Positions 1-64,000 of a stretch of DNA of 64,000 nt are shown here, in pieces. A program made the translations under genes and the position numbers. Position 1 is the stretch's first letter, and each line of letters begins with the position of its first letter. The DNA comes from Eledone cirrhosa. Lineage: Eukaryota. The stretch covers positions 54,312,001 to 54,376,000 of the forward strand of contig OZ024742.1 in the NCBI GenBank assembly GCA_964016885.1, in the 5' to 3' direction. The notes under the pieces were generated by a model. The model had not been told where the DNA came from, ran no database searches, and saw nothing but the letters and a program-made list of their open reading frames with translations.

Positions 1-2390
1 TATCTTTCTACCAAACCTGGTTCCTCGTGGCAACATTACAACTTCTAAAATATACCTCCACCGAATTGGTGACAACATCTTACACCAAATTGGTGACCCC
101 AACGTGATAGTATGAAAACCAGCCTATTTGAATTCGCCATTCGTTTTAATGGCTATGTGGAGTGGCTGAAAATTTGGAATGTTCGAATCGGGTAGCTAGA
201 CTCACTTAGCGTAAGTCCATAACATTCATAATATTCCATTTGTTGAAGCACGCGGCCTGCACAATATTTCTGTCATAACTTTCATAGTAACACTAGTAAC
301 TCACGCATACAGACGAACACAAAAATACAACACACAAAAAAAAAGAATTTCTCTGGATATAGAATTTTGCTTTCGACGTTCTGTTGAAATTACAAATGGA
401 GACTCAGAAATTTTGTTTTCCCGCGTACAGCTTGTCTTCTCCAATCCCAGCCGTCTGATTGGCTGCATCGTGCCACATGACGGCTTCTTCATCACAGACG
501 CATTTTTCAATCAGCCATCTTGGATTTTCTTACGAAATAATTTTCTTGGAAAATGATTTTTTTTATTATTCAAATTTTCTTTAGAATATTTTAGAAAAAA
601 AGAAAAAATTAGCAGTATTTCAAAAACTTCTCGCTACGAGACAATTTCAAAACGGCTACCACCAAGTACCAGCCATCAGCAGCAACACATGGCTAATTAT
701 TAACCAACACCAGGGAACGGCTTGTAACTTTACCGACGCAACCACCATACCTTCTGTCTCGTTACCACAAGGACTCGAGATATTAAGACATTAATTTTCT
801 CACCATTATGGCGTCAGACGTGGCTGCCATATTTGGTGACTCTGCGTTCTTCAACGCTCGACTTCTACTCTACAGAAGATTCATTGTGACTTTGGTTTAA
901 CAACAGCAACAACTCTACTAGCTCCCTAGTAAGAGCGTTCCCAAAGAAAAAAGAAGCGAACTTTTTGTTAAAAGAAAAGAAACAATTCTTTCTTTCTTCC
1001 TTTTTGTTTCAGGCATTTATTTTGGACATTTATTTTTTTAAAAACTGTATTATATGAAAATTCATTTCTCTCTATCATTGTATATGTGACCGCACGCACA
1101 CATTTTCTTTGCTGTATTACATGCCTGCATATATACACACAATTACATGTTGTCTATAGTATATATGATCTTCAAGCTTCGTAATATTCTGCGAGATCCC
1201 TTTTCACCTTCTGGAGATACCAAAACATGCTATCGACACTTGCAGCTTAATTCACCTGCACCGCAACACGAGTATGCTAATTGCAGCTGAACTCAAACAG
1301 TTTCGCATCTCGTTGCACACTCATCGTCCATAACAACCTATCTTGTTATCTTACCCAGCTCACCGGGAAAACAACAAATAGAACTGGACTTGTCAGCATT
1401 TTCAACACTTCTGTGGATTCGCCCGAATTATGGAATTTACACTGCAACCCACCTACAGATTAAACTTGCTTTTTTTCTTTTCAAAGCAACCAGCCATTTT
1501 TTCCTGGCTCCCTAGCACATTCGGCAATACATCTGGGAGGCCAACATTTTCTCGCCTACCCATCATCTCCTTGTCAGCACTGGTAAACTACCATAATAGC
1601 TTCGTTCACAGCTACTGGTACAACACTTACCATTAACATTTAATGCAAGAACAGCAACTTCGCCCATGTCAGACTTTATCTGTTTTCTGGTAGACCTTTG
1701 GTGGTCACGTATAAACTACAAAACAGCTAGTCATTTGACAGCGGCTCAACACGGCCCGTCGCGCCTCATTTTTTTCTTGCATGCATCTTTCTGCTCAATT
1801 ATTTTTTCACTGATGTGCTCTTTCAGCATTTGTTCTTGCTGATTCAATAATCTGTGGGTCCTCGGCTTCATCGTTAACGATTTTCGGCTAAATATCTGCT
1901 CGGAGGTGATGTAGTAACCTACATTCCGCAGGCTCACATACATTCTCTGTGCGTGATTTGGCTCAGCTCAGCCAATCAGCGCCAGTAGAAGAGGATGTAT
2001 CCCTACGCATTCTGAGGGAGAAATAGCCCGCAAAGATTTGAGGACGCTATCACTTCCAGTTAGGCCGTGCTCAGGTAAACACCACTTGTAACGACAAACA
2101 ATATGTAACGACACAACAATTTTACAAACAATATGTAACGACACAACAATTTTACTACGGAATTGGCTAAACGCCTCAGCCAGTCGACCGTATTTTCTCT
2201 TGTAATCTTAATTGATTTGTTTTATTTCTCTTGGCATGCCAGCTCAACCTCTGTTAATAAATAATGTAAAACCAAGCTAAAGTCGTTGTCGATATTCCTA
2301 TCATATCTTTCTACCAAACCTGGTTCCTCGTGGCAACATTACAACTTCTAAAATATACCTCCACCGAATTGGTGACAACATCTTACACCA
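1..2390 (+). mobile_element. Non-autonomous LTR retroelement (5' LTR cut by window edge; no intact gag/pol)
   Basis: 1-87 is identical to 2304-2390 (LTR end ...TCTTACACCA). The left copy is followed by a PBS. The start of the 3' LTR is uncertain: candidates follow purine-rich tracts at 1910 and 1996. Confidence 0.85.
91..108 (+). promoter_or_regulatory. Primer-binding site complementary to tRNA-Trp 3' end
   Basis: TGGTGACCCCAACGTGAT matches 17/18 of the tRNA-Trp PBS TGGTGACCCCGACGTGAT and lies 3 nt after the LTR end. Confidence 0.85.
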
Positions 2391-4740
2391 AAACGTAAAT
2401 CAGGTTCTCTGAATTGCAAGGGAATTTTTTTTTTTACTGTAAAAGTTTGGCCATCTTTAAATGTGAATTTTTGTCCTTCAATTAAGTATAGGAATGCGCC
2501 ACAGTTTGTTCTTCCGCATTTTGTTACCGCAGGATTGGAGATTGTTTTTTTTTGGATATTTGTTCCAGTGAGAATGTGTTTTAATGATTTGGGTTGCTTT
2601 TGCTTTTAATGATCTTGTGTTTCTAGGATTTTTTCATTTTTTCATCTTTAAATAGAATGGGGAGGTTTTTGCTTAGCAGGTCGAACATTTCGGTGTTTCA
2701 GGGGTTGAACGGGGATATATATGGTAAGATATTGTTTGTGGTTCTGTGCTTTGGGTTTTTTGGCTGATGAAAATTTGCGTGTTTTGCTCTGTCTATTCCA
2801 ATATTAATTATATCAACTGTGAAGGCTCTTAAGTGTATTTTTTAGTTCATTTAGTTTTTCTTCACGTTTAGCTGGGTCTGATACTATGGTATGATTAGAT
2901 TATGGTATGGCTAGATTAAAAGGAATGTTAAGTTGTGTATGTTTTGTGTGATTTGATGTGAAGAGGACGTACTTTTTGTTGTCCGTGGTTTATAATAGAT
3001 GTCTGTTTCTATTTTTCCATGTTTTTAAAATAAGGATATCCAAGAAGGCTAATTCCTTGGAGTTGGATTCCATTGTGAATTGTATGTTATTGTTAATATT
3101 GTTTATCATATTTTTGAAAAGAGTGAGTGTATTCATGACTTCCTGCCATAGTATAAAGCAATCATCTAGGCATCTCTTCCAATTGTTTTTGAGATGTGTA
3201 AGGAAAGAGTCTCCGAATAATTGATGGGAATGGTTGTAGATATTTTGTTCGTAGAATCCCATGACGAAGTCGGCGTATGTGGGGCTACCTTCATGCCCAT
3301 TGCAGTATCTGAGATTTGTCGATATGTTGAACCATTGAAAATAAAATTATTATTCTGTAAGATAAATCAGAGTCCGTCAATAATAAAGTTTTTCTTGGTG
3401 CGTGTTGGTATTTCAGGGATTGCCGTTATTCTATAGTTGTGGGGTATGTTAGTGTAATGGTTTACTACGTCAAAGGAGACAAGAATTGTGGCTTTACTTA
3501 CTGTTTTAGGTAGGTGATTCAGCATATTAAGGTCATCCCGTATGTAAACCTGTATATCTTTTAGTAAGGGCTGTATTAGGATGTCCTGGAATTTGCTAAG
3601 TCTGTGGGTTTCACATGCAGGGCCTGCTATAATTGGTTTGAGTTTTAAGTTTTCTGGTGGTGTTAATTGAATTTATTTGTTAGTCGAAGTGTCATGCATC
3701 GGTTTTGAGTTTACATTTGTGTATCTTCGGTAAGCTGTAGAAAGCACTTGTTTCATATTTGAAATGGCTTATATATTCAAATTTTTTTGTGGTTAGGCTA
3801 TTGCGATATTTTTGTAGTAATGCTAGGAGATTCCCCATTGATTTAGTTTGTTTGTAGTTTTCTGTTTTTTCGTAGTACTTGTCGTTTAAGATTTTAAGTG
3901 CCAGGTCTCTATAGTAGTTGTTATTGTTTAAGACTTCTGTTGCGGGTTCATGTTGTCTGGGTAGGTTCTTTCTGGGATAAATAGTGTTGATGTTATGGGG
4001 ATATTTTGTGTAGTGTTGGGGGTGATACCTGTTGTAGATGTTAATGTGGGAAGGTTTTGTTAGGATTTCATGTGGTCTGGGTGGATTTCTTCTGAAGTAT
4101 AAGGTGTCTATGTTGGGGGTTAGTTCTATGTTGTTTTGGGGTTGGTTTCTGTAGGAGATATTTTTGTGGATATATATGTTGTGGTGGTTGGGTATGTTTC
4201 TTCTGCTGTAGTTGGTCGTATTTGTTTTTTGCTGAGTGGGGTTTTGTCTGTGGTTTATGCGTGTTGAGGTTGGTGGAATATATGTTTCTGTGGGGTTTCT
4301 TGCTTTGTTTAATTTCTTTATAAAGGGGTTATCTGTGTGATGTATTCTTTTGAAATCCTCTTCATATTTAAGGAACCAATTTTCAGATTTTTCCCATCGT
4401 TTTATTGAAATTAGTTTTGCATTCTCGGAGTCCGGTTTCCAGGAGTTAATTAAATGTTGTAGAGTTTTTAGCACATTCTTCTTCCATTTATTGGAGGTGG
4501 CTCTTAATTTTAAGAGTTCTATTTCGATATTCACTTTGTTGAGTGACATTTGTTCTCGTAGTTTCTTTGTTGTTCAGGTTCATTAATTATAGGTTTTATT
4601 TGAAATTTACGGGGTAAGGTTTGGAGTTGATACATTTTTCATAGATTCCAGCTTTGTTCACATTTTTCACCATATTCCGAAAAAGTGAATTTTCTTGTTT
4701 TCAAGTTTTTTTTCCAGAAGTGTCCAATTTTGATGTGATG
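2391..4740 (-). pseudogene. Decayed Penelope-like element: N-terminal region, RT and Cys-rich linker, interrupted by the LTR element at the start of GIY-YIG
   Basis: FYSLPKIHK, LKPIIAGPACETHRLS, WKRCLDDCFILW, IQFTME..LAFLDILI and KCGRTNCG motifs spread over frameshifted ORFs (3692-4549, 2990-3262). Confidence 0.9.
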
Positions 4741-4758
4741 TGAGATTTCTTGTTCTGT

Positions 4759-6020
<1,262 letters not shown>

Positions 6021-6037
6021 CACCCCCCCCCCCCCCC

Positions 6038-6071
<34 letters not shown>

Positions 6072-6072
<1 letters not shown>

Positions 6073-7221
6073 TGAATTCTGTCGATTGATTGGTTATTGG
6101 TTAGGCGATACCCGCTAATGAAGCCACATGCGCCGATTATGCATTGTTGCATAATATATGCAGAGAGAGGGTGCAGTGCACCCTACTGCTGCATTACGTG
6201 TGGTCGAAACTCGAGTCTGGGAACTACTATAGTCACCCGTTCACGTGTGTTGTATTGAAGCGAATAACTATGTGTATACTCTGGGAATGTATTCTACATT
6301 ACCTATTGAGTACGCTGAGATACAATCGGTCCTGGCATTGATAAATATGCTGGGTCCGTCAACTCATTATTATTATCTGCCAACTAGCAGACTAATGAGA
6401 GTAAGTTAAACCAATTTTCACTTTTTTAATTGTTTTGTTTTGATATGCGCTCTAATTCCTGCTATTAATTTTCTCTCCAACTGACTTATTGAATCGGTTA
6501 AGTTGTGAAATAGACTGGTTTACACACGTGGCTGTGGCTAACCAGCACGCTACTCTATTTCGCTGTATAATAGATGCTGGCATTTAATGTCCGGATAAAG
6601 TTTCTAGGAACTATCATTGTTACTATCGCTTTCCTCTAGCCATGGGACTTGGAGACTAGAGCCGAATGCTACCATTTTATTATGCAGCGATGTGGGTCTG
6701 CTTTTTCTAATAACCAACTTTTCACTATCTTATTAATTTGTGTTTGAGACACGTTGGCTGAGATCTTTTGACGGGAGGCGAAATATTTGTTTTCTAATCT
6801 TCTAGCACCACGTAAATTTGTAAATCGGTGGCCGATCGGGGGACGGAGTTGTATCAGATTCCAGTTGCTAAACACTTTACTGTGCCGGCCGTCACAAACA
6901 GTCATAGACGGCATGGACTGGGGTTGAATTCTTTCGATTGGTTATTGATTAGGCGATACCCTTTGATGTAGCCACATGCGTCGATCATGCATTGTTGCAT
7001 AATATATGCAGACAGAGGGTGCAGTGCACCCTACCGCTGCATTAAGTGTGGCCGAAACTCGAGTCCCGGAACTACTATAGGCAAACGTTTACCTGTGTTG
7101 TATCGAAGCGAATAACTATGTGTATACTCTGGCAATCTATCCTACATTACCTATTGAGTACGCTGAGATACAACCGGTCCTGGCATTGATAAATATGCTG
7201 GGTCCGTCAACTCCTTATTAT
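6072..7221 (+). mobile_element. Element with ~300-bp direct repeats (6072-6373, 6924-7221), each with a degenerate hammerhead, flanking ~550 bp non-coding DNA
   Basis: Diverged direct repeats. The consensus reads CCCG-CTGATGA-(G)GCCACA...TGTGGCC-GAAAC-TCGA-GTC-CGGG. Confidence 0.65.
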
Positions 7222-7818
7222 ATATATACATATATATGTGTGTGTGTGTGTGTGCGTGTGTGTGTGTGTTCATGTGTGTGTGTATGTGTGTGTGTGTCTC
7301 TGTGTGTATGGAGAAAGGCTACGCGTATGACGAAGGCGCAGAGAGAGAAGGATAGAGACAGTCAGAGAGAAAGAGACAGAGATATGCTATATATATTTAT
7401 ATTTGTGAGTGTCTGTATGTCTGTGAATGTGACGAAGATGAAACACAATTAGTTGTATATGGCATATATATTAGGCCATTCAATTTCATTTCTATCTCAT
7501 TTTGTTCATCTCATTAATTTGTGGAGCTAAAATTGTAGAAAATAAATTTTTTCATGTCAGAAAATTACATTTTCTGTCCGCAAACTCATTATTCAGAAAT
7601 TGAAAACCTTCCAGGCATAAGGAGTTTAAAATGTTATAACTAATTCGTTGAACATCTGAGCCATTGACTTATCACTACGCTAAATAAGGCAAGTTTTAAT
7701 AATCTCATTGGCAAATACTGTTATCTCAATTAAAGTACTTTTGTAAGAACGTGAAGTTATTCCTTTACGGGGATGGATTTTGAAAAAGACTACTTTAAGC
7801 GATACATTCACAGGAAAA

Positions 7819-9900
7819 TCTACTTATATATATAACCAGCAATTTCTTTGTCTCTCTGTCCGACAGTGGACACACGTGCGTAGAGAGAGAGAGTGAGAGT
7901 GAAAGAAAGAGACAGACTACGAGAGGAGGATAGCGGGAGGGAGAGAGGGAGAGAGAGAGTGAATAGACGCTAAAACACGTGCTATAGAAACATTACCTTC
8001 CCCTCTCCACTGACTTTGGTCACTGAGGCCGAGGGAATCGTTGGTTGCTATAGAGACACCTTGCACAAGCCAGAAGTAACCAGTTCGAGGCGGTTCTGAC
8101 TTGACACCATGCGAAGAAGGTTGCCATTGAATTTGTGGTTGTTGCTGCTGATAATAAGGACCATTTGAAGAAGGTTGCTGCTGATGAGGTAATTTATTAA
8201 TCAGATTGTGCAGTTCCATAACCTATGTTTGATTTGTTCAATTTTTTTCTTCAATTTTTTTTGTTGTTTTTTTTATTTCTTATTGAAAAAATATAAATAA
8301 TAAAATAAGGTTAGAAATTTAAATACAATTAAATACGATTTAATTTCCATTTCCAGCAGCCAATGTCCAGTGTTCAATTTCATGAAAAAATTGGAAATAA
8401 TTCAAAAAATTGAAGTTTAACTTTTGAACATTTGTTTTGACAATAAAAAAATATTTCCTTATTCACACCTAATGGTATGATTAAAATTTCATAGGAATAT
8501 TTTTTTCTAACCGCCAGTTATTTAAATATTATTAAAAATAATTTTTTTTTTAAAAAGAATGGAAGATTTTGTGGATTTTTTTATCACCTTCCAAGCCTTA
8601 AACACTAATTCTCGCGAATTTGTCTTTTGTTATGACCCTCAGGACGTTGCTATTGTTGATTCCAATAGTGCCTGGTATTCGAATATGTTAGTATACAATT
8701 TTTTTAATAAAATTAAGGCGCAATTAGATCTGTGAAACAAAATTTTTTTCGGCTTCGGCCCATATTATTTTTGGGAAAATTCTATTGGCTCTAATGAGTC
8801 TGCCTCTGTTGGCGTTATTTGTGACAGTCACCATTTCTTGACTTTCAAGTCTATATATGTAAAGCTGAGGTTGTCTGTCTGTCTACTAAAGCCTTCGGCA
8901 CACATCTCCTCTTAAACCGTACGTTTAAATTTCGGGGAAATTGCTACACTTATAGATGAAGGTCCGGCGGAGTCACTGTCTGTCTGTCTGCTAAAACCTT
9001 CGGCACACATCTCCTCTTAAACCGTACGTTCAAATTTCGGTGAAATTGCTACACTTATAGATGAAGGTCCGGCGGAGTCAACATTTTTCAAATCGACCCA
9101 CGCCAATTGTAAAAATCGAATTTGTAATCTCCTTATAATATATAACCAGCAATTTCTCTGTCTGTCTGTCCGACAGTGGAAACAAGTGCGCGCGTGCGAA
9201 TATTTTTTGCGCACGCGTATAGAGAGAGTGAGAGTGAAAGAAAGGGACAGACTACGAGAGTGGGATAGCGGGAGGGAGAGAGAGAGAGTGAATAGACGCT
9301 AAAACACGTGCGCGCGTGCGAATGTTTTTTGCGCACGTGTAGAGAGAGAGAGTGAGAGTAAAAGAAAGAGACAGACTACAAGAGGGGGATAGCGGGAGGG
9401 AGAGAGGGGGGAATTGAGGAGTGCTACAGAAACATATATACATTTCTGTGTGTGTGTAATATATATATATATACACACACAGAAATATATATATATACAC
9501 ACAGAAATATATATACATTTCTGTGTCTGTAATATATATATATACTAGCAGAAAACTACCCGGTGGGTGGTTTTCTGCTAGTCTATATCTATAAAAATGT
9601 CTGTCTGTCTGTGTGTGTCTGTTCCGCAGCAACATTTGATCTGCAAGGCCGATTTTCAAAATTCTTTTTGTAATCAACCACAAATTAATCAGGGCAGGTC
9701 GGCACGACATTGCTAATAATCGACTCTCTCTTTATCCAGGTAAAAAAATCGATAAAACTGACTATAGGTACGACTTTGCACAGAAAAAATCTCTATATCT
9801 ATAAAAATGAAAAAGAAAGAGTGAGAGTGAAAGAAACAGACGGACTAAAAGAGCGGGATAGCGGGAGAGAGTGAGCGACAGACGCTGTGTTTGATACATG
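7819..9900 (+). mobile_element. Cluster of non-autonomous Helitron-like 5' fragments
   Basis: Repeated TC(TA)n...(CTGT)n-type starts at about 7820, 8850, 9140 and 9582. The 8850 start resembles the 5' end of the element at 25863-26839. There is a ~103-bp local duplication at 8874-9080 and a GAGA-rich module repeated four times. Confidence 0.6.
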
Positions 9901-12900
9901 ACAGTGGAAGAGGGGCAGGAAAGCTATAACTAATTAACATTGCGTCTGTGCGTGCGTGCGTGCGTGTGTGTATGTCCGTGCAGCGTTCCAGTAAGAACTT
10001 CAAAAATAAGGTATCTATTTTTGAAGTTCTAGTTAAACTTTATTTAGTTACCTACATAGCTATGTGTGCTTACACACTTTTACAAATTATCCCCTGTGAT
10101 TGTTTCACATGTTTATTTTAGATATATTTATATGTCAATCAATTTCTAGTTGATATAAAATGCTCGGATCTATTCATTGGAATCTTGGAGCATATTTTAC
10201 GGGTGATATGGCGCATGTCTATCTGACATAACACCCTTAATTTAACTTAATTTTGTATATATATATTTATATATAATGTATGTATTTATATGTATGTATA
10301 TGTGTATATATATTTATATATATGAATATATGTGTATATATATATCTATATATATATATAGGGAAAAGTCTCCCTTTGGTCTCAAATGACCATGAGTTGT
10401 ACACCTGGTATGTTCCCGTTTGAGGCCAAGCCCCGGAGAACCCAGGACGCGATGACGTATGTGCGCGAGTACGGCAAACCAGACCTATTTATTACTTTTA
10501 CATGTAATCCTTCGTGGCAAGAAATTGCCCATGAACTCCTTCCAGGACAACAGCCCAGCGGTCGCCATGACCTCTCATCCAGAGTCTTAGAGCTAAAAGT
10601 ATACAAACTAATGGACCTTATCATAAAGGGCCAGGTATTTGGACGTGTGCAATGTTACATGTACACAATTGAATGGCAGAAGCGGGAACTCCCCCATGCT
10701 CACATTCTTATTTGGTTGTCGACAATAATCAGAGCAGACGACATCGACATGATTATATCCGCAGAGCTTCCAAACCCGCAAACTGACAAAACCCTATTTG
10801 ACAGGGTTACGTCGCACATGGTTCACGGTCCTTTTGGACGTGGCTTCAAATCTAACTCCCCGTGTTTGAACAACGGTATTTGCTCCAAAAAATACCCAAA
10901 AGCCTTCCTTTGCGAAATTCAAACTGCTGATGACGGATACCCATCATACAGACGAAGAAGCCCTGAGGACGGAGGATTAACAGCACTGGTTGGAAAACAT
11001 GAAATTGACAACCGATGGATTGTACCGTACTGCCCATTACTACTCAAGGCGTTCAACTCCCACATAAATGTTGAATGGTGCAACTCTATTAAATCAATCA
11101 AATATGTCTGCAAGTATATAAAGTAGGGCCCGGATGCCGCCATGTTCGGGCTTAAAGCAGAAAACAAACGGGATGAAGTTGCACAGTACCAATCAGCACA
11201 ATATATAAGTACCAGGGAGGCCTTTTGGCGAATTTACCGTTTCTCATGCACAGAAGATACCCTGTCGCCTAACACCTTGCTGTGCACCTGGAAAACGGCT
11301 AAAGAGTGTACTATACAAAACAAACAGGTTTTCAGAGGGCTCTGCAACCAAGGAACACAACTCTTACTGCATTCTTTCAACTATGTCAAGGCGACGCATT
11401 CGTTCGCACTTTGCTGTATCCCCAAGTCCCCTTTTTCTACAAATGGGAAAAATATTCATGAAAGCCAAGAATCAATGGTGAAAGCGTTGATTGTCATCCA
11501 TATTTTAACTTTGACAGCTGCCTGGCGCGAGTTTACACAGTGCCCCCCATCTACCAAGAATGTTACTACCTGCGTATGCTTCTCCATGACATAAGAGGAC
11601 CAACCAGTTTTCAACACCTAAGAACTGTTGATGGCCAAATTTGCGGCATGCACAGAGAGGCCTGCCTCAGGCGTGGACTACTGGAAATGGTGCTCTGTGG
11701 GATGCCACTTTGGCAGAAGTAGTTGTTTCACAAATGCCACACAGCCTTAGGAAGCTTTTTGCTGTCTTACTGTACATTTGTGAATTGCCCGATCCTTCCT
11801 TCTTGTGGATCAAGTACAGAGATGACCTCTCTGAGGACTTCAGACATCAAGCAAAATTACAACTTCCTGACATGGAAGTAGGCTTCACAGATGAAATCTA
11901 CAACAAAGCACTTATTGAAATTGAAAATATGGTTTCTGCAATGGGTGGGAATGCACTGCAGACATATTGCCTGCCCCAAACCAACAGAACAGGCTCCGAC
12001 GTCATTTCCGCAGAAATACTTCGGGAACTATCCTACGACACTGACAGCTTGGCTACATATGTCACTGAACATGAACCAATGCTGCTGCAGGAACAGGAAC
12101 GAGCATATAACACTATTGCTGACTGTGTCCACCGTCGTACGGGAGGAATCTTTTTCTTGGACGCCCCTGGAGGCACAGGGAAGACTTTTGTCATACGGCT
12201 TCTCCTTGCCAAGGTTCGACAACACAGACACATAGCACTTTCTGTTGCGTCTTCCGGTATTGCAGCAACCTTGCTTCCAGGGCCAGGACAGCACATTCAG
12301 CCTTCAAACTCCCCCTCAATATGACAGCAAATGACTCACCCTGCTGTAATATTACCAAAGACAGAACTGCTTAAAAGGTGTGAACTTATAGTTTGGGACG
12401 AATGTACCATGGCTCATAAAGGAGCTTTGGAGGCACTGGACCGGACTTTAAGAGACATAAGAGACTTCCAGGATCCCATGGGAGGCGTGACTGTCCTTTT
12501 ATCCGGAGATTTTAGACAAACCCTCCCTGTTATTCCCAAAGGAACAAGGGCTGATGCTATTCGAGCATGCTTAAAGTCATCTCCGCTTTGGCGTTATGTA
12601 ACAACATTATCTCTCTCTACGAACATGAGAGCTCGGATGCTTGGTGACCAAGTGTCATCAGATTTTGCTACCCACCTATTGACACTTTGGAACGGCAAAG
12701 TGCCACTTGATGAAGATGAAAAAATCTCCGTCGAACTGGTCTGCACTTTAGCCGACAGATGCAGTATTCCCTGAGTTGAGCACTAACTACCAAAATCCAA
12801 ACTGGCTGTGCGAAAGGGCAATACTGGCTCCGAAAAATGAGATTGTCGACAAAATCAACGGACAACTGCTTAAGTCTCTTCCTACAGCTTCGTGTACATA

Positions 12901-14615
12901 CAAGTCCATCGATACAGTCACAGAGACCATTAACTACCCAATTGAGTTTCTTAACTCATTGAACCCCTCCGGGTTACCATCTCATCGATTGGAACTTAAG
13001 CAAGGATGCCCAATTATGCTTTTGAGGAATTTACACCCACCAAAACTCTGCAACGGCACGCGCCTTACAGTAAATAAACTAACGCAAAACTTGATCGAGG
13101 CGACGATTCTCTCGGGGTGTGGGAAAGGGGGAAAATGTTTTTATCCCAAGGATTCCCCTTTGTACGTCAACATCAGAGATCTCTTTTTCATTTAGGAGGC
13201 TCCAGTTTCCAGTTCGCTGTAGTTTCTCTATGACGATAAATAAGTCTCAGGGCAAACATTGTCCGTCGCAGGAATAAACCTAGAAGAGCCATGCTTTTCG
13301 CACGGTCTGCTATACGTTGGATGTTCCAGAGTGGGAAGCAAAAGAAACCTTTATGCATTTGCTCCAAACGGTAAAACCACAAACTTCTGTACCAAGAAGT
13401 TCTGTAATCAACACTGTGACACAAACCGTCTTCTAACAATCAAATACCTCGCTGCTTTCAATAATTACCAAATTGTAAACATACTGCCTTTTTGAAATTC
13501 ATAACACCATACTTTTCGACTGTAAACCTTGTGACCACTTTGTGCCGTACGGTATTAAAATGCACGTTTCCGTCTGGTTGGTTGAGCCAGTTTTCCATGG
13601 ATTCGCCATCGCGTGCAGCAGATTCACATGTCTTTGCTGCCGCAGTTAACGCTGTGTTTCGGTTGATACAGCTCAGACAGCAGACGTTGACTCACAGTTC
13701 TTTGCTGCAGCAGTTGACGCTTTGTTTCTGTTGATGCATCTCGAGCTGCGGAAGTTGCCTCAGCGTTTCTATGCCGCCGTAATGAACCCTGTGGTTCGTT
13801 CTCTGCATCTCCTGCAATAGACGTTGCCTCAATATTTGCTTTCGTCGCAGTGAGGGTTAAGAATCGTTTTCTGCACCTTAAGCAGCAGTAGTTGCCTCAG
13901 CATTTATTTGCTATCGCATCGAACATTCTTTCGTTTTCAGCATCTCGTGCAATAGAAGTTGCTACAGCATTTTTCTTTTGGCGTAATAATCGCTATTCGT
14001 TATTCTCTGTTACTTTTGCAATCGAGGTTGGTGCAGAATTTGTGTTGAGGAATTTTGAGCGTCCTTCATGTTTGGTCTATGTCACTGCAATCAGTCTATG
14101 GAAAGCAACGTCACAGTTCCTATTGGCAGCCATAACTATACAGAATGGTAAGCATTTCAAACGACATAAATCATTAGAATGCCTACATATACGCAATGCA
14201 TAACGAAAAATTTACATGTATCTACTGTAGCAAACGTATGGCACCCCCCGCCCCTCATTTGTACCTTTTACTCAATGTCGTCATACATTATCTCCGTCAT
14301 CCCGCAACGACTTCAGTCCCTGAATTGGCAAACATCCCACATTATTGTCATAAATTCCATGTGACTCACTTTTGGGCTGCTGACTTCCTTGTGGCATAGT
14401 TCGCGTTTGGAGCTTCACCGCCTCAACGTCACACTTTTACACTCATTCACCTTTCATATGCCATAACATTTTACCGTTTTTACATCGAACAACACATACT
14501 TCTTATGGTTAAAAATAAATGTATTTTTGGGGTTCGTGCTACGTTGTTTTCTCTTTAAAAAAATTATTTACTAATGGTAAACTTACACCCGGGCAACGCC
14601 GGGTATGGCTGCTTG
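9582..14615 (+). mobile_element. Decayed Helitron (left boundary tentative)
   Basis: 5' TCTATATCTATAAAAATG at 9582 and RepHel remnants. The 3' hairpin ACCCGG-GCAACG-CCGGGT (14587-14604) is followed by CTTG|T, a mutated CTAG. Confidence 0.75.
10383..13407 (+). pseudogene. Helitron RepHel transposase (HUH-Y2 Rep + PIF1-like helicase), 5' truncated and frameshifted
   Basis: GKPDLFITFTCNP, EWQKRELPHAHIL, KSIKYVCKY, LDAPGGTGKTF, LIVWDECTM, GDFRQTLPV, TINKSQGQT and YVGCSRV motifs in successive frames. Confidence 0.95.
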
Positions 14616-14802
14616 TTCAATATAAAATGAAGAAACAGATTGTTACATGGAACATTATTAGTATTCAAAGAAACATTGCCACAGATGCACAGTTTTAATT
14701 ACTATTCGCATTTTCAAGAAGCACATTGCATAATACATGTCATACTTTAAGGAGGTTGATTATTTTCTGTGTAACCCTCTAATATTACATTAATATATTT
14801 TC

Positions 14803-14873
<71 letters not shown>

Positions 14874-14959
14874 CTTCTTCTTCTTCTTCTTCTTCTTCTT
14901 CTTCTTCTTCTTCTTCTTCTTCTTCTTCTTCTTCTTCTTCTTCTTCGTCGTCGTCGTCG
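14803..14959. repeat. Compound trinucleotide microsatellite (TTG)n(TTC)n(GTC)n
   Basis: Directly visible. Confidence 0.95.
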
Positions 14960-15657
14960 AGAGGGCTGTGTCCTCAAAAGACTGCTTCCAGCTACATGAT
15001 CCTTATAGCTGTCAGATTGATTAAAGTATATTTAACTAAATAATTGTTGGTGTTGTCGTTGTTGCGGTCGTTCATATTAATGACTACTACTAGAATTCTA
15101 TTGTTATTTCATATATCACATTCACTACCCCCTATTCGTATTTATCTTCCTCTCTTCTTCTTATCTTCTATTTTTTCTCTTCTAATATTCTTTTCCTTCT
15201 CTCTCTCCTCTTCTCGGTCCCATTTTCTTATAATCTTTTATTAGAAACTAGTCATTCATACTTCTAATTCCATTTTGAAACTTTGTTGCAACTACATAGC
15301 TAAGTAGTTGGATGCGAGTTAATTTGATTAAAATAACGAAATAGTAAAATGAAAATAGCGGTCCAAGACATATATGTAATACATATGATGAAACACGTGT
15401 ATGTGTAACGCAATAAAAGTTATTGCCACTCATCTGGATTATGGCATTTTTAATGATATATTTGTAATTTTCTATATACATTCCGTTAACGTTTACACTT
15501 GGAACCGATATAACTACCAATTGGAGTAATTTGTGCGTTGAGTAAGCGGTCTTTGATTCTTGTTGAACAATCAATTAATTGATTACAGTAACGGAATTTG
15601 AATAATTATATATATATATGCAAACATCACCCACACATATGTATATATATATATATG

Positions 15658-15880
15658 TAGGAGAAAGTATGACTCCGACCGGGCCGACCCGCAAGCGACG
15701 CCACCGCCAATCGAGAAACGCAAGAACATAGGCGGGAGCATTCTTGCGTCTCTCGGTTGGCGGTGGCGTCGCTTACGGGTCGGCCCGGTCGGGGTCATGC
15801 TTTCTCCTATTACCCACTCTACTACCCTAAGTATTGAGTACTCTGGTGTGTTATGGTCCATGTGGTTCCTTACCACAACT
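15658..15880. repeat. Repeat family E with GC-rich fold-back (15658-15809); relatives at 25407-25595 and 35510-35680
   Basis: ~68-bp inverted arms plus the shared tail CCCACTCTACTACCCTAAGTATTGAGTACTCT. Confidence 0.85.
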
Positions 15881-15885
15881 CCTCC

Positions 15886-15949
<64 letters not shown>

Positions 15950-15952
<3 letters not shown>

Positions 15953-16791
15953 TTATCATTTATTTTTTATCATTTATTTTGTTTTGACCACTTTAACTTG
16001 TTTTGGTTTTTGGCTTGGGTCGTTAATGCCTTCTTGACCACCTTTTACATTTTGTATGGCTTCTTAACACATTGTTTAGCTCTGGTATTTAACTATTGTG
16101 CACTTTTCCAGTATCATTTCCGATTTTTGCGTTTCGCTTGGCTTTTCCTTCCCGCCGAAATGCGATTCTCGCTGAATCTTTATTTGTATTAATCTCCCGT
16201 GTCTTACAATTAACTTGTTAATCATTTCTATTGACAGGTTAATTGTATAAGTTTATTTTAAAACTACTCGGTTGAGAACTTATTCGATTTGTGCTATTTA
16301 TGCTATTTTTCGCATGATTTACACTAACTGAATTACTTTGCCAAAATCTGGGGTTATTCCCTTGTGATTTCCACACGTAGTTTAACTTACCACCGTGTCA
16401 TTCACTTATTTGGTACAGAGCGAAATGCCTGTTAATAACGTGATATTCCTTGTTCGATCGTTATACACAAAGCTTATATTTTTAAGCAGACTGTATTTTG
16501 ATTTAGGTGTCACAGAAACTGTACATCGGATTTTAACAGCAATTCCTGGAGTCCAGGTCTGGTTATCACTTATTTTTTATCATTTATTTTGTTTTGACCT
16601 GTTTAGCTTGTTTTGGTTTTTGGCTTGGGTTGTTATAGCCTACTTGACCACCTTTTCAGTTTTGTATGGTTTCTTAACACATTGTTTAGCTCTGGTTTTT
16701 AACTATTGAGCACTTGCCAGTATCATTTCTGATTTTTGCGTTTCGCTTCGCTTTTCCTGCCCGCCGAAATGCGATTCGCTGAATCTTTATT

Positions 16792-16795
<4 letters not shown>
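15950..16795. repeat. Repeat family B, partial tandem (~610-bp period); related partial tandem at 57676-58275
   Basis: 15950-16190 recurs at 16560-16795. Both loci are bounded by TA or TC microsatellites. Confidence 0.8.
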
Positions 16796-16840
<45 letters not shown>

Positions 16841-17079
16841 GGAAAGTAATGAAACGAAATTTCATTTCTTAATATTAGTACGGCTGATACCTAAATATAA
16901 GTATATATACGTACATACATATATGTGTACAGACGTACAGTAGTATGTATATATATATACATACATGCACACACATATATATGTACGTATGGGTTTACCG
17001 AACATTTACTACTGTACGTCTGTACACATATATGTACGTACGTATACATAGTTATATATATATAAATGAAAATAAACAT

Positions 17080-17562
17080 AAATAGAAAACATGAATGGAA
17101 CAGCAAGATCACAACTTACAATTGAGGGCAAAATGAAAACACACACACACATAGAACAAACAACCAACCATGTAAATAAACAAATAAATAAACAAATATA
17201 AACACACACAGACACCCGGATGTAACACATGCGCAAACTAAGCACACAGCACACACAAAAACAAGATGGCGTAGGACAGAACAAACGAGAGGCACAAAAA
17301 CAAAGAAAAGAATCCCCAGTCACTGAAGAGGTTACAGAATGTGTGATGAAAGATCTTTGACAATATATGAACAATCGTCTTGTTGTGGAGCCAACCAACC
17401 AACCGGAAATTTATAAATTCCTAAATTTATAAATTTATTTTATAATAAATTGAAGTGAAAGCAACTGGTGCGTGTGTAACATGACCCTCCCAAAGCACAA
17501 CAATATCGGTTTCAACACACATTATCAGATAAAGAATCTTGCTAAACAAATTCAGAAACGAT
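17080..17562 (+). mobile_element. Family D Penelope-like 3' end/pLTR with hammerhead-like motif (17319-17361); other copies at 37910-38690, 50340-50650 and 59905-60008
   Basis: Near-identical copies. The copy at 50340 directly follows a GIY-YIG coding remnant. Confidence 0.8.
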
Positions 17563-17579
17563 ATATATATATATAAATA

Positions 17580-18422
17580 TTGAAGTTTCCGTTGAAAATT
17601 GAAAAAGTCATAGGAGTGAAGAGTGCTCTATGTAAGTACAAGAGCTAAATTTTAGCGAACCGATTAATTACATACCCAATAATACTAACTCCTTTAAACA
17701 TAATAATAGGAAAAGAAAAATAATCTGGTTCACCCCCCTACTTTTTAGCAGTTTAAACTAATGTAGGCAACACATTCCTAGAGCTCTTAGATAAACATTT
17801 CCCTAGAACACATAGATACTATAAGATCTTCAATAGAAACTATGTCAAAATTAGCTACTCCTGCGGTTCCCCTATTAAATCTTATATCATCAATAAGAAA
17901 TCACCTAGAGAACATCAAAATTGCTTCTGTAGAGTAAAAAGTAAATGCCCATTACAAGGTAAATGCAACACCAAAGCCATTGTATATGAGGCTAAAGTGA
18001 CAACCACCAGCAACAACCTACCAGCCACCAACGAACGATATGTGGGTATGACACAAGACAAATTCAAAACGCGTTATTACTCACATGTCGCATCTTTCCG
18101 ACATCCTGAAAAAAGATTTACAACAGCTCTGGCTAGCAGAATATGGGATTTGAAAGACCAAGGTATCCAATATAAATTAGATTGGTCAATTTTGAACCAA
18201 TCTAAAGAATATGCACGAGGAACAAGAAGATGCGCACTCTGCATAAGTGAAAAATATTGGATTTTACAGAACCTTAAATCACCAAAAACCTGCCTAAAGG
18301 CAAAAACAGAAATGTTCACCAGTTGCCCACACATGAAATCACACTTGCTTTCCAGCTCATATAAACTTAACTCACTTTCATATACTAATCCTCCATACAC
18401 TCTTGTTCTTCACTTTCCTTAA
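17580..18422 (+). pseudogene. Penelope-like element 3' fragment with GIY-YIG endonuclease (possibly Naiad type)
   Basis: RKRKIIWFTPP, KIFNRNYVKISYSC, CFCRVKSKCPLQGKC, IVYEAKV...YVGMT..FKTRYYSH and CALCISEK. Confidence 0.85.
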
Positions 18423-18868
18423 ATTACCCTCTTTACAGACTTCTCTTTCTGATTTACTTTTAATTTTATTTTTAACTTTATTTTTACTTCACATCCACCA
18501 GTGACCCCCCCCCCCCCACCCTCCTGTGGTTTTTTGATTCACTTACTTTATATCTTCACAATTCCACACATTTTACTTCCCCATTTCTTTCTCTAACTGA
18601 TATCACATGTCACTTGAGTTTTCAACTCCAGATATATTCTGTTGTCTCTCAGCCGCTCTTATGTATGTTTACTTGCGTATAATTTGTACTCATCTATTCA
18701 TACGGCTGGTATTTGTATCTATGCGTGTGAGTGTGCATATGTGTGTATGCGTGTGTGTATATGTATACGAATGCATTCGTATGTGCGCGTGTGTGTGTAT
18801 ATGTGTGTATGTATGTGTGTTTTTTACATACTTATATATACGTGTGTGTGTATGTGTGTATGTATCTA

Positions 18869-18900
<32 letters not shown>

Positions 18901-18902
18901 GC

Positions 18903-18972
<70 letters not shown>

Positions 18973-20999
18973 TGTGTTTGTATGTGTGTATATATATATA
19001 TGCATGGTCGCGGGCGTGCGTGTGATTAGATATATATGTGCCTATACATATATATGTGCTTCGTGTGTATGTATGCGCGCCTTTGTATGTATGTACGCAT
19101 GTATGTGCTTTTGTCTGTACCTATTTATATATATATGTTTATATATATATGCGTACTAACGAACCAATGTTTGTTTTCTATTTTTTCTAGCGTTACTTTA
19201 TAATTGATAACCCCTGCCTGTTACTTTCCCTTTGATTTGAAATTTTTTTTTATTCTCATATATTTTTTCTTTTTTATATATGTATCGACCTTCAGGCTGA
19301 CACTGCTTTGACTGATACACTCCCTTCCCTGTATATATCACACGCATGTATGTGGTTGCGCGCGCGCGTGTCTGTTTATACGCGTGCTTTCATATTTGTG
19401 TGTGTATATATTTCAATCCTTAATACGTGAGTCTGGATGTACGTTAACTGTATTATCTTACAATTTCTTTTTCAACATATATTATATACGTATTTGTGGT
19501 CACACATACACTGATATGCTTGCCCTCATATATGTACTTACGCACACATTTTTTTCACTATCCACATGTATTTGTACATACACACATATGTACATTTGTG
19601 AGTGAATATACACACATTTATACACATACCCTAACTATATTTCCTTATTTTATTTTTATATATCTCTTACATTACTTTTACTTATATATTTTTTTGCCCG
19701 TTAAACTTTTGCCTTTCTTGAGGAGATTTTTCAAATATTTCACTATGTTTAAATTGCCTTGTCCGACAAACGAGTGAGGACGTTTCTTGTATTCGTCTTA
19801 TTCGGGAAACCTCTGGTAATGAGGTAATTGTATTGTTTATTATACATTATATATATATATATATATAATTTTTTAATGCAACTTTATGCACATCCCGATA
19901 ATGGGTGGCGTAAACAGATACCCCCTCTTTATCTTTGTCCTGTATACATTCCCTTTTCCAGTATTTCATTTTATCTTATTTTATTTTATTTTATGTATGT
20001 ACACGCATTTATATATAGGTGCCACCCATGTTATCTCTGATTAGGGCATGGCTACTACGAACCGATTACATTTATGCATATTGTGCATGCACTTTCAGGC
20101 TTATATCACCACATGAATGGGTTGGGTCCAAGCCTCAAGAATGTTGTCTCATATGACATTTTATACGCCATGTGCACAGTTGCGTGTGTGTGTGGATGTG
20201 TAGGTATTCATCTAGTGTGTGCTATTTTTGAGATGTATAAACATGACCATGCGTGGGTCCATATATTTGTGTGGATGTATTTGTATGAACATGTCTGTGT
20301 AAGTGTATGCATGTGTATGTGTAGATCTCCCATTTTTTCGTCTGTATATATGTGCATCGTCTTAACTATATACTCTTTCCTGAGTAGAGAGTCTGTATTT
20401 ATAGATATGTGTATATTTATCAAAAATACCTTTGAATTTACTTTTTTTAAATGCTATTTCAACCACTCTTTTAGAAACGTTCTTTTTACAGGGTTTTTCT
20501 TTTTGAAATGTGTGTTTTAAAAGGTATTTTGAGGGTGTGTTTTTTCTGAAACGTTCTGTTAAATGTTTTTCAATTAAAAGAAAAATTCGTTATCACTATT
20601 CACTGCACATTCAATACCAACCGTGATTGTCGTATATGATACAGTTGCGGGTGTGTACGTGATCGCAGTGGGTGTATAATTGCCCGTCTGTATCATGCCT
20701 TCGCGAAACATGGACATGGGTGAGGGCGACTACAGGTTGACAGTGCGGCGATAGGGGCGCGAGTGGTTCAACCATACAGCCCCTTACCTCCTACAGTAGT
20801 AATTCCGATTTAAGAAACACATTTAATTGACAGGTAGCGAATGAAAAGAACCAAATATAGGACGGCCATGTGTGGCCAAAAATACCGACGACGCATACAA
20901 TTCTTGACCACTCATAGAATGACAACAACAGGATATAAGCTGCCGAGTGAGAGCCGCGTGTGTAACTGGACATTTGGAAACTCTGGTTCGTAGAATCGA

Positions 21000-21094
21000 G
21001 ACGTATCTGACGACTTTGCGATTTCAGAGTCAGGTTAGATCATTACATCGATCGTGCCTCGAGCAGGTCGCCAGCGAAACGATTGTAATATGTC
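21000..21094 (+). ncRNA. Type I hammerhead ribozyme motif with long stem II
   Basis: GACGTAT-CTGACGA-..GCGATTT...AGGTCGC..-GAAAC-GATT-GTA-ATATGTC, with a 7-bp stem I. Confidence 0.7.
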
Positions 21095-21138
21095 TAATAC
21101 ATTTTATTCGTCGCAACACTGATTCTCCGTTTCTTATG

Positions 21139-21267
<129 letters not shown>

Positions 21268-21268
21268 C

Positions 21269-21318
<50 letters not shown>

Positions 21319-21733
21319 GTATGTATATATGTCGGGTCACTCTTGAGTGCTACTGGTAACATGTAACCCTGTACAACCTGTCGCATGGTCAGGTCGTCGG
21401 CGACTAAACCGGCATCCCCACCAAGTTTACTTTGTTAGGGGGTGATTTTGGACACGCTGCAGGTCAAAAAACAAAAAGAACTCATAAGAGTCAACGGCCA
21501 TCCGAAAGTGTGTAATTATGTATATATACACATGTACCGCGCGGTTAAACCACTGGGAGTGAAGGACCACTAGCCTTTGTCAGGGCATGCTTCTAGGAGA
21601 AGGCAAGTCAGGAAACTGGGATGACTCCGATACAAAACCTGCGGCTCAGTAGTTACCGATGATGTTGATCTTTTCTTCTTTTCGAGTTATAAATATTGTC
21701 GCTCAGAGAGTGGGATTGACTCAGCGCACAGTC

Positions 21734-23869
21734 TCACCTTGATCACCTTGACCGACCTGTCTGGGCACAGCACGCCGTCGATTCCTCTCTGGATCGTGCT
21801 TTCCTCATCCATGTAGCCCAAATCATATTCCTAAAATCGTAACTCCACCTTCGTGGAGGCCTTCCGAGTGGTCGTTTCCGCTCGCGCGGGTACCACTCGG
21901 CAACTAGCGGCTCCACCGATTATTGGTGAACCGGGCGACGTGTCCAGCCCATCTGAACTTGCTGCGCATATATTCCGTGATGACGTCCCTCACGCCGGAC
22001 TTCTGTTTGAAGACTTCGCTCCTGATGTGCTCTCTCAACGAGAATCCTAGCATTGATCTCTCCATGGCTCTTGAGCCGTTACCAGCCTCTGCTCCTCTCT
22101 CTTCGTTGTAGCCCAACTTTCACTGCCATTTAACATTGCAAGTAAAACTGCTATTGAAGAGGTTGGCGCGGGTCGCCTTGTCCAACCTCCCCTTGAGCAC
22201 ATCCCTTATGCCGTTGAACGCCTTCCATCAGACCCTTATACTCCACGAGATCTCCCTCTCAATGTCTCGGCGCATGTTCACTTCTTGTCCTCGGTAGACG
22301 TATTCCTCCACTTCCTCTATTTCATCACCGCCAACCACCATTCGACGTGTTGGTACGTTGTCGGACCGCATGAACTTCGTTTTCATGCGGTTCATCTTGA
22401 GGCCTACTGCTGAGCTTTTGATGTCGAGCTCCGTCAGCATGGTCTGAAGCTGATCCGTGGTTTCAGCGATGAGTACGATGTAATCAGCGAAACGGAGGTG
22501 GGTAATTATCTCGCCGTTGATGCTGACGCCGCCTTGCCAGTCAATGCCTCTGATGATCACTTCGAGACACGCGGTGAAAAGTTTTGGAGAGATCGTATCT
22601 CCTTGCTTCACTCCCTTCTCGACCGGCACTCGTAGGGGTGATGACAGCAGAGCTATGTCGATGGTGCATCCGGAATTCGCCATCTTAAGCAGTTAAACGT
22701 ATTGCGCCTCGACTCCTTGCTTATGCAGCGATAAGCGACGAGCGACGCATACTTCAGGACGTCTCTCTCATAACGCCATTCAACACTGGTAGTGATCATC
22801 GTCTGGTGAGGGCGAAGGTCGTCATCGACCGGTGAGGGAGAAAAAGGCGCTGCATTTGGCGTCGAAGGGAGAACGCGTCCGGGTCTTCAACGAGGCGAAG
22901 CTGCAGGAACCCATCATGCAGGAAAACTGACGTCAAGGAGACGGCATAGATACTGACTACGACTCACTGATAAGGAAACTGAAGGAGTGCTTGAGGAAGG
23001 CTAAGGGTGTGTGCCCGAGGGAGTGGAACGGAAGAGTCTCGGAGGAAACTATGAAATTGCTTGAGAAGCGGAAGAATATGAAGAGAACACCTGAAAATCA
23101 CCTCGAATATTCCCTTCTCAGCAGAATGATACGTCAACAACTGAAGAGAGACTTAAGAAGCTCCTGAAGGCCGCAGAGGAAAAGAAGAGCCCCAATAAAT
23201 GCGAGATGGACATGGCAATGTACAGATCGGAGGTGACGACCCTGAAGAATACAGCTGGAGTACCGGTCAGCGACAAGAGTGAGGTGGAAAAGATTTGCGA
23301 AGACTTCTACACCAAGCTCTTCAAGTCTGCCGGGAATGTGCAGCCGTCGCCGTCACTCCAACAGGAAGAAAATGTGCCCTCCATCCTTGTCAGTGAGGTG
23401 AAAGAGCCGTCGGCTTGATGAAAAGCGGAAAGGCGCCAGGGAAAGACGGCATAAGATCGGAGGTGTTGAAGTCAGCCGGAGAGCAGCTCTGGAAAATCTT
23501 CGCCGAACGGTTCACACACTATCTGGACGAGGGAAGAATACCCTCGCAGTGGAAAGAGAAGAATACCATCCTACTATACAAGAAGGGCGATAGAGAAGAT
23601 CTGAAGAACTACCGACCCACATGCCTGCTGTCTCACGTGTACAAGCTGTTCACGAAGATAATCCTGAACAGGTTATCACGTCATCTGGACGAACAACAAC
23701 CGAGAGAGCAAGCCGGCTACGGAAGAACTACAGCACAATGGACCACATATTTACTCTGACACAACTTCTTGAGCGAGTGAAAGAGTAGAAGATGCCTCTT
23801 TGCGTCGCGTTCGTAAACTACGAGAAGGCCTTCGACAGCGTCGAATTCAACGCTGTGCTAAACTTGCTG
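21734..23869 (-). mobile_element. RTE-clade LINE with inverted 5' segment (3' part on - at 21734-22731; upstream part on + at 22732-23869)
   Basis: KGVKQGDTISPKLF, HLRFADYIVL and KFRWAGHVAR on -, with (TCAAGGTGA) tail repeats. GKAPGKDGI, KNYRPTCLL and YEKAFDSVE on +. Confidence 0.92.
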
Positions 23870-23888
23870 TATATATATATATATATAT

Positions 23889-23943
23889 AAAATAAAATAA
23901 AATAAAATAAAATAAAATAAAATAAAATAAAATAAAATAAATA
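23889..23943. repeat. (TAAAA)n microsatellite
   Basis: Directly visible. Confidence 0.95.
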
Positions 23944-23975
23944 AGTCAAATGTTTAAAATTTGGCTTCGTTTATT

Positions 23976-24030
23976 ACTGCTACATATATTTCGGTGACAG
24001 CCATCTTTGGCTGTAACCTCTTCAAGCAGT
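23976..24030 (-). ncRNA. Hammerhead-like motif (C3U core variant)
   Basis: ACTGC-TTGAAGA-GGTtACAGCCaaagatGGCTGTcACC-GAAA-TATATG-TA-GCAGT. Confidence 0.6.
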
Positions 24031-24305
24031 CCGAATTAGTGTCGTAGAGACGAGTACACATGTTGTTGAGGTGTTTCACTTTGTCACTACTCTGATATGC
24101 TCAGTTCCTGGTTGGGTTCTTATTTCACTGAGGAACTGGAATCATATGAATTTAAACAAACGAATTTCAGCGTCAAAGAACCTCTTCTCCTCTCATTGGT
24201 CAGTTGTTAGAAGATTCCTCAGTCAAAAGTCTATAGAAATTCGTTCTGAGGCAAGGCAATCTGTAGTAGTTGTTCCTGTTATATATATATATATCTATAT
24301 ATATA

Positions 24306-24375
<70 letters not shown>

Positions 24376-24378
<3 letters not shown>

Positions 24379-24966
24379 TAAATCATGTCTATAGAATCAT
24401 CAGATATTAAAATATATACTATTTCTTCTTCTAATTAGCATAATTAATCATATACCAAATCAAATCTAGCAAGCTTTAAGAATAAATTTTCTTATGGGGA
24501 AATCTCTGACAAACAATTGATCGTAGCCTCTTCGCGGCAGCCCCGTTCCATTATTTATCCAACATTTTGGCAGCATGCAGAATCCGACCAAATATACCAT
24601 CAACCACACACAATTAGTAGTAAAATTAAACTTAGAAGAAATGCGCACATACCGTAATTATATCTCTACCATGGTTTCATCCTTATTTAGGACATCCAAA
24701 TAATATGAATTATCCAGAGTTAGGATCATCAGGAGATAAACTCAAAATCAGACGTTTAGTTTTTCTAACCGATCGCGCCAAATTCAGATTCAAAAATGGA
24801 TAAAATCGCTATGTAGCTGTGTACCAGCCAGAGAGAAAGCGTGTGATTGGCTGCTTACGGCGGTTAGGCTTGCTGCTAGAAAGCGCAGCCATATAACGCC
24901 AAATTTAATCTCAACCAATTGGGAGATTATTAAATATAAAGGTTATCATATACATAAAATTATAGA
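24376..24966 (-). mobile_element. Repeat family C (hammerhead-bearing, non-coding); tandem copies at 58600-59819
   Basis: High similarity to 58600-59190 and 59260-59819. It is followed by an inverted piece at about 24967-25007. Confidence 0.8.
24661..24738 (-). ncRNA. Type I hammerhead ribozyme motif
   Basis: TATCTC-CTGATGA-TCCT...AGGAt-GAAAC-CATG-GTA-GAGATA, with stem III palindrome ACCATGGT. Confidence 0.75.
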
Positions 24967-25717
24967 TTTCTAGCAGCAAGCCTAACCGCCGTAAGCAACT
25001 AATCACAGTGACTTCTCAATCAGCCGACACAAACCTACATTTGGCGCAAAATCAATTTTTAACATTCACATGACCTCTACCGACCAATCAAAATTGTTTT
25101 GACCACAAGAATTTTTGCAACACGATTGGCGCGAAATTTATTTTAATACCTCTGGAGCCACTTTTTTCACATAAAAACAGGTAGAATTTCCAAAACTAAT
25201 CAGATTAGAGCAAACATCACGGACGCTCTATCTCAAAATTTTTTTTGAAAACCATTAGAAATGCGCAACCGGTAGGTAAAACTTAAAACCAAAACTGAAT
25301 ACTAACGAATACTATTACTAATTTTCACTTATTCCTAATTAAACTATTTTTCACTGTGAACAATTTGTCAGCATTTTCTTTTCCGTTTACCAATATATAT
25401 ATATATATTAGGAAAAGTATGACCCCGACGGCAGAGCTCAAGCCGTTTCGACGGCTATTCCTGGAGTCCAGAAATAGCCGTCGAAACGGCTTGAGTTCTG
25501 CCGTCGGGGTCATACTTTTTCCTAATTCCCACTCTACTACCCTAAGTATTGAGTACTCTAGTTAGTTATGGTCCATCTGGTTCCTTACCACAATTCCTTT
25601 GTTTTATATATATATATATATATACATATGTGTGTGTATGTGTTTGATGGTAGCTATGATGCTTCCATAGGCGGTATGCCAGTTGAGCACTCTATGTTCT
25701 TACAGAGCAGAGTGTGA

Positions 25718-25862
25718 TATAATATAAAACGAAAATACAGTGATGCATCTGGACTCAATTTATTGTGTTACAATTGTTTCGCCGGCTGTCTGCCGGCGAA
25801 ACAATTGTAACACACAATAAATTGAGTCCTGATGCATCACTGATGTTTCGTTTTATATTATA
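25718..25862. repeat. Near-perfect palindrome (~70-bp arms)
   Basis: Centre reads TTTC-GCCGGC-tgtct-GCCGGC-GAAACAATTGTA. Confidence 0.9.
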
Positions 25863-26839
25863 CTAGTAGTAAAGCCCGGCGTTGCTCGGGGTCGCTCAGT
25901 AGCTGTGTTAAAGTTACAATGTTAAGTTTCTTTCTTGGCTTAAAAACTGTAGTGTCTACTGTGCAGACTTGCATGTGGTGTTTTTGATTAATATTCCCTC
26001 AACCAACAATATGCCTTATGAAGTTAAGAAAACATAACGATAACCCCAATGTTATAACAAAAGAGGATGCTGGGGATAGAAACTGCACTGGTTATTTATT
26101 AACAAAGATCGAAAATGTAAACACTGCAACGCAGAGAAAAACATTAGCGTAACCAAATTATCAGTTATGTCTGTCTGCACGCCTATATCACCTCTCTGCA
26201 CGACTGTCTGTCTGCACGCCTATATCACCTCTCTGCACGACTGCCTGTCTGCACGCCTATATCACCTCTCTGCACGACTATCTGTCTGCACGCCTATATC
26301 CTATATCACCTCTCTGCACGACTATCTGTCTGCACGCGTATATCACCTCTCTGCACGACTGTCTGTCTGCACGACTGTCTGTCTGCACGCCTAACGACGA
26401 AATATTTGCTTGTTTTACGTAGTCTTTAAATAGACTTGTTTTCAAGTAAAAATATTGTTTTAAAATGCTTTTAAATGGAAATGAAGCAAAACGGAAGCTT
26501 AGTGTTCGGACTGATGAATTTTGCAGGTCAATGCTTTGCTGGCTCGACAACTGTTAATGTCATTTTAAACGCTGAGAAAGCCAGCGTAATTTTTTACGTA
26601 AGACGCTCAATGTAAACAGAACAAAGGGAAATAACTGATAACTTACGCTCAAAAATCGATACATTATATTCGATTTCGTCACATAGGGTGGGTCAATTTG
26701 AAATATTTTTTTCCGATGTCTTCGCTAGGGCTCAATGTACAAGTATAGCAATTTCGGTGAATTCCGTGAGAGATTCTAAGTGGAGATGTGTGCCAAAAAT
26801 CGATAGACAGACAGACAACCACAGTTTTATATATATAGA
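25863..26839 (-). mobile_element. Complete non-autonomous Helitron (977 bp)
   Basis: The minus strand reads A|TCTATATATATAAAACTG...CCCGAGCAACGCCGGG-ctttacta-CTAG|T: TC start, subterminal hairpin, CTAG end and AT target. Confidence 0.9.
26168..26392. repeat. Minisatellite (~37 bp, TGTCTGCACGCCTATATCACCTCTCTGCACGAC) inside the Helitron
   Basis: About six imperfect tandem units. Confidence 0.9.
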
Positions 26840-27089
26840 TTATATATATATATATGCACAAACATGCGTATTCATTTGAATTTCCTTGTTTGTTGGTGTT
26901 TCACTATTTTTAGTTCTCAGGTGTATAAGGTTGTGTGGTCTTTGATTTCAGTGTGATGTAATCTTAATATATCTTTCAACAATTCTCCAATCCGTGTATG
27001 GTTCATTCTTAGAATAGTACTAGAGGTAAGTAGTGTTAAGGAGGGTTCAGGAGGTCTGGTGAGGTGGTGTCTTGTGGTGTAGGCTTCAA

Positions 27090-27418
27090 ATTAGATATAA
27101 TTTGGGAGTTCTTTATGCAAGCATGACCTAAAAATTTCTCTTTTAAGTGAATATCCAGTGAGTATAGACTCTAAAGATCCTGAATTTCTCATTTAGGCAG
27201 AGCGATTATTTTTAGCTTCCGTTTTTATATGGTGTTGATGTTTCGAGCTCATTTCATTTAATGTCATTGGGTATTCCCTCGCTCTAGTTGCCATCTTGCA
27301 ACTTAAGTTGCCTTGATGTTTTTCATGTCGGGATGTCTAAATGAAGAAAGGTGTAGTTAGAACATTTGTTTAAATCGGTCCTGGACAATACCTAAGTTTT
27401 TCTCGAGTGTTTGGCGTT
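27090..27418 (-). pseudogene. Highly decayed Penelope-like GIY-YIG fragment similar to 17997-18422
   Basis: Translates with stops to QDRFKQ..HLSSFRHP...PYKNGS..SLCLNEKFRI. Confidence 0.6.
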
Positions 27419-27424
27419 TATATA

Positions 27425-28661
27425 CAGGGTGACTGAAAAATAACTCCCTATTTTAAAATACTTATTTTTATAAATAATTAATTTATATATTGTTATATTT
27501 TTCTTAAACTTTTTTTGTATATGTTCCGTAATATATGGGAATTAAATCTATGTTGTTGTTTTTGTTTCAGATTGATTAATTTGTTTGAAATTTGGAAGCC
27601 CTAAAAACATGGCTGGATGTCTTACCCTGCAGGAGCGTGCCCAGCTAGCACAACGTTACGAAGTTTGCAGATCCGTTGTTCAGGTGCGAAGATGATCGAG
27701 GACCATTAAAGGAAGACTTGCTCAAGTTGACGCAAAGACGATCAAGAATTGTCATACAAAATTCATGGCTACAGGATCTGTAACTGATACTCGAAGAAGC
27801 GGTCACCCTTCCAGTGACACGGACGTAATGCAAGTTGTTCAAGGAATGTTTACTCATAGCCCAAAAAAGTCAATTCGACAAAAAGCAAGAAAAAGTGGGC
27901 TTTCCTTTCACTGCTTACGAACTGTGCTCAAGAAGGAGCTTCAATGGAGTACTACTGTCAAGCACTCTCTTCTGAAGGTTGCGACATTCATATGGAGTTT
28001 GGGGAGGTGATGCTTGCTTGATCTGATGTCTTTAAAAATATTCTCTGGGATGATAAACCCGTATTACACATCAGTGAGTTTGCGAACCGTCACAACCTCC
28101 ACTACTAGGCGGGAGAAGATCTTTGTATTATCTCTGAAAAAAATGCAGAATCGGCCAAAGGTAACGCTATGGTGTGGAATGACTTCGGACAGGATTGTGG
28201 GTCCCATCATCCTTCACGATACCATGAATGCCGAAAGTTACCTCACCAGTTATCAATATTTGGGAGAATATTGAAGATTTGATTTTCATGCAAGATGGCG
28301 CTCCTCCACGTTTTGCTATTGTTGTTCGTGAATGGCTGGATGCCCAGTTCCCTGGGAGATGGATGGGTCGTCGTGGTCTGCATGAGTGACCATCTAGAAG
28401 CCATGACTAAACACCCTGCGACCTTTTTCTTTGGGGTTGGTTAAAGCAAATCTACTCTACCAAACCAATGACTTTAGTGAAATCAGTTGATGCGGTACCT
28501 GAGCGGCTTGAGAAACTGGTGGCGAATACTGGTACCGATGTTATATTTTAAATAATATGTATGCTATACGGTTTCTTCTCATATTCCTTTGTTGTAAAAA
28601 TTATAGTTAAGAAATGGATTATCAGAATTTAAAAATAGGGAGTTACTTTCCAATCACTCCG
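27425..28661 (+). mobile_element. Tc1/mariner DD41D (rosa-like) transposon, both TIRs present, transposase inactivated
   Basis: TIRs CAGGGTGACTGAAAAATAACTCCCTATTTT / AAAATAGGGAGTTACTTTCCAATCACTCCG with TA on both sides. QDGAPP...TPCDLFLWG has 41 residues between the last two Asp. Confidence 0.9.
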
Positions 28662-28679
28662 TATATATATATATAAAAA

Positions 28680-31600
28680 GAAAAAGAGATGAAATCGAAA
28701 ATGCAACTGGAGTCTTATTTTAAAAAAAAATGATATATATTTATTTGGTTCCTTTACCGGTTTCGCAGTTCTTCTGCCTTTCAAAAGTAGATTTGAGATG
28801 GAGGATCTGTGGTTTTTCTCACATCTGGTTGGTCTTTGGATGTTACTTGTTTTATATGGAAAAAAGTGGCTCGAAACGCCAGGTTTTTAGAGAAGTAATT
28901 TAATTGTTTGATGAATAAGTATAATAAATTTCGCGTCAGTTCGCGTAACAAAGTTCTTCAAACAGGGGGGGGGGGGCTCAGGTTGTTTTTTCATATATAA
29001 GTGAAGTTTGGTTGGTTGATGCAGTCACGTGCAGCTTTCGCGCCATTTTGTTTCAATTTCTTTTTATTTAAAAAAAGTGGCTCACGAAGGGTTTTTTTTT
29101 TTATAAATGTAATTTGATTGGTTATAAATTAAATTATGACTGTCACGTGAACAAGTTCATTAAATTTCGCGCCCGTATTTGGGAATTTATTTTGTAGCCT
29201 TTTCGAGAATTTTATGACAAACAAAAGATAATGGTCAAGAGAAATGGGATGAGGAGAATTGTTCTCGTCCAGTGAGTATGGCTGGTTCGCTGGGGTGTCA
29301 GAATTCAAACTTTCTATTGAAATAAAGAAAGTAGAGATATGTATGTTTATTTGTATGTGTGTGTGTGGGGGGGGGGGAGTATGTTAAGATGGAGAGAATA
29401 TATATATTTTGTGTGTGTATGTGTGTAGGAAAGTTATTCTATTAGTAGAAATGGGGGAGGGAGTTGTGTGTGTGGGCGGGAAGGTATAATGTGGGTGTGG
29501 GAGTATGGTTAGCATGTTAAGATGAAGAGAATATATATATTTTGTGTGTGTGTGTAGGAAAATGATTCCGTTAGTAGAAATGGGGGAGGGAGTTATGTGT
29601 GTGTGTGGGTGTGTGTGGGAGGTGTTAGAGTATTAACGTATGTTAAGGTATATTTAGTTCTGGTTTTTATTTTCTAAAGTAGAAGGTGTTATATGTGTGT
29701 GTGTATGTATGTGTCTGTTTGGATGGTTAGCATATTATGGTGTTGACATAATGTATCTTAAACTATATTTAATGCTGGTCTATATTTTTGAATAAACACA
29801 TTTTCGTTATTTATTCGTATTTGTTCTGTTGTATTGTCAGTGCAAATGTAAAACGGGAAGACTTGGAATTTGGGTGTCTTATTACTTGCGCATATGTCTA
29901 GATATGCACTTAGTGGTGTCTGTCTCGTGGTTGGATCTCGTAATTGTTGGCGATGCTGTTTCTGAGTGTGAGTTTAGTTTGTCCTATATAATCTTCATTG
30001 CATCCTTTACATTTAATGGCGTAAAGCGGATTTTTTGATGAGCAAGTGAAGTGATTTTTTACAGCAAAATTCTGTCCTGATTGAAATGTATACGTGTTGC
30101 CTTCAATGAGGTGAGTGCAGGTTCCACAATTAGAGCGACCAAATATTTTGACAGTTGGTTGTCGGTTTGTGGTAGATAATTTGGCATTGGTAAGTAATGT
30201 TTTTAGTGATTTCGGTTGTCTTTTGCTTTTGATTATTTTGTGTGTTTCAAGGGTTTTTTCATTCTTGGATCTTGTTTCAATAGTGGGATGTTCTTGTGAA
30301 TAGTGTTGTAAGCTTCCGCATTTCTCGGGTTGTGTGTTGAGATATATGATAGAATATTGGACGTACCTTGAATTTGTTTCTGTTTTCGTAATTCATCAAG
30401 GCCTATTGCTTTTCGCCCTTTCTATTCCACTATTTATTAGTAATGGTGAGTACTGTCTTTCGAGTAGAATTTCTTTTAATTCTTGAAGTCTTTTATTTCG
30501 CGTTTCATAATTGGAGACAAATGTGCAAATTCTTCTTGCTAGGTTAAAAGGAATGTTCGTCTTCGTGTGCTTTGGATGGTAAATAGCAGGTATTGTCTGG
30601 AATCTGTTGGTTTGTAGTGTATGTCAGTTTCAATATTTGTGTCTTTTTTTAAGATTAAGATGTCCAGAAATGGGAGTTGATCTTGGCTGTATTCCATGGT
30701 GATTTGGATGTGGTTATTCATGCCGTTTATTAAATTTTTGAAATCATTCAGTTGGTCGAGTGTGTGGGACCAAAGAATGAGACAATCATCCAAGTAGCGT
30801 TTCCAATTCTCTGATAAATATTTGTGGAAGTTCAATCCGTATTTTGATTTGGACTGTTCATATATCTGGACTTCTAAGTATGCCATGACTAAGTTGGCAT
30901 AAGTTGGAGCGGCTTTTGTACCCATCGCAGTCCCCGATATTTGCTGGTAAGTACTGTCATCGAAATCAAAAAAGTTGTTCTGTAAGATAAATTTAATCCC
31001 TCAGTGATGAAGCTTTTTTCTATTCTATCAGGTATCTCATTGGGATATTTCTCTAGCCAGAATCCTATTGCTTCTAGTCCGTATTGTTGTGGGATCGTTG
31101 TGTAGAGATTCACTATATAGAAAGACACAATAATAGTGTCGTTGTTGACATGTTTGGGGAGGTGGTTTAAGAGGTCCAGATCGTCTCTTACAAGGCTTGG
31201 TATGTGTTTGAGAATTGGTTTTAGTAGTATGTCTATAAAATTGCTTAGTCTGTGTGTTTCACATTGTAGGCCCGCTACAATTGGTCTTAATTTAAGGTCT
31301 GTAGGGTATTGTGTGTTCACGCAGTTTGAGGTGGATTGTTTACAGGCATCGTTAATTATTTTATACTTGTGGATCTTCGGAAGTCCATAAAGGTTGCTGG
31401 TATTGTGTTCAAAATGTGTTAAATAATCGCGTTCCTTTTTAGTTAAGTCTTCCTGGTATCGGCAAATCAGTGTGTTTAATCTGGTCATCGTTTTTGATTG
31501 CTGGTAGATTTTTTACTCTTTCATAGTAATTAGTATTTTGTAAGAGAGAGAACATAGAATTTTTATATTTTTCAGCATCCATAATGACGACAGTACTTCC

Positions 31601-33939
31601 CCTGTCCGCTTCCTTAATTATAATGTCCGTATCGTTTTTTAGTTCATGGATAAATTCCCATTCCCTTCGACTCGTGTTGGGTTTGGGTTTAGGTTGCGGT
31701 AGTTCATGGTATGGGAAAGTAGCTATGTGGTCACAAAATTTGTCCAGAACTCTGTATCTACCTTTTGTTGGGTTGTAGCTGCTTTTATTCCGTACAATTG
31801 ATTGGTCGTTATTCCCCTTGTCCAAAAATTCCTCTGTGAGACGTAAATTTCATTGAGGTTAGAGTATTGTGGTATTGGTGTGAATTTCAGTCCTTTGGAG
31901 AGAACTTTAACTTGTTGGGCTGAGAGGTTTGTATTTGAAAGGCTGATTATTTTCGGTTTTTCAAAATCGGTTTGTGCCACCGAGTATCGTGGGTCCTGTA
32001 GCCTTGATCTAAAAACTGATTTTTCTGGAATGTTTTTTCATGGGTATTATTATATCTAATGGCATTTTCCCTGTTGTTGTGTGGTCTTGTATAGAAGTTT
32101 CGGACGTATTGAGGTTCGGTTTGTTGATAGTCCGGGTTGTAGATTTTGTTCATTTGTGTGGGTTGGCATCTACGATATTGGAACAGGTTCTGTGTGGGTT
32201 CGGGTCTACGGTTTTGGAATAGGTTTTGTGTGAGTTGTGATCTGCGGATAGGGTCCTGTATTGTGTTGGGGGAATCTTCGGTTTTTGTTAGTAGGGTTAT
32301 AGTTTTGTCTATGGGTTCTGGGATTATCGTCATAGTTTTGCTGGGGGTATGTTGGATGTTTTGTTACTTCTTTTGTTAATTGTTGTACGTGTGGTGTGTG
32401 AGTTTTTGTTCGTTTTAAAAATGGATTACCTGTATGTTGTCAATTTTTGAAATCCATTTCGTAGTTGTTGAACCAGGTGGCGTTTTTTTCCCCATCGCTG
32501 GAGGGATGTTAGTTCTTCTTCTTCATAATTTTCTTTCCAAAGTGTTAAGGTTTTTTCATAGAGTAGGCGTACAGAGTGCCTTGAGATTTCTGTTTCCATC
32601 TGTTGGTTGAGTGACTTGAATTTTTCTTCGTTGGAGTTGGCTCTTAACCGCAACAATTCTATTTCTATTTTAAACTTTTCTAACGCCATCTTTTCCCTAA
32701 GTTTTTGTTGGTTTTTCTGGTTCATTCGGGATGGGTTTTATTTAGAGAGTTTTGGGGAGGATGATTGGGGTATAGTTTAGCCACTTTTCATATATGTCTG
32801 CCTTGCCATTATTTTTTAGCAGATTCCAAAAGGCGAATTTGCGAGCAGTGAGCTTTTGAGTCCATATATTGATTAGGGTGTTTTTCACTGAGTGGACATC
32901 TCGTAGATTGGGTTCTAATGGTTGATCCAGCTTTTGGAGCATTGCTGCTTCAATGGTTTTGATTAGTTTAGTTAATGCTGGAGTAATATTCCTCTCTTGG
33001 GTATTTTCTGTTTCTTCGTGGGGTCCTTTTTTATAGATATGTATTTGGTCCACTTTGTTGGTCAAAATTGAAAGTTTAGAGGAAATCTCTTTGAGTTCAT
33101 TTAAGATGTCCTGGTTCAGTGAGTTGTTGTTTTGTTGAGACTTTGGTGGTATTTTCGGTCTTCGTGTGGTGGGTATGTATTAGATAGTGAGGTTTTTTTT
33201 ACAAAATGAAAAATAACCGAGGTGTCCTACACGAGTGAAAGTATAAGGAAAAAAGATGAAATCGAAATTGCAACTGGAGTCTTATTTTTAAAAAAATATA
33301 TATATTTATTTGGTTCCTTTACCGTTTTGCAGTTCTTCTGCTTTTCAAAAGTATAGTTGAGATGGAGAATCTGTGGTTTTTCTCACACCTGGTTGTTCTA
33401 TGAATGTTACTTGTTTTATATGGAAAAAGTGGCTCGAAACGCCAGGTTTTTTGAGAAGTAATTTGATTGGTTGGTGAATAAGTATAATAAATTTCGCACC
33501 AGTTCGCGTTACAAAGTTCTTCAAACAATGTGTGTGTGTGTGGGTGGGTGGGGGGGCTCTGTTGTTTTTTCATATATGAGTGAAGTTTGGTTGGTTGATG
33601 CAGTCACGTGAATAAGCACATCAGCTTTCGCGCCAGTCTTTTTGAATTTCTTTTTACTTAAAAAAAGTGGCTCACGAAGGCTTTTTTTAAATAAATGTAA
33701 TTTGATTGGTTATAAATGAAATTTTGATTGTCACGTGAACAAGTTCATTAAATTTCGTGCCCGTATTTGGGAATTTATTTTGTAGCCTTTTAGAGAATTT
33801 TATGACAAACAAAAGATAATGGTCAAGAGAAATGGGGTGGGGAGAATTTTTCTGGTTCAGTGAACATGGCTGATTCGCTAACGTGTCAGAATTCAGACTT
33901 TCTATTGAAATAAAGGAAGTAGAGATATGTATGTTTATT

Positions 33940-33970
<31 letters not shown>

Positions 33971-34235
33971 AGGAAGATGATTCTATTAGTAGAAATGGGG
34001 GAGGGAGTTGTGTGTATGGGTGTTATGTGTGTGATAGTGTGTTTGTGGGAGTATGTTAAGATGGAGAGAATATATATATTTTGTGTGTGTGTATATGTGT
34101 GTAGGAAAGTGATTCTATTAGTAGAAATGGGGGAGGGAGTTGTGTGTGTGGGGAGGTGTGTTATGTGTGTGTGTATGTGTGTAATGTGTGTGTGGGAGTA
34201 TGGTTAGCATGTTAAGATGAAGAGAATATATATAC

Positions 34236-34280
<45 letters not shown>

Positions 34281-34302
34281 GAAAATGTTTCCGTTAGTAG
34301 AA
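28680..34302 (-). mobile_element. Near full-length Penelope-like element (Neptune-type) with long direct pLTR-like repeats (about 28680-29600 and 33248-34302)
   Basis: LSKGLKFTP, IIIKEADRGSTVVIMD, LYGLPKIHK, LRPIVAG, MGTKAAPTYANL, WKRYLDD and GRSNCGTC across frameshifted ORFs, plus terminal direct repeats. Confidence 0.93.
29760..33180 (-). pseudogene. Penelope-like RT/GIY-YIG polyprotein, multiply frameshifted
   Basis: Collinear ORF fragments 32742-33065, 32426-32725, 31723-31980, 31439-31825, 30889-31488 and 30539-30925. Confidence 0.9.
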
Positions 34303-34532
34303 ATTTACAGTCTAACAATTGTTTCCATGATAGAGTTGTCTAGAAATTGCTAAAAACTGAAGACAGCTAAACTAAATTTAAAATACATACAACCTCCATC
34401 ATTTCATCATAAATTGATAAGTTTCTGATGAAATGATTAAGGTTGTATGTATTTTAAATTGAGTTATGCTGTCTTCAGTGTTTAGCAATTTCTAGACAAC
34501 ACTATCATGGAATCAATTGTTAGACTGTAAAT
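34303..34532. repeat. Imperfect palindrome (~110-bp arms)
   Basis: ATTTACAGTCTAACAATTG... and ...CAATTGTTAGACTGTAAAT. Confidence 0.9.
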
Positions 34533-34738
34533 AAATCTCCTTGTTTCTACTGTTGATCATGTTATTCTTCACTTTTTTATTACTCCAATATATATTTACA
34601 TAGAAATACAAGTGAAGTCATGAACTCGTCACCCACGTAAACTTCTTGTTGAGTCGCATAGCACCGTACGCTTAAACTGTCCATGATAATTAGTTTTCAC
34701 AGACTCTTATCGGATTACCTTTAACGATTTATTGTTAT

Positions 34739-34794
<56 letters not shown>

Positions 34795-34797
<3 letters not shown>

Positions 34798-35478
34798 GTG
34801 GACAACAACATAAGCTGGTGGGCTGTTCATATAAACAGCAACGTTGACATGGCCCACAGGATGTGTTCCTGGATACTCAGAACCTTCCAGTCGAGAGATA
34901 TCCACACTACTATCCTCATCTTCTTCACTTTTGCCCGACCCACCTTGAATATATTGAAGCTCCTTAAATGTCAATCACGAAAAAGATAGATGGTATGTCA
35001 AGCCTTGACTGTTGGAGTCGACTAGAAAAACTCAAACTTTATTCTCTCCAACGCTGCCGTAAGCGCTACTTTTATCTGCATGTTTAGGAAAATATTCCAT
35101 CAGCATTGCCCAACTGATGTTGGCATCACCTTTCAACTACACCCAAGGATTGGGCCCCGTGCTACCCGTGCACAACAAAAATGAAACTCGCATCTCATAA
35201 CAACAATACGGCACAATTATTTCACCTCAATCGGCACCGCTCTCTTTAACATTACGACAAAACACATTAAAACAGAAACTGACCCATACAGTTCAAGAAG
35301 TCTTTAGACAAATTCCTTCAAAAAATCCCAGATAAACCTCCTACTCCCGGATATATGTCCACAAGCAATAACTCTCTTTTTGAGTGGGCCATGGTGTCCA
35401 AATCCTGATTTGAAGACTTCGCCAGGTGGTGCTATTAAGTTAGACATGGCCCCGGCCTATACTGGTCGAAGCCTATGA
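34795..35478 (+). mobile_element. CR1-group LINE 3' fragment, decayed
   Basis: AHRMCSWILRTFQSRD...RPTLEY...RLEKLKLYSLQR...FKKSLDKFLQKIPDKP, typical of the CR1-like RT C-terminus. Confidence 0.75.
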
Positions 35479-35741
35479 ATATATATATATATATATATAT
35501 AATAAAGAATGTGTGTTAAAGAACCAGGTGAACCATAATGCACCAGAGTACTTGACACTTAGGGTAGTAGAGTGGGCAATAGGAAAAGAGTCACGACTTC
35601 GCCGGCTGGGCTCTGGCCGTTTCGACAGCTAGAACCCAACAAGTCTGTTCGGATCTAGCTGTCGAAACGGCCGGAGCTCAATATATATATAAGTTATTCC
35701 CGCTTGAATCGGAGTTAACCACAGTAATCTACTCAATACAT

Positions 35742-35895
35742 AGCAGAGTATAAAAGTTTTAATATAGAAGAGCTTCTACAGAACTAGAACTGTTTCATTC
35801 ATGAGAAATCATCAGGGAGCACTGATGATTTCTCATGAATGAAACAGTTCTAGTCGTGTAGAAGCTCTTCTATATTAAAACTTTTATACTCTGCT
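35742..35895. repeat. Palindrome of two back-to-back hammerhead cores
   Basis: TTTCATTCATGAGAAATCATCAG-ggagca-CTGATGATTTCTCATGAATGAAAC, with ~74-bp arms. Confidence 0.85.
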
Positions 35896-35908
35896 CTCTC
35901 TCTCCCTC

Positions 35909-35990
<82 letters not shown>

Positions 35991-36495
35991 TATATTTATA
36001 TATATATGTATGTATATGCACACATGTTTGTGAGGTGTGTATGTTTATGCATGCGTGTGCATGTGTGTAATCTATAATTCTATAATTAAGTTGTTTGAAA
36101 GTATCTGACCACATATTACATGTAGCATTATTCCTGTAAGACTGTATCTATCGAGACATGACAATTTCTAAGTATGTCTAACACTACTGGGCAAACCATT
36201 TCCAATAGATGTTTTCGCTAAGAATCAAATTAAAAAATCTTGAAATAACACACGAGCAATACATCCTAGATTTGTATCTATTTTGTTTTGTTATTTCTTA
36301 ATATCAGTATGAGATTGTGGTCAGCCGTTACTAAAACTACTTCTGCCAAAGTAATGGTATTAATTTCTGTTCTAAATTGGTTTCTCAGTAACATACCTAA
36401 TGAAAAACATCTATCACATTATGTTGTAAGAAATGAAATCTTTTGTTTTATGAGTTTATGTATATGCTTACACGAACACACACTCACATTATATC

Positions 36496-36592
<97 letters not shown>

Positions 36593-36907
36593 TGTAAGCG
36601 TGTGCGTGTACGCGCCTGTGTGTTTCTGTAAAAACAACGCAGTATTCTAACATTGTATGGACCATGTCACGTCATCCTCCTACATACAGTATTTTATTAA
36701 ACTCTACTTTGTTATCGTATACATATATATATATATATGTATAACGCGCAGGTGGGTCTGTTTACTCCGGAGTGGTTTAAAAACAGGTTAAAATTAACTT
36801 TCAGAAAACAACACCATACATCAGAACAGGGTATATCAAAGGACCAAAATAACAGTGGTAAACTTTGTTCTATCATTACGTTTACTGTTTTTTCTGTTCA
36901 AGTTCTA

Positions 36908-36966
36908 GCTGTCTGATGAGGTCATAGCTGTTGAACAATGGTTATCACCTAAATATATATTACAGC
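36908..36966 (+). ncRNA. Degenerate hammerhead motif (GAAA mutated to TAAA)
   Basis: GCTGT-CTGATGA-GGTcATAGC...GTTATcACC-TAAA-TATATA-TT-ACAGC. Confidence 0.55.
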
Positions 36967-37039
36967 GAATATGAATAAACGAAGTTAATTTTAACCCGTT
37001 AACTTACACTTCTTGTTTTCTATATATATACATATATAT

Positions 37040-37905
37040 ATGGGTCGTCAAGTATGAAATTTGTAGTGAGGCATATGGTCAATTTTGACAGCTTCTTATT
37101 TCACGCTGGTATTATATTTTGACATTCTTTTGTTTTTGTTAGAAAGCTGCCACACATATTTCCTATTTCTGAATCATTTTGCGCTTTAAAAAATATTAAA
37201 AATCTTTTTTGATTATTCTTGTTTAGAGATAAAGAAATCGGAAATTCGTATAATTATGAAATATGATAAAATATGAGTTCTTACGTGGAAATACAGCATC
37301 GCAGACAGCTCGGAATTTTAATGGTGTATTTTGCTCTAATATTACTACACAGCAGACAGTATCAAATTGGTTTGCGAAATTTCGTTCTGGTAACTTTGAC
37401 CTCACGAATGAGCCACGTAGTCGGGCAGAATCAAAGGTGGATAATGATGAACTAAATGTCAACGTCGAGTCAGATCCATCTCAAGGTTCACATGAATTAT
37501 CGTTGATGTTTGGTGTTAGCAAACAATATTAACTCACCTAGCTGAAATCGGTAAAGTGAAAACGTTGGATAAGTTGGTTCCTCATGAACTGTATGAACAG
37601 CAGAAACAACAACGTTTGGAAGCTTGCATGCTGTTGCTTTCTCGTCACAAAAATAATCCATTTTTGAATCGAGTTGTAATGTGTGATGAGAAATGATTCC
37701 AATGCGATAACCGTAAACGTTTAGCAAGGTTTGTGGTTTGACAAGAACAAGCCACCAAAACAGTCCAAAGCGCAATATTCATCAAAAGAGGCTGATGGTG
37801 ATTGTTTGGTGGCCTGGCGCAGGTGTGATCCATTATGATTTTATGAAACCTGGTTCATCGATCACGGCAGAAGTGTACTGCAACCAGCTGGACCAAATGA
37901 TCCCA
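37040..37905 (+). mobile_element. Mariner transposon relic, 3' truncated by a family D insertion
   Basis: KYEFLRG..ASQTARN, WFAKFRSGNFDL, LVPHEL (cf. WVPHEL), RVVMCDEK and VWW..GVIHYDFMKPG. Confidence 0.88.
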
Positions 37906-37909
37906 AAAT

Positions 37910-38690
37910 ATATTTCGTTTCTGAATTTGTTTAGCAAGATTCTTTATCTGAAAACGTGTGTTGAAACCGATATTGTTATACTTTGGGAGGGTCATGTTGC
38001 CAATAAGAAACACACGCACCAGTTGCTTTCACTTCAATTTATTATAATAAATTCATAAATTTAAGAATTTATAAATTTCCGGTTGGTTGGTTCCACAACC
38101 AGATGATTGTTTATATATTGTCACAGTTCTTTCGTCACACATTCTGTGACCTCTTCAGTGACTGGGTATTCTTTTCTTTGTGTTTGTGTCTCTGCTTTGT
38201 TCTGTCCTACGCCATCTTGTTTTTGTGTGTGTTGTGTGCTTAGTTTGCGCATGTGTTACATCCGGGTGTCTGTGTGTGTTTATTTCTTTGTTTATTTACA
38301 TGTTACTGGTTGGTTGTATGTTCTATGTGTGTGTGTGTTTTCATTTTGTCCTTAATTGTAAGTTGTGATGTCGCTGTTCCATTCATGTTTTCTATTTAAT
38401 TTTGGTTGGAGTTCATTTATGTTTATTGCCTCATTTATGTTTATTGCCATAACAAAGGAGAGGCACAAAAACAAAGAAAAGAATCCCCAGTCACTGAAGA
38501 GGTCACATAATGTGTGACGAAAGAACTTTGACAATATATAAACAATCATCAGGTTGTGGAACCAACCAAACAACCAGAAATTTATAAATTCCTAAATTTA
38601 TAAATTTATTATAATAAATTGAAGTGAAACAACTGGTGCGTGTGTTTCTTATTGGCAACATGACCATCCCAAAGTATAACAACATATATG
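37910..38690. mobile_element. Two family D pLTR pieces in inverted orientation
   Basis: 37910-38450 is the reverse complement of family D and 38450-38690 is forward. Hammerhead-like motifs at 38120-38162 (-) and 38490-38532 (+). Confidence 0.85.
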
Positions 38691-40524
38691 TAAATAATTA
38701 CATGCATACTTTTATTTTTTAAAATTAATTGAGTTCTTAACACGTGGAATTGATATTAGTTTTGAAATAACTAATTAACCCGCGTATATTTAATATTTTA
38801 CTCTTAATTCGGCCAGAGATTTACATTCCCGATTGCCCTTTAAAGCGTAACTTTCCGTATTTACTACGGTTATGAAATGCGGTTTATTATTCGGGTACGA
38901 CTTCTGTTTTTAGCCTAAGAAAATATCTATATGCGTGTGTAATTAATACACGCATGCATTTATTTTTTTAATTTCAATTGAGTTCTTAACACGTTGGATT
39001 GATAATGTTTTTGAAAAAACTAATTAACCCGCGTGAATATTATTTTTTCTTTTCTCGTGTATTGGTAGTCTCCCCTTCCCGCTTCGTGACGCTATAATAC
39101 GTCCTCAGTCAAAAACTGCTGGAATTTCAAATTTGGCGGTCATTCGATGCGTGAGGGAGCAGCTTTGCAGACACGATTTTTAACTGCAGTAAGAATTGTT
39201 TCGTATATCAAAGTTTAATGGGCTTCCACTGATGATTTATAAGCACCCACCTAAATATATTCTTACATGAATATATGTTAGGCTTCTACATAAACTGGAA
39301 ACATTCTCCTAATTTGTAGAAAACTTATAATGAAACAATTGTTTGGAAAGAGAGATATATTTTAACTTTAATTATATCTCATAAAATAATGCAACTGGCT
39401 TTCCACATAATACATATAGTTAGCACCCAAACACTTAAATTGGGTTTATACTAACATATAACCTAATGTTTGTTGAGTGAGATGGTTACCAGTCAGAGTT
39501 TAGCTTTAAGCTATCTCTGTTATTGTATTAAATATTTTACTCTTGATTGGCCAGAGGTATTTATTTCCAGGTACCTTATAAATATGACTTTCCGTATTTA
39601 TTACTGTTGTGCGATATGATGGTTTTTTGGTTGTCACTTCTCTGTTTTTAGCCTAAGAAAATATATATATGCCTGTGTAAATAATTACATGCATACTTTT
39701 ATTTTTTTAAATTAATTGTGTTCTTAACACGTGGAATTGATATTAGTTTTGAAATAAATAATTAACCCGCGTATATTTAATATTTTACTCTTAATTCGGC
39801 CAGAAATTTACATTCCCGATTGCCCTTTAAAGCGTAACTTTCCGTATTTACTACGGTTATGAAATGCGGTTTGTTATTCGGGTACGACTTCTGTTTTTAG
39901 CCTAAGAAAATATCTATATGCGTGTGTAATTAATACACGCATGCATTTACTTTTTTAATTTCAATTGATTTCTTAACACGTTGGACTCATAATGTTTTTG
40001 AAAAAACTAATTAACCCGCGTGAATATTATTTTTTCTTTTCTCGTGTATTGGTTGTCTCCCCTTCCCGCTTCGTGACGCTATAATACTTCTACAGTAAAA
40101 AAACTGCTGGAATTTCAAATTTGGCGGTCATTCGATGCGTGAGGGAGCAGCTTAGCAGACACGATTTTTATCTGCGGTAAGAATTTTTTCTCATATCAAA
40201 GTTTAATGGGCTTCCACTGATGATTTATAAGCACCCACCTAAATATATTCTTACATGAATATATGTTAGGCTTCTTCATAAACTGGAAACATTCTCCTAA
40301 TTTGTAGAAAACCTATAATGAAACAATTCTTTGGAAAGAGAGATATATTTTAACTTTAATTATATCTCATAAAATAATGCAACTGGCTTTCCACATAATA
40401 CATATAGTTAGCACCCCAAACACTTAAATTGGGTTTATACTAACATATAACCTAATGTTTGTTGAGTGAGATGGTTACCAGTCAGAGTTTAGCTTTAAGC
40501 TATCTCTGTTATTGTATTAAATAT
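38689..40524. repeat. ~988-bp non-coding tandem duplication (~1.85 copies) with internal subrepeats
   Basis: 38689-39535 recurs at 39677-40524 with few differences. Confidence 0.92.
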
Positions 40525-41011
40525 ATATATATATATATATTTAGATAGATAGATATAGATAATTTTATTTAAATGTGTGTGTGTGTGTGGGGGGGGGGGT
40601 GTAAACCAGCGTCCGATTCGTGTATTTAATTCTCTGTGTATGTAATTAAATATTACGTGAAGATGGTTGTGTATGTAACTTACTAAGGCGTAACGTACGT
40701 AACGAACGCACATACACATACACACATTCACAGGCACATAAATACTCATATACAAACTGTGACGTTGTCATGGTATTATAAAATATCCGTTTACTTATAT
40801 TTGACTATTGCAGATTATTTTAGATAAAGTGTTAAATTATTTTAATTGAAATGAAAATAAAAAGTATATGTTGACACTTCCGGGATCTAATACTATTGCT
40901 ATGTAAAATTTGATTTGATATATTCGAGCCATCGGGGAATGCATAAGGAAAATATGGACAGAGAGATAAAGAATTGTATATATATATATGTACGTTCATA
41001 TATATATATAT

Positions 41012-41317
41012 GAACGTATGTATGTGGCTCTGTGTGTGTGTTTGTGGATGGGAAGCCGCATGCCTTAGATCGATTCCTTACAAGAAGGTTAAATACCTGT
41101 AGCTCCAGTTTGTAGCTGTAGTTTGTACGTGTTATTCAATGTGACCACCAATATACATATATTGCTACATGTATATATAGCTATAGGTATTTAACTTTCC
41201 TGATAGGAATCGATCCAAGACATGCGACTTCCCATCCACAAACACACACACGCATGCACACACACACACAGACACACACAAACACACCTCCATACACACA
41301 GCCACACACATACGTTC
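41012..41317. repeat. Fold-back (MITE-like) element
   Basis: TGTGTTTGTGGATGGGAAG...TAAATACCTGTAGCT is mirrored by AGCTATAGGTATTTA...CTTCCCATCCACAAACACA. Confidence 0.8.
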
Positions 41318-41727
41318 TGAAGATGACGCACACTTATATAGGGGATTAGGTGATATCTATTTCCATTCAGTATGGCTTAGGTATCTAAAGTAATACACAG
41401 CCACAAATTATCTATCGATTCTAATATGAGATCTTCAACTCTAATATATTCTTGAGAATACATATATTAGTAAATACGTCTTAAGTTACTCTTATTGAAA
41501 TAAATTGATGTAAGGATTCCTATTACAATTTAATGAATAGGTCATATTTCTACTGGATTACACATAAGAAGCAAAACATTAAACTAACTTATAGTCTTCG
41601 CACGCTCCATTAAATTCATTTCTTGGCCAGTTTGGAAAGTAACAATTATATGTTTTGGACCAACGTCGATTTCGACTGTGAGTGTTGCAATTGTAAAAAC
41701 AAAAAAGCCTGCTCAAGTGATATACGT

Positions 41728-41815
41728 GTGTGTGGCTGAGGAGCATTCCACAGACATGTGTACTCTTAGCCTAATTCTCAGAGTGATTCAGCATGAGAAT
41801 ATGTGTGAAAAGTCT
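41728..41815 (+). mobile_element. Old SINE-like fragment resembling octopus SINEs
   Basis: TCCACAGACATGTGTACTCTTAGCCTAATTCTCAGAGTGATTCAGCATGA resembles, from memory, a common octopus SINE segment. Confidence 0.45.
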
Positions 41816-43259
41816 ATGGGACCCGGCCATCAGGTGGGCTTCTAAACAGATTCCGTCAACGCAATTTTATTCATGATGCTCGGATCGTCAATATTTCTTA
41901 ACACGAACGTGATATCGAACCTAGAACCTAATAATTTCGAAGCACATTTCTGAATCATTTAGCTATGCTAATTTCCCTAAACGTAAAGAGGATCACATTC
42001 AACTCACTGATAGCCATTTTATAAAATTGAATTATTACCAGTTTAGCAGCTAACAATTACAGACAAGCCTGGCGTTATCATTGGGTTTAGCTCCAACATA
42101 CGCTCTATACCAATTCTTTAGTTCTGAAATTGAATGTAGATAGACAGTTGGTATTATAATATCAGAATTTTTAGAGTATCGGACAAAGAAATTTGTGGTG
42201 TGATAGCGATGGAGTGATATCCTGATTTAACATGTTACTGCTTATCAATGGCACGTGGCCTGCCTGTTGGGTGGAAAGAGAAATACGATTAAATCAACCA
42301 CAGTATTGAATCTTTGTGTTATCGGCCCCCAGACCGACGAAAGGAAAAATTGACCCCGACAATCATTGAATTGTGCCAGTAATGAGCCACATTTAACTTA
42401 GGTACTATTACAATATATAAATCGCCATAGATGCAGAGTAAAATATATATTCTATTTGTATATCCATCAGTCACCATAAATTGTAAATATTCATAAATTG
42501 TAAATATATTTTATATGCAAACCAATTTATTTTATGGTCAATATGTTCGCATGGATGCAGGTTTATAGCTATGTCGTTTTATCGCATACATGTGGATATC
42601 TCTTTGTCTATGTAAACATTTTTTGAAATGTGGAGAAGAGCTATTTATTAAATTATCAATTTAAAAGTTGAAATAAATAAACTATTGTTTGTGCGACTTA
42701 GATATATGAATTCGTAAAATCTTTCTCCTAGTTCACTAAACGCCACTTAAAACTAGCAATTAGTTTCATTTAATTTATTATCTCTGCTCCGTGCATAATT
42801 CATTTACAGATGCTCGGGGCTTCTGACGGTTAAATGGAATAGTAATTCATTTTCATTATCTTATATCTAATATGTGCTGTCAATTACAATTGTCCATCAC
42901 TTTACATGTCATTTATCTTAGAATTTAAAATAATTTATAGGGAATGAGGTGAAGAAACGCGAAATAATAACGATCGCTTTATTGTTATAATTTTTCCAGT
43001 ATGCTGCGCGAAAGATATTAAAACTTACAATTTAAAAATTATTTTAAAACACACATTTAACTAAAATACAATTTTAAAAAATCAAACAAACCCATTCCTC
43101 TTAGTATGTCTGGCAGTAATAAAGGAACACTAGACCTACAGCTAAATATATGATAAATATTCAATAAAAGTACACTTTCAGTTGTAACTAGAGCAATATA
43201 TGCATTCTAAAACTTCTTGGTATCAATCCAACTATATCCCTTCATCCCCCTCTCTCTGT

Positions 43260-43300
<41 letters not shown>

Positions 43301-44204
43301 ATTATATACACATGTCACTTCTATCTCTTTCTCTATCGCTCTCCTTATCCTGCCACCTCTCTCTCTCTTTATATATATATATATATATATGTGTGTGTAT
43401 GTATGTATATGTGAGTGTCTGTGTCTAAGTCCGTGTGTAGTGTCACGAGTTTATGTAGATTAGATAAAGGAAAAGGAACGTTATATGCTACTAAATTTTG
43501 AGACCGTTTATCTGCTAGCATCACTTGCAGATATATGCTCTCTAAGTCCTTTGAATTAAACAAGATTTGTAAGTATGTAAGTAGGCATGAAAATCTGTTC
43601 TCTACTACGCCCGTACGTTATTGTCATATGAAAAAAATTCATTATAATGCCCAAAGTTGAGGCTATTCTCTGTAGAAATTCAACATGTCAAATGGCGGAA
43701 TGAAAAATAAGAATTGTACGTGCGTGTCAGCTTGTGTGTGAGTAGTTGATAGTGTATGTACGCATGGATGCAGGCGGGCGTTTATTTAGTTTGTATAAAT
43801 ATATTTTATTTATTTATTCGTGTTTGATCTGTGGTATTGACAAAAGAAAGCTAATGTGGGAAGACTTGTAACTTGCGGGACTTATTTGTCGCACGAAAGT
43901 CTAGATGGCCACTCAGTGGAATTTGTTTAGTTCCTTGGATCTTGAATCCATTGCCGATGAATAATAGTTTTGTTTCTGGGGATAAGTTTTCTTATATGTC
44001 TATTTGTGTATGTGTCTTAGATTTTATGTCTTCCTCTTTGTTGAATTACGTCAGTCATTTTGTGGAATATTTTGTATTTATTTTATATTGAGGATACTTC
44101 AGTCGTTACTTCCAATCGAGTATGTCTTGGTACCATATATAGTGTTCTTAGCCCTCCCTCTCATGATCCAGAGGAATATGCAAATGTAACACCAGGAAAT
44201 GAAA

Positions 44205-44350
44205 ACAAATTGTACCAGCACATGGTTGGTACTCTCTTTTTCGACCTGGAAGGATGAAAGGCAAGCTGGAACCTGATGGGTTTGAACATAGAACGCATAG
44301 ACCCGGAATAAATACTCAAAACTCTAGCTAGTGACCGTGCCAAATCCTTC
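44205..44350 (+). mobile_element. Old cephalopod SINE-like fragment (related relic at about 42283-42370)
   Basis: TGGTACT...TCGACC-GGAAGGATGAAAGGCAAG...TTTGAAC motif. Confidence 0.5.
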
Positions 44351-44889
44351 CAAAACCTAATCAGTAATTCATTATCTTGATATTATTTACAAAATATCTT
44401 AATCCGAAATAATAGTTAAAATAGATTCAGCATATCTAATGCGCTGATCATTAACTTGGAAATATAATTAAACTACAGTATCAGATAACGAGTAATATTA
44501 ATTCGACTAAAGAAATAACGACAGTAATTGTAAGTCATCTCAGTAACTTATTATCTATGTCGTTATCAGTAAAATTAACGTTTTACAAAATTTGGCAGAG
44601 CTAATTAGAATATATAAAAAACTAAATGAGTCACTGTTAGAAATGTATTGTGAGTGATTATCGACTGTGTGTCCCCCTCGTCACATAATTATGTACAATT
44701 CATTTTGGACTGCCCATTCTAATAAATATATTAACACTAATATACCTATAAATTGTTTGAATACAAGTAAGACTGCAAATAGTTTATTCCTTCTATACAC
44801 ACATTCATGTCTGAGGAATTTTGGTGTTTACTCCGCAAATACTTGGTTCTGGTTTCAGCTATCTTGAGTAAGTGTATTATAATGCAGTC

Positions 44890-44928
<39 letters not shown>

Positions 44929-45974
44929 CTGTATTTATGGTTACGTTTGTGTATATATCTGGGGTTTTGTTTGCAACATAGCTGTCTGACAAAAATAGAT
45001 CGATAAAATGAATAACAGACTTGAAAATATGTAAATATTAATATTAAGATCATTGAATAAAAATGTCCCCAGCATGATGGCACTCTAATGACTGAAACCA
45101 CAAAAAGTATATACAAATATAAGTATTTAAAAACCCTCTATCCATATTAAGTCTGTCTTCTATGTTTTAAAGCTCAAGACATTTCTAATTCTCAGGTGAA
45201 TGTTTATGTGATCAGAAGATTTAAGGCTACTTTCATGCAACAATGAGAAGATACAAATACGGATCACTTTTACGCACAACGCAGATTATCGATTTTTCTA
45301 AGAAGAAACAAAATCTTTATTTAACTTTCATTCGTCAGCCCAAATGTCTGCTCGACAAAATAAAGTGTTACAGCTGTTTAAACAAATTGGATCCACACAC
45401 CCAGACAAACATACACACGCAGGCATAAATACATACAACAAACAAACACGCCCGTGTGCGTGCACACACGCAATGACAAATATGCAAACATACATGCATC
45501 TTTCTTCTATAGTGATTTAAGAAATAACTACAGAAATAAGATAGAAGAATGAATAACAAAGAATAATAAAATAGTGTCAACGAAATTTTTTATCGATCTC
45601 TTTGCTTCAAACAAGGCTATATAACTAAACATGTTCAGCGAAAATTGTACTTCGGCAATAACCATTAACAAAAACAATACACTTACACCCAAGAAGCAGT
45701 TAAGAGTAAGGTGAGGCGGAGGAGTGTGGAGGTGGAGGGGACGGTGGAGGGGTGAAGGTCAAGGTAACGTTGGAGGGCGCGCAGGTTGTTGGTGTGGGAG
45801 AATGACGGTGTAAAGGGATTTTATGTCTAGGGTGAAGAGGGGGGGGGGGCTGTGGAAAGGTGAAGGATTCGAAAAGGCGAAGGGCGTGGTACGTGTCGGA
45901 AATGTGGGAGGCGAAGGCGGTGAAAAGGGGGGCGATGATAAGTCGAGGAAGGCAGAGAGTAGTTCGGTATATAT

Positions 45975-47125
45975 ATTTCAAATCCAAACTAGAAATTTTA
46001 CCTTTCAAAATAATTACCCTCTCCATGCACTCCATCATTACGGCACTCTCGATGGCTTCCATGTCCGAAAAACGGGACCCCTTGATAACCCTCTTGAGCT
46101 TGGAGAAAAGGAAAAGAATTCACACGGTGCCAGGTCCGGTACATAGTGAGGTTGCTCAAGCACGGCGATGTTCCCGGCCATCGACAGACAGTTGTTCAAG
46201 GCATTGTGAACCAGCGCGTTGTGGTGTTGAAGAAACCACAAGTTGTCCAGCCCCAATTCCCCTTTTTGTTTCGCGCACTGAACCATGCAAACGCCGCAGT
46301 AACTCTTCATATACATGCTGGCTGATTGTCTAACCCTGTGGCAAAGACACTATATGGACGATGCCACCCATACCGAAAAAAGCAATCAACATGAATTTGA
46401 CTTTTGACTTCGACTCTCTTGCTTCTTCGGTCTCGGCAACTCCGGACTATTCTGCAGAAGGCTCAGGCACTTATTCTTCTGGTCGTACTCGAGGTTCCAT
46501 GACTCATCACCGGTGATAGCTCTCCTCAACAAGTCTGGTTCGGTTTCAAGACGTCGAGGATGTCCTGACACACCTGCCATGAGCCGTTCCTTCTGGTCCT
46601 CGTTCAACATCTTCGGCACCATCTTCGAGCAGATTTGCTACAAGACCAAATATTCGGTGATAATCTTCTAAACGCTGTTGCAATTCATGCGTTAAGTTAA
46701 ACTGTCAGCCGACGATTGCCTCGCACCATCCGGCTCACGCGCTAAACATTGGCCACATTCTCGTTCTTTAAATGCCTTCCGCCCCTTTAAATATTTTGTA
46801 TTACTCGGAAGCCCGTCGGCACGATATCCCCCTCATCGCCGTACACCTGCTACACTATACCGCGTGCTTCTAACGGAGTTTTCTCCAGTCGGAATAGAAA
46901 CTTCAGGCTGGTTCGTTACTCTGAGGCTATCGCACAACAGCCCAAAACTGAGGAATTGTTAACAAAACCATGCGAAAAAAACATGCAATGGCTGCAAAGC
47001 TGAAATCGCAGTTATGTACTTCCCGGACATGTCTCGTCAAAGTGACGCTATACGCTAATCCCTACTTCGCTCATAGCTCACACAGCACACTAAGTCCTGT
47101 TACGTTTCTGACAAACTTCCTTTAA
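45975..47125 (-). mobile_element. Mariner transposon relic
   Basis: MVPKMLNEDQKERLM, AITGDESW..EYD and WFLQHHNALVH...PDLAPCEFF. Confidence 0.88.
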
Positions 47126-47159
47126 ACATACATACATATGAATATACATATATAAATCG

Positions 47160-47214
<55 letters not shown>

Positions 47215-47340
47215 CCCCCCCCAAAAAAAGAGTATCAGTGTTGCGACGAATGGAATTTATTGGACATATTACAATCATTTCTCATGCTCAATGCTTGGGT
47301 TATCAGGGTTAAATATTAGGGAAAAAATATTTCTTTGAAA

Positions 47341-49026
47341 AATTAAGATATGTTGGGTTTGTCAATTCAGTATAAATGGTGCCGTGTTTAGGTGTGAATA
47401 TGATAGACTATTGGTAAAGTCATTAAAGACTGCACACAGGTATACCTAATGTAAAGGGACATGGTGGATTCGAATTTGAAGGCCTAGAAAAATAATGTCA
47501 ATTTGGCTCGAAGTTGTAGCCTCGAAGTGGACAGTTGACAGGGTTACGACAGTCGCAATATTTGTTGTTGTCACCTCTAAGGTGGTGAGGGCTGGTGTTA
47601 ATCCTATTACTTGTATTATCACTATCACCATAACTGTCATTATTGTGGTTGGCGCTATTATAGCTATAATCATGCGAAATAGTGATATTTCTATTTCTCG
47701 TGTAATAGCGTCTTCTACAGCCGTTGTTATAGTTGCTATGGCTTCTAAGCCTGTCGTCGGTCACACTACTGGCGCTGCGATAAATTTCTAAGGTGGCGTT
47801 ATTGTGCATGCTACTATTAACACTAAGATTCCTGTCCTGGTTACTAATATCGTTATCATGCGGGGCGACAGAATTTCTTAAGGTTGACCGAGTTGTCATA
47901 TTCCCTAAAATGCTTATTACAGGCATGTTGTATTCTCGTGAGCTTACTGTGGTTGCTTATTGCTATGAGGTCGGCTAGATTAGGTGTAGTAGAATAAGAA
48001 ATCTTGACGTTAATCGTATTGAGAATTTTTCGGTATCTGTGGTTAGGTGGGAAGCTCCTCTCTAAGGCGTCGAAAAAGATTCAGGGTAAATTGGAAGCCA
48101 CACTCCGCTAGTAGGGAGCACATTACGCCGGAGTGTATGCGTTGTTCTGGGGTTATTGCGGAGGTTTTTGCCATAGTGGGTGCCCCTATCAAGGCGGGAG
48201 GGGTGCTGACTAATGTGTGCTCTGTTAGAAACGTTATCTATAGATGCACAGTTACAAGTTTTAATAGTGTTAAGTCATACATGGAGCTACTTCAGGGGAG
48301 TTCAAGACTAGATTTCGAGCGCATCTCCACTCTTTTAGGAATAGGAACCTTAGATACTCTACATTCCCGCTAATTATATTAACCAATTAACTGACTCTAA
48401 CATTAGCTACACCACCCAATGGGAAATTGTGAACCAAGCAACACCTTATAATTTCAAAAAAAGCTGCTAGCTCTGCCTAATCTAACTGTATTATATAGTA
48501 CAAGCACCCCAAGAACTGATAAATAGTGGGGCCGAAACTGTCATCAATTGCGGCCACTGACTACAACAATCTTTCTACAGATGGACCCCTGCAACTGAAT
48601 AACCACTATAATACCTGAGGCTCTCTACAGCGCACCCGGCCTGACTTACCGGCGCTAGATTTACTATTAAACAACGTGGAATAACACCATCATCCACCCT
48701 CTCTTTTCCCACCAGGGAGATGCATAGCGTATATATAGTCGGGCCTACCCCGCTATATTCTTCTCCTTGGCCGGACCGGGTTAAAGTAATCTTACGAACC
48801 TGCTGCCTAAACCCGAATAACTTCTTAGATAATTGATCATATGAACATACAACTTCGATCCAAATTGACATTATTTTTCTAGGCCTTCAAATTCGAAGCC
48901 AACGTTCCCCCTTACATTAGGTATACCTGTTTGCAGTCTTTAACGACTTTACCAATAGTTTATCATATTCACACCTAAACACGGCACCATTTATACTGAG
49001 TTGACAAACCCCACATATGTTAAGTT
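47341..49026. mobile_element. Unclassified element with ~180-bp inverted repeats (47341-47519 / 48849-49026); partial third copy at 49859-49991
   Basis: Direct reverse-complement match. The interior has no recognisable domain. Confidence 0.65.
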
Positions 49027-49346
49027 AAAAAAAAAAATGTTTCCATAGCTGGTGCTGGTCATAAGTTATACAGTAAACTTTATACTGGCACCGGCAATTA
49101 CCTCCCTTGGCAAACTATACTCCTTTCAGCGTGCTTATACAAATAATATTTGAAATTACTATGCATGGCGATGTAAATTTATTATTTTACATTCTTAGGG
49201 TCTGTAATTAAAAACTTTGCTTTTAATATCTGCCTCCGATGAGCGCCCATGGGCGTAGAACGTGTTAGAACTATATAAAGGTATGCTTTAACGGCTTGTA
49301 AATCTTTCATTCACTAATTCTTTTGCTTATATATATATACATATAT

Positions 49347-49420
<74 letters not shown>

Positions 49421-49776
49421 CATTCAAATAACCTCTACCGACCAATCAAAATTGTTTTGACCACAAGAATTTTTGCAACACGAATTGGAGCGAAACTTAT
49501 TTTAATACATCTGGAGCCACTTTTTTCACATAAAACAGGTAGAATTTCCAAAACTAATCAGATTAGAGCAAACATCACGGGCGCTCTATCTCAAAATTAT
49601 TTTGAAAAGCATTAGAAATGCGCAACAATGAATACTAACCAATACTATTACTAATTTTTACTTATTCCTAATTAAACTATTTTTAACTGGGAACAATTTG
49701 TCAGCATTTTCTTTTCCGTTTACCAATATATCATAACTCGTGTGTTACACCTCTATTCTTTTAAATATATGTATAT

Positions 49777-49847
<71 letters not shown>

Positions 49848-50029
49848 GTTTCTGAATTTGTGAATATGATAGAATATTGGTAGAGTCATTAAATACTGCA
49901 CACAGGTATACCTAATGTAAGAGGACACGTTGGTTTCGAACTTGAAGGCCTAGAAAAATAATGTCAATTTGGATCGAAGTTGTAGCCTCGGAGTAATACA
50001 TACCCTTTTCAAAGACCTCTCTGTATAGA

Positions 50030-50648
50030 TAAGAAATGCATAATCTGTAAACTAAGCTCCCACATTAACTGTAAAACTAGAAATGTAGTATATAGCAGTA
50101 TAGTATTGAAGGACAATGTAAAGATAAGAATATAGTGTACATAGTTGAGACAGCTCGTAGTATAGGAGAACGGTTAAATGAACACTGGCGAGAGCTTCAA
50201 GATAAAAAAGAATCACCAATACACCACCAACATGCTAAAATAGAACATAAGGGCAAATTAGAGAACATAGAAATAAAAATAGAATCTACACCCAGAAAAG
50301 ATGCAATGTTTAAACAAATCACATAGGCAATAAACATAAATGAACTCCAACCCAAATTAAATAGAAAACATGAATGGAATAGCAACATGACAACTTACAC
50401 AACACACCCAAAAACGAGATGGCGTAGGACGGAACAAAGGAGAGGGACAAAACAAAGAAAAGAATCCCCAGTCACTGAAGAGGTCACAGAATGTGTGACG
50501 AAGAACTTTGACAATATATGAACAACCGTCCGGTTGTGGAACCAACCAACCAACCAACCGGAAATTTATAAATTTAATTTATAATAAATTGGAGTGAAAG
50601 CAACTGGTGCGTGTGTTTCTTATTGGCAACATGACCCTCCCAAAGTAT

Positions 50649-50650
<2 letters not shown>
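50030..50650 (+). pseudogene. Penelope-like GIY-YIG 3' fragment followed by family D pLTR
   Basis: NCKTRNVVY...YIVETARSIGERLNEH...HAKIEH...QPKLNRKHEW. Confidence 0.85.
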
Positions 50651-50700
<50 letters not shown>

Positions 50701-50703
<3 letters not shown>

Positions 50704-52890
50704 TATAGACATAGAATATTCGAAAATATTCTGTATGTTTATAATAAACATTTTGAAGACCTAATCGCTATAGAATAGAATACGTCACGTATTACAATTA
50801 GATTCTCGATAAAAGCAAGGGAAGTAATCTACGCGTTTCATTCTCGTTAGAAATCATCAGGACTACATATCCAGTGCTTTTATCGAGAATGACACAGCTA
50901 GAGACTTATAGAATACTTAGCTGTGTACAGGAACTGGTTTGAAAGAGCGGTTGCCGGTCCGGCAGAAATTAGAAATTGGAATAAATGCTCTGAAATAGCG
51001 ATATATATGTGAATATAGACATAGAATATTCGAAAATATTCTGTATGTTTATAATAAACATTTTGAAGACCTAATCGCTATAGAATAGAATACGTCACGT
51101 ATTACAATTAGATTCTCGATAAAAGCAAGGGAAGTAATCTACGCGTTTCATTCTCGTTAGAAATCATCAGGACTACATATCCAGTGCTTTTATCGAGAAT
51201 GACACAGCTAGAGACTTATAGAATACTTAGCTGTGTACAGGAACTGGTTTGAAAGAGCGGTTGCCGGTCCGGCAGAAATTAGAAATTGGAATAAATGCTC
51301 TGAAATAGCGATATATATGTGAATATAGACATAGAATATTCGAAAATATTCTGTATGTTTATAATAAACATTTTGAAGACCTAATCGCTATAGAATAGAA
51401 TACGTCACGTATTACAATTAGATTCTCGATAAAAGCAAGGGAAGTAATCTACGCGTTTCATTCTCGTTAGAAATCATCAGGACTACATATCCAGTGCTTT
51501 TATCGAGAATGACACAGCTAGAGACTTATAGAATACTTAGCTGTGTACAGGAACTGGTTTGAAAGAGCGGTTGCCGGTCCGGCAGAAATTAGAAATTGGA
51601 ATAAATGCTCTGAAATAGCGATATATATGTGAATATAGACATAGAATATTCGAAAATATTCTGTATGTTTATAATAAACATTTTGAAGACCTAATCGCTA
51701 TAGAATAGAATACGTCACGTATTACAATTAGATTCTCGATAAAAGCAAGGGAAGTAATCTACGCGTTTCATTCTCGTTAGAAATCATCAGGACTACATAT
51801 CCAGTGCTTTTATCGAGAATGACACAGCTAGAGACTTATAGAATACTTAGCTGTGTACAGGAACTGGTTTGAAAGAGCGGTTGCCGGTCCGGCAGAAATT
51901 AGAAATTGGAATAAATGCTCTGAAATAGCGATATATATGTGAATATAGACATAGAATATTCGAAAATATTCTGTATGTTTATAATAAACATTTTGAAGAC
52001 CTAATCGCTATAGAATAGAATACGTCACGTATTACAATTAGATTCTCGATAAAAGCAAGGGAAGTAATCTACGCGTTTCATTCTCGTTAGAAATCATCAG
52101 GACTACATATCCAGTGCTTTTATCGAGAATGACACAGCTAGAGACTTATAGAATACTTAGCTGTGTACAGGAACTGGTTTGAAAGAGCGGTTGCCGGTCC
52201 GGCAGAAATTAGAAATTGGAATAAATGCTCTGAAATAGCGATATATATGTGAATATAGACATAGAATATTCGAAAATATTCTGTATGTTTATAATAAACA
52301 TTTTGAAGACCTAATCGCTATAGAATAGAATACGTCACGTATTACAATTAGATTCTCGATAAAAGCAAGGGAAGTAATCTACGCGTTTCATTCTCGTTAG
52401 AAATCATCAGGACTACATATCCAGTGCTTTTATCGAGAATGACACAGCTAGAGACTTATAGAATACTTAGCTGTGTACAGGAACTGGTTTGAAAGAGCGG
52501 TTGCCGGTCCGGCAGAAATTAGAAATTGGAATAAATGCTCTGAAATAGCGATATATATGTGAATATAGACATAGAATATTCGAAAATATTCTGTATGTTT
52601 ATAATAAACATTTTGAAGACCTAATCGCTATAGAATAGAATACGTCACGTATTACAATTAGATTCTCGATAAAAGCAAGGGAAGTAATCTACGCGTTTCA
52701 TTCTCGTTAGAAATCATCAGGACTACATATCCAGTGCTTTTATCGAGAATGACACAGCTAGAGACTTATAGAATACTTAGCTGTGTACAGGAACTGGTTT
52801 GAAAGAGCGGTTGCCGGTCCGGCAGAAATTAGAAATTGGAATAAATGCTCTGAAATAGCGATATATATGTGAATATAGACATAGAATATT
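50701..52890 (-). repeat. 310-bp hammerhead-bearing tandem array, left arm (7 units + 20 bp)
   Basis: GAATATAGAC recurs at 50701, 51011, 51321, 51631, 51941, 52251, 52561 and 52871. The ribozyme motif is on the - strand. Confidence 0.97.
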
Positions 52891-55800
52891 ATTCCAATTT
52901 CTAATTTCTGCCGGACCGGCAACCGCTCTTTCAAACCAGTTCCTGTACACAGCTAAGTATTCTATAAGTCTCTAGCTGTGTCATTCTCGATAAAAGCACT
53001 GGATATGTAGTCCTGATGATTTTTAACGAGAATGAAACGCGTAGATTACTTCCCTTGCTTTTATCGAGAATCTAATTGTAATACGTGACGTATTCTATTC
53101 TATAGCGATTAGGTCTTCAAAATGTTTATTATAAACATACAGAATATTTTCGAATATTCTATGTCTATATTCACATATATATCGCTATTTCAGAGCATTT
53201 ATTCCAATTTCTAATTTCTGCCGGACCGGCAACCGCTCTTTCAAACCAGTTCCTGTACACAGCTAAGTATTCTATAAGTCTCTAGCTGTGTCATTCTCGA
53301 TAAAAGCACTGGATATGTAGTCCTGATGATTTCTAACGAGAATGAAACGCGTAGATTACTTCCCTTGCTTTTATCGAGAATCTAATTGTAATACGTGACG
53401 TATTCTATTCTATAGCGATTAGGTCTTCAAAATGTTTATTATAAACATACAGAATATTTTCGAATATTCTATGTCTATATTCACATATATATCGCTATTT
53501 CAGAGCATTTATTCCAATTTCTAATTTCTGCCGGACCGGCAACCGCTCTTTCAAACCAGTTCCTGTACACAGCTAAGTATTCTATAAGTCTCTAGCTGTG
53601 TCATTCTCGATAAAAGCACTGGATATGTAGTCCTGATGATTTCTAACGAGAATGAAACGCGTAGATTACTTCCCTTGCTTTTATCGAGAATCTAATTGTA
53701 ATACGTGACGTATTCTATTCTATAGCGATTAGGTCTTCAAAATGTTTATTATAAACATACAGAATATTTTCGAATATTCTATGTCTATATTCACATATAT
53801 ATCGCTATTTCAGAGCATTTATTCCAATTTCTAATTTCTGCCGGACCGGCAACCGCTCTTTCAAACCAGTTCCTGTACACAGCTAAGTATTCTATAAGTC
53901 TCTAGCTGTGTCATTCTCGATAAAAGCACTGGATATGTAGTCCTGATGATTTCTAACGAGAATGAAACGCGTAGATTACTTCCCTTGCTTTTATCGAGAA
54001 TCTAATTGTAATACGTGACGTATTCTATTCTATAGCGATTAGGTCTTCAAAATGTTTATTATAAACATACAGAATATTTTCGAATATTCTATGTCTATAT
54101 TCACATATATATCGCTATTTCAGAGCATTTATTCCAATTTCTAATTTCTGCCGGACCGGCAACCGCTCTTTCAAACCAGTTCCTGTACACAGCTAAGTAT
54201 TCTATAAGTCTCTAGCTGTGTCATTCTCGATAAAAGCACTGGATATGTAGTCCTGATGATTTCTAACGAGAATGAAACGCGTAGATTACTTCCCTTGCTT
54301 TTATCGAGAATCTAATTGTAATACGTGACGTATTCTATTCTATAGCGATTAGGTCTTCAAAATGTTTATTATAAACATACAGAATATTTTCGAATATTCT
54401 ATGTCTATATTCACATATATATCGCTATTTCAGAGCATTTATTCCAATTTCTAATTTCTGCCGGACCGGCAACCGCTCTTTCAAACCAGTTCCTGTACAC
54501 AGCTAAGTATTCTATAAGTCTCTAGCTGTGTCATTCTCGATAAAAGCACTGGATATGTAGTCCTGATGATTTCTAACGAGAATGAAACGCGTAGATTACT
54601 TCCCTTGCTTTTATCGAGAATCTAATTGTAATACGTGACGTATTCTATTCTATAGCGATTAGGTCTTCAAAATGTTTATTATAAACATACAGAATATTTT
54701 CGAATATTCTATGTCTATATTCACATATATATCGCTATTTCAGAGCATTTATTCCAATTTCTAATTTCTGCCGGACCGGCAACCGCTCTTTCAAACCAGT
54801 TCCTGTACACAGCTAAGTATTCTATAAGTCTCTAGCTGTGTCATTCTCGATAAAAGCACTGGATATGTAGTCCTGATGATTTCTAACGAGAATGAAACGC
54901 GTAGATTACTTCCCTTGCTTTTATCGAGAATCTAATTGTAATACGTGACGTATTCTATTCTATAGCGATTAGGTCTTCAAAATGTTTATTATAAACATAC
55001 AGAATATTTTCGAATATTCTATGTCTATATTCACATATATATCGCTATTTCAGAGCATTTATTCCAATTTCTAATTTCTGCCGGACCGGCAACCGCTCTT
55101 TCAAACCAGTTCCTGTACACAGCTAAGTATTCTATAAGTCTCTAGCTGTGTCATTCTCGATAAAAGCACTGGATATGTAGTCCTGATGATTTCTAACGAG
55201 AATGAAACGCGTAGATTACTTCCCTTGCTTTTATCGAGAATCTAATTGTAATACGTGACGTATTCTATTCTATAGCGATTAGGTCTTCAAAATGTTTATT
55301 ATAAACATACAGAATATTTTCGAATATTCTATGTCTATATTCACATATATATCGCTATTTCAGAGCATTTATTCCAATTTCTAATTTCTGCCGGACCGGC
55401 AACCGCTCTTTCAAACCAGTTCCTGTACACAGCTAAGTATTCTATAAGTCTCTAGCTGTGTCATTCTCGATAAAAGCACTGGATATGTAGTCCTGATGAT
55501 TTCTAACGAGAATGAAACGCGTAGATTACTTCCCTTGCTTTTATCGAGAATCTAATTGTAATACGTGACGTATTCTATTCTATAGCGATTAGGTCTTCAA
55601 AATGTTTATTATAAACATACAGAATATTTTCGAATATTCTATGTCTATATTCACATATATATCGCTATTTCAGAGCATTTATTCCAATTTCTAATTTCTG
55701 CCGGACCGGCAACCGCTCTTTCAAACCAGTTCCTGTACACAGCTAAGTATTCTATAAGTCTCTAGCTGTGTCATTCTCGATAAAAGCACTGGATATGTAG

Positions 55801-56622
55801 TCCTGATGATTTCTAACGAGAATGAAACGCGTAGATTACTTCCCTTGCTTTTATCGAGAATCTAATTGTAATACGTGACGTATTCTATTCTATAGCGATT
55901 AGGTCTTCAAAATGTTTATTATAAACATACAGAATATTTTCGAATATTCTATGTCTATATTCACATATATATCGCTATTTCAGAGCATTTATTCCAATTT
56001 CTAATTTCTGCCGGACCGGCAACCGCTCTTTCAAACCAGTTCCTGTACACAGCTAAGTATTCTATAAGTCTCTAGCTGTGTCATTCTCGATAAAAGCACT
56101 GGATATGTAGTCCTGATGATTTCTAACGAGAATGAAACGCGTAGATTACTTCCCTTGCTTTTATCGAGAATCTAATTGTAATACGTGACGTATTCTATTC
56201 TATAGCGATTAGGTCTTCAAAATGTTTATTATAAACATACAGAATATTTTCGAATATTCTATGTCTATATTCACATATATATCGCTATTTCAGAGCATTT
56301 ATTCCAATTTCTAATTTCTGCCGGACCGGCAACCGCTCTTTCAAACCAGTTCCTGTACACAGCTAAGTATTCTATAAGTCTCTAGCTGTGTCATTCTCGA
56401 TAAAAGCACTGGATATGTAGTCCTGATGATTTCTAACGAGAATGAAACGCGTAGATTACTTCCCTTGCTTTTATCGAGAATCTAATTGTAATACGTGACG
56501 TATTCTATTCTATAGCGATTAGGTCTTCAAAATGTTTATTATAAACATACAGAATATTTTCGAATATTCTATGTCTATATTCACATATATATCGCTATTT
56601 CAGAGCATTTATTCCAATTTCT
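52891..56622 (+). repeat. 310-bp hammerhead-bearing tandem array, right arm (12 units + 12 bp), reverse complement of left arm
   Basis: ATTCCAATTT recurs every 310 bp from 52891 to 56611. Confidence 0.97.
53317..53359 (+). ncRNA. Type I hammerhead ribozyme motif (representative; one per 310-bp unit, 19 in total)
   Basis: GTAGTC-CTGATGA-tTTCTaacgAGAAt-GAAAC-GC-GTA-GATTAC. Stem I is 6 bp, stem II is 4 bp, stem III is the palindrome ACGCGT, and cleavage is predicted after GUA. Confidence 0.88.
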
Positions 56623-56687
56623 TATATATATATATATATATAAAAATAAAGATCCGAAGGCAAGGTATAAATTTCCAATCATTTTAA

Positions 56688-56764
56688 TCGCGACATATGT
56701 TTCAATAAGAGATAGATCGATCGTGTAGCCATGATCGATTATCACTGATCTCGTCGTCAGGTGA
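56688..56764 (-). ncRNA. Type I hammerhead motif, unrelated family
   Basis: TCAC-CTGACGA-..GATAATCGATCATGgctaCACGATCGATCTATC..-GAAAC-ATAT-GTC-GCGA, with one stem I mismatch. Confidence 0.6.
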
Positions 56765-57625
56765 AAATGAATTGCCTTCAAATCCTTGATATGGGGAGAA
56801 AATTACCTATGTTTAGTCACAGAGTTTATTCCCTCATATGAAGATCAAGCAGTCAAAACACGGCGACTGCTATCGTCTTCAGTTGGGGTCATAAAACTCT
56901 CAAGTCTCTATCTCTCAATAGCTGTAAAAGACACTGGACATCAAATCTGTAGAATTAGAGTCGGTCACAGTTAATGTGAGTGGGTACACACACACCGACG
57001 CGAGGTCAAAGAAAAAATATAAATGTACCAACATAGTATTCACCGAAAGTTAGTTTACAAAACAACAAATGTTATATTGGTCAAATCTCAATTTGGCGAT
57101 GTATATTTGAAAAATTGGGTCAACCGCAACCCTATACACACGCAAGTAAGTTCAGTTCAATGTTCTGCTATACGTGTTTAGATTGAATTGTAACATCAGT
57201 ATCTCCAAATAGTGTATGTTTTGGTATATACACATCCGTATCGTCAACAAAAGTGTATGTTTTGGTATATACACATCCATGTGAAGAGCAAGTAGTCAGC
57301 TCATATCGAACTCAGTATGTGCCGTTGTCCCATTGAGAATCTGAGTCCCCAAATCTGTGCATGGAAGCAACCGCTATGTAGGCCACCAAGGGGCTCTGTG
57401 CAGGGTTGGGTATTTGGGTTAAGGTAAAAGTATGTGCGTTTTCCCGTCATATGGGCCCTTGGGCTTTTAAGATAGGGTTTTGAGTGGTGGAGGTGTGTTA
57501 CCCAACACAAAAATAAAAATAAAAATAAAATAAAATAAAATAACAAAGAATAGCAACAGATAATATTGGTAACAAAAAATTATTGGACCGTATGACAAAA
57601 CCAATAATACACCTTACTATATAAC

Positions 57626-57668
<43 letters not shown>

Positions 57669-57675
57669 CTATATA

Positions 57676-58269
57676 TGGCCACTATTTCAGTTTTGTATGG
57701 CATCTTAACATATTGTTTAGCTCTAGGGTTTTTTTTAACTATGGAGCGTTTGCCACCATTATTTCTGATTTTTGCCTTTAGTTTCGTTTCGTTTCGTTTC
57801 GCCCTTTCTACCCGCCGAAATGCGATTCTCGCTAAATCTATATATCCCGAGTTTTACAATTAACTTGTTAATAATTTTTATTGATAGGTTAATTGCATAA
57901 GTTTATTTTAAAAACTACCCGGTCGAGAGCTTATTCGATTCGTGCTATTTATGCAATTTTTTGAATGGTATACACATACTGAATTCATTTGATTTAGGTG
58001 TCATAGAAACCCTGCATTTGGATTTTAACATCAATTCCAATGGGTTCAGGTCTGTGTTTCTTTATATCATTTATTTTGTTTTGATCTGTTTAGCTTGATT
58101 TGCTTTTTGGCTTAGGTTGTTGATGCTTTCGTGACCCCTATATCAGTTTTGTATGGCGTCTTAACATATTGTTTAGCTCTGGTATTTTAACTATGGAGCG
58201 CTTGCTAGCATTATTTCAGATTTTTGCGTTTCGTTTCGCCTTTTCTACCCGCCGAAATGCGATTCTAGC

Positions 58270-58275
<6 letters not shown>
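57676..58275. repeat. Repeat family B, partial tandem
   Basis: Similar to 15950-16795. Its start segment recurs at about 58135-58275. Confidence 0.75.
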
Positions 58276-58361
<86 letters not shown>

Positions 58362-58366
58362 TATAT

Positions 58367-58422
<56 letters not shown>

Positions 58423-58599
58423 TTATATATAGTAATAATAATAAATTTGAAGACTAAAATCCAAAGAGGGCTGGATAAGGATAAATATATATCAAATATA
58501 TGAGTTTCAGAAGATCCCGTTAAGGGTGAAAGCAGCGATTCTTTGCTTAAACTTTAATCTGTTATTTTAATAAATATATATATATATATATATATATCA

Positions 58600-59819
58600 A
58601 AATCATGTCTTTAGAATCATCAGATATTAAAATATATACTATTTCTTCTTCTAATTAGCATAATTAACCATATAAAAAATCAATTAGAACAAGCTATAGG
58701 AATAAACGCTCTTCTGGAGAAATCTCGAACAAATAACCGAACGTAGCCTCTTCGCGGCGGCCTCAATCGAGTATTTATCCAACATTTCGACAGCATGTAG
58801 AAACTGACTAAATATACCATCAACCATACACAATTAGGTGTAAAATTAAACTTAAAAGAAATGTGCACATAGCGTAATTATATCTCTACCATGGTTTCTT
58901 CCTTATTTTTAGACATCCAAATAATAGGAATTCCTGAGTTAGGATTCATCAGGAGACAAACTCAAAATCAGACATCTAGTTTTTCAATCCGATCCCGCCA
59001 AAAATAGATTCAAAAATGTCTAAGAATCACTATGTGGCTTTGGTCAAGCCAGAGAGAAAGAATGTGATTGGTTGCTTACGGCGGGTAGGCTTGCTGCTAG
59101 AAAGCGCAGCCAAATATCGCCAAATTTAATCTCAACCTATTGGGAGATTATTAAATATAAAGGTTAACATATACATAAAGTTATAGATATATACATGTTG
59201 CAACTGGTCACTTTTAAGCTCTATGAAGAATTAATAAATTAAAAAATCAGAGCAATATATCATAAATCATGTCTTTAGAATCATCAGATATTAAAATATA
59301 TACTATTTCTTCTTCTAATTAGCATAATAAACCATATAAAAAATCAATTAGAACAAGCTATAAGAATAAACGCTCTTATGGAGAAATCTCCGACAAATAA
59401 CCGAACGTAGCCTCTTCGCGGCGGCCTCAATCGAGTATTTATCCAACATTTCGACAGCATGTAGAAACTGACTAAATATACCATCAACCATACACAATTA
59501 GGTGTAAAATTAAACTTAGAAGAAATGCGCACATACCGTAATTATATCTCTACCATGGTTTCTTCCTTATTTTTAGACATCCAAATAATAGGAATGTCCT
59601 GAGTTAGGATTCACCAGGAGACAAACTCAAAATCAGACATCTAGTTTTTCAATCCGATCCCGCCAAAAATAGATTCAAAAATGTCTAAGAATCACTATGT
59701 GGCTTTGGTCAAGCCAGAGAGAAAGAATGTGATTGGTTGCTTACGGCGAGTAGGCTTGCTGCTAGAAAGCGCAGCCAAATATCGCCAAATTTAATCTTAA
59801 CCTATTGGGAGATTATTAA
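58600..59819 (-). repeat. Family C tandem (~664-bp period, ~1.8 copies) with hammerhead motifs at 58881-58958 and 59545-59623
   Basis: Direct duplication. The second core is mutated to CTGGTGA. Confidence 0.85.
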
Positions 59820-59843
59820 CCTTATTAACTGTATATGTTAACC

Positions 59844-59910
<67 letters not shown>

Positions 59911-60414
59911 CGTTTCTGAATTTGTTTAGCAAGATTCTTTATCTGAAAACGTGTGTTCAAACCGATATTGTTATGCTTTGTGGAGCCAACCAACCAACCG
60001 GAAATTTATATATATATATATATATAATATAGATAGAGCAAAATATGTACGCATGCATATTATAATTATACAAACTTCAACAGTGATTATTACCTACATA
60101 AAAAACGTGAACAATGAGTATGAATGTCATACATAGAGAATGTAAATTGCATATAGTAAGATATGGCTCTTAACTACGGCAGAGAAATAACTTTATTATT
60201 CATTATGGAATAAAAAATAAATCTTTAACATAACCATAGCATTTACTACCTATTATGAATGAGAAAAAAGAAAAATATCTCTGTTATTAGCATTACAACA
60301 ATCCCCATTGCAACAATCAGCTACTAATTGCTTTGCCCAATGCAATAGGGGATATGGAGCAAGATGATTAATATAATTAGAGACTCAAGTTATATATATG
60401 AAGAGACATTTTAC

Positions 60415-60516
<102 letters not shown>

Positions 60517-61453
60517 TGTTATATATATATATATAAGTTAAAACAATGAAATAAAAATTCAAGTAATTAGGAATATACTTCGCTGCTTTACGATCGTTTC
60601 TAGGCGATAATAATACATCGTACGCATATTTCGTTATCGATCTATGTAAGGTTAGTTACAAAATATCAAATAAGGAATATATTTACCTACGTGTATATCG
60701 TCAGCCGTTGTCAAAAGCTATGAAAATTTTATTCAAAATCAATAGTAAATTGAATTCTATGACCTTATTTGGAGGTAGCTGAAGAACAAACCAATCAAAT
60801 GATGTTTTGCGCTATGATGTTAAGACGAAATATAACTCATTTTGGTTGAGGTCATGACCCTTTGAAAGGAATGGTTGAATGGTGTTAAAAATAGAATTAC
60901 TATGAAGAACCTATGAAGAAAAGGTATTGTTGTATTGATAGTGGAATGTAGATGGTGGAGTGAAGTTTAAAAGGGATGTTAAAATTATATGTTGAGTTGC
61001 GTTGTATGGAGTTTTTAGGTTAATATAAATAAATAAATATAAAATATACGGAAATAACTACGATAAATATAGATAAGTAAAGTAATGGTCATAACTAGGA
61101 AGGATAGTATATTAAAAGATGAAAATTATAATAAGATAATAAAATACAATAATATAATAATATAATATAATATAATATAATATAGTGCATTATGGTACAT
61201 TGTATACAGTATAGTATAGCATATGATGTATCATAAAATATAAAATAGTAAATATTTTCAAGGGGGTCTATGTATAAATAATCAATCCCAGATAAATCCA
61301 TGTTGACATATAGCAAAAACGCATAATTTTCCTAGATCACAAAGGTACATATACTCACATATATAGATAGAGGTATAATTACATAGATACTCCATTAAAT
61401 AAATACATACGCATACATATATATATATACATATACATATACATACATACACC

Positions 61454-61524
<71 letters not shown>

Positions 61525-61528
<4 letters not shown>

Positions 61529-64000
61529 AAAAAGATGAAATAGAAAATGCAACTGGAGTCTTATTTAAAAAAATATATATATATTTATTTGGTTCCTTTA
61601 CCGGTTTCGCAGTTCTTCTGCTTTTCAAAAGTAGAGTTGAGATGGAGGATCTGTGGTTTTTCTCACATCTGGTTGGTCTCTGAATGTTACTTGTTTTCTA
61701 TTGAAAAAGTGGCTCGAAATGCCAGGTTTTTCGAGAAGTAATTTGATTGTTTGGTCAATAATTATAATAAATTTCGCGCCAGTTCGCGTTACAAAGTTCT
61801 TCAAACAAGGGGTGGGGGGTCACAGGTTGTTTTTTCATATATGAGTGTTTGAATTTCTTTTTACTTAAAAAAGGGGCTCACGAATGCTTTTTTTAAATAA
61901 ACGTAATTTGATTGGTTATAAATGAAATTATGGCTGTCACGTGTACAAGTTTTCATTACATTTTCGCGCCCTTATTTGGAAATCCATTCTGTAGCCTTTT
62001 TAGAGGATTTTATGATAAGTAAAAGATAATGGTCAAGAGAAATGGGATAGGAGAATTGTTCTGGTTTTGTGAATATGGTTAGTTCGCTGGGGGAGTCAGA
62101 ATTCAGATTTTCTATTGAATAAAGAAAGTAGAGATATGTATGTTTATTTGTTTGCTTGTGTGTGTGTGCGTGTGTGTGGGTGTGTGTGTGTGTTGTGTGT
62201 GTTTGAATTTCTTTTTACTTAAAAAAGGGGCTCACGAAGGCTTTTTTTTAATAAACGTAATTTGATTGGTTATAAATCAAATTATGGCTGTCAGGTGAAC
62301 AAGTTTTCATTAAATTTTCGCGCCTATATTTGGGAATGTGTGTATGTGTGTATTGGAAGATGATTCTATTAGTAGAAATGGGTGAGGGAGTTGTGTGTGA
62401 GTGTGTATATGGGTGTTATGTGTGTGTGTGTGGGTGTATGTTAAGATGGAGAGAATATATATTTTGTGTGTGTGTATATATGTGTGTAGGAAAGTGATTC
62501 TATTAGTAGAAATGGAGGAGTGGAGTTGTGTGTGGGGTGGGGGTTGTTATGTGTGTGTATGGGTGTTATGTGTGTAGGAGTATTGTTAGCATATTAAGAT
62601 GAAGAGAATATATATATATTGTGTGTGTGTGTGTGTGTAGGAACATGATTACTTTAGTAGGAATATTTTGAATGAACATATTTTCCTTACTTATTCGTAT
62701 TTGTTCTGTTGTATGGTCAGTGCAAACGTATGTTAAGGTTTATTTAGTTCGGGTTTTTATTTTCTAAAGTAGAAGGTATTATGTGTGCTGTATGTGTCTG
62801 TTTGGATGGTTAGCATGTTATGGTGTTGACATAATGTATATTAAACCATATTTAATGCTGTTCCATATTTTTAAATAAACATATTTTCCTTATTTATTCG
62901 TATTTGTTCTGTTGTATTGTTAGCGCAAAGGTAAAATGGGAAGACCTGGAATTTGGGTGTCTTATTACTTGCGCATATGTCTAGATGTGCGCTTAGTAGT
63001 ATCTGTCTCGTGGTTGGATCTCGTAAGTTTTGGCGATGAACTGACATTCTGTTTCTGAGTGTGAGTTTAGTTTATCCTTCATTGCATCCTTTACATTTAA
63101 TGGCATAAACTAGATTTTTTGATGAGCAAGTGAAGAGATTGTTTACAGTAAAATTTTGTCCTGATTTAAATGTATACGTGTTGCCTTCAATGAGGTGAGT
63201 GCAGGTTCCACAATTAGAGCGACCACATTTTTTGACACTTGGTTGTGGATTTGTGGTAGGTAATTTGGAATTGATGAGTAATGTTTTCAGTGATTTCGGT
63301 TGTCTTTTGCTTTTGATTATTTTGTGTGACCTTAAATTAAGACCAATTGTAGCGGGCCCACAATGTGAAACACACAGACTGAGCAACTTTATAGACATAC
63401 TACTAAAGCCAATTCTCAAACACATACCAAGCCTTGTAAGAGACGATCTAAACCTCTTAAACCACCTCTCCCAAAATGTCAACAACGACACTATTATTAT
63501 CTCTTTTGATGGAGTGAATCTCTACACAACGATCCCACACCAATACGGACTAGAAGCAATAGGTTTCTGGCTACAGAAATATCCCAATGAGATACCTGAC
63601 AGAATAGAAAAAAGCTTCATCTCCGAGGGATTAAAATCCATCTTACAGAACAACTTTTTTGATTTCGATGGCAGTACTTACAAGCAAATATCGGGGACTG
63701 CGATGGGTACAAAAGCCGCTCCAACTTATGCCAACTTAGTCATGGCATACTTAGAAGTCCAGATATATGAACAGTCCAAATCAAAATACGGATTGAACTT
63801 CCACAAATATTTATCAGAGAATTGGAAACGCTGATTGTCTCATTCTTTGGTCCCACACACTCGACCAACTGAAGGATTTCAAAAACTTAATAAACGACAT
63901 CAATAACCACATCCAATTCACAATGGAATACAGCCAAGATCAACTCCCATTTCTGGACATCTTAAGCTTAAAAAAGACACAAATATTGAAACTGACATAC
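61525..64000 (-). mobile_element. Penelope-like element, same family as 28680-34302, with internal inversion at 63328
   Basis: The pLTR and GIY-YIG part is on - (KCGRSNCGTC..NLVYAIKCKGC). The RT part from DLKLRPIVAGP is on + and runs off the window. Confidence 0.92.

Follow-up and report, generated by a model that had tools for sequence, protein, structure and literature searches.

How does a short non-coding repeat come to lie in two tandem arrays that point away from each other into (TA)n? The question is raised by a locus of Eledone cirrhosa within a 64,000-nt stretch of assembly GCA_964016885.1 (OZ024742.1:54,312,001-54,376,000), referred to here as the window, whose positions serve as coordinates for the array. 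As assembled, the locus consists of a left (TA)n target (50653-50699), arm A on the minus strand (50700-52890; 2191 nt, or 7 units and 21 nt, with 7 hammerheads), arm B on the plus strand (52889-56622; 3734 nt, or 12 units and 14 nt, with 12 hammerheads) and a right (TA)n target (56623-56642) that abuts the end of arm B. The arms overlap by a 2-nt TT microhomology (52889-52890) at the inner head-to-head joint, and the ribozyme-sense 3' ends of both point outward into (TA)n. These features agree with the initial annotation, which had counted 7 leftward and 12 rightward units and noted the TT at the inversion. Unit positions are numbered from the base that follows the predicted hammerhead cut (between GUA and G). 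Arm A extends from position 110 at its 5' end to 130 (site A) at its 3' end with 0 mismatches, and arm B from 156 to 169 (site B) with 1 mismatch. This mismatch (53023, plus strand) is the sole unit-specific substitution in the array and falls at position 290, in hammerhead stem II of the innermost full unit of arm B.

Judged by its sequence features, the unit belongs to the non-LTR retrozymes and carries a type I hammerhead of predicted ribozyme activity. The tandem period of 310 nt (7.1 and 12.0 copies) is within the 150-450 bp range of non-LTR retrozymes, the GC content of the array is 0.34-0.36, and the array carries no LTRs and adjoins (TA)n at its ends. By inspection, all core letters and stems I-III of a type I hammerhead are present in each unit; the example at 53627-53669 (plus strand) comprises stem I, CUGAUGA, stem II, GAAA and a short stem III in the palindrome ACGCGU, with the predicted cut after 53663. 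A unit bounded by two predicted cut sites, 53354-53663 (plus strand, 310 nt), is likely to correspond to a circular RNA. In Rfam, the hammerhead reaches 15.8 bits against Hammerhead_HH9 (E 0.22), for which the gathering score is 52, and zero matches were returned in the window at the gathering threshold. The array has no reading frame of at least 150 aa, and it lacks the RT and GIY-YIG frame of an autonomous Penelope-like element. In a comparison for selection on the ribozyme core, none of the 42 fixed variants fell on any of its 12 positions versus 1.6 expected, which is not significant. Candidate autonomous partners at 40 endonuclease loci (two families) and 10 longer loci had no homology to unit positions 59-235 apart from an isolated 15-mer match (E 0.15), which was attributed to chance. 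In sequencing runs, matches to the unit fell under 18 organism codes, but X1, X3 and X10 amounted to one low-depth contig each and raw reads under the organism code of X1 gave no alignments; these matches were not counted as evidence of spread between species.

Copies of the unit within the same genome were located by pattern searches, with a genome-wide count of about 16,400 units in about 1,500 loci, and 80 loci of this single assembly were examined, 66 of the 80 being on contig C1. We dropped L081 (one locus with part of L082), the leading copy of the tandem pair in L060, the inner duplicated pieces of L041 and L185, an 80%-alike piece of a sister family in L045, and a third arm in L051 that belongs to L052. 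Two arms were present at 66 of the 80 loci. As 40 of the two-armed loci had been chosen by their ends, which forces their polarity, these were excluded from the test of outward polarity, and the test was confined to 29 loci not chosen in this way. All 29 face outward (9/9, 7/7 and 13/13), as expected by the initial annotation, which had proposed this check on other genomic copies. It had also expected variable entry points; instead, two fixed sites were found. Each of the 66 two-armed loci, all of which are outward and head to head, has one end within 126-139 and the other within 163-172, and never two alike (one site-B end was scored at 157 owing to local substitutions). The modal ends are 130 (site A) and 165 (site B), about 35 nt apart (53483-53518, plus strand, in one unit of the window). 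This spacing is that of the 'tail' of Penelope-like elements, 30-40 nt found on one end only. With 29 of 29 unselected loci outward and one end at each site in 66 of 66, both the polarity and the end rule are beyond chance.

The flanks provide some insight into how these ends may have been selected. At 53 of the 66 loci, the site-A end (35 at position 130, 18 at 139) is in register for (TA)n pairing with the unit's own AUAUAUAU. In the window, the last letters of the left target are in register with unit positions 131-139, where they may have paired at site A, and 50691-50700 matches the unit's own ATATATATGT at 9/10. This match had been reported before and gains its meaning from the common register. 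(TA)n flanks are common, L124 lies in AT-rich non-repeat DNA, and the end-selected loci are biased toward such targets. A strict test for target duplications was passed by 4 of 53 loci versus 0.25 expected, with lengths compatible with 11-12 bp; two of these four sit in periodic microsatellites, L062 and L063 gave no clean 11-12 bp fit, and a duplication is unreadable in the pure (TA)n of the window.

At the inner ends, the arms follow a different pattern. The 132 arm 5' ends of the two-armed loci are uniform over the unit (p 0.63). Among 64 joints (L041 and L185 excluded), 41 are overlapping or blunt, with a mean of 2.5 nt versus 0.76 for random joins, and 23 contain filler of 1-272 nt. In the first 50 loci, the 5' ends of arms on the site-A side seemed to gather at 100-135 (11 versus 5.8, p 0.03, interval chosen post hoc); the full set of 132 is uniform. 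The initial annotation had placed the window joint exactly at the loop of a hairpin (positions 98-117; 53451-53470, plus strand), directly 5' of site A. The joint in fact coincides with the stem/loop boundary and the loop itself lies outside, and its position there is attributable to chance, with 9 of 132 5' ends in the hairpin versus 8.5 expected. The hairpin stem is preserved through paired changes in older sister families and, on this sequence pattern, is likely part of an enzyme-binding signal. The arms average 4.7 units with a maximum of 27, and 103 of 132 have at least 2 units. The earlier proposal of priming from both target ends is supported by fixed outward polarity, one end per site, joint microhomology and, where these are visible, duplications compatible with 11-12 bp.

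Sequence variants within the arrays bear on the nature of the template. The two arms carry an identical variant set at 44 of the 45 loci in which both have at least 2 units (21 variant sets; chance sharing 0.11), although this concordance could in part mean that a single variant dominates the pool at any given time. Over the 80 loci, locus-variant pairs comprise 150 fixed, 90 single-unit and 17 intermediate cases. Variant 92G, found at 13 loci, occupies a single unit in 8 and all units in 5, with nothing between; this all-or-one pattern, together with 150 fixed versus 17 intermediate pairs, means that a bottleneck of a single unit is needed. The predicted cut site carries 2 changes per 573 crossings versus 2.3 expected, and thus was crossed without scars. 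Array length is unrelated to the density of private changes (rho -0.05, n=40), which indicates no growth with age. Within turns covered by both arms, no more than 1 of 37 unit-specific variants is shared at an identical turn. Several cases are less regular. At L075, 204T occupies the same turn in each arm. At L062, 276G is present in 7 of 7 units of arm A, whereas of the 6 units in arm B it is limited to the innermost 2. A pair of variants recurs 7 units apart at L052, and this repeat is a DNA-level duplication or reflects a multimer. Seven non-fixed variants at 6 loci occur on both arms of their own locus; these are not predicted by a clean monomer circle, but would be by gene conversion or by a misread base of one template. 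Separately, fixed variants comprise 8 A>G to 2 T>C and single-unit variants 12 to 13 (Fisher p 0.09), a hint only, as the direction of change is uncertain.

The explanation that we favor, with a probability of roughly two in three, is that a single young insertion of a non-coding hammerhead repeat accounts for the window array, and that its two arms, ending at sites about 35 nt apart, were written by a Penelope-like RT/endonuclease that primed both (TA)n strands on one RNA, probably a 310-nt circle copied over many turns. The fixed outward ends, the variants shared at 44 of 45 loci, arms of up to 27 units and the scarless cut site support twin priming well and make a circular monomer template likely. 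Array transcripts would cut themselves at the hammerhead and close to monomer circles, judging from the retrozyme family. A Penelope-like protein acting in trans would then bind near the hairpin and cut the two strands of the target about 11-12 nt apart, a stagger suggested by the duplications at a few loci. One 3' end would prime at site A, aided by (TA)n pairing with AUAUAUAU of the RNA, whereas the second would pair over 1-3 nt and prime at site B, consistent with the observed end positions. Each polymerase would circle until it falls off at random, as the random 5' ends and arm lengths suggest, and the cDNA ends would be joined through microhomology or short filler, probably by repair, into the head-to-head joint seen at these loci. 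The initial annotation had posited a circular or multimeric template copied many times; one template and many passes over one unit are upheld by the variants and the circle itself is inferred, so that its phrase 'direct footprint' of circRNA retrotransposition was too strong.

Alternatives to this scheme differ mainly in the template or in the step at which the units multiplied. The same two-site priming may have used an uncut linear multimer transcript, or two RNAs ('dual priming'), a reading that we regard as unlikely. A Penelope-like protein from anole uses unprocessed RNA in vitro, with the ribozyme dispensable (PMC11167929), multimers also cross the cut site without scars, and the same-turn 204T of L075 and the mixed arms of L062 fit such a template. 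A linear multimer, however, is at odds with the scarcity of same-turn sharing and with the single-unit bottleneck, and copying of a linear array can only shorten it, whereas arms average 4.7 units and reach 27. Two independent RNAs would be expected to give discordant arms at most loci, and these were seen at 1 of 45. Growth at the DNA level, in which each arm of a short Penelope-type inverted insert expanded by unequal crossover, slippage or DNA circles, is improbable. It accounts for the fixed ends and for variants common to both arms, local amplification is proposed in the Discussion of a preprint (10.64898/2026.07.22.740005), and DNA-level duplications do exist at L060 (whole locus), L041 and L185 (joint region) and L052 (7-unit block). 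Against it, array length does not rise with private-change density, the 19 units of the window carry one change, and variants confined to one unit far outnumber intermediate ones. With 103 of 132 arms at 2 or more units, nearly every insert would therefore need a quick expansion of both arms.

Inversion by fold-back or self-priming on cDNA or antisense RNA, with one target strand priming only, is a highly improbable source of these arrays. Palindromes at Penelope inverted junctions were read as self-priming on an antisense template by Arkhipova et al. 2013 (PMC3846280), which is the published account of Penelope inversion, and the window joint touches a hairpin. Nevertheless, the hairpin is not enriched among arm 5' ends and the inner ends are unrelated (offset of 12 nt or less in 8 of 66 loci versus 5.3 expected; arm A longer in 34 of 66). 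Fold-back would also leave unexplained why the second outer end is always on the other fixed site, and for this family it is already largely refuted. An assembly artefact or a random satellite rearrangement is scarcely credible. In its favor, the units are nearly identical and no read spanning the locus was found, two Hi-C runs having given 0 aligned reads on the left flank and contigs of X1 having stopped short of spanning it. Against it, 66 loci with different joints and flanks obey the same end rule, and contigs of run X5, perhaps not independent of the assembly, have loose (TA)n ends behind 139 and 170. Random inversion would be expected in either direction, and a satellite rearranged at the DNA level, with random polarity and ends and partial sweeps, was rejected on the uniform outward polarity, the fixed ends and the one-or-all distribution of 92G.

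The family can be compared with several known systems. It resembles the metazoan non-LTR retrozymes described in the sections consulted of Cervera and de la Pena 2020 (PMC7229834) and Li, Clavereau and Pollet 2026 (10.64898/2026.07.22.740005) in its tandem 310-nt non-coding unit of ~34% GC, in having, in every unit, a single type I hammerhead whose stem III is short and palindromic, and in thousands of dispersed arrays in a genome rich in Penelope-like elements. Expression and cleavage, here predicted, were demonstrated there. The former paper proposed circles as templates for tandem cDNA by reverse transcription and the latter local DNA amplification; in the parts consulted, neither tests its proposal on insertion structure, and a word search of both texts found no two-armed arrays or fixed end sites.

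Endonuclease-bearing Penelope-like elements (PMC3846280; PMC8557442; PMC11167929) share an inverted 5'-truncated copy head to head, a one-ended tail of 30-40 nt and insertion into microsatellites; their short target duplications (8-10 bp in rotifer), their two internal RT start sites, and the cutting and extension of both strands in vitro have likely counterparts in the retrozyme. One such protein starts at two adjacent internal RNA sites matching the genomic tail (PMC11167929). The retrozyme differs in lacking a reading frame and in having arms in which one small RNA is repeated many times in tandem. Frangieh et al. 2024 (PMC11167929) envisage one priming event followed by second-strand synthesis, and the consulted portions of these three papers contain no strict pairing of a site-A with a site-B end on a common template. 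The twin priming of LINEs, to which the initial annotation had appealed, also shows priming by both strands, outward 3' ends, inner-joint microhomology and target duplication (Meyer et al. 2010, PMC2837659, as far as consulted). However, LINE-1 places the first primer on a poly(A) tail and the second at a variable site, and its arms derive from different segments of a single RNA, with part of the interior deleted, whereas the retrozyme has two fixed sites, no poly(A) and arms that repeat the same sequence. Two arms are moreover the rule in this family, unlike in LINE-1. A Penelope-like element, not a LINE, is the right model.

Inverted Penelope insertions with a one-sided tail are already published, whereas a reading with two sites and one template did not turn up in the portions of the literature searched. 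The origin of Penelope-like tandem and inverted structures is called undefined by Craig et al. 2021 (PMC8557442, in the part consulted), and reverse transcription of retrozyme circles is, in the sources as consulted, a proposal (PMC7229834) against which the 2026 preprint sets local DNA amplification. The present family offers considerably more than a thousand young insertions whose ends can be read, and it names two putative start sites and a stagger, so that a direct test is possible by combining an RNA of 310 nt with a (TA)n target. As a tentative generalization, with odds perhaps a little short of even, Penelope-like elements may by default integrate by means of a dimer that carries a single RNA and starts synthesis from both strands at two predetermined sites, with both polymerases circling one 310-nt RNA in the case of the retrozyme. 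Such a default would explain the inverted copy and one-sided tail across the Penelope-like class, and two polymerases chasing each other around one circle would make each array a multi-pass readout of one RNA molecule, edited or damaged bases included. If the favored explanation is right, ~5 Mb of the genome would be the product of a natural form of target-primed reverse transcription that is both rolling-circle and double-ended.

The 310-nt tandem repeat in the window consists of two arms of opposite orientation, the left on the minus strand (50700-52890; unit positions 110 to 130, 7 units plus 21 nt) and the right on the plus strand (52889-56622; positions 156 to 169, 12 units plus 14 nt), with position 1 as the first base after the predicted ribozyme cut. 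The arms overlap by TT, deviate from the unit sequence at one base (53023), and each adjoins (TA)n with its ribozyme-sense 3' end; the initial annotation had described this array correctly. The unit (GC ~0.34) carries a type I hammerhead predicted by inspection, comprising stem I, CUGAUGA, stem II, GAAA and a short stem III placed within the palindrome ACGCGU. Rfam gave no match at the gathering threshold and, below it, a weak full-length alignment to Hammerhead_HH9 (E 0.22), and the array contains no reading frame of at least 150 aa. Judged by its sequence, the unit has the features of non-LTR retrozymes listed in PMC7229834. The left neighbour (~49900-50645) looks by eye like an older Penelope-like element represented by its 3' end, with a GIY-YIG remnant resembling the frame at locus L107 and, near 50470, a degenerate hammerhead. 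The (TA)n that terminates this element holds the array.

In the 3.0 Gb genome, a 30-letter word from the unit matches exactly at 16,447 places and the window's own variant at 4,085. One end pattern has 781 forward-strand matches, which suggests a family of ~1,500 loci. We read 80 loci, comprising the window, 66 loci within the initial 96 Mb of contig C1 of the same assembly and 13 regions on five other contigs (containing 15 arrays or arms). Two arms are present at 66 of the 80 and one arm at 14. Loci picked by end pattern were left out of the polarity tally because that choice forces their polarity. The remaining loci bear out the outward polarity predicted for other genomic copies, as 29 of 29 face outward (9/9 both-strand loci, a further 7/7, and 13/13 picked by internal variant). 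Random inversion is excluded, every locus in this unforced tally being outward-facing.

The two outer ends fall at different sites. All 66 two-armed loci have one 3' end of the site A class at 126-139 (35 at 130, 18 at 139) and the opposite 3' end, of the site B class, at 163-172 (43 at 165; one scored 157 owing to local substitutions), and no locus combines two ends of one class. This makes the entry points fixed rather than variable as first predicted, and twin priming at two fixed sites is very probable. Ends at 130 and 139 have one register in common in which pairing of (TA)n with the unit's AUAUAUAU would be possible, and because of this shared register the 9/10 match between flank and unit remarked on initially is meaningful. 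Site B offers only 1-3 matching letters. Contigs of sequencing run X5, which is perhaps not independent of the assembly, have loose (TA)n ends behind positions 139 and 170. Of the 14 single arms, ten stop at site A and three at or near site B, and one further site-B arm meets an assembly gap; site A may be the first or more reliable primer. Single-armed loci include L033, L083-L090 and L186, and L084 retains an 11-nt site-B remnant. The 5' end of a single site-B arm at L178:6623-7300 runs into a degenerate TTAGGG-rich array.

At the inner joint, the 5' ends (n=132) are uniform across the unit (p 0.63), and 9 lie in the hairpin at positions 98-117 versus 8.5 expected, so the hairpin position of the window junction, remarked on initially, is attributable to chance. 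Inversion by fold-back, the reading published in PMC3846280, is argued against by inner ends that are unrelated to each other (paired within 12 nt at 8 loci versus 5.3 expected) and by the fact that either arm may be the longer (34/66). Joints are overlapping or blunt in 41 of 64 cases, with a mean overlap of 2.5 nt versus 0.76 for random joins, and 23 of 64 contain filler. At L053:1599-1870 the joint captured 272 nt of unrelated GC-rich sequence.

Both arms carry an identical variant set at 44 of the 45 loci with two arms of at least two units each; with 21 variant sets among these loci the chance of sharing is 0.11, so one RNA template is favoured over two, although the pool may at any given time consist mostly of a single variant. 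Of the 13 loci with variant 92G, 8 have it in a single unit and 5 in all units. Locus-variant pairs across the 80 loci comprise 150 fixed, 90 single and 17 intermediate cases; new variants therefore pass a one-unit bottleneck. With 2 changes versus 2.3 expected in 573 crossings of the predicted cut site, nothing points to jumps between linear monomers. Arms average 4.7 units (maximum 27), and array length does not rise with private changes (rho -0.05, n=40). A monomer circle copied many times over fits the concordance, bottleneck, seamless cut site and arm lengths; local DNA amplification (10.64898/2026.07.22.740005) fits less well as the source of the tandems. A circle as reverse-transcription template was proposed in PMC7229834, and a circular monomer template is likely here. 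Counting against the model are mixed arms at L062, seven non-fixed variants common to both arms in six loci, and duplications in L041, L052, L060 and L185, for which gene conversion, multimers as templates, or the misreading of bases in a single template could each account. At L062, L067, L053 and L183, variants (276 A>G, 45 A>G, 99 G>T, 185 G>C) reappear at dispersed, non-periodic turns, a pattern that would be consistent with occasional misreading of an edited or damaged base during passes over a single RNA, or with short gene conversions.

A strict search found target duplications at 4 of 53 loci (0.25 expected), each consistent with a length of 11-12 bp; the clearest is in non-repeat DNA (L124), two others lie within periodic microsatellites, and two loci fit this length poorly. 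The Penelope tail (30-40 bp, often at one end only; PMC8557442 and PMC3846280) matches in length the retrozyme's 35-nt spacing between sites A and B. PMC11167929 links this tail to a protein with two internal start sites that is able to cut both strands and to extend them; it also describes the anole protein as active in vitro without ribozyme cleavage, which counts against the model. No partner element was found among the two endonuclease families examined. Our reading is a retrozyme with Penelope-type, double-ended insertions, and we put the probability of the whole model with its circular template at about two in three. The family type, inverted structure, one-sided tail and two start sites are already published. 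Within the Penelope, retrozyme and hammerhead literature searched (main texts, with few subscription papers), neither the one-end-at-each-site rule nor multi-turn two-armed retrozyme arrays were described.

The window also contains Penelope-like reading-frame fragments of at least two families (3692-4573, 17757-18422, 29910-31512 and 63199-63834), putatively of Nematis-like and Neptune-like clades; genome-wide, first-look candidates for such frames number 67,107 and 14,049. A broken Helitron Rep/helicase (10362-12324; Pfam Helitron_like_N, E 3e-33) and a LINE RT fragment (22228-22692) are also present. A short head-to-head insert from another hammerhead family (~35690-35895), with similar copies in L062, L080, L084 and L095, has a stem II nearly the same as the retrozyme's, and its outward 3' ends likewise lie at two distinct sites. 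Another hammerhead repeat, of period 466 nt, occurs at L060:1244 and 1710.

Older sister retrozyme families (4,102 matches; loci L091-L120) have units of ~314-324 nt that are ~80% alike to the retrozyme over positions 59-235, with different or decayed hammerheads. In loci read by eye, without a tally, their ends fall at the homologous two sites, and the hairpin is retained with paired changes. The end module and the ribozyme module of these retrozyme families look exchangeable.

Follow-up and report, generated by a model that had tools for sequence, protein, structure and literature searches.

Metazoan non-LTR retrozymes, described among others from axolotl (Rtz_331/353), mussel and coral (Cervera and de la Pena 2020, PMC7229834; Li et al. 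2026 preprint), are non-coding tandem units of 150-450 bp with GC below 50%, one type I hammerhead each, a weak palindromic stem III and, when present, a target duplication of more than 4 bp. Their circles are proposed to be reverse-transcribed by Penelope-like enzymes, a 'strong candidate' (PMC7229834) encoded by elements in the same genomes, and a 2026 preprint leans to local amplification (10.64898/2026.07.22.740005). EN+ Penelope-like elements (Neptune, Naiad and Poseidon) leave an inverted 5'-truncated copy and a 30-40-bp tail at one end, favor (TA)n targets, and use two adjacent internal start sites with extension of both strands (PMC8557442, PMC11167929). The non-autonomous elements of Chlamys, such as MRC1, are described in PMC8557442 as non-coding Penelope parasites of green algae, often multicopy head-to-tail and inserted in microsatellites; their 3' ends are similar to those of their partner, and most have no hammerhead.

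The window analyzed here comprises 64,000 nucleotides of the Eledone cirrhosa genome (contig OZ024742.1, positions 54,312,001 to 54,376,000). At 50701..56622 it contains an array with a 310-nt period and 19 hammerhead motif copies. The original prediction of about 19 identical 310-nt monomers, each with a hammerhead, was right in period, motifs and single difference but took for one tandem what are two opposed blocks, 7 minus-strand and 12 plus-strand units joined head-to-head within (TA)n. This overlooked inversion is the most informative feature of the locus, which is organized as follows:

49847..50652, plus strand, older broken Penelope-like 3' end with a GIY-YIG-like remnant and its own hammerhead-like motif at 50475
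50653..50700, no strand, left (TA)n target tract
50700..52890, minus strand, left arm, 7.07 units, 7 motifs, 0 differences; in RNA sense it runs from unit 265 (5') to unit 285 (3', site A), the latter toward the left flank
52889..52890, no strand, head-to-head junction, 2-nt microhomology (TT) in which the arms overlap
52889..56622, plus strand, right arm, 12.05 units, 12 motifs, a single variant; it runs from unit 1 (5') to unit 14 (3', site B), the latter toward the right flank
53199..53508, plus strand, reference unit defining unit positions 1-310
56623..56641, no strand, right (TA)n target tract

The array sits in the terminal TA tract of the Penelope-like remnant, which is not homologous to the 310-nt unit and whose GIY-YIG-like domain was read by eye, a Pfam search giving no match. 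The only variation among the 19 units is 53023 C>T (unit 135), which, as had been noted, keeps a U-G pair in stem II. The unit has 107/310 G+C, and its circular form has a longest stop-free frame of 59 codons and a longest ATG frame of 30, in agreement with the earlier statement that it holds no ORF; a coding circle was accordingly rejected, and the RT plus GIY-YIG ORF of an autonomous Penelope-like element was sought in the unit and not found. Size, GC, absence of an LTR layout, the motif in 19/19 units and dispersed multimeric copies are those of non-LTR retrozymes, and we regard the unit as a very young, non-coding non-LTR retrozyme of 310 nt. It shares with the described retrozymes the stem III type and the presence of Penelope-like elements in its own genome, but RNA has been demonstrated for those, whereas the Eledone unit is described here from DNA. 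Three features absent from the main texts on retrozymes (PMC7229834, Li et al. 2026 preprint) appear to set it apart from the elements described there: the head-to-head arrangement of its arms, its two fixed 3' ends and its insertion into (TA)n.

The predicted ribozyme has the following parts in the reference unit:

53293..53381, plus strand, 16-bp stem bearing the ribozyme (53293-53308/53366-53381; z -5.85 for 53290-53385)
53317..53359, plus strand, type I hammerhead motif, predicted from sequence and fold
53317-53322/53354-53359, plus strand, stem I
53323-53329 and 53344-53347, plus strand, core
unit 132/145, U.U on which the 4 bp of stem II rest
53347-53352, plus strand, palindrome carrying the single pair of stem III
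after 53353, plus strand, predicted cleavage site (likewise after 53043)

These helices match the canonical metazoan type I hammerhead (helix I 6 bp, II 4 bp, III 1-2 bp, palindromic loop; PMC4209133), except that its G10.1-C11.1 pair is absent, replaced by U.U in the window and by an A-U pair fixed in 11/69 loci. The U.U flagged in the original prediction is thus real, and has a precedent in axolotl HHR_Amex2 (PMC7229834); the Eledone unit differs from described retrozymes in uniting it with a 1-bp stem III. The circular fold of the unit reaches -67.8 kcal/mol (z -4.2; 0/60 shuffles equally low), with the ribozyme fold 6.7 kcal/mol above the minimum, and the motif is confined to one strand. 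Exact copies of its 29-nt core number 4,257 in the genome, and the reversed control has none; together with the z-score of the fold, this indicates that the motif is not due to chance. In the proposed comparison with hammerhead profiles, Rfam gave 0 matches at the gathering score, and also 0 at E 10 over 1.2 kb, while 106 nt searched alone aligned best, and over the full length, with Hammerhead_HH9 (15.8 bits, E 0.11, gathering score 52). On paper the predicted ribozyme is weak, given its 1-bp stem III, the U.U at stem II, the energy of its fold above the minimum and its sub-threshold Rfam score. In vitro, 8/9 predicted Xenopus retrozyme dimers failed to cleave (10.64898/2026.07.22.740005), and the ribozyme of the anole element was dispensable (PMC11167929).

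Genome-wide, the unit has 19,618 exact matches in about 2,000 dispersed loci of near-identical arrays, a distribution of multimers, as anticipated, and not of one satellite block. We parsed 69 loci, 68 of them from one contig and chosen by exact patterns, hence not a random sample; 67 were complete, 62 with two arms and 5 with one. All 62 two-armed loci were head-to-head with one site A end and one site B end, as were 10/10 core-picked and 16/16 A-end-picked loci in the subsets unselected for that end (chance per locus 0.007). The corresponding features of the reference unit are:

53422..53565, plus strand, 144-nt region (unit 224-310 + 1-57) shared with a second family and containing sites A and B
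53471..53492, plus strand, site A, 3' end cluster (unit 273-294; mode 285)
53510..53525, plus strand, site B, second cluster of 3' ends (unit 2-17; mode 10); the tail is the A-to-B interval

The A-to-B offset was 26-47 nt (mode 35), with the tail at one end only. The 5' ends were uniformly distributed (chi2 p 0.52), 2/124 lying near the cleavage site, and arms measured 0.2-27 units. Both flanks carried (TA)4 or longer tracts in 66/67 loci, a count partly built into the picking patterns, and duplication-like flanks of 21-60 bp in 9/67, clear in about 5, (TA)n masking others. Junctions between arms comprised 35 with microhomology of 1-4 nt, 6 blunt and 21 with inserts, including templated ones. 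Head-to-head polarity and microhomology junctions are also known from LINE-1 twin priming, in which the two arms correspond to successive stretches of a poly(A) RNA that do not overlap; the starts of the retrozyme arms, in contrast, are separated by about 35 nt, and both arms run over one unit many times.

Head-to-head arms with offset A and B ends are the inverted-copy-plus-tail signature of Penelope and point to a Penelope-type insertion. Intact RT plus GIY-YIG elements of the same genome had one tailed and one tail-less arm in 10/10 two-ended loci (12 fetched). Unlike EN+ elements, the unit has no ORF, its arms are multi-round copies of a short unit and no pLTR homology was found, the comparison with a candidate coding partner, which covered one young family, giving no significant match. 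That family, of the Neptune type with a tail of about 65 nt, was retrieved with an RT query; its end similarity to the unit was not significant (p 0.13), no hammerhead was seen in it, and what the two have in common is limited to a motif of 8 nt at the B end. Searching for a partner through exclusion patterns and odd singletons returned further retrozymes and zero coding elements. The unit was the pLTR of a coding element in none of the loci inspected (20/20 in one set and all loci of two further sets), contrary to the alternative raised at the outset that it might occur only as such. The second family, with a 316-nt unit, is 75% identical over the 144-nt region (E 2.6e-24), which we regard as a candidate docking region for the reverse transcriptase.

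Variants within the arrays bear on the role of the ribozyme. The 69 loci carried 25 substitution haplotypes fixed over both arms, in L055 and L074 in 17/17 units, which indicates a one-unit bottleneck followed by multiplication; 8/69 loci were mixed. Variants that break pairs or the core made up 1/25 of those inherited, i.e. common to all units of a locus, versus 33/70 of the sporadic ones (p 6e-5), and inside the ribozyme damaging variants were 0/9 versus 8/9 (p 4e-4). The pairs preserved under inherited variants are mostly G.U wobbles, valid on the ribozyme strand only. The inherited variants indicate selection on the ribozyme fold, which implies that the ribozyme acts in the cycle. A>G changes were in excess (7/25 inherited variants, p 0.013) and are possibly A-to-I edits, an explanation indistinguishable from selection for wobble pairs. 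Over the stretches of the unit that both arms span, 38 of the sporadic variants occurred in one arm and 2 in both.

We consider it probable that a predicted circle is copied round and round by a Penelope-like RT/endonuclease from both ends of a (TA)n cut. After transcription of an array, two hammerheads would pair with one another by their palindromic stem III, with cleavage following GUA, and the monomer would be closed into a circle by a host ligase, by analogy with related systems (PMC7229834, PMC4209133). The enzyme would nick both strands, one 3'-OH priming at B and the other at A, about 35 nt upstream; the ends themselves are observed, and we infer priming there from in vitro work (PMC11167929). 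Each arm would then be extended to the observed lengths, halting at a random place, and the two cDNA ends would be joined through the microhomology or short inserts seen at the junctions. The template is likely to be mostly the circle and sometimes a multimer, a small share of events, very roughly a tenth, drawing on an uncut multimer.

Penelope-type double priming on a usually uncut linear multimer, with circles rare or absent and arrays growing by DNA-level exchange, seems unlikely as the general route, although some loci resemble its products. Variants of L076, L085 and L095 are common to both arms only in the 3'-most units, and in L095 both arms begin with two units of one haplotype and then change, a pattern not obtainable from a monomer circle; in these three loci the template was probably a multimer. 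Variants repeated within an arm in L052, L053 and L062+50 also agree with linear copying, as does the unprocessed RNA used as substrate in vitro (PMC11167929), and the 38 unshared variants are uninformative on the template if they postdate insertion. However, copying from a linear template can only shorten arrays, whereas intact-ended arms of as many as 27 units occur; in addition, rare variants have become fixed across both arms in as many as 17 units, and selection on the fold implies a role for the ribozyme.

A single priming event on the RNA, followed by fold-back and self-copying of the cDNA end and by endonuclease resolution of the hairpin into the second arm and the tail, would give identical polarity as well as the microhomology and templated inserts at junctions; such resolution has been suggested as the source of tails (PMC8557442), and a variant near the junction of L052 is present in both arms. 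We nevertheless judge it rather improbable, since this route predicts a copied arm shorter than the other, whereas A was longer in 32 loci and B in 30, the A arm of L076 reaches upstream of its B arm by 44 nt, 38/40 variants are unshared between arms, and extension of both strands occurs in vitro (PMC11167929). An ordinary satellite or DNA circle amplified by recombination or rolling-circle DNA synthesis, with a fossil ribozyme, would accord with the local amplification favored in 10.64898/2026.07.22.740005, with the segmental duplication L100 and with the 7-unit repeat pattern of L052, but is largely refuted by the 62/62 head-to-head A/B loci and very improbable, as a fixed strand polarity, the pair of fixed ends, the targeting of (TA)n and selection for RNA pairs on one strand have no cause at the DNA level alone. 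The earlier proposal of a very recent multimeric retrozyme insertion, and not an ordinary satellite, is therefore upheld by the dispersed arrays, their Penelope-type ends and the selection on the fold. Fold-back artefacts of sequencing or assembly are scarcely credible, for although the junctions are taken from the assembly, the arms are not mirror copies, differing in length, end sites and flanks, and older diverged elements have the identical layout.

The term 'replicon' in the original prediction, if it means RNA-to-RNA replication, is unsupported: viroid-like replicons have ribozymes on both strands and no DNA phase, whereas here a DNA phase is evident and the motif lies on one strand. A search of sequencing runs found 20 runs, with 18 organism labels from 17 studies, in which 64-100% of the unit's words occur; none of those listed was an RNA run, a neutral result. 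Of the 24 listed runs, 4 (X4, X10, X20 and X23) were compared with one unit and its flank. X4, X10 and X20 carry the unit as one 340-nt contig at a depth of 14-48 with one difference each, the two displayed being variants also segregating in G000, together with the flank repeat at 20-50 times the unit depth; X23 (raw reads, organism label and study of the best-matching run) had 0 reads on either. The unit had 0 matches in metagenome and viral contigs. Horizontal spread is not supported, as trace host-lineage DNA or related hosts fit equally well.

The Penelope signature in every complete two-armed insertion parsed bears on the proposed route from circle to genome, which the exact RNA start sites and the 144-nt candidate docking region make testable with a 310-nt substrate, as they do the so far unexplained tandem and inverted structure of Penelope elements. 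More tentatively, and somewhat short of being probable, the roughly 2,000 loci may be fresh genomic records of how a dimeric Penelope enzyme copies a single ribozyme-made RNA circle simultaneously from the two ends of a chromosome break. The circle would then belong to a clan, three families or more, with a common docking module and exchanged ribozyme modules, and changes at the RNA stage would become heritable arrays. An enzyme able to reverse-transcribe circular RNA into TA repeats would also be useful as a tool.

The original prediction that the region is an array of 310-nt hammerhead units was borne out as to motif, variant, cut sites and the lack of an ORF but had overlooked an inversion, as Tandem Repeats Finder divides the region into two arrays, each of period 310, and an exact walk places them on opposite strands:

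50700-52890, minus strand: minus-strand arm, 7.07 units, 0 differences (exact walk)
52889-56622, plus strand: plus-strand arm, 12.05 units, single difference at 53023 (exact walk)

The arms meet head-to-head with a 2-nt overlap and have (TA)n on their flanks. Unit positions are numbered with 53199 as position 1. A possible internal promoter, composed of a CRE-like hairpin (unit positions 192-207) and a TATA-like box (241-246), was noted at window 53390-53445; neither is kept in the related 316-nt family described below. Also seen were a broken, presumably mariner-like transposase remnant (window 46000-46640, minus strand; no match in a Pfam search) and a SINE-like repeat in a flank (L082:3440-3640) that may resemble octopod SINEs.

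Exact matches in the 3.0-Gb genome, in which the window lies on contig C3, numbered 4,257 for the window-type core, 19,618 for unit positions 224-252 and 721 for one form of the A end, one of two clusters (A and B) of RNA-sense 3' arm ends. The B end plus TA gave 760 on the forward strand, reverse-strand matches being multiply counted. Taking 10 units per locus, the family comprises about 2,000 loci and about 6 Mb. We parsed 69 loci, a non-random sample made up of the window and 68 loci on contig C1 picked by core (10), B end (38) or A end (20), with the duplicated locus L100 entered once; 62 were two-armed, five one-armed and two incomplete (stretch edge or N).

All 62 two-armed loci were head-to-head with RNA-sense 3' ends toward the flanks, each combining one A end (273-294) and one B end (2-17) in either order (38 and 24), with an A-B offset of 26-47 nt (mode 35). 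No minus/plus A-end pairs at most 10 kb apart occurred among the first 100 A-end matches listed. Arm 5' ends were uniform, showing no preference for the predicted ribozyme cut site. According to the available text of PMC8557442, Penelope-like insertions are recognized by an inverted truncated copy, a one-ended 30-40-bp tail and a (TA)n bias. The available portions of PMC11167929 describe an anole enzyme, predicted to be a dimer, that in vitro nicked both strands and extended each of them, starting at two neighbouring internal sites on the RNA; the tail corresponds to the interval separating those sites. A comparable enzyme and double priming are probable for the unit.

A young control family from the same genome, with a 775-codon RT plus GIY-YIG frame and apparently Neptune-type by a CxxC motif read by eye, had a tailed and a tail-less arm in 10/10 two-ended loci, and 2/12 loci had one end only. 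Many 775-codon open frames of this family occur across the genome, and window 61500-64000 holds a head-to-head copy (junction near 63328). No hammerhead was found within the stretches of it that were scanned, and comparison with this family revealed no coding partner of the unit in the same genome. Penelope elements carry minimal hammerhead pairs on opposite strands, according to the accessible part of PMC4209133. Another Penelope-like family, of greater age, was seen at window 17056-17568, 49847-50652 and 37908-38690, the last copy being two-armed; its tail is about 55-60 nt long, and its hammerhead-like motif lies at 17323, 38158, 38494 and 50475.

The 316-nt retrozyme-like family (1,961 matches of a 21-mer; L143, L154-L183) has unit positions 224-57 in common at 75%, with the same two ends and layout. 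This segment would be the docking region, because the conserved part is where arms end. The family carries a different ribozyme with a U3-A8 core, a known hammerhead variant, and its cut triplet is degenerate in many copies; units are 99.95% alike within L157 (574-2642) and differ by 2-10% between loci. In a third family (L186-L205; units of about 321-327 nt) the putative docking region is the same and stem III is longer. A short two-armed insertion at window 35680-35890 belongs to another family (196 exact matches of a 29-mer; about 55-90 nt between its two ends; no ORF observed close by) whose hammerhead-like core equals that of the unit at 24-25/28 letters, U.U included; it is a possible source of the unit's ribozyme module. 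Another abundant hammerhead-like motif lies at window 5120 and 5793 and in L079 and L100 (20 matches in the sequence scanned).

The unit's hammerhead core occupies 125-131 and 146-149, with predicted cleavage after 155, a 6-bp stem I, a 4-bp stem II on U.U and a stem III of one pair on a six-base palindrome (computed self-duplex, -9.5 kcal/mol); a 16-bp stem carries the motif. An Rfam search did not reach threshold. The layout fits the canonical metazoan type I hammerhead, reportedly active as a dimer, apart from the stem II base, where that type has a G-C pair (PMC4209133, available part). U.U at stem II is shared with axolotl HHR_Amex2, whose monomer cleaves at 22% and whose dimer cleaves much better (PMC7229834, main text). 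Predicted folding gave the unit circle a z of -4.2 and the ribozyme fold a cost of 6.7 kcal/mol.

By predicted pairs, pair- or core-breaking changes made up 1/25 inherited variants (common to a locus's units), 33/70 sporadic differences (in single units) and 424/930 of all possible changes; within the ribozyme, 0/9 inherited versus 8/9 sporadic changes were damaging. Inherited ribozyme changes fall on free position 7, loop II or wobble pairs, or replace U.U by A-U. For the core positions by themselves the counts (0/25 versus 4/70) are too small to separate. Inherited variants show an excess of A>G, of possible interest should the host edit A to I heavily. In agreement, 11/12 substitutions in a 95% subfamily were unpaired or preserved predicted pairs.

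With 70 sporadic differences in 211,345 bp of parsed loci (L045 singletons excluded as hairpin artefact), the family is very young. The 69 loci comprise 25 haplotypes, each fixed across both arms, and rare variants fixed in up to 17 units suggest a one-unit bottleneck followed by multiplication, both of which a circle would give. In sequence covered by both arms, 38 variants were unshared and two shared; eight loci that were complex or cut, along with all one-armed ones, do not enter this count. L076, L085 and L095 call for a multimeric template that both arms started to read at one common unit, so a circle would not be the template every time, and a circle in every case is further opposed by a haplotype switch inside one arm of L064 and by the mixed loci (8/69). 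Variants recurring inside one arm, seven units apart (L052+L061), five apart (L062+L050) or two and four apart (L053), may stem from multimeric circles or later duplication.

Near-identical sequence occurs under 18 organism labels and failed its control as evidence of horizontal transfer. No description of two-armed retrozyme insertions was found in the literature searched, in which subscription papers are poorly covered, nor in the available main texts of PMC7229834 and 10.64898/2026.07.22.740005, whose supplements, above all model figure S9, may be relevant to this negative result. Anatomy, copy number, youth, haplotype fixation and the distribution of inherited variants are observed directly, and cleavage, the circle, the enzyme and double priming are deduced. 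With a circle as the principal template, the full mechanism is probable. The unit family has the testable features of a retrozyme family, and it very probably works like a Penelope-mobilised retrozyme.

Follow-up and report, generated by a model that had tools for sequence, protein, structure and literature searches.

A 310-bp unit repeated in tandem in the genome of Eledone cirrhosa raises the question of whether its self-complementarity reflects selection on the fold of an RNA and, if so, how that RNA is copied into DNA. The first plus-strand unit lies at positions 52891-53200 of the window, i.e., the 64,000-nucleotide stretch that was analyzed (assembly GCA_964016885.1, contig OZ024742.1, forward strand 54,312,001-54,376,000), and unit positions given below are window positions minus 52890. 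The initial annotation had proposed an extensively self-complementary monomer, a hammerhead capping a long, interrupted stem I, and selection on RNA structure. We consider it likely that the element is a young non-LTR retrozyme whose fold is kept by selection and whose circle is copied by a Penelope-like enzyme.

Predicted fold, hammerhead and covariation

The 310-bp unit has a G+C content of 107/310, and no ORF of at least 120 aa was found over the whole array, nor any ORF with RT and GIY-YIG. It fits the bounds of animal non-LTR retrozymes (i.e., tandem, 150-450 bp, GC below 50% and non-coding). All seven repeat strings listed in the initial annotation occur exactly where they had been placed. 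The 16-bp perfect inverted repeat (5' arm, 52983-52998; 3' arm, 53056-53071; plus strand) is the longest in the 310-nt unit, compared with a longest of 11 bp in 200 dinucleotide shuffles. The extensive self-complementarity claimed for the monomer was borne out: the linear fold reached -77 kcal/mol (z = -5.18), which none of 100 shuffles equalled, and the circular fold, which the annotation had named as a check against shuffled controls, gave -67.8 (z = -4.5; 0/300 shuffles equal). The predicted circle is 60% paired, mostly owing to one domain. Without the 89-nt long-stem domain the unit had a z of -2.35, with 4 of 300 shuffles as good; because the remainder gives this weak signal, the excess folding lies mostly in the long-stem domain. 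The reverse complement of the unit folded equally well (circular z = -4.85). Since both strands fold alike, energy alone tells neither the strand nor RNA from DNA.

The smaller hairpins had been located correctly, but GCCGG-A-CCGGC cannot form as drawn, since a 1-nt loop cannot close. Fold prediction replaces it with a 5-bp hairpin with a GAC loop (52909-52921, plus strand), which the sister family described below retains with one U.G pair. The other predicted elements, all on the plus strand, are the AATACG hairpin of 6 bp with a triloop (53080-53094), a branch (53102-53188) closed by ATAGCGAT (53102-53109) and ATCGCTAT (53181-53188), and the AGAATATT hairpin at the tip of that branch (53141-53160). 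The branch and its tip hairpin were read from the exact repeats, the predicted fold and the comparison with the sister family; the two arms of the 16-bp helix are supported by exact repeat and covariation.

A type I hammerhead is predicted at 53007-53049 of the plus strand, on the basis of direct reading, covariation and energies. It comprises a 6-bp stem I (53007-53012/53044-53049), CUGAUGA (53013-53019), stem II with U.U at its base and a hexaloop (53020-53033), GAAA (53034-53037) and the palindrome ACGCGU (53037-53042), with the cut predicted after GUA at 53043. Stem III would be one A-U pair closed by a palindromic CGCG loop. Outward from the core, stem I is interrupted by a UAU/U internal loop and, after 3 bp, by a 2x2 loop, beyond which comes the 16-bp helix. 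The proposal of a type I hammerhead whose stem I is both long and interrupted is supported by the sequence and by covariation with the sister family. The hammerhead call is a direct reading of the sequence that Rfam models do not score: searches at the gathering threshold and at E<=10 returned no hammerhead family match to the unit. The exact 38-nt core has 4,198 matches in the genome.

In stem I, it is the small UAU/U loop, separated from the core by 6 bp, that is of the contact type; the 16-bp helix lies two internal loops outward. Its UAU side (53004-53006), facing U at 53050, is the predicted partner of loop II, judging from the fold and from likeness to the motif in PMC2632901. The contact motif, made up of a U and a pyrimidine in loop I and the final A of loop II, is kept between the two families, and no inherited variant hits its nucleotides; a loop I-loop II contact is predicted for this hammerhead. 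The active hammerhead fold lies 6.7 kcal/mol above the predicted minimum, and double-hammerhead pairing of two domains gives -68.7 kcal/mol versus 2 x -24.6 kcal/mol for singles. According to PMC7229834, axolotl HHR_Amex1 has a stem III of one pair with a palindromic tetraloop, HHR_Amex2 has U.U at the base of stem II, and both motifs cut far better as dimers. Given that the one-pair stem III and the U.U match these dimer-favouring motifs, and given the double-hammerhead energy, cleavage would need a tandem transcript, which would leave the monomer circle fairly stable; in the sister family stem III has 3 bp, versus one pair here. We judge it fairly likely that tandem transcripts would be cleaved, in the dimeric (double-hammerhead) mode. 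Activity should not be assumed, because only 1 of 9 predicted Xenopus dimers was reported to cut (bioRxiv 10.64898/2026.07.22.740005). Among the sampled insertions, a subfamily (L041 and L046) has one extra base in the stem I 3' strand together with U130A, a combination that would convert a G.U to G-C with a bulge and strengthen stem II.

Covariation in homologs was the other check named by the initial annotation. A 17-nt anchor common to both families gave 3,481 matches, some of them young-family variants, and led to an older sister family (family B) with a 314-nt unit, likewise in tandem and with two ends as in the young family. The two families are identical in 167 of 256 columns (~65%). 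In six helices, 42 pairs were compared, leaving aside U.U, one gapped pair, two out-of-register helices (15 pairs) and the full-length alignment, which slips out of register 3' of the hammerhead. Twenty-six pairs were unchanged, 4 singly changed but still paired and 3 broken, and all 9 doubly changed pairs still pair (9/9; P ~2e-4 for at least 9). These 9 come from one comparison of two lineages and are spread over the long helix (4, all within 7 bp and perhaps fewer events), stem I (2), stem II (2) and the AGAATATT hairpin (1). In the control analysis, there were 12 double-changed pairs, compared with 6.3 in shuffles and 2-5 in slid controls. Two of the annotated helices did not covary in register: only 1 of 6 pairs of the AATACG hairpin, and 0 of the 5 pairs with letters in the ACACAGCTA helix, were kept in the sister family, which folds hairpins of its own near both places.

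Insertions at the locus and in the genome

The noted monomer is the first of 12.05 plus-strand copies that stand back to back with 7.07 minus-strand copies. Repeat mapping placed the whole insertion, two diverging tandem arms within (TA)n, at 50699-56622, between a left (TA)n target tract at 50653-50698 and a right one at 56623-56642. The left arm (50699-52890, minus strand; 7.07 identical units) ends outward at unit 283, the short end, at the internal CATATATAT. The right arm (52889-56622, plus strand; 12.05 units) ends outward at unit 12 of the next unit, the tail end, 39 nt past the short-end position. They meet at an inversion junction with a 2-nt overlap (52889-52890), where unit positions 263 and 309 adjoin, well away from the predicted cut. 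The sole substitution in the 5.9-kb array is a C to T at 53023, in stem II of the first plus copy. Between the two fixed insertion ends lies a tail segment (53173-53215, plus strand; unit 281-292 to 6-15 of the next unit), which contains ATCGCTATTTCAGAGCA, almost unchanged in the sister family. The ends of this segment are putative start sites of reverse transcription.

The window holds other repeats as well. The 3' end of another repeat with a degenerate hammerhead-like motif (CTGAAGA...GAAG) occupies 50400-50653 and stops at the very (TA)n tract into which the array inserted; its relatives are found at L070, L093, L097 and L098, the last being a short inverted insertion with a tail of ~60 nt. 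Broken Helitron-like frames with Helitron_like_N, PIF1 and Pif1_2B matches lie at 10362-13195, and RVT_1 reverse transcriptase fragments at 22231-22692 (minus strand), 30542-31000 (minus) and 63202-63834 (plus), the latter two below the curated cut-off.

Counting by sequence-pattern matching, 26-nt stem pieces gave 16,214-17,296 matches in the 3.0-Gb genome (~17,000 copies). The two kinds of insertion end gave 598 and 786 plus-strand matches, the minus-strand end counts being inflated through repeated matches. Based on the plus-strand counts for both kinds of end, the family has roughly 1,200-1,600 loci. The sample analyzed further came from 91 stretches, taken from the window and contig 1, and contained 95 insertions, picked by core, short end, tail end or both ends, so that ascertainment was mixed.

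Among these 95 insertions, 78 were simple diverging pairs, 15 were single arms (one beside a gap and two being halves of one interrupted locus), 2 were complex and none was simply converging. Consecutive short-end matches, the subset with the least bias, were two-armed in 30 of 32 cases. All 58 complete two-armed insertions among the first 74 had one short end (unit 276-293) and one tail end (unit 300-16). Junction ends are spread over the unit with no phase avoided and no preference for the cut site: of 130 ends, 2 fell 5 nt or less from it, compared with 4.6 expected. In animal non-LTR retrozymes a target-site duplication, when there is one, exceeds 4 bp; here both flanks of the insertions are (TA)n, so that any such duplication blends into the tract. 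Every feature testable from the genome places the element among the animal non-LTR retrozymes, as a young member. For its two-armed, Penelope-type layout, no description of inverted retrozyme arrays was found in the openly accessible literature, and the word 'inverted' is absent from the accessible text of PMC7229834.

We also noticed further hammerhead-bearing families. A third family (L098:5630-5830, L101:7500-7710 and L096:683-708), which shares the stem II sequence, forms short diverging insertions in (TA)n with a larger difference between the ends. Another family, in the flanks of L044 and L059, carries a minimal hammerhead whose stem II has a basal U.U but a different sequence, with the loop UAA(C/U)AA and a palindromic stem III.

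The young unit is also present in 20 sequencing runs from 17 studies under 18 organism labels. Copies from six contig sets of those runs differed by 0-2 bases, at contig depths of 3-365, and may stem from close relatives, horizontal transfer or contamination. These contig sets were too similar to serve as a source of covariation, and the 310-back joints in them were set aside as evidence of RNA circles, since any tandem repeat yields such joints.

Proposed enzyme partner and template

Hallmarks of Penelope-like elements are TA targets, partial tandem copies, inversion of the 5' copy and, at one end, a tail of 30-40 bp (bioRxiv 10.1101/2021.04.23.441226). An inverted 5'-truncated copy was found in 78 simple and 2 complex insertions of the 95, and a 30-40-bp tail on one end only in 58 of the 58 complete two-armed ones. 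As described in PMC11167929, a Penelope-like protein, once purified, was able to cleave and extend each of the two strands, initiating at two internal sites between which the tail lies. In the E. cirrhosa genome, frames with RT and GIY-YIG reach 938 aa with both Pfam matches. Of 10,597 GIY-YIG candidates, 50 loci were compared with the unit, and no autonomous element among these 50 shared the unit's sequence or had a pLTR resembling it. Two autonomous Penelope-like loci, L096 and L097, are diverging pairs in (TA)n with tails of ~65 and ~50 nt, respectively; in L097 a minimal hammerhead of the same build, with U.U and a palindromic stem III, precedes the short end by 122 nt, compared with 130 nt in the unit. 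That a Penelope-like element supplies the enzyme is, in our judgment, very likely.

Penelope-like ORFs of 938 and 1,096 aa were also noted at L091:3809-6622 (minus strand) and L093:2275-5562 (plus strand). Both have a cysteine cluster ahead of GIY-YIG and are Neptune-like by the description in bioRxiv 10.1101/2021.04.23.441226. The L091 family appears to have been recently active, because its copies are 96-98% identical.

The proposed mechanism runs as follows. Tandem transcripts would cut themselves at the type I hammerhead, probably as a double hammerhead, and the cut monomer would be closed into a circle, which the Penelope-like RT/GIY-YIG protein would copy round and round from both ends of the cut (TA)n. 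The long stem likely keeps both halves of stem I together, as it would the ends of the monomer once that has been cut; the ATAGCGAT branch, between both start sites, may be the protein's handle.

The copies themselves bear on the template. We took a variant shared by 80% or more of an insertion's copies as inherited, having come with the template; a variant confined to a single copy was taken to have arisen during or after insertion. Where an inherited variant was covered by both arms, it was present in both in 121 of 121 cases. The 95 insertions fall into 31 haplotypes, and each haplotype is fixed across arms of up to 27 units. This pattern calls for passage through a single unit and subsequent multiplication, which rolling-circle copying would provide; such copying of retrozyme circles was proposed in PMC7229834. 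Some variants are patchy: 14 variants in 10 insertions mark some copies only, and multimer templates or later inter-copy conversion must explain them. At L058 and L207, a variant occurs only in the outermost copy of both arms, a pattern that cannot come from a monomer circle because only the outermost copies are marked. At L241, A119G is present in 7 of 7 copies of the short-end arm and, in the tail-end arm, in the 2 innermost of 6 copies; this mosaic may result from template switching, from a change that arose while copying was under way or from conversion at a later time.

Such cases are what one would expect if the same element and enzyme used a long, uncut tandem transcript as the template, with the fold serving protein binding over cleavage. 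Both the single-copy variants common to the two arms (L058, L207 and L249) and the L241 mosaic fit this explanation, as does the finding that hammerhead cleavage is dispensable for a Penelope-like protein in vitro, where unprocessed RNA is used and hammerhead mutants insert normally (PMC11167929). Most of the 31 haplotypes are, however, fixed in all copies of both arms, each having passed through one unit, the catalytic core is untouched by inherited variants, and conversion within arrays would also yield the patchy cases. We thus regard an uncut template as unlikely, and a monomer circle as the usual template as fairly likely.

Selection, strand asymmetry and known systems

If the fold matters, inherited variants should spare it. 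Indels were left out, and damage was defined as a broken pair or a core hit on the full predicted fold. Six of 28 inherited variants were damaging versus 12.0 expected (P = 0.004), and 6 of 20 versus 11.5 expected without A-to-G changes (P = 0.008), while single-copy mutations were damaging in 44 of 87 cases versus 43.2 expected. Within unit 93-181 (the hammerhead and long stem), damaging changes made up 0 of 12 inherited variants versus 18 of 21 single-copy ones (P = 1.3e-6). The inherited variants there are wobbles, loop II changes, changes at the free core position 7 and U130A, which makes A-U out of U.U, and none hits the catalytic core. Outside this region, 6 of 16 inherited variants break predicted pairs; because these are all six of the damaging ones, selection is clearest on the hammerhead/long-stem domain. 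An earlier version of the test on hand-picked helices (0/22 damaging) was discarded, since it omitted helices that some variants break; the full fold gives 4/22. The claim that selection acted on RNA structure is supported by the covariation, by the sparing of stems by inherited variants and by the strand asymmetry described next, and we hold with high confidence that the fold of the unit is under selection.

Because the inverted repeat is perfect, an A-to-G change in one arm mirrors, at the DNA level, a T-to-C change in the other. Genome-wide, the 5' arm of the long stem had A-to-G in 1,082 copies versus T-to-C at the partner bases in 59, which are counts of copies and not of independent events. 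In the 95-insertion sample, with both arms taken together, the corresponding numbers were 74 and 3 copies. The C-to-T changes, which equally give wobbles, were found in 26 copies at 3 sites, i.e., at the background rate per site; hence it is A-to-G in particular, on the hammerhead strand, that is in excess. This strand asymmetry ties the process to RNA of the hammerhead strand.

The asymmetry bears directly on an explanation at the level of DNA, in which quasi-palindrome correction and cruciforms act in a satellite growing by unequal crossing-over or DNA circles, with no selection on RNA. Such an effect would suit a perfect 16-bp repeat and strands that fold alike, local growth of satellites has been modelled (bioRxiv 10.64898/2026.07.22.740005), and the irregular copy patterns in some long arms (L047, L048 and L201) point to some later turnover of DNA. 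It would treat A-to-G and its mirror T-to-C alike, however, which the counts above largely refute; moreover, compensation reaches the short stems of the hammerhead, and the ends are fixed at two sites in more than 1,000 dispersed loci. We regard it as very improbable. An origin of the inverted arrays in misassembly or in fold-back of long reads, as near-identical copies flanking an inversion might suggest, can be dismissed almost entirely, given that each locus has its own junction phase and haplotype while the outer ends are always the same two, and that the older sister family and autonomous elements share the layout with diverged arms.

Having set these explanations against selection on the RNA fold, we return to the source of the A-to-G excess. 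A119G occurs in 8 insertions of 6 haplotypes and A173G in 6 insertions of 5 haplotypes, and A119 sits in a UAG triplet, a favoured editing triplet (PMC2532740). The genome-wide frequency of A-to-G, 6.3%, exceeds the 11/786 of the sample, so that few subfamilies or large arrays may dominate it. The bias hints at A-to-I editing fixed by reverse transcription, while an error bias of the reverse transcriptase could mimic editing. A bolder and tentative proposal, to which we give less than even weight, is that the copies are a fossil record of a viroid-like circle, in which host A-to-I editing of duplexes was written to DNA by rolling-circle reverse transcription at the two ends of a Penelope-type cut and G.U intermediates (A102G and A173G) started the compensatory changes that separate the sister families. 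No report of a retrozyme-ADAR link or of edited retro-copies was found in the openly accessible literature. If the A-to-G bias is editing, it would be a route for RNA editing to become heritable sequence.

In the literature accessible to us, movement of animal retrozymes and the circle as template are proposed rather than shown. This genome offers a young element and intact-looking partner ORFs side by side, with more than 1,000 fresh insertions that carry a Penelope footprint, each preserving the sequence of its source RNA. Selection and mutation on a ribozyme-bearing RNA thus become measurable from DNA alone, and the stems that matter can be named.

In L1 twin priming, the 5' part is inverted and the arms diverge from a junction with short overlaps, as they do here. 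The insertions described here differ in having their two outer ends at fixed places, ~35 nt from each other along the unit, and in lacking poly(A). Because of these fixed ends and the lack of poly(A), two Penelope-type start sites fit better than chance internal priming.

The Schistosoma Sm-alpha hammerhead (PMC2632901) likewise has a stem I internal loop with a 3' U and a 5' pyrimidine, and a hexaloop ending in A. Its loop II is CAAAUA, compared with UAACGA/UAACAA in the unit and CAA(A/C)CA or CAACA in the sister family. The unit differs from Sm-alpha in its smaller 3x1 internal loop, its much weaker stems II and III and its added 16-bp helix.

With EN+ Penelope-like elements (bioRxiv 10.1101/2021.04.23.441226; PMC11167929), the unit shares partial tandems, an inverted 5'-truncated copy, a 30-40-bp tail, TA-rich targets and a hammerhead near the 3' end. 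Unlike those elements as described, it is without an ORF, has many whole units per arm, and has a canonical-looking extended hammerhead, not a minimal one.

The animal non-LTR retrozymes of coral, mussel and axolotl (PMC7229834; bioRxiv 10.64898/2026.07.22.740005) are likewise tandem units of low GC with one type I hammerhead each, a compact predicted fold and coexistence with Penelope-like elements. Stem III of the unit resembles that of axolotl HHR_Amex1, and the U.U at the base of stem II resembles that of HHR_Amex2 (PMC7229834). For animal retrozymes, RNA and cleavage have been shown (PMC7229834), whereas the Eledone unit is described here from genomic copies. Unlike the animal retrozymes in these accounts, the Eledone unit forms two diverging arms in (TA)n with fixed short and tail ends, and, in contrast to the accessible text of the retrozyme papers, selection on the fold is here measured from genomic copies.
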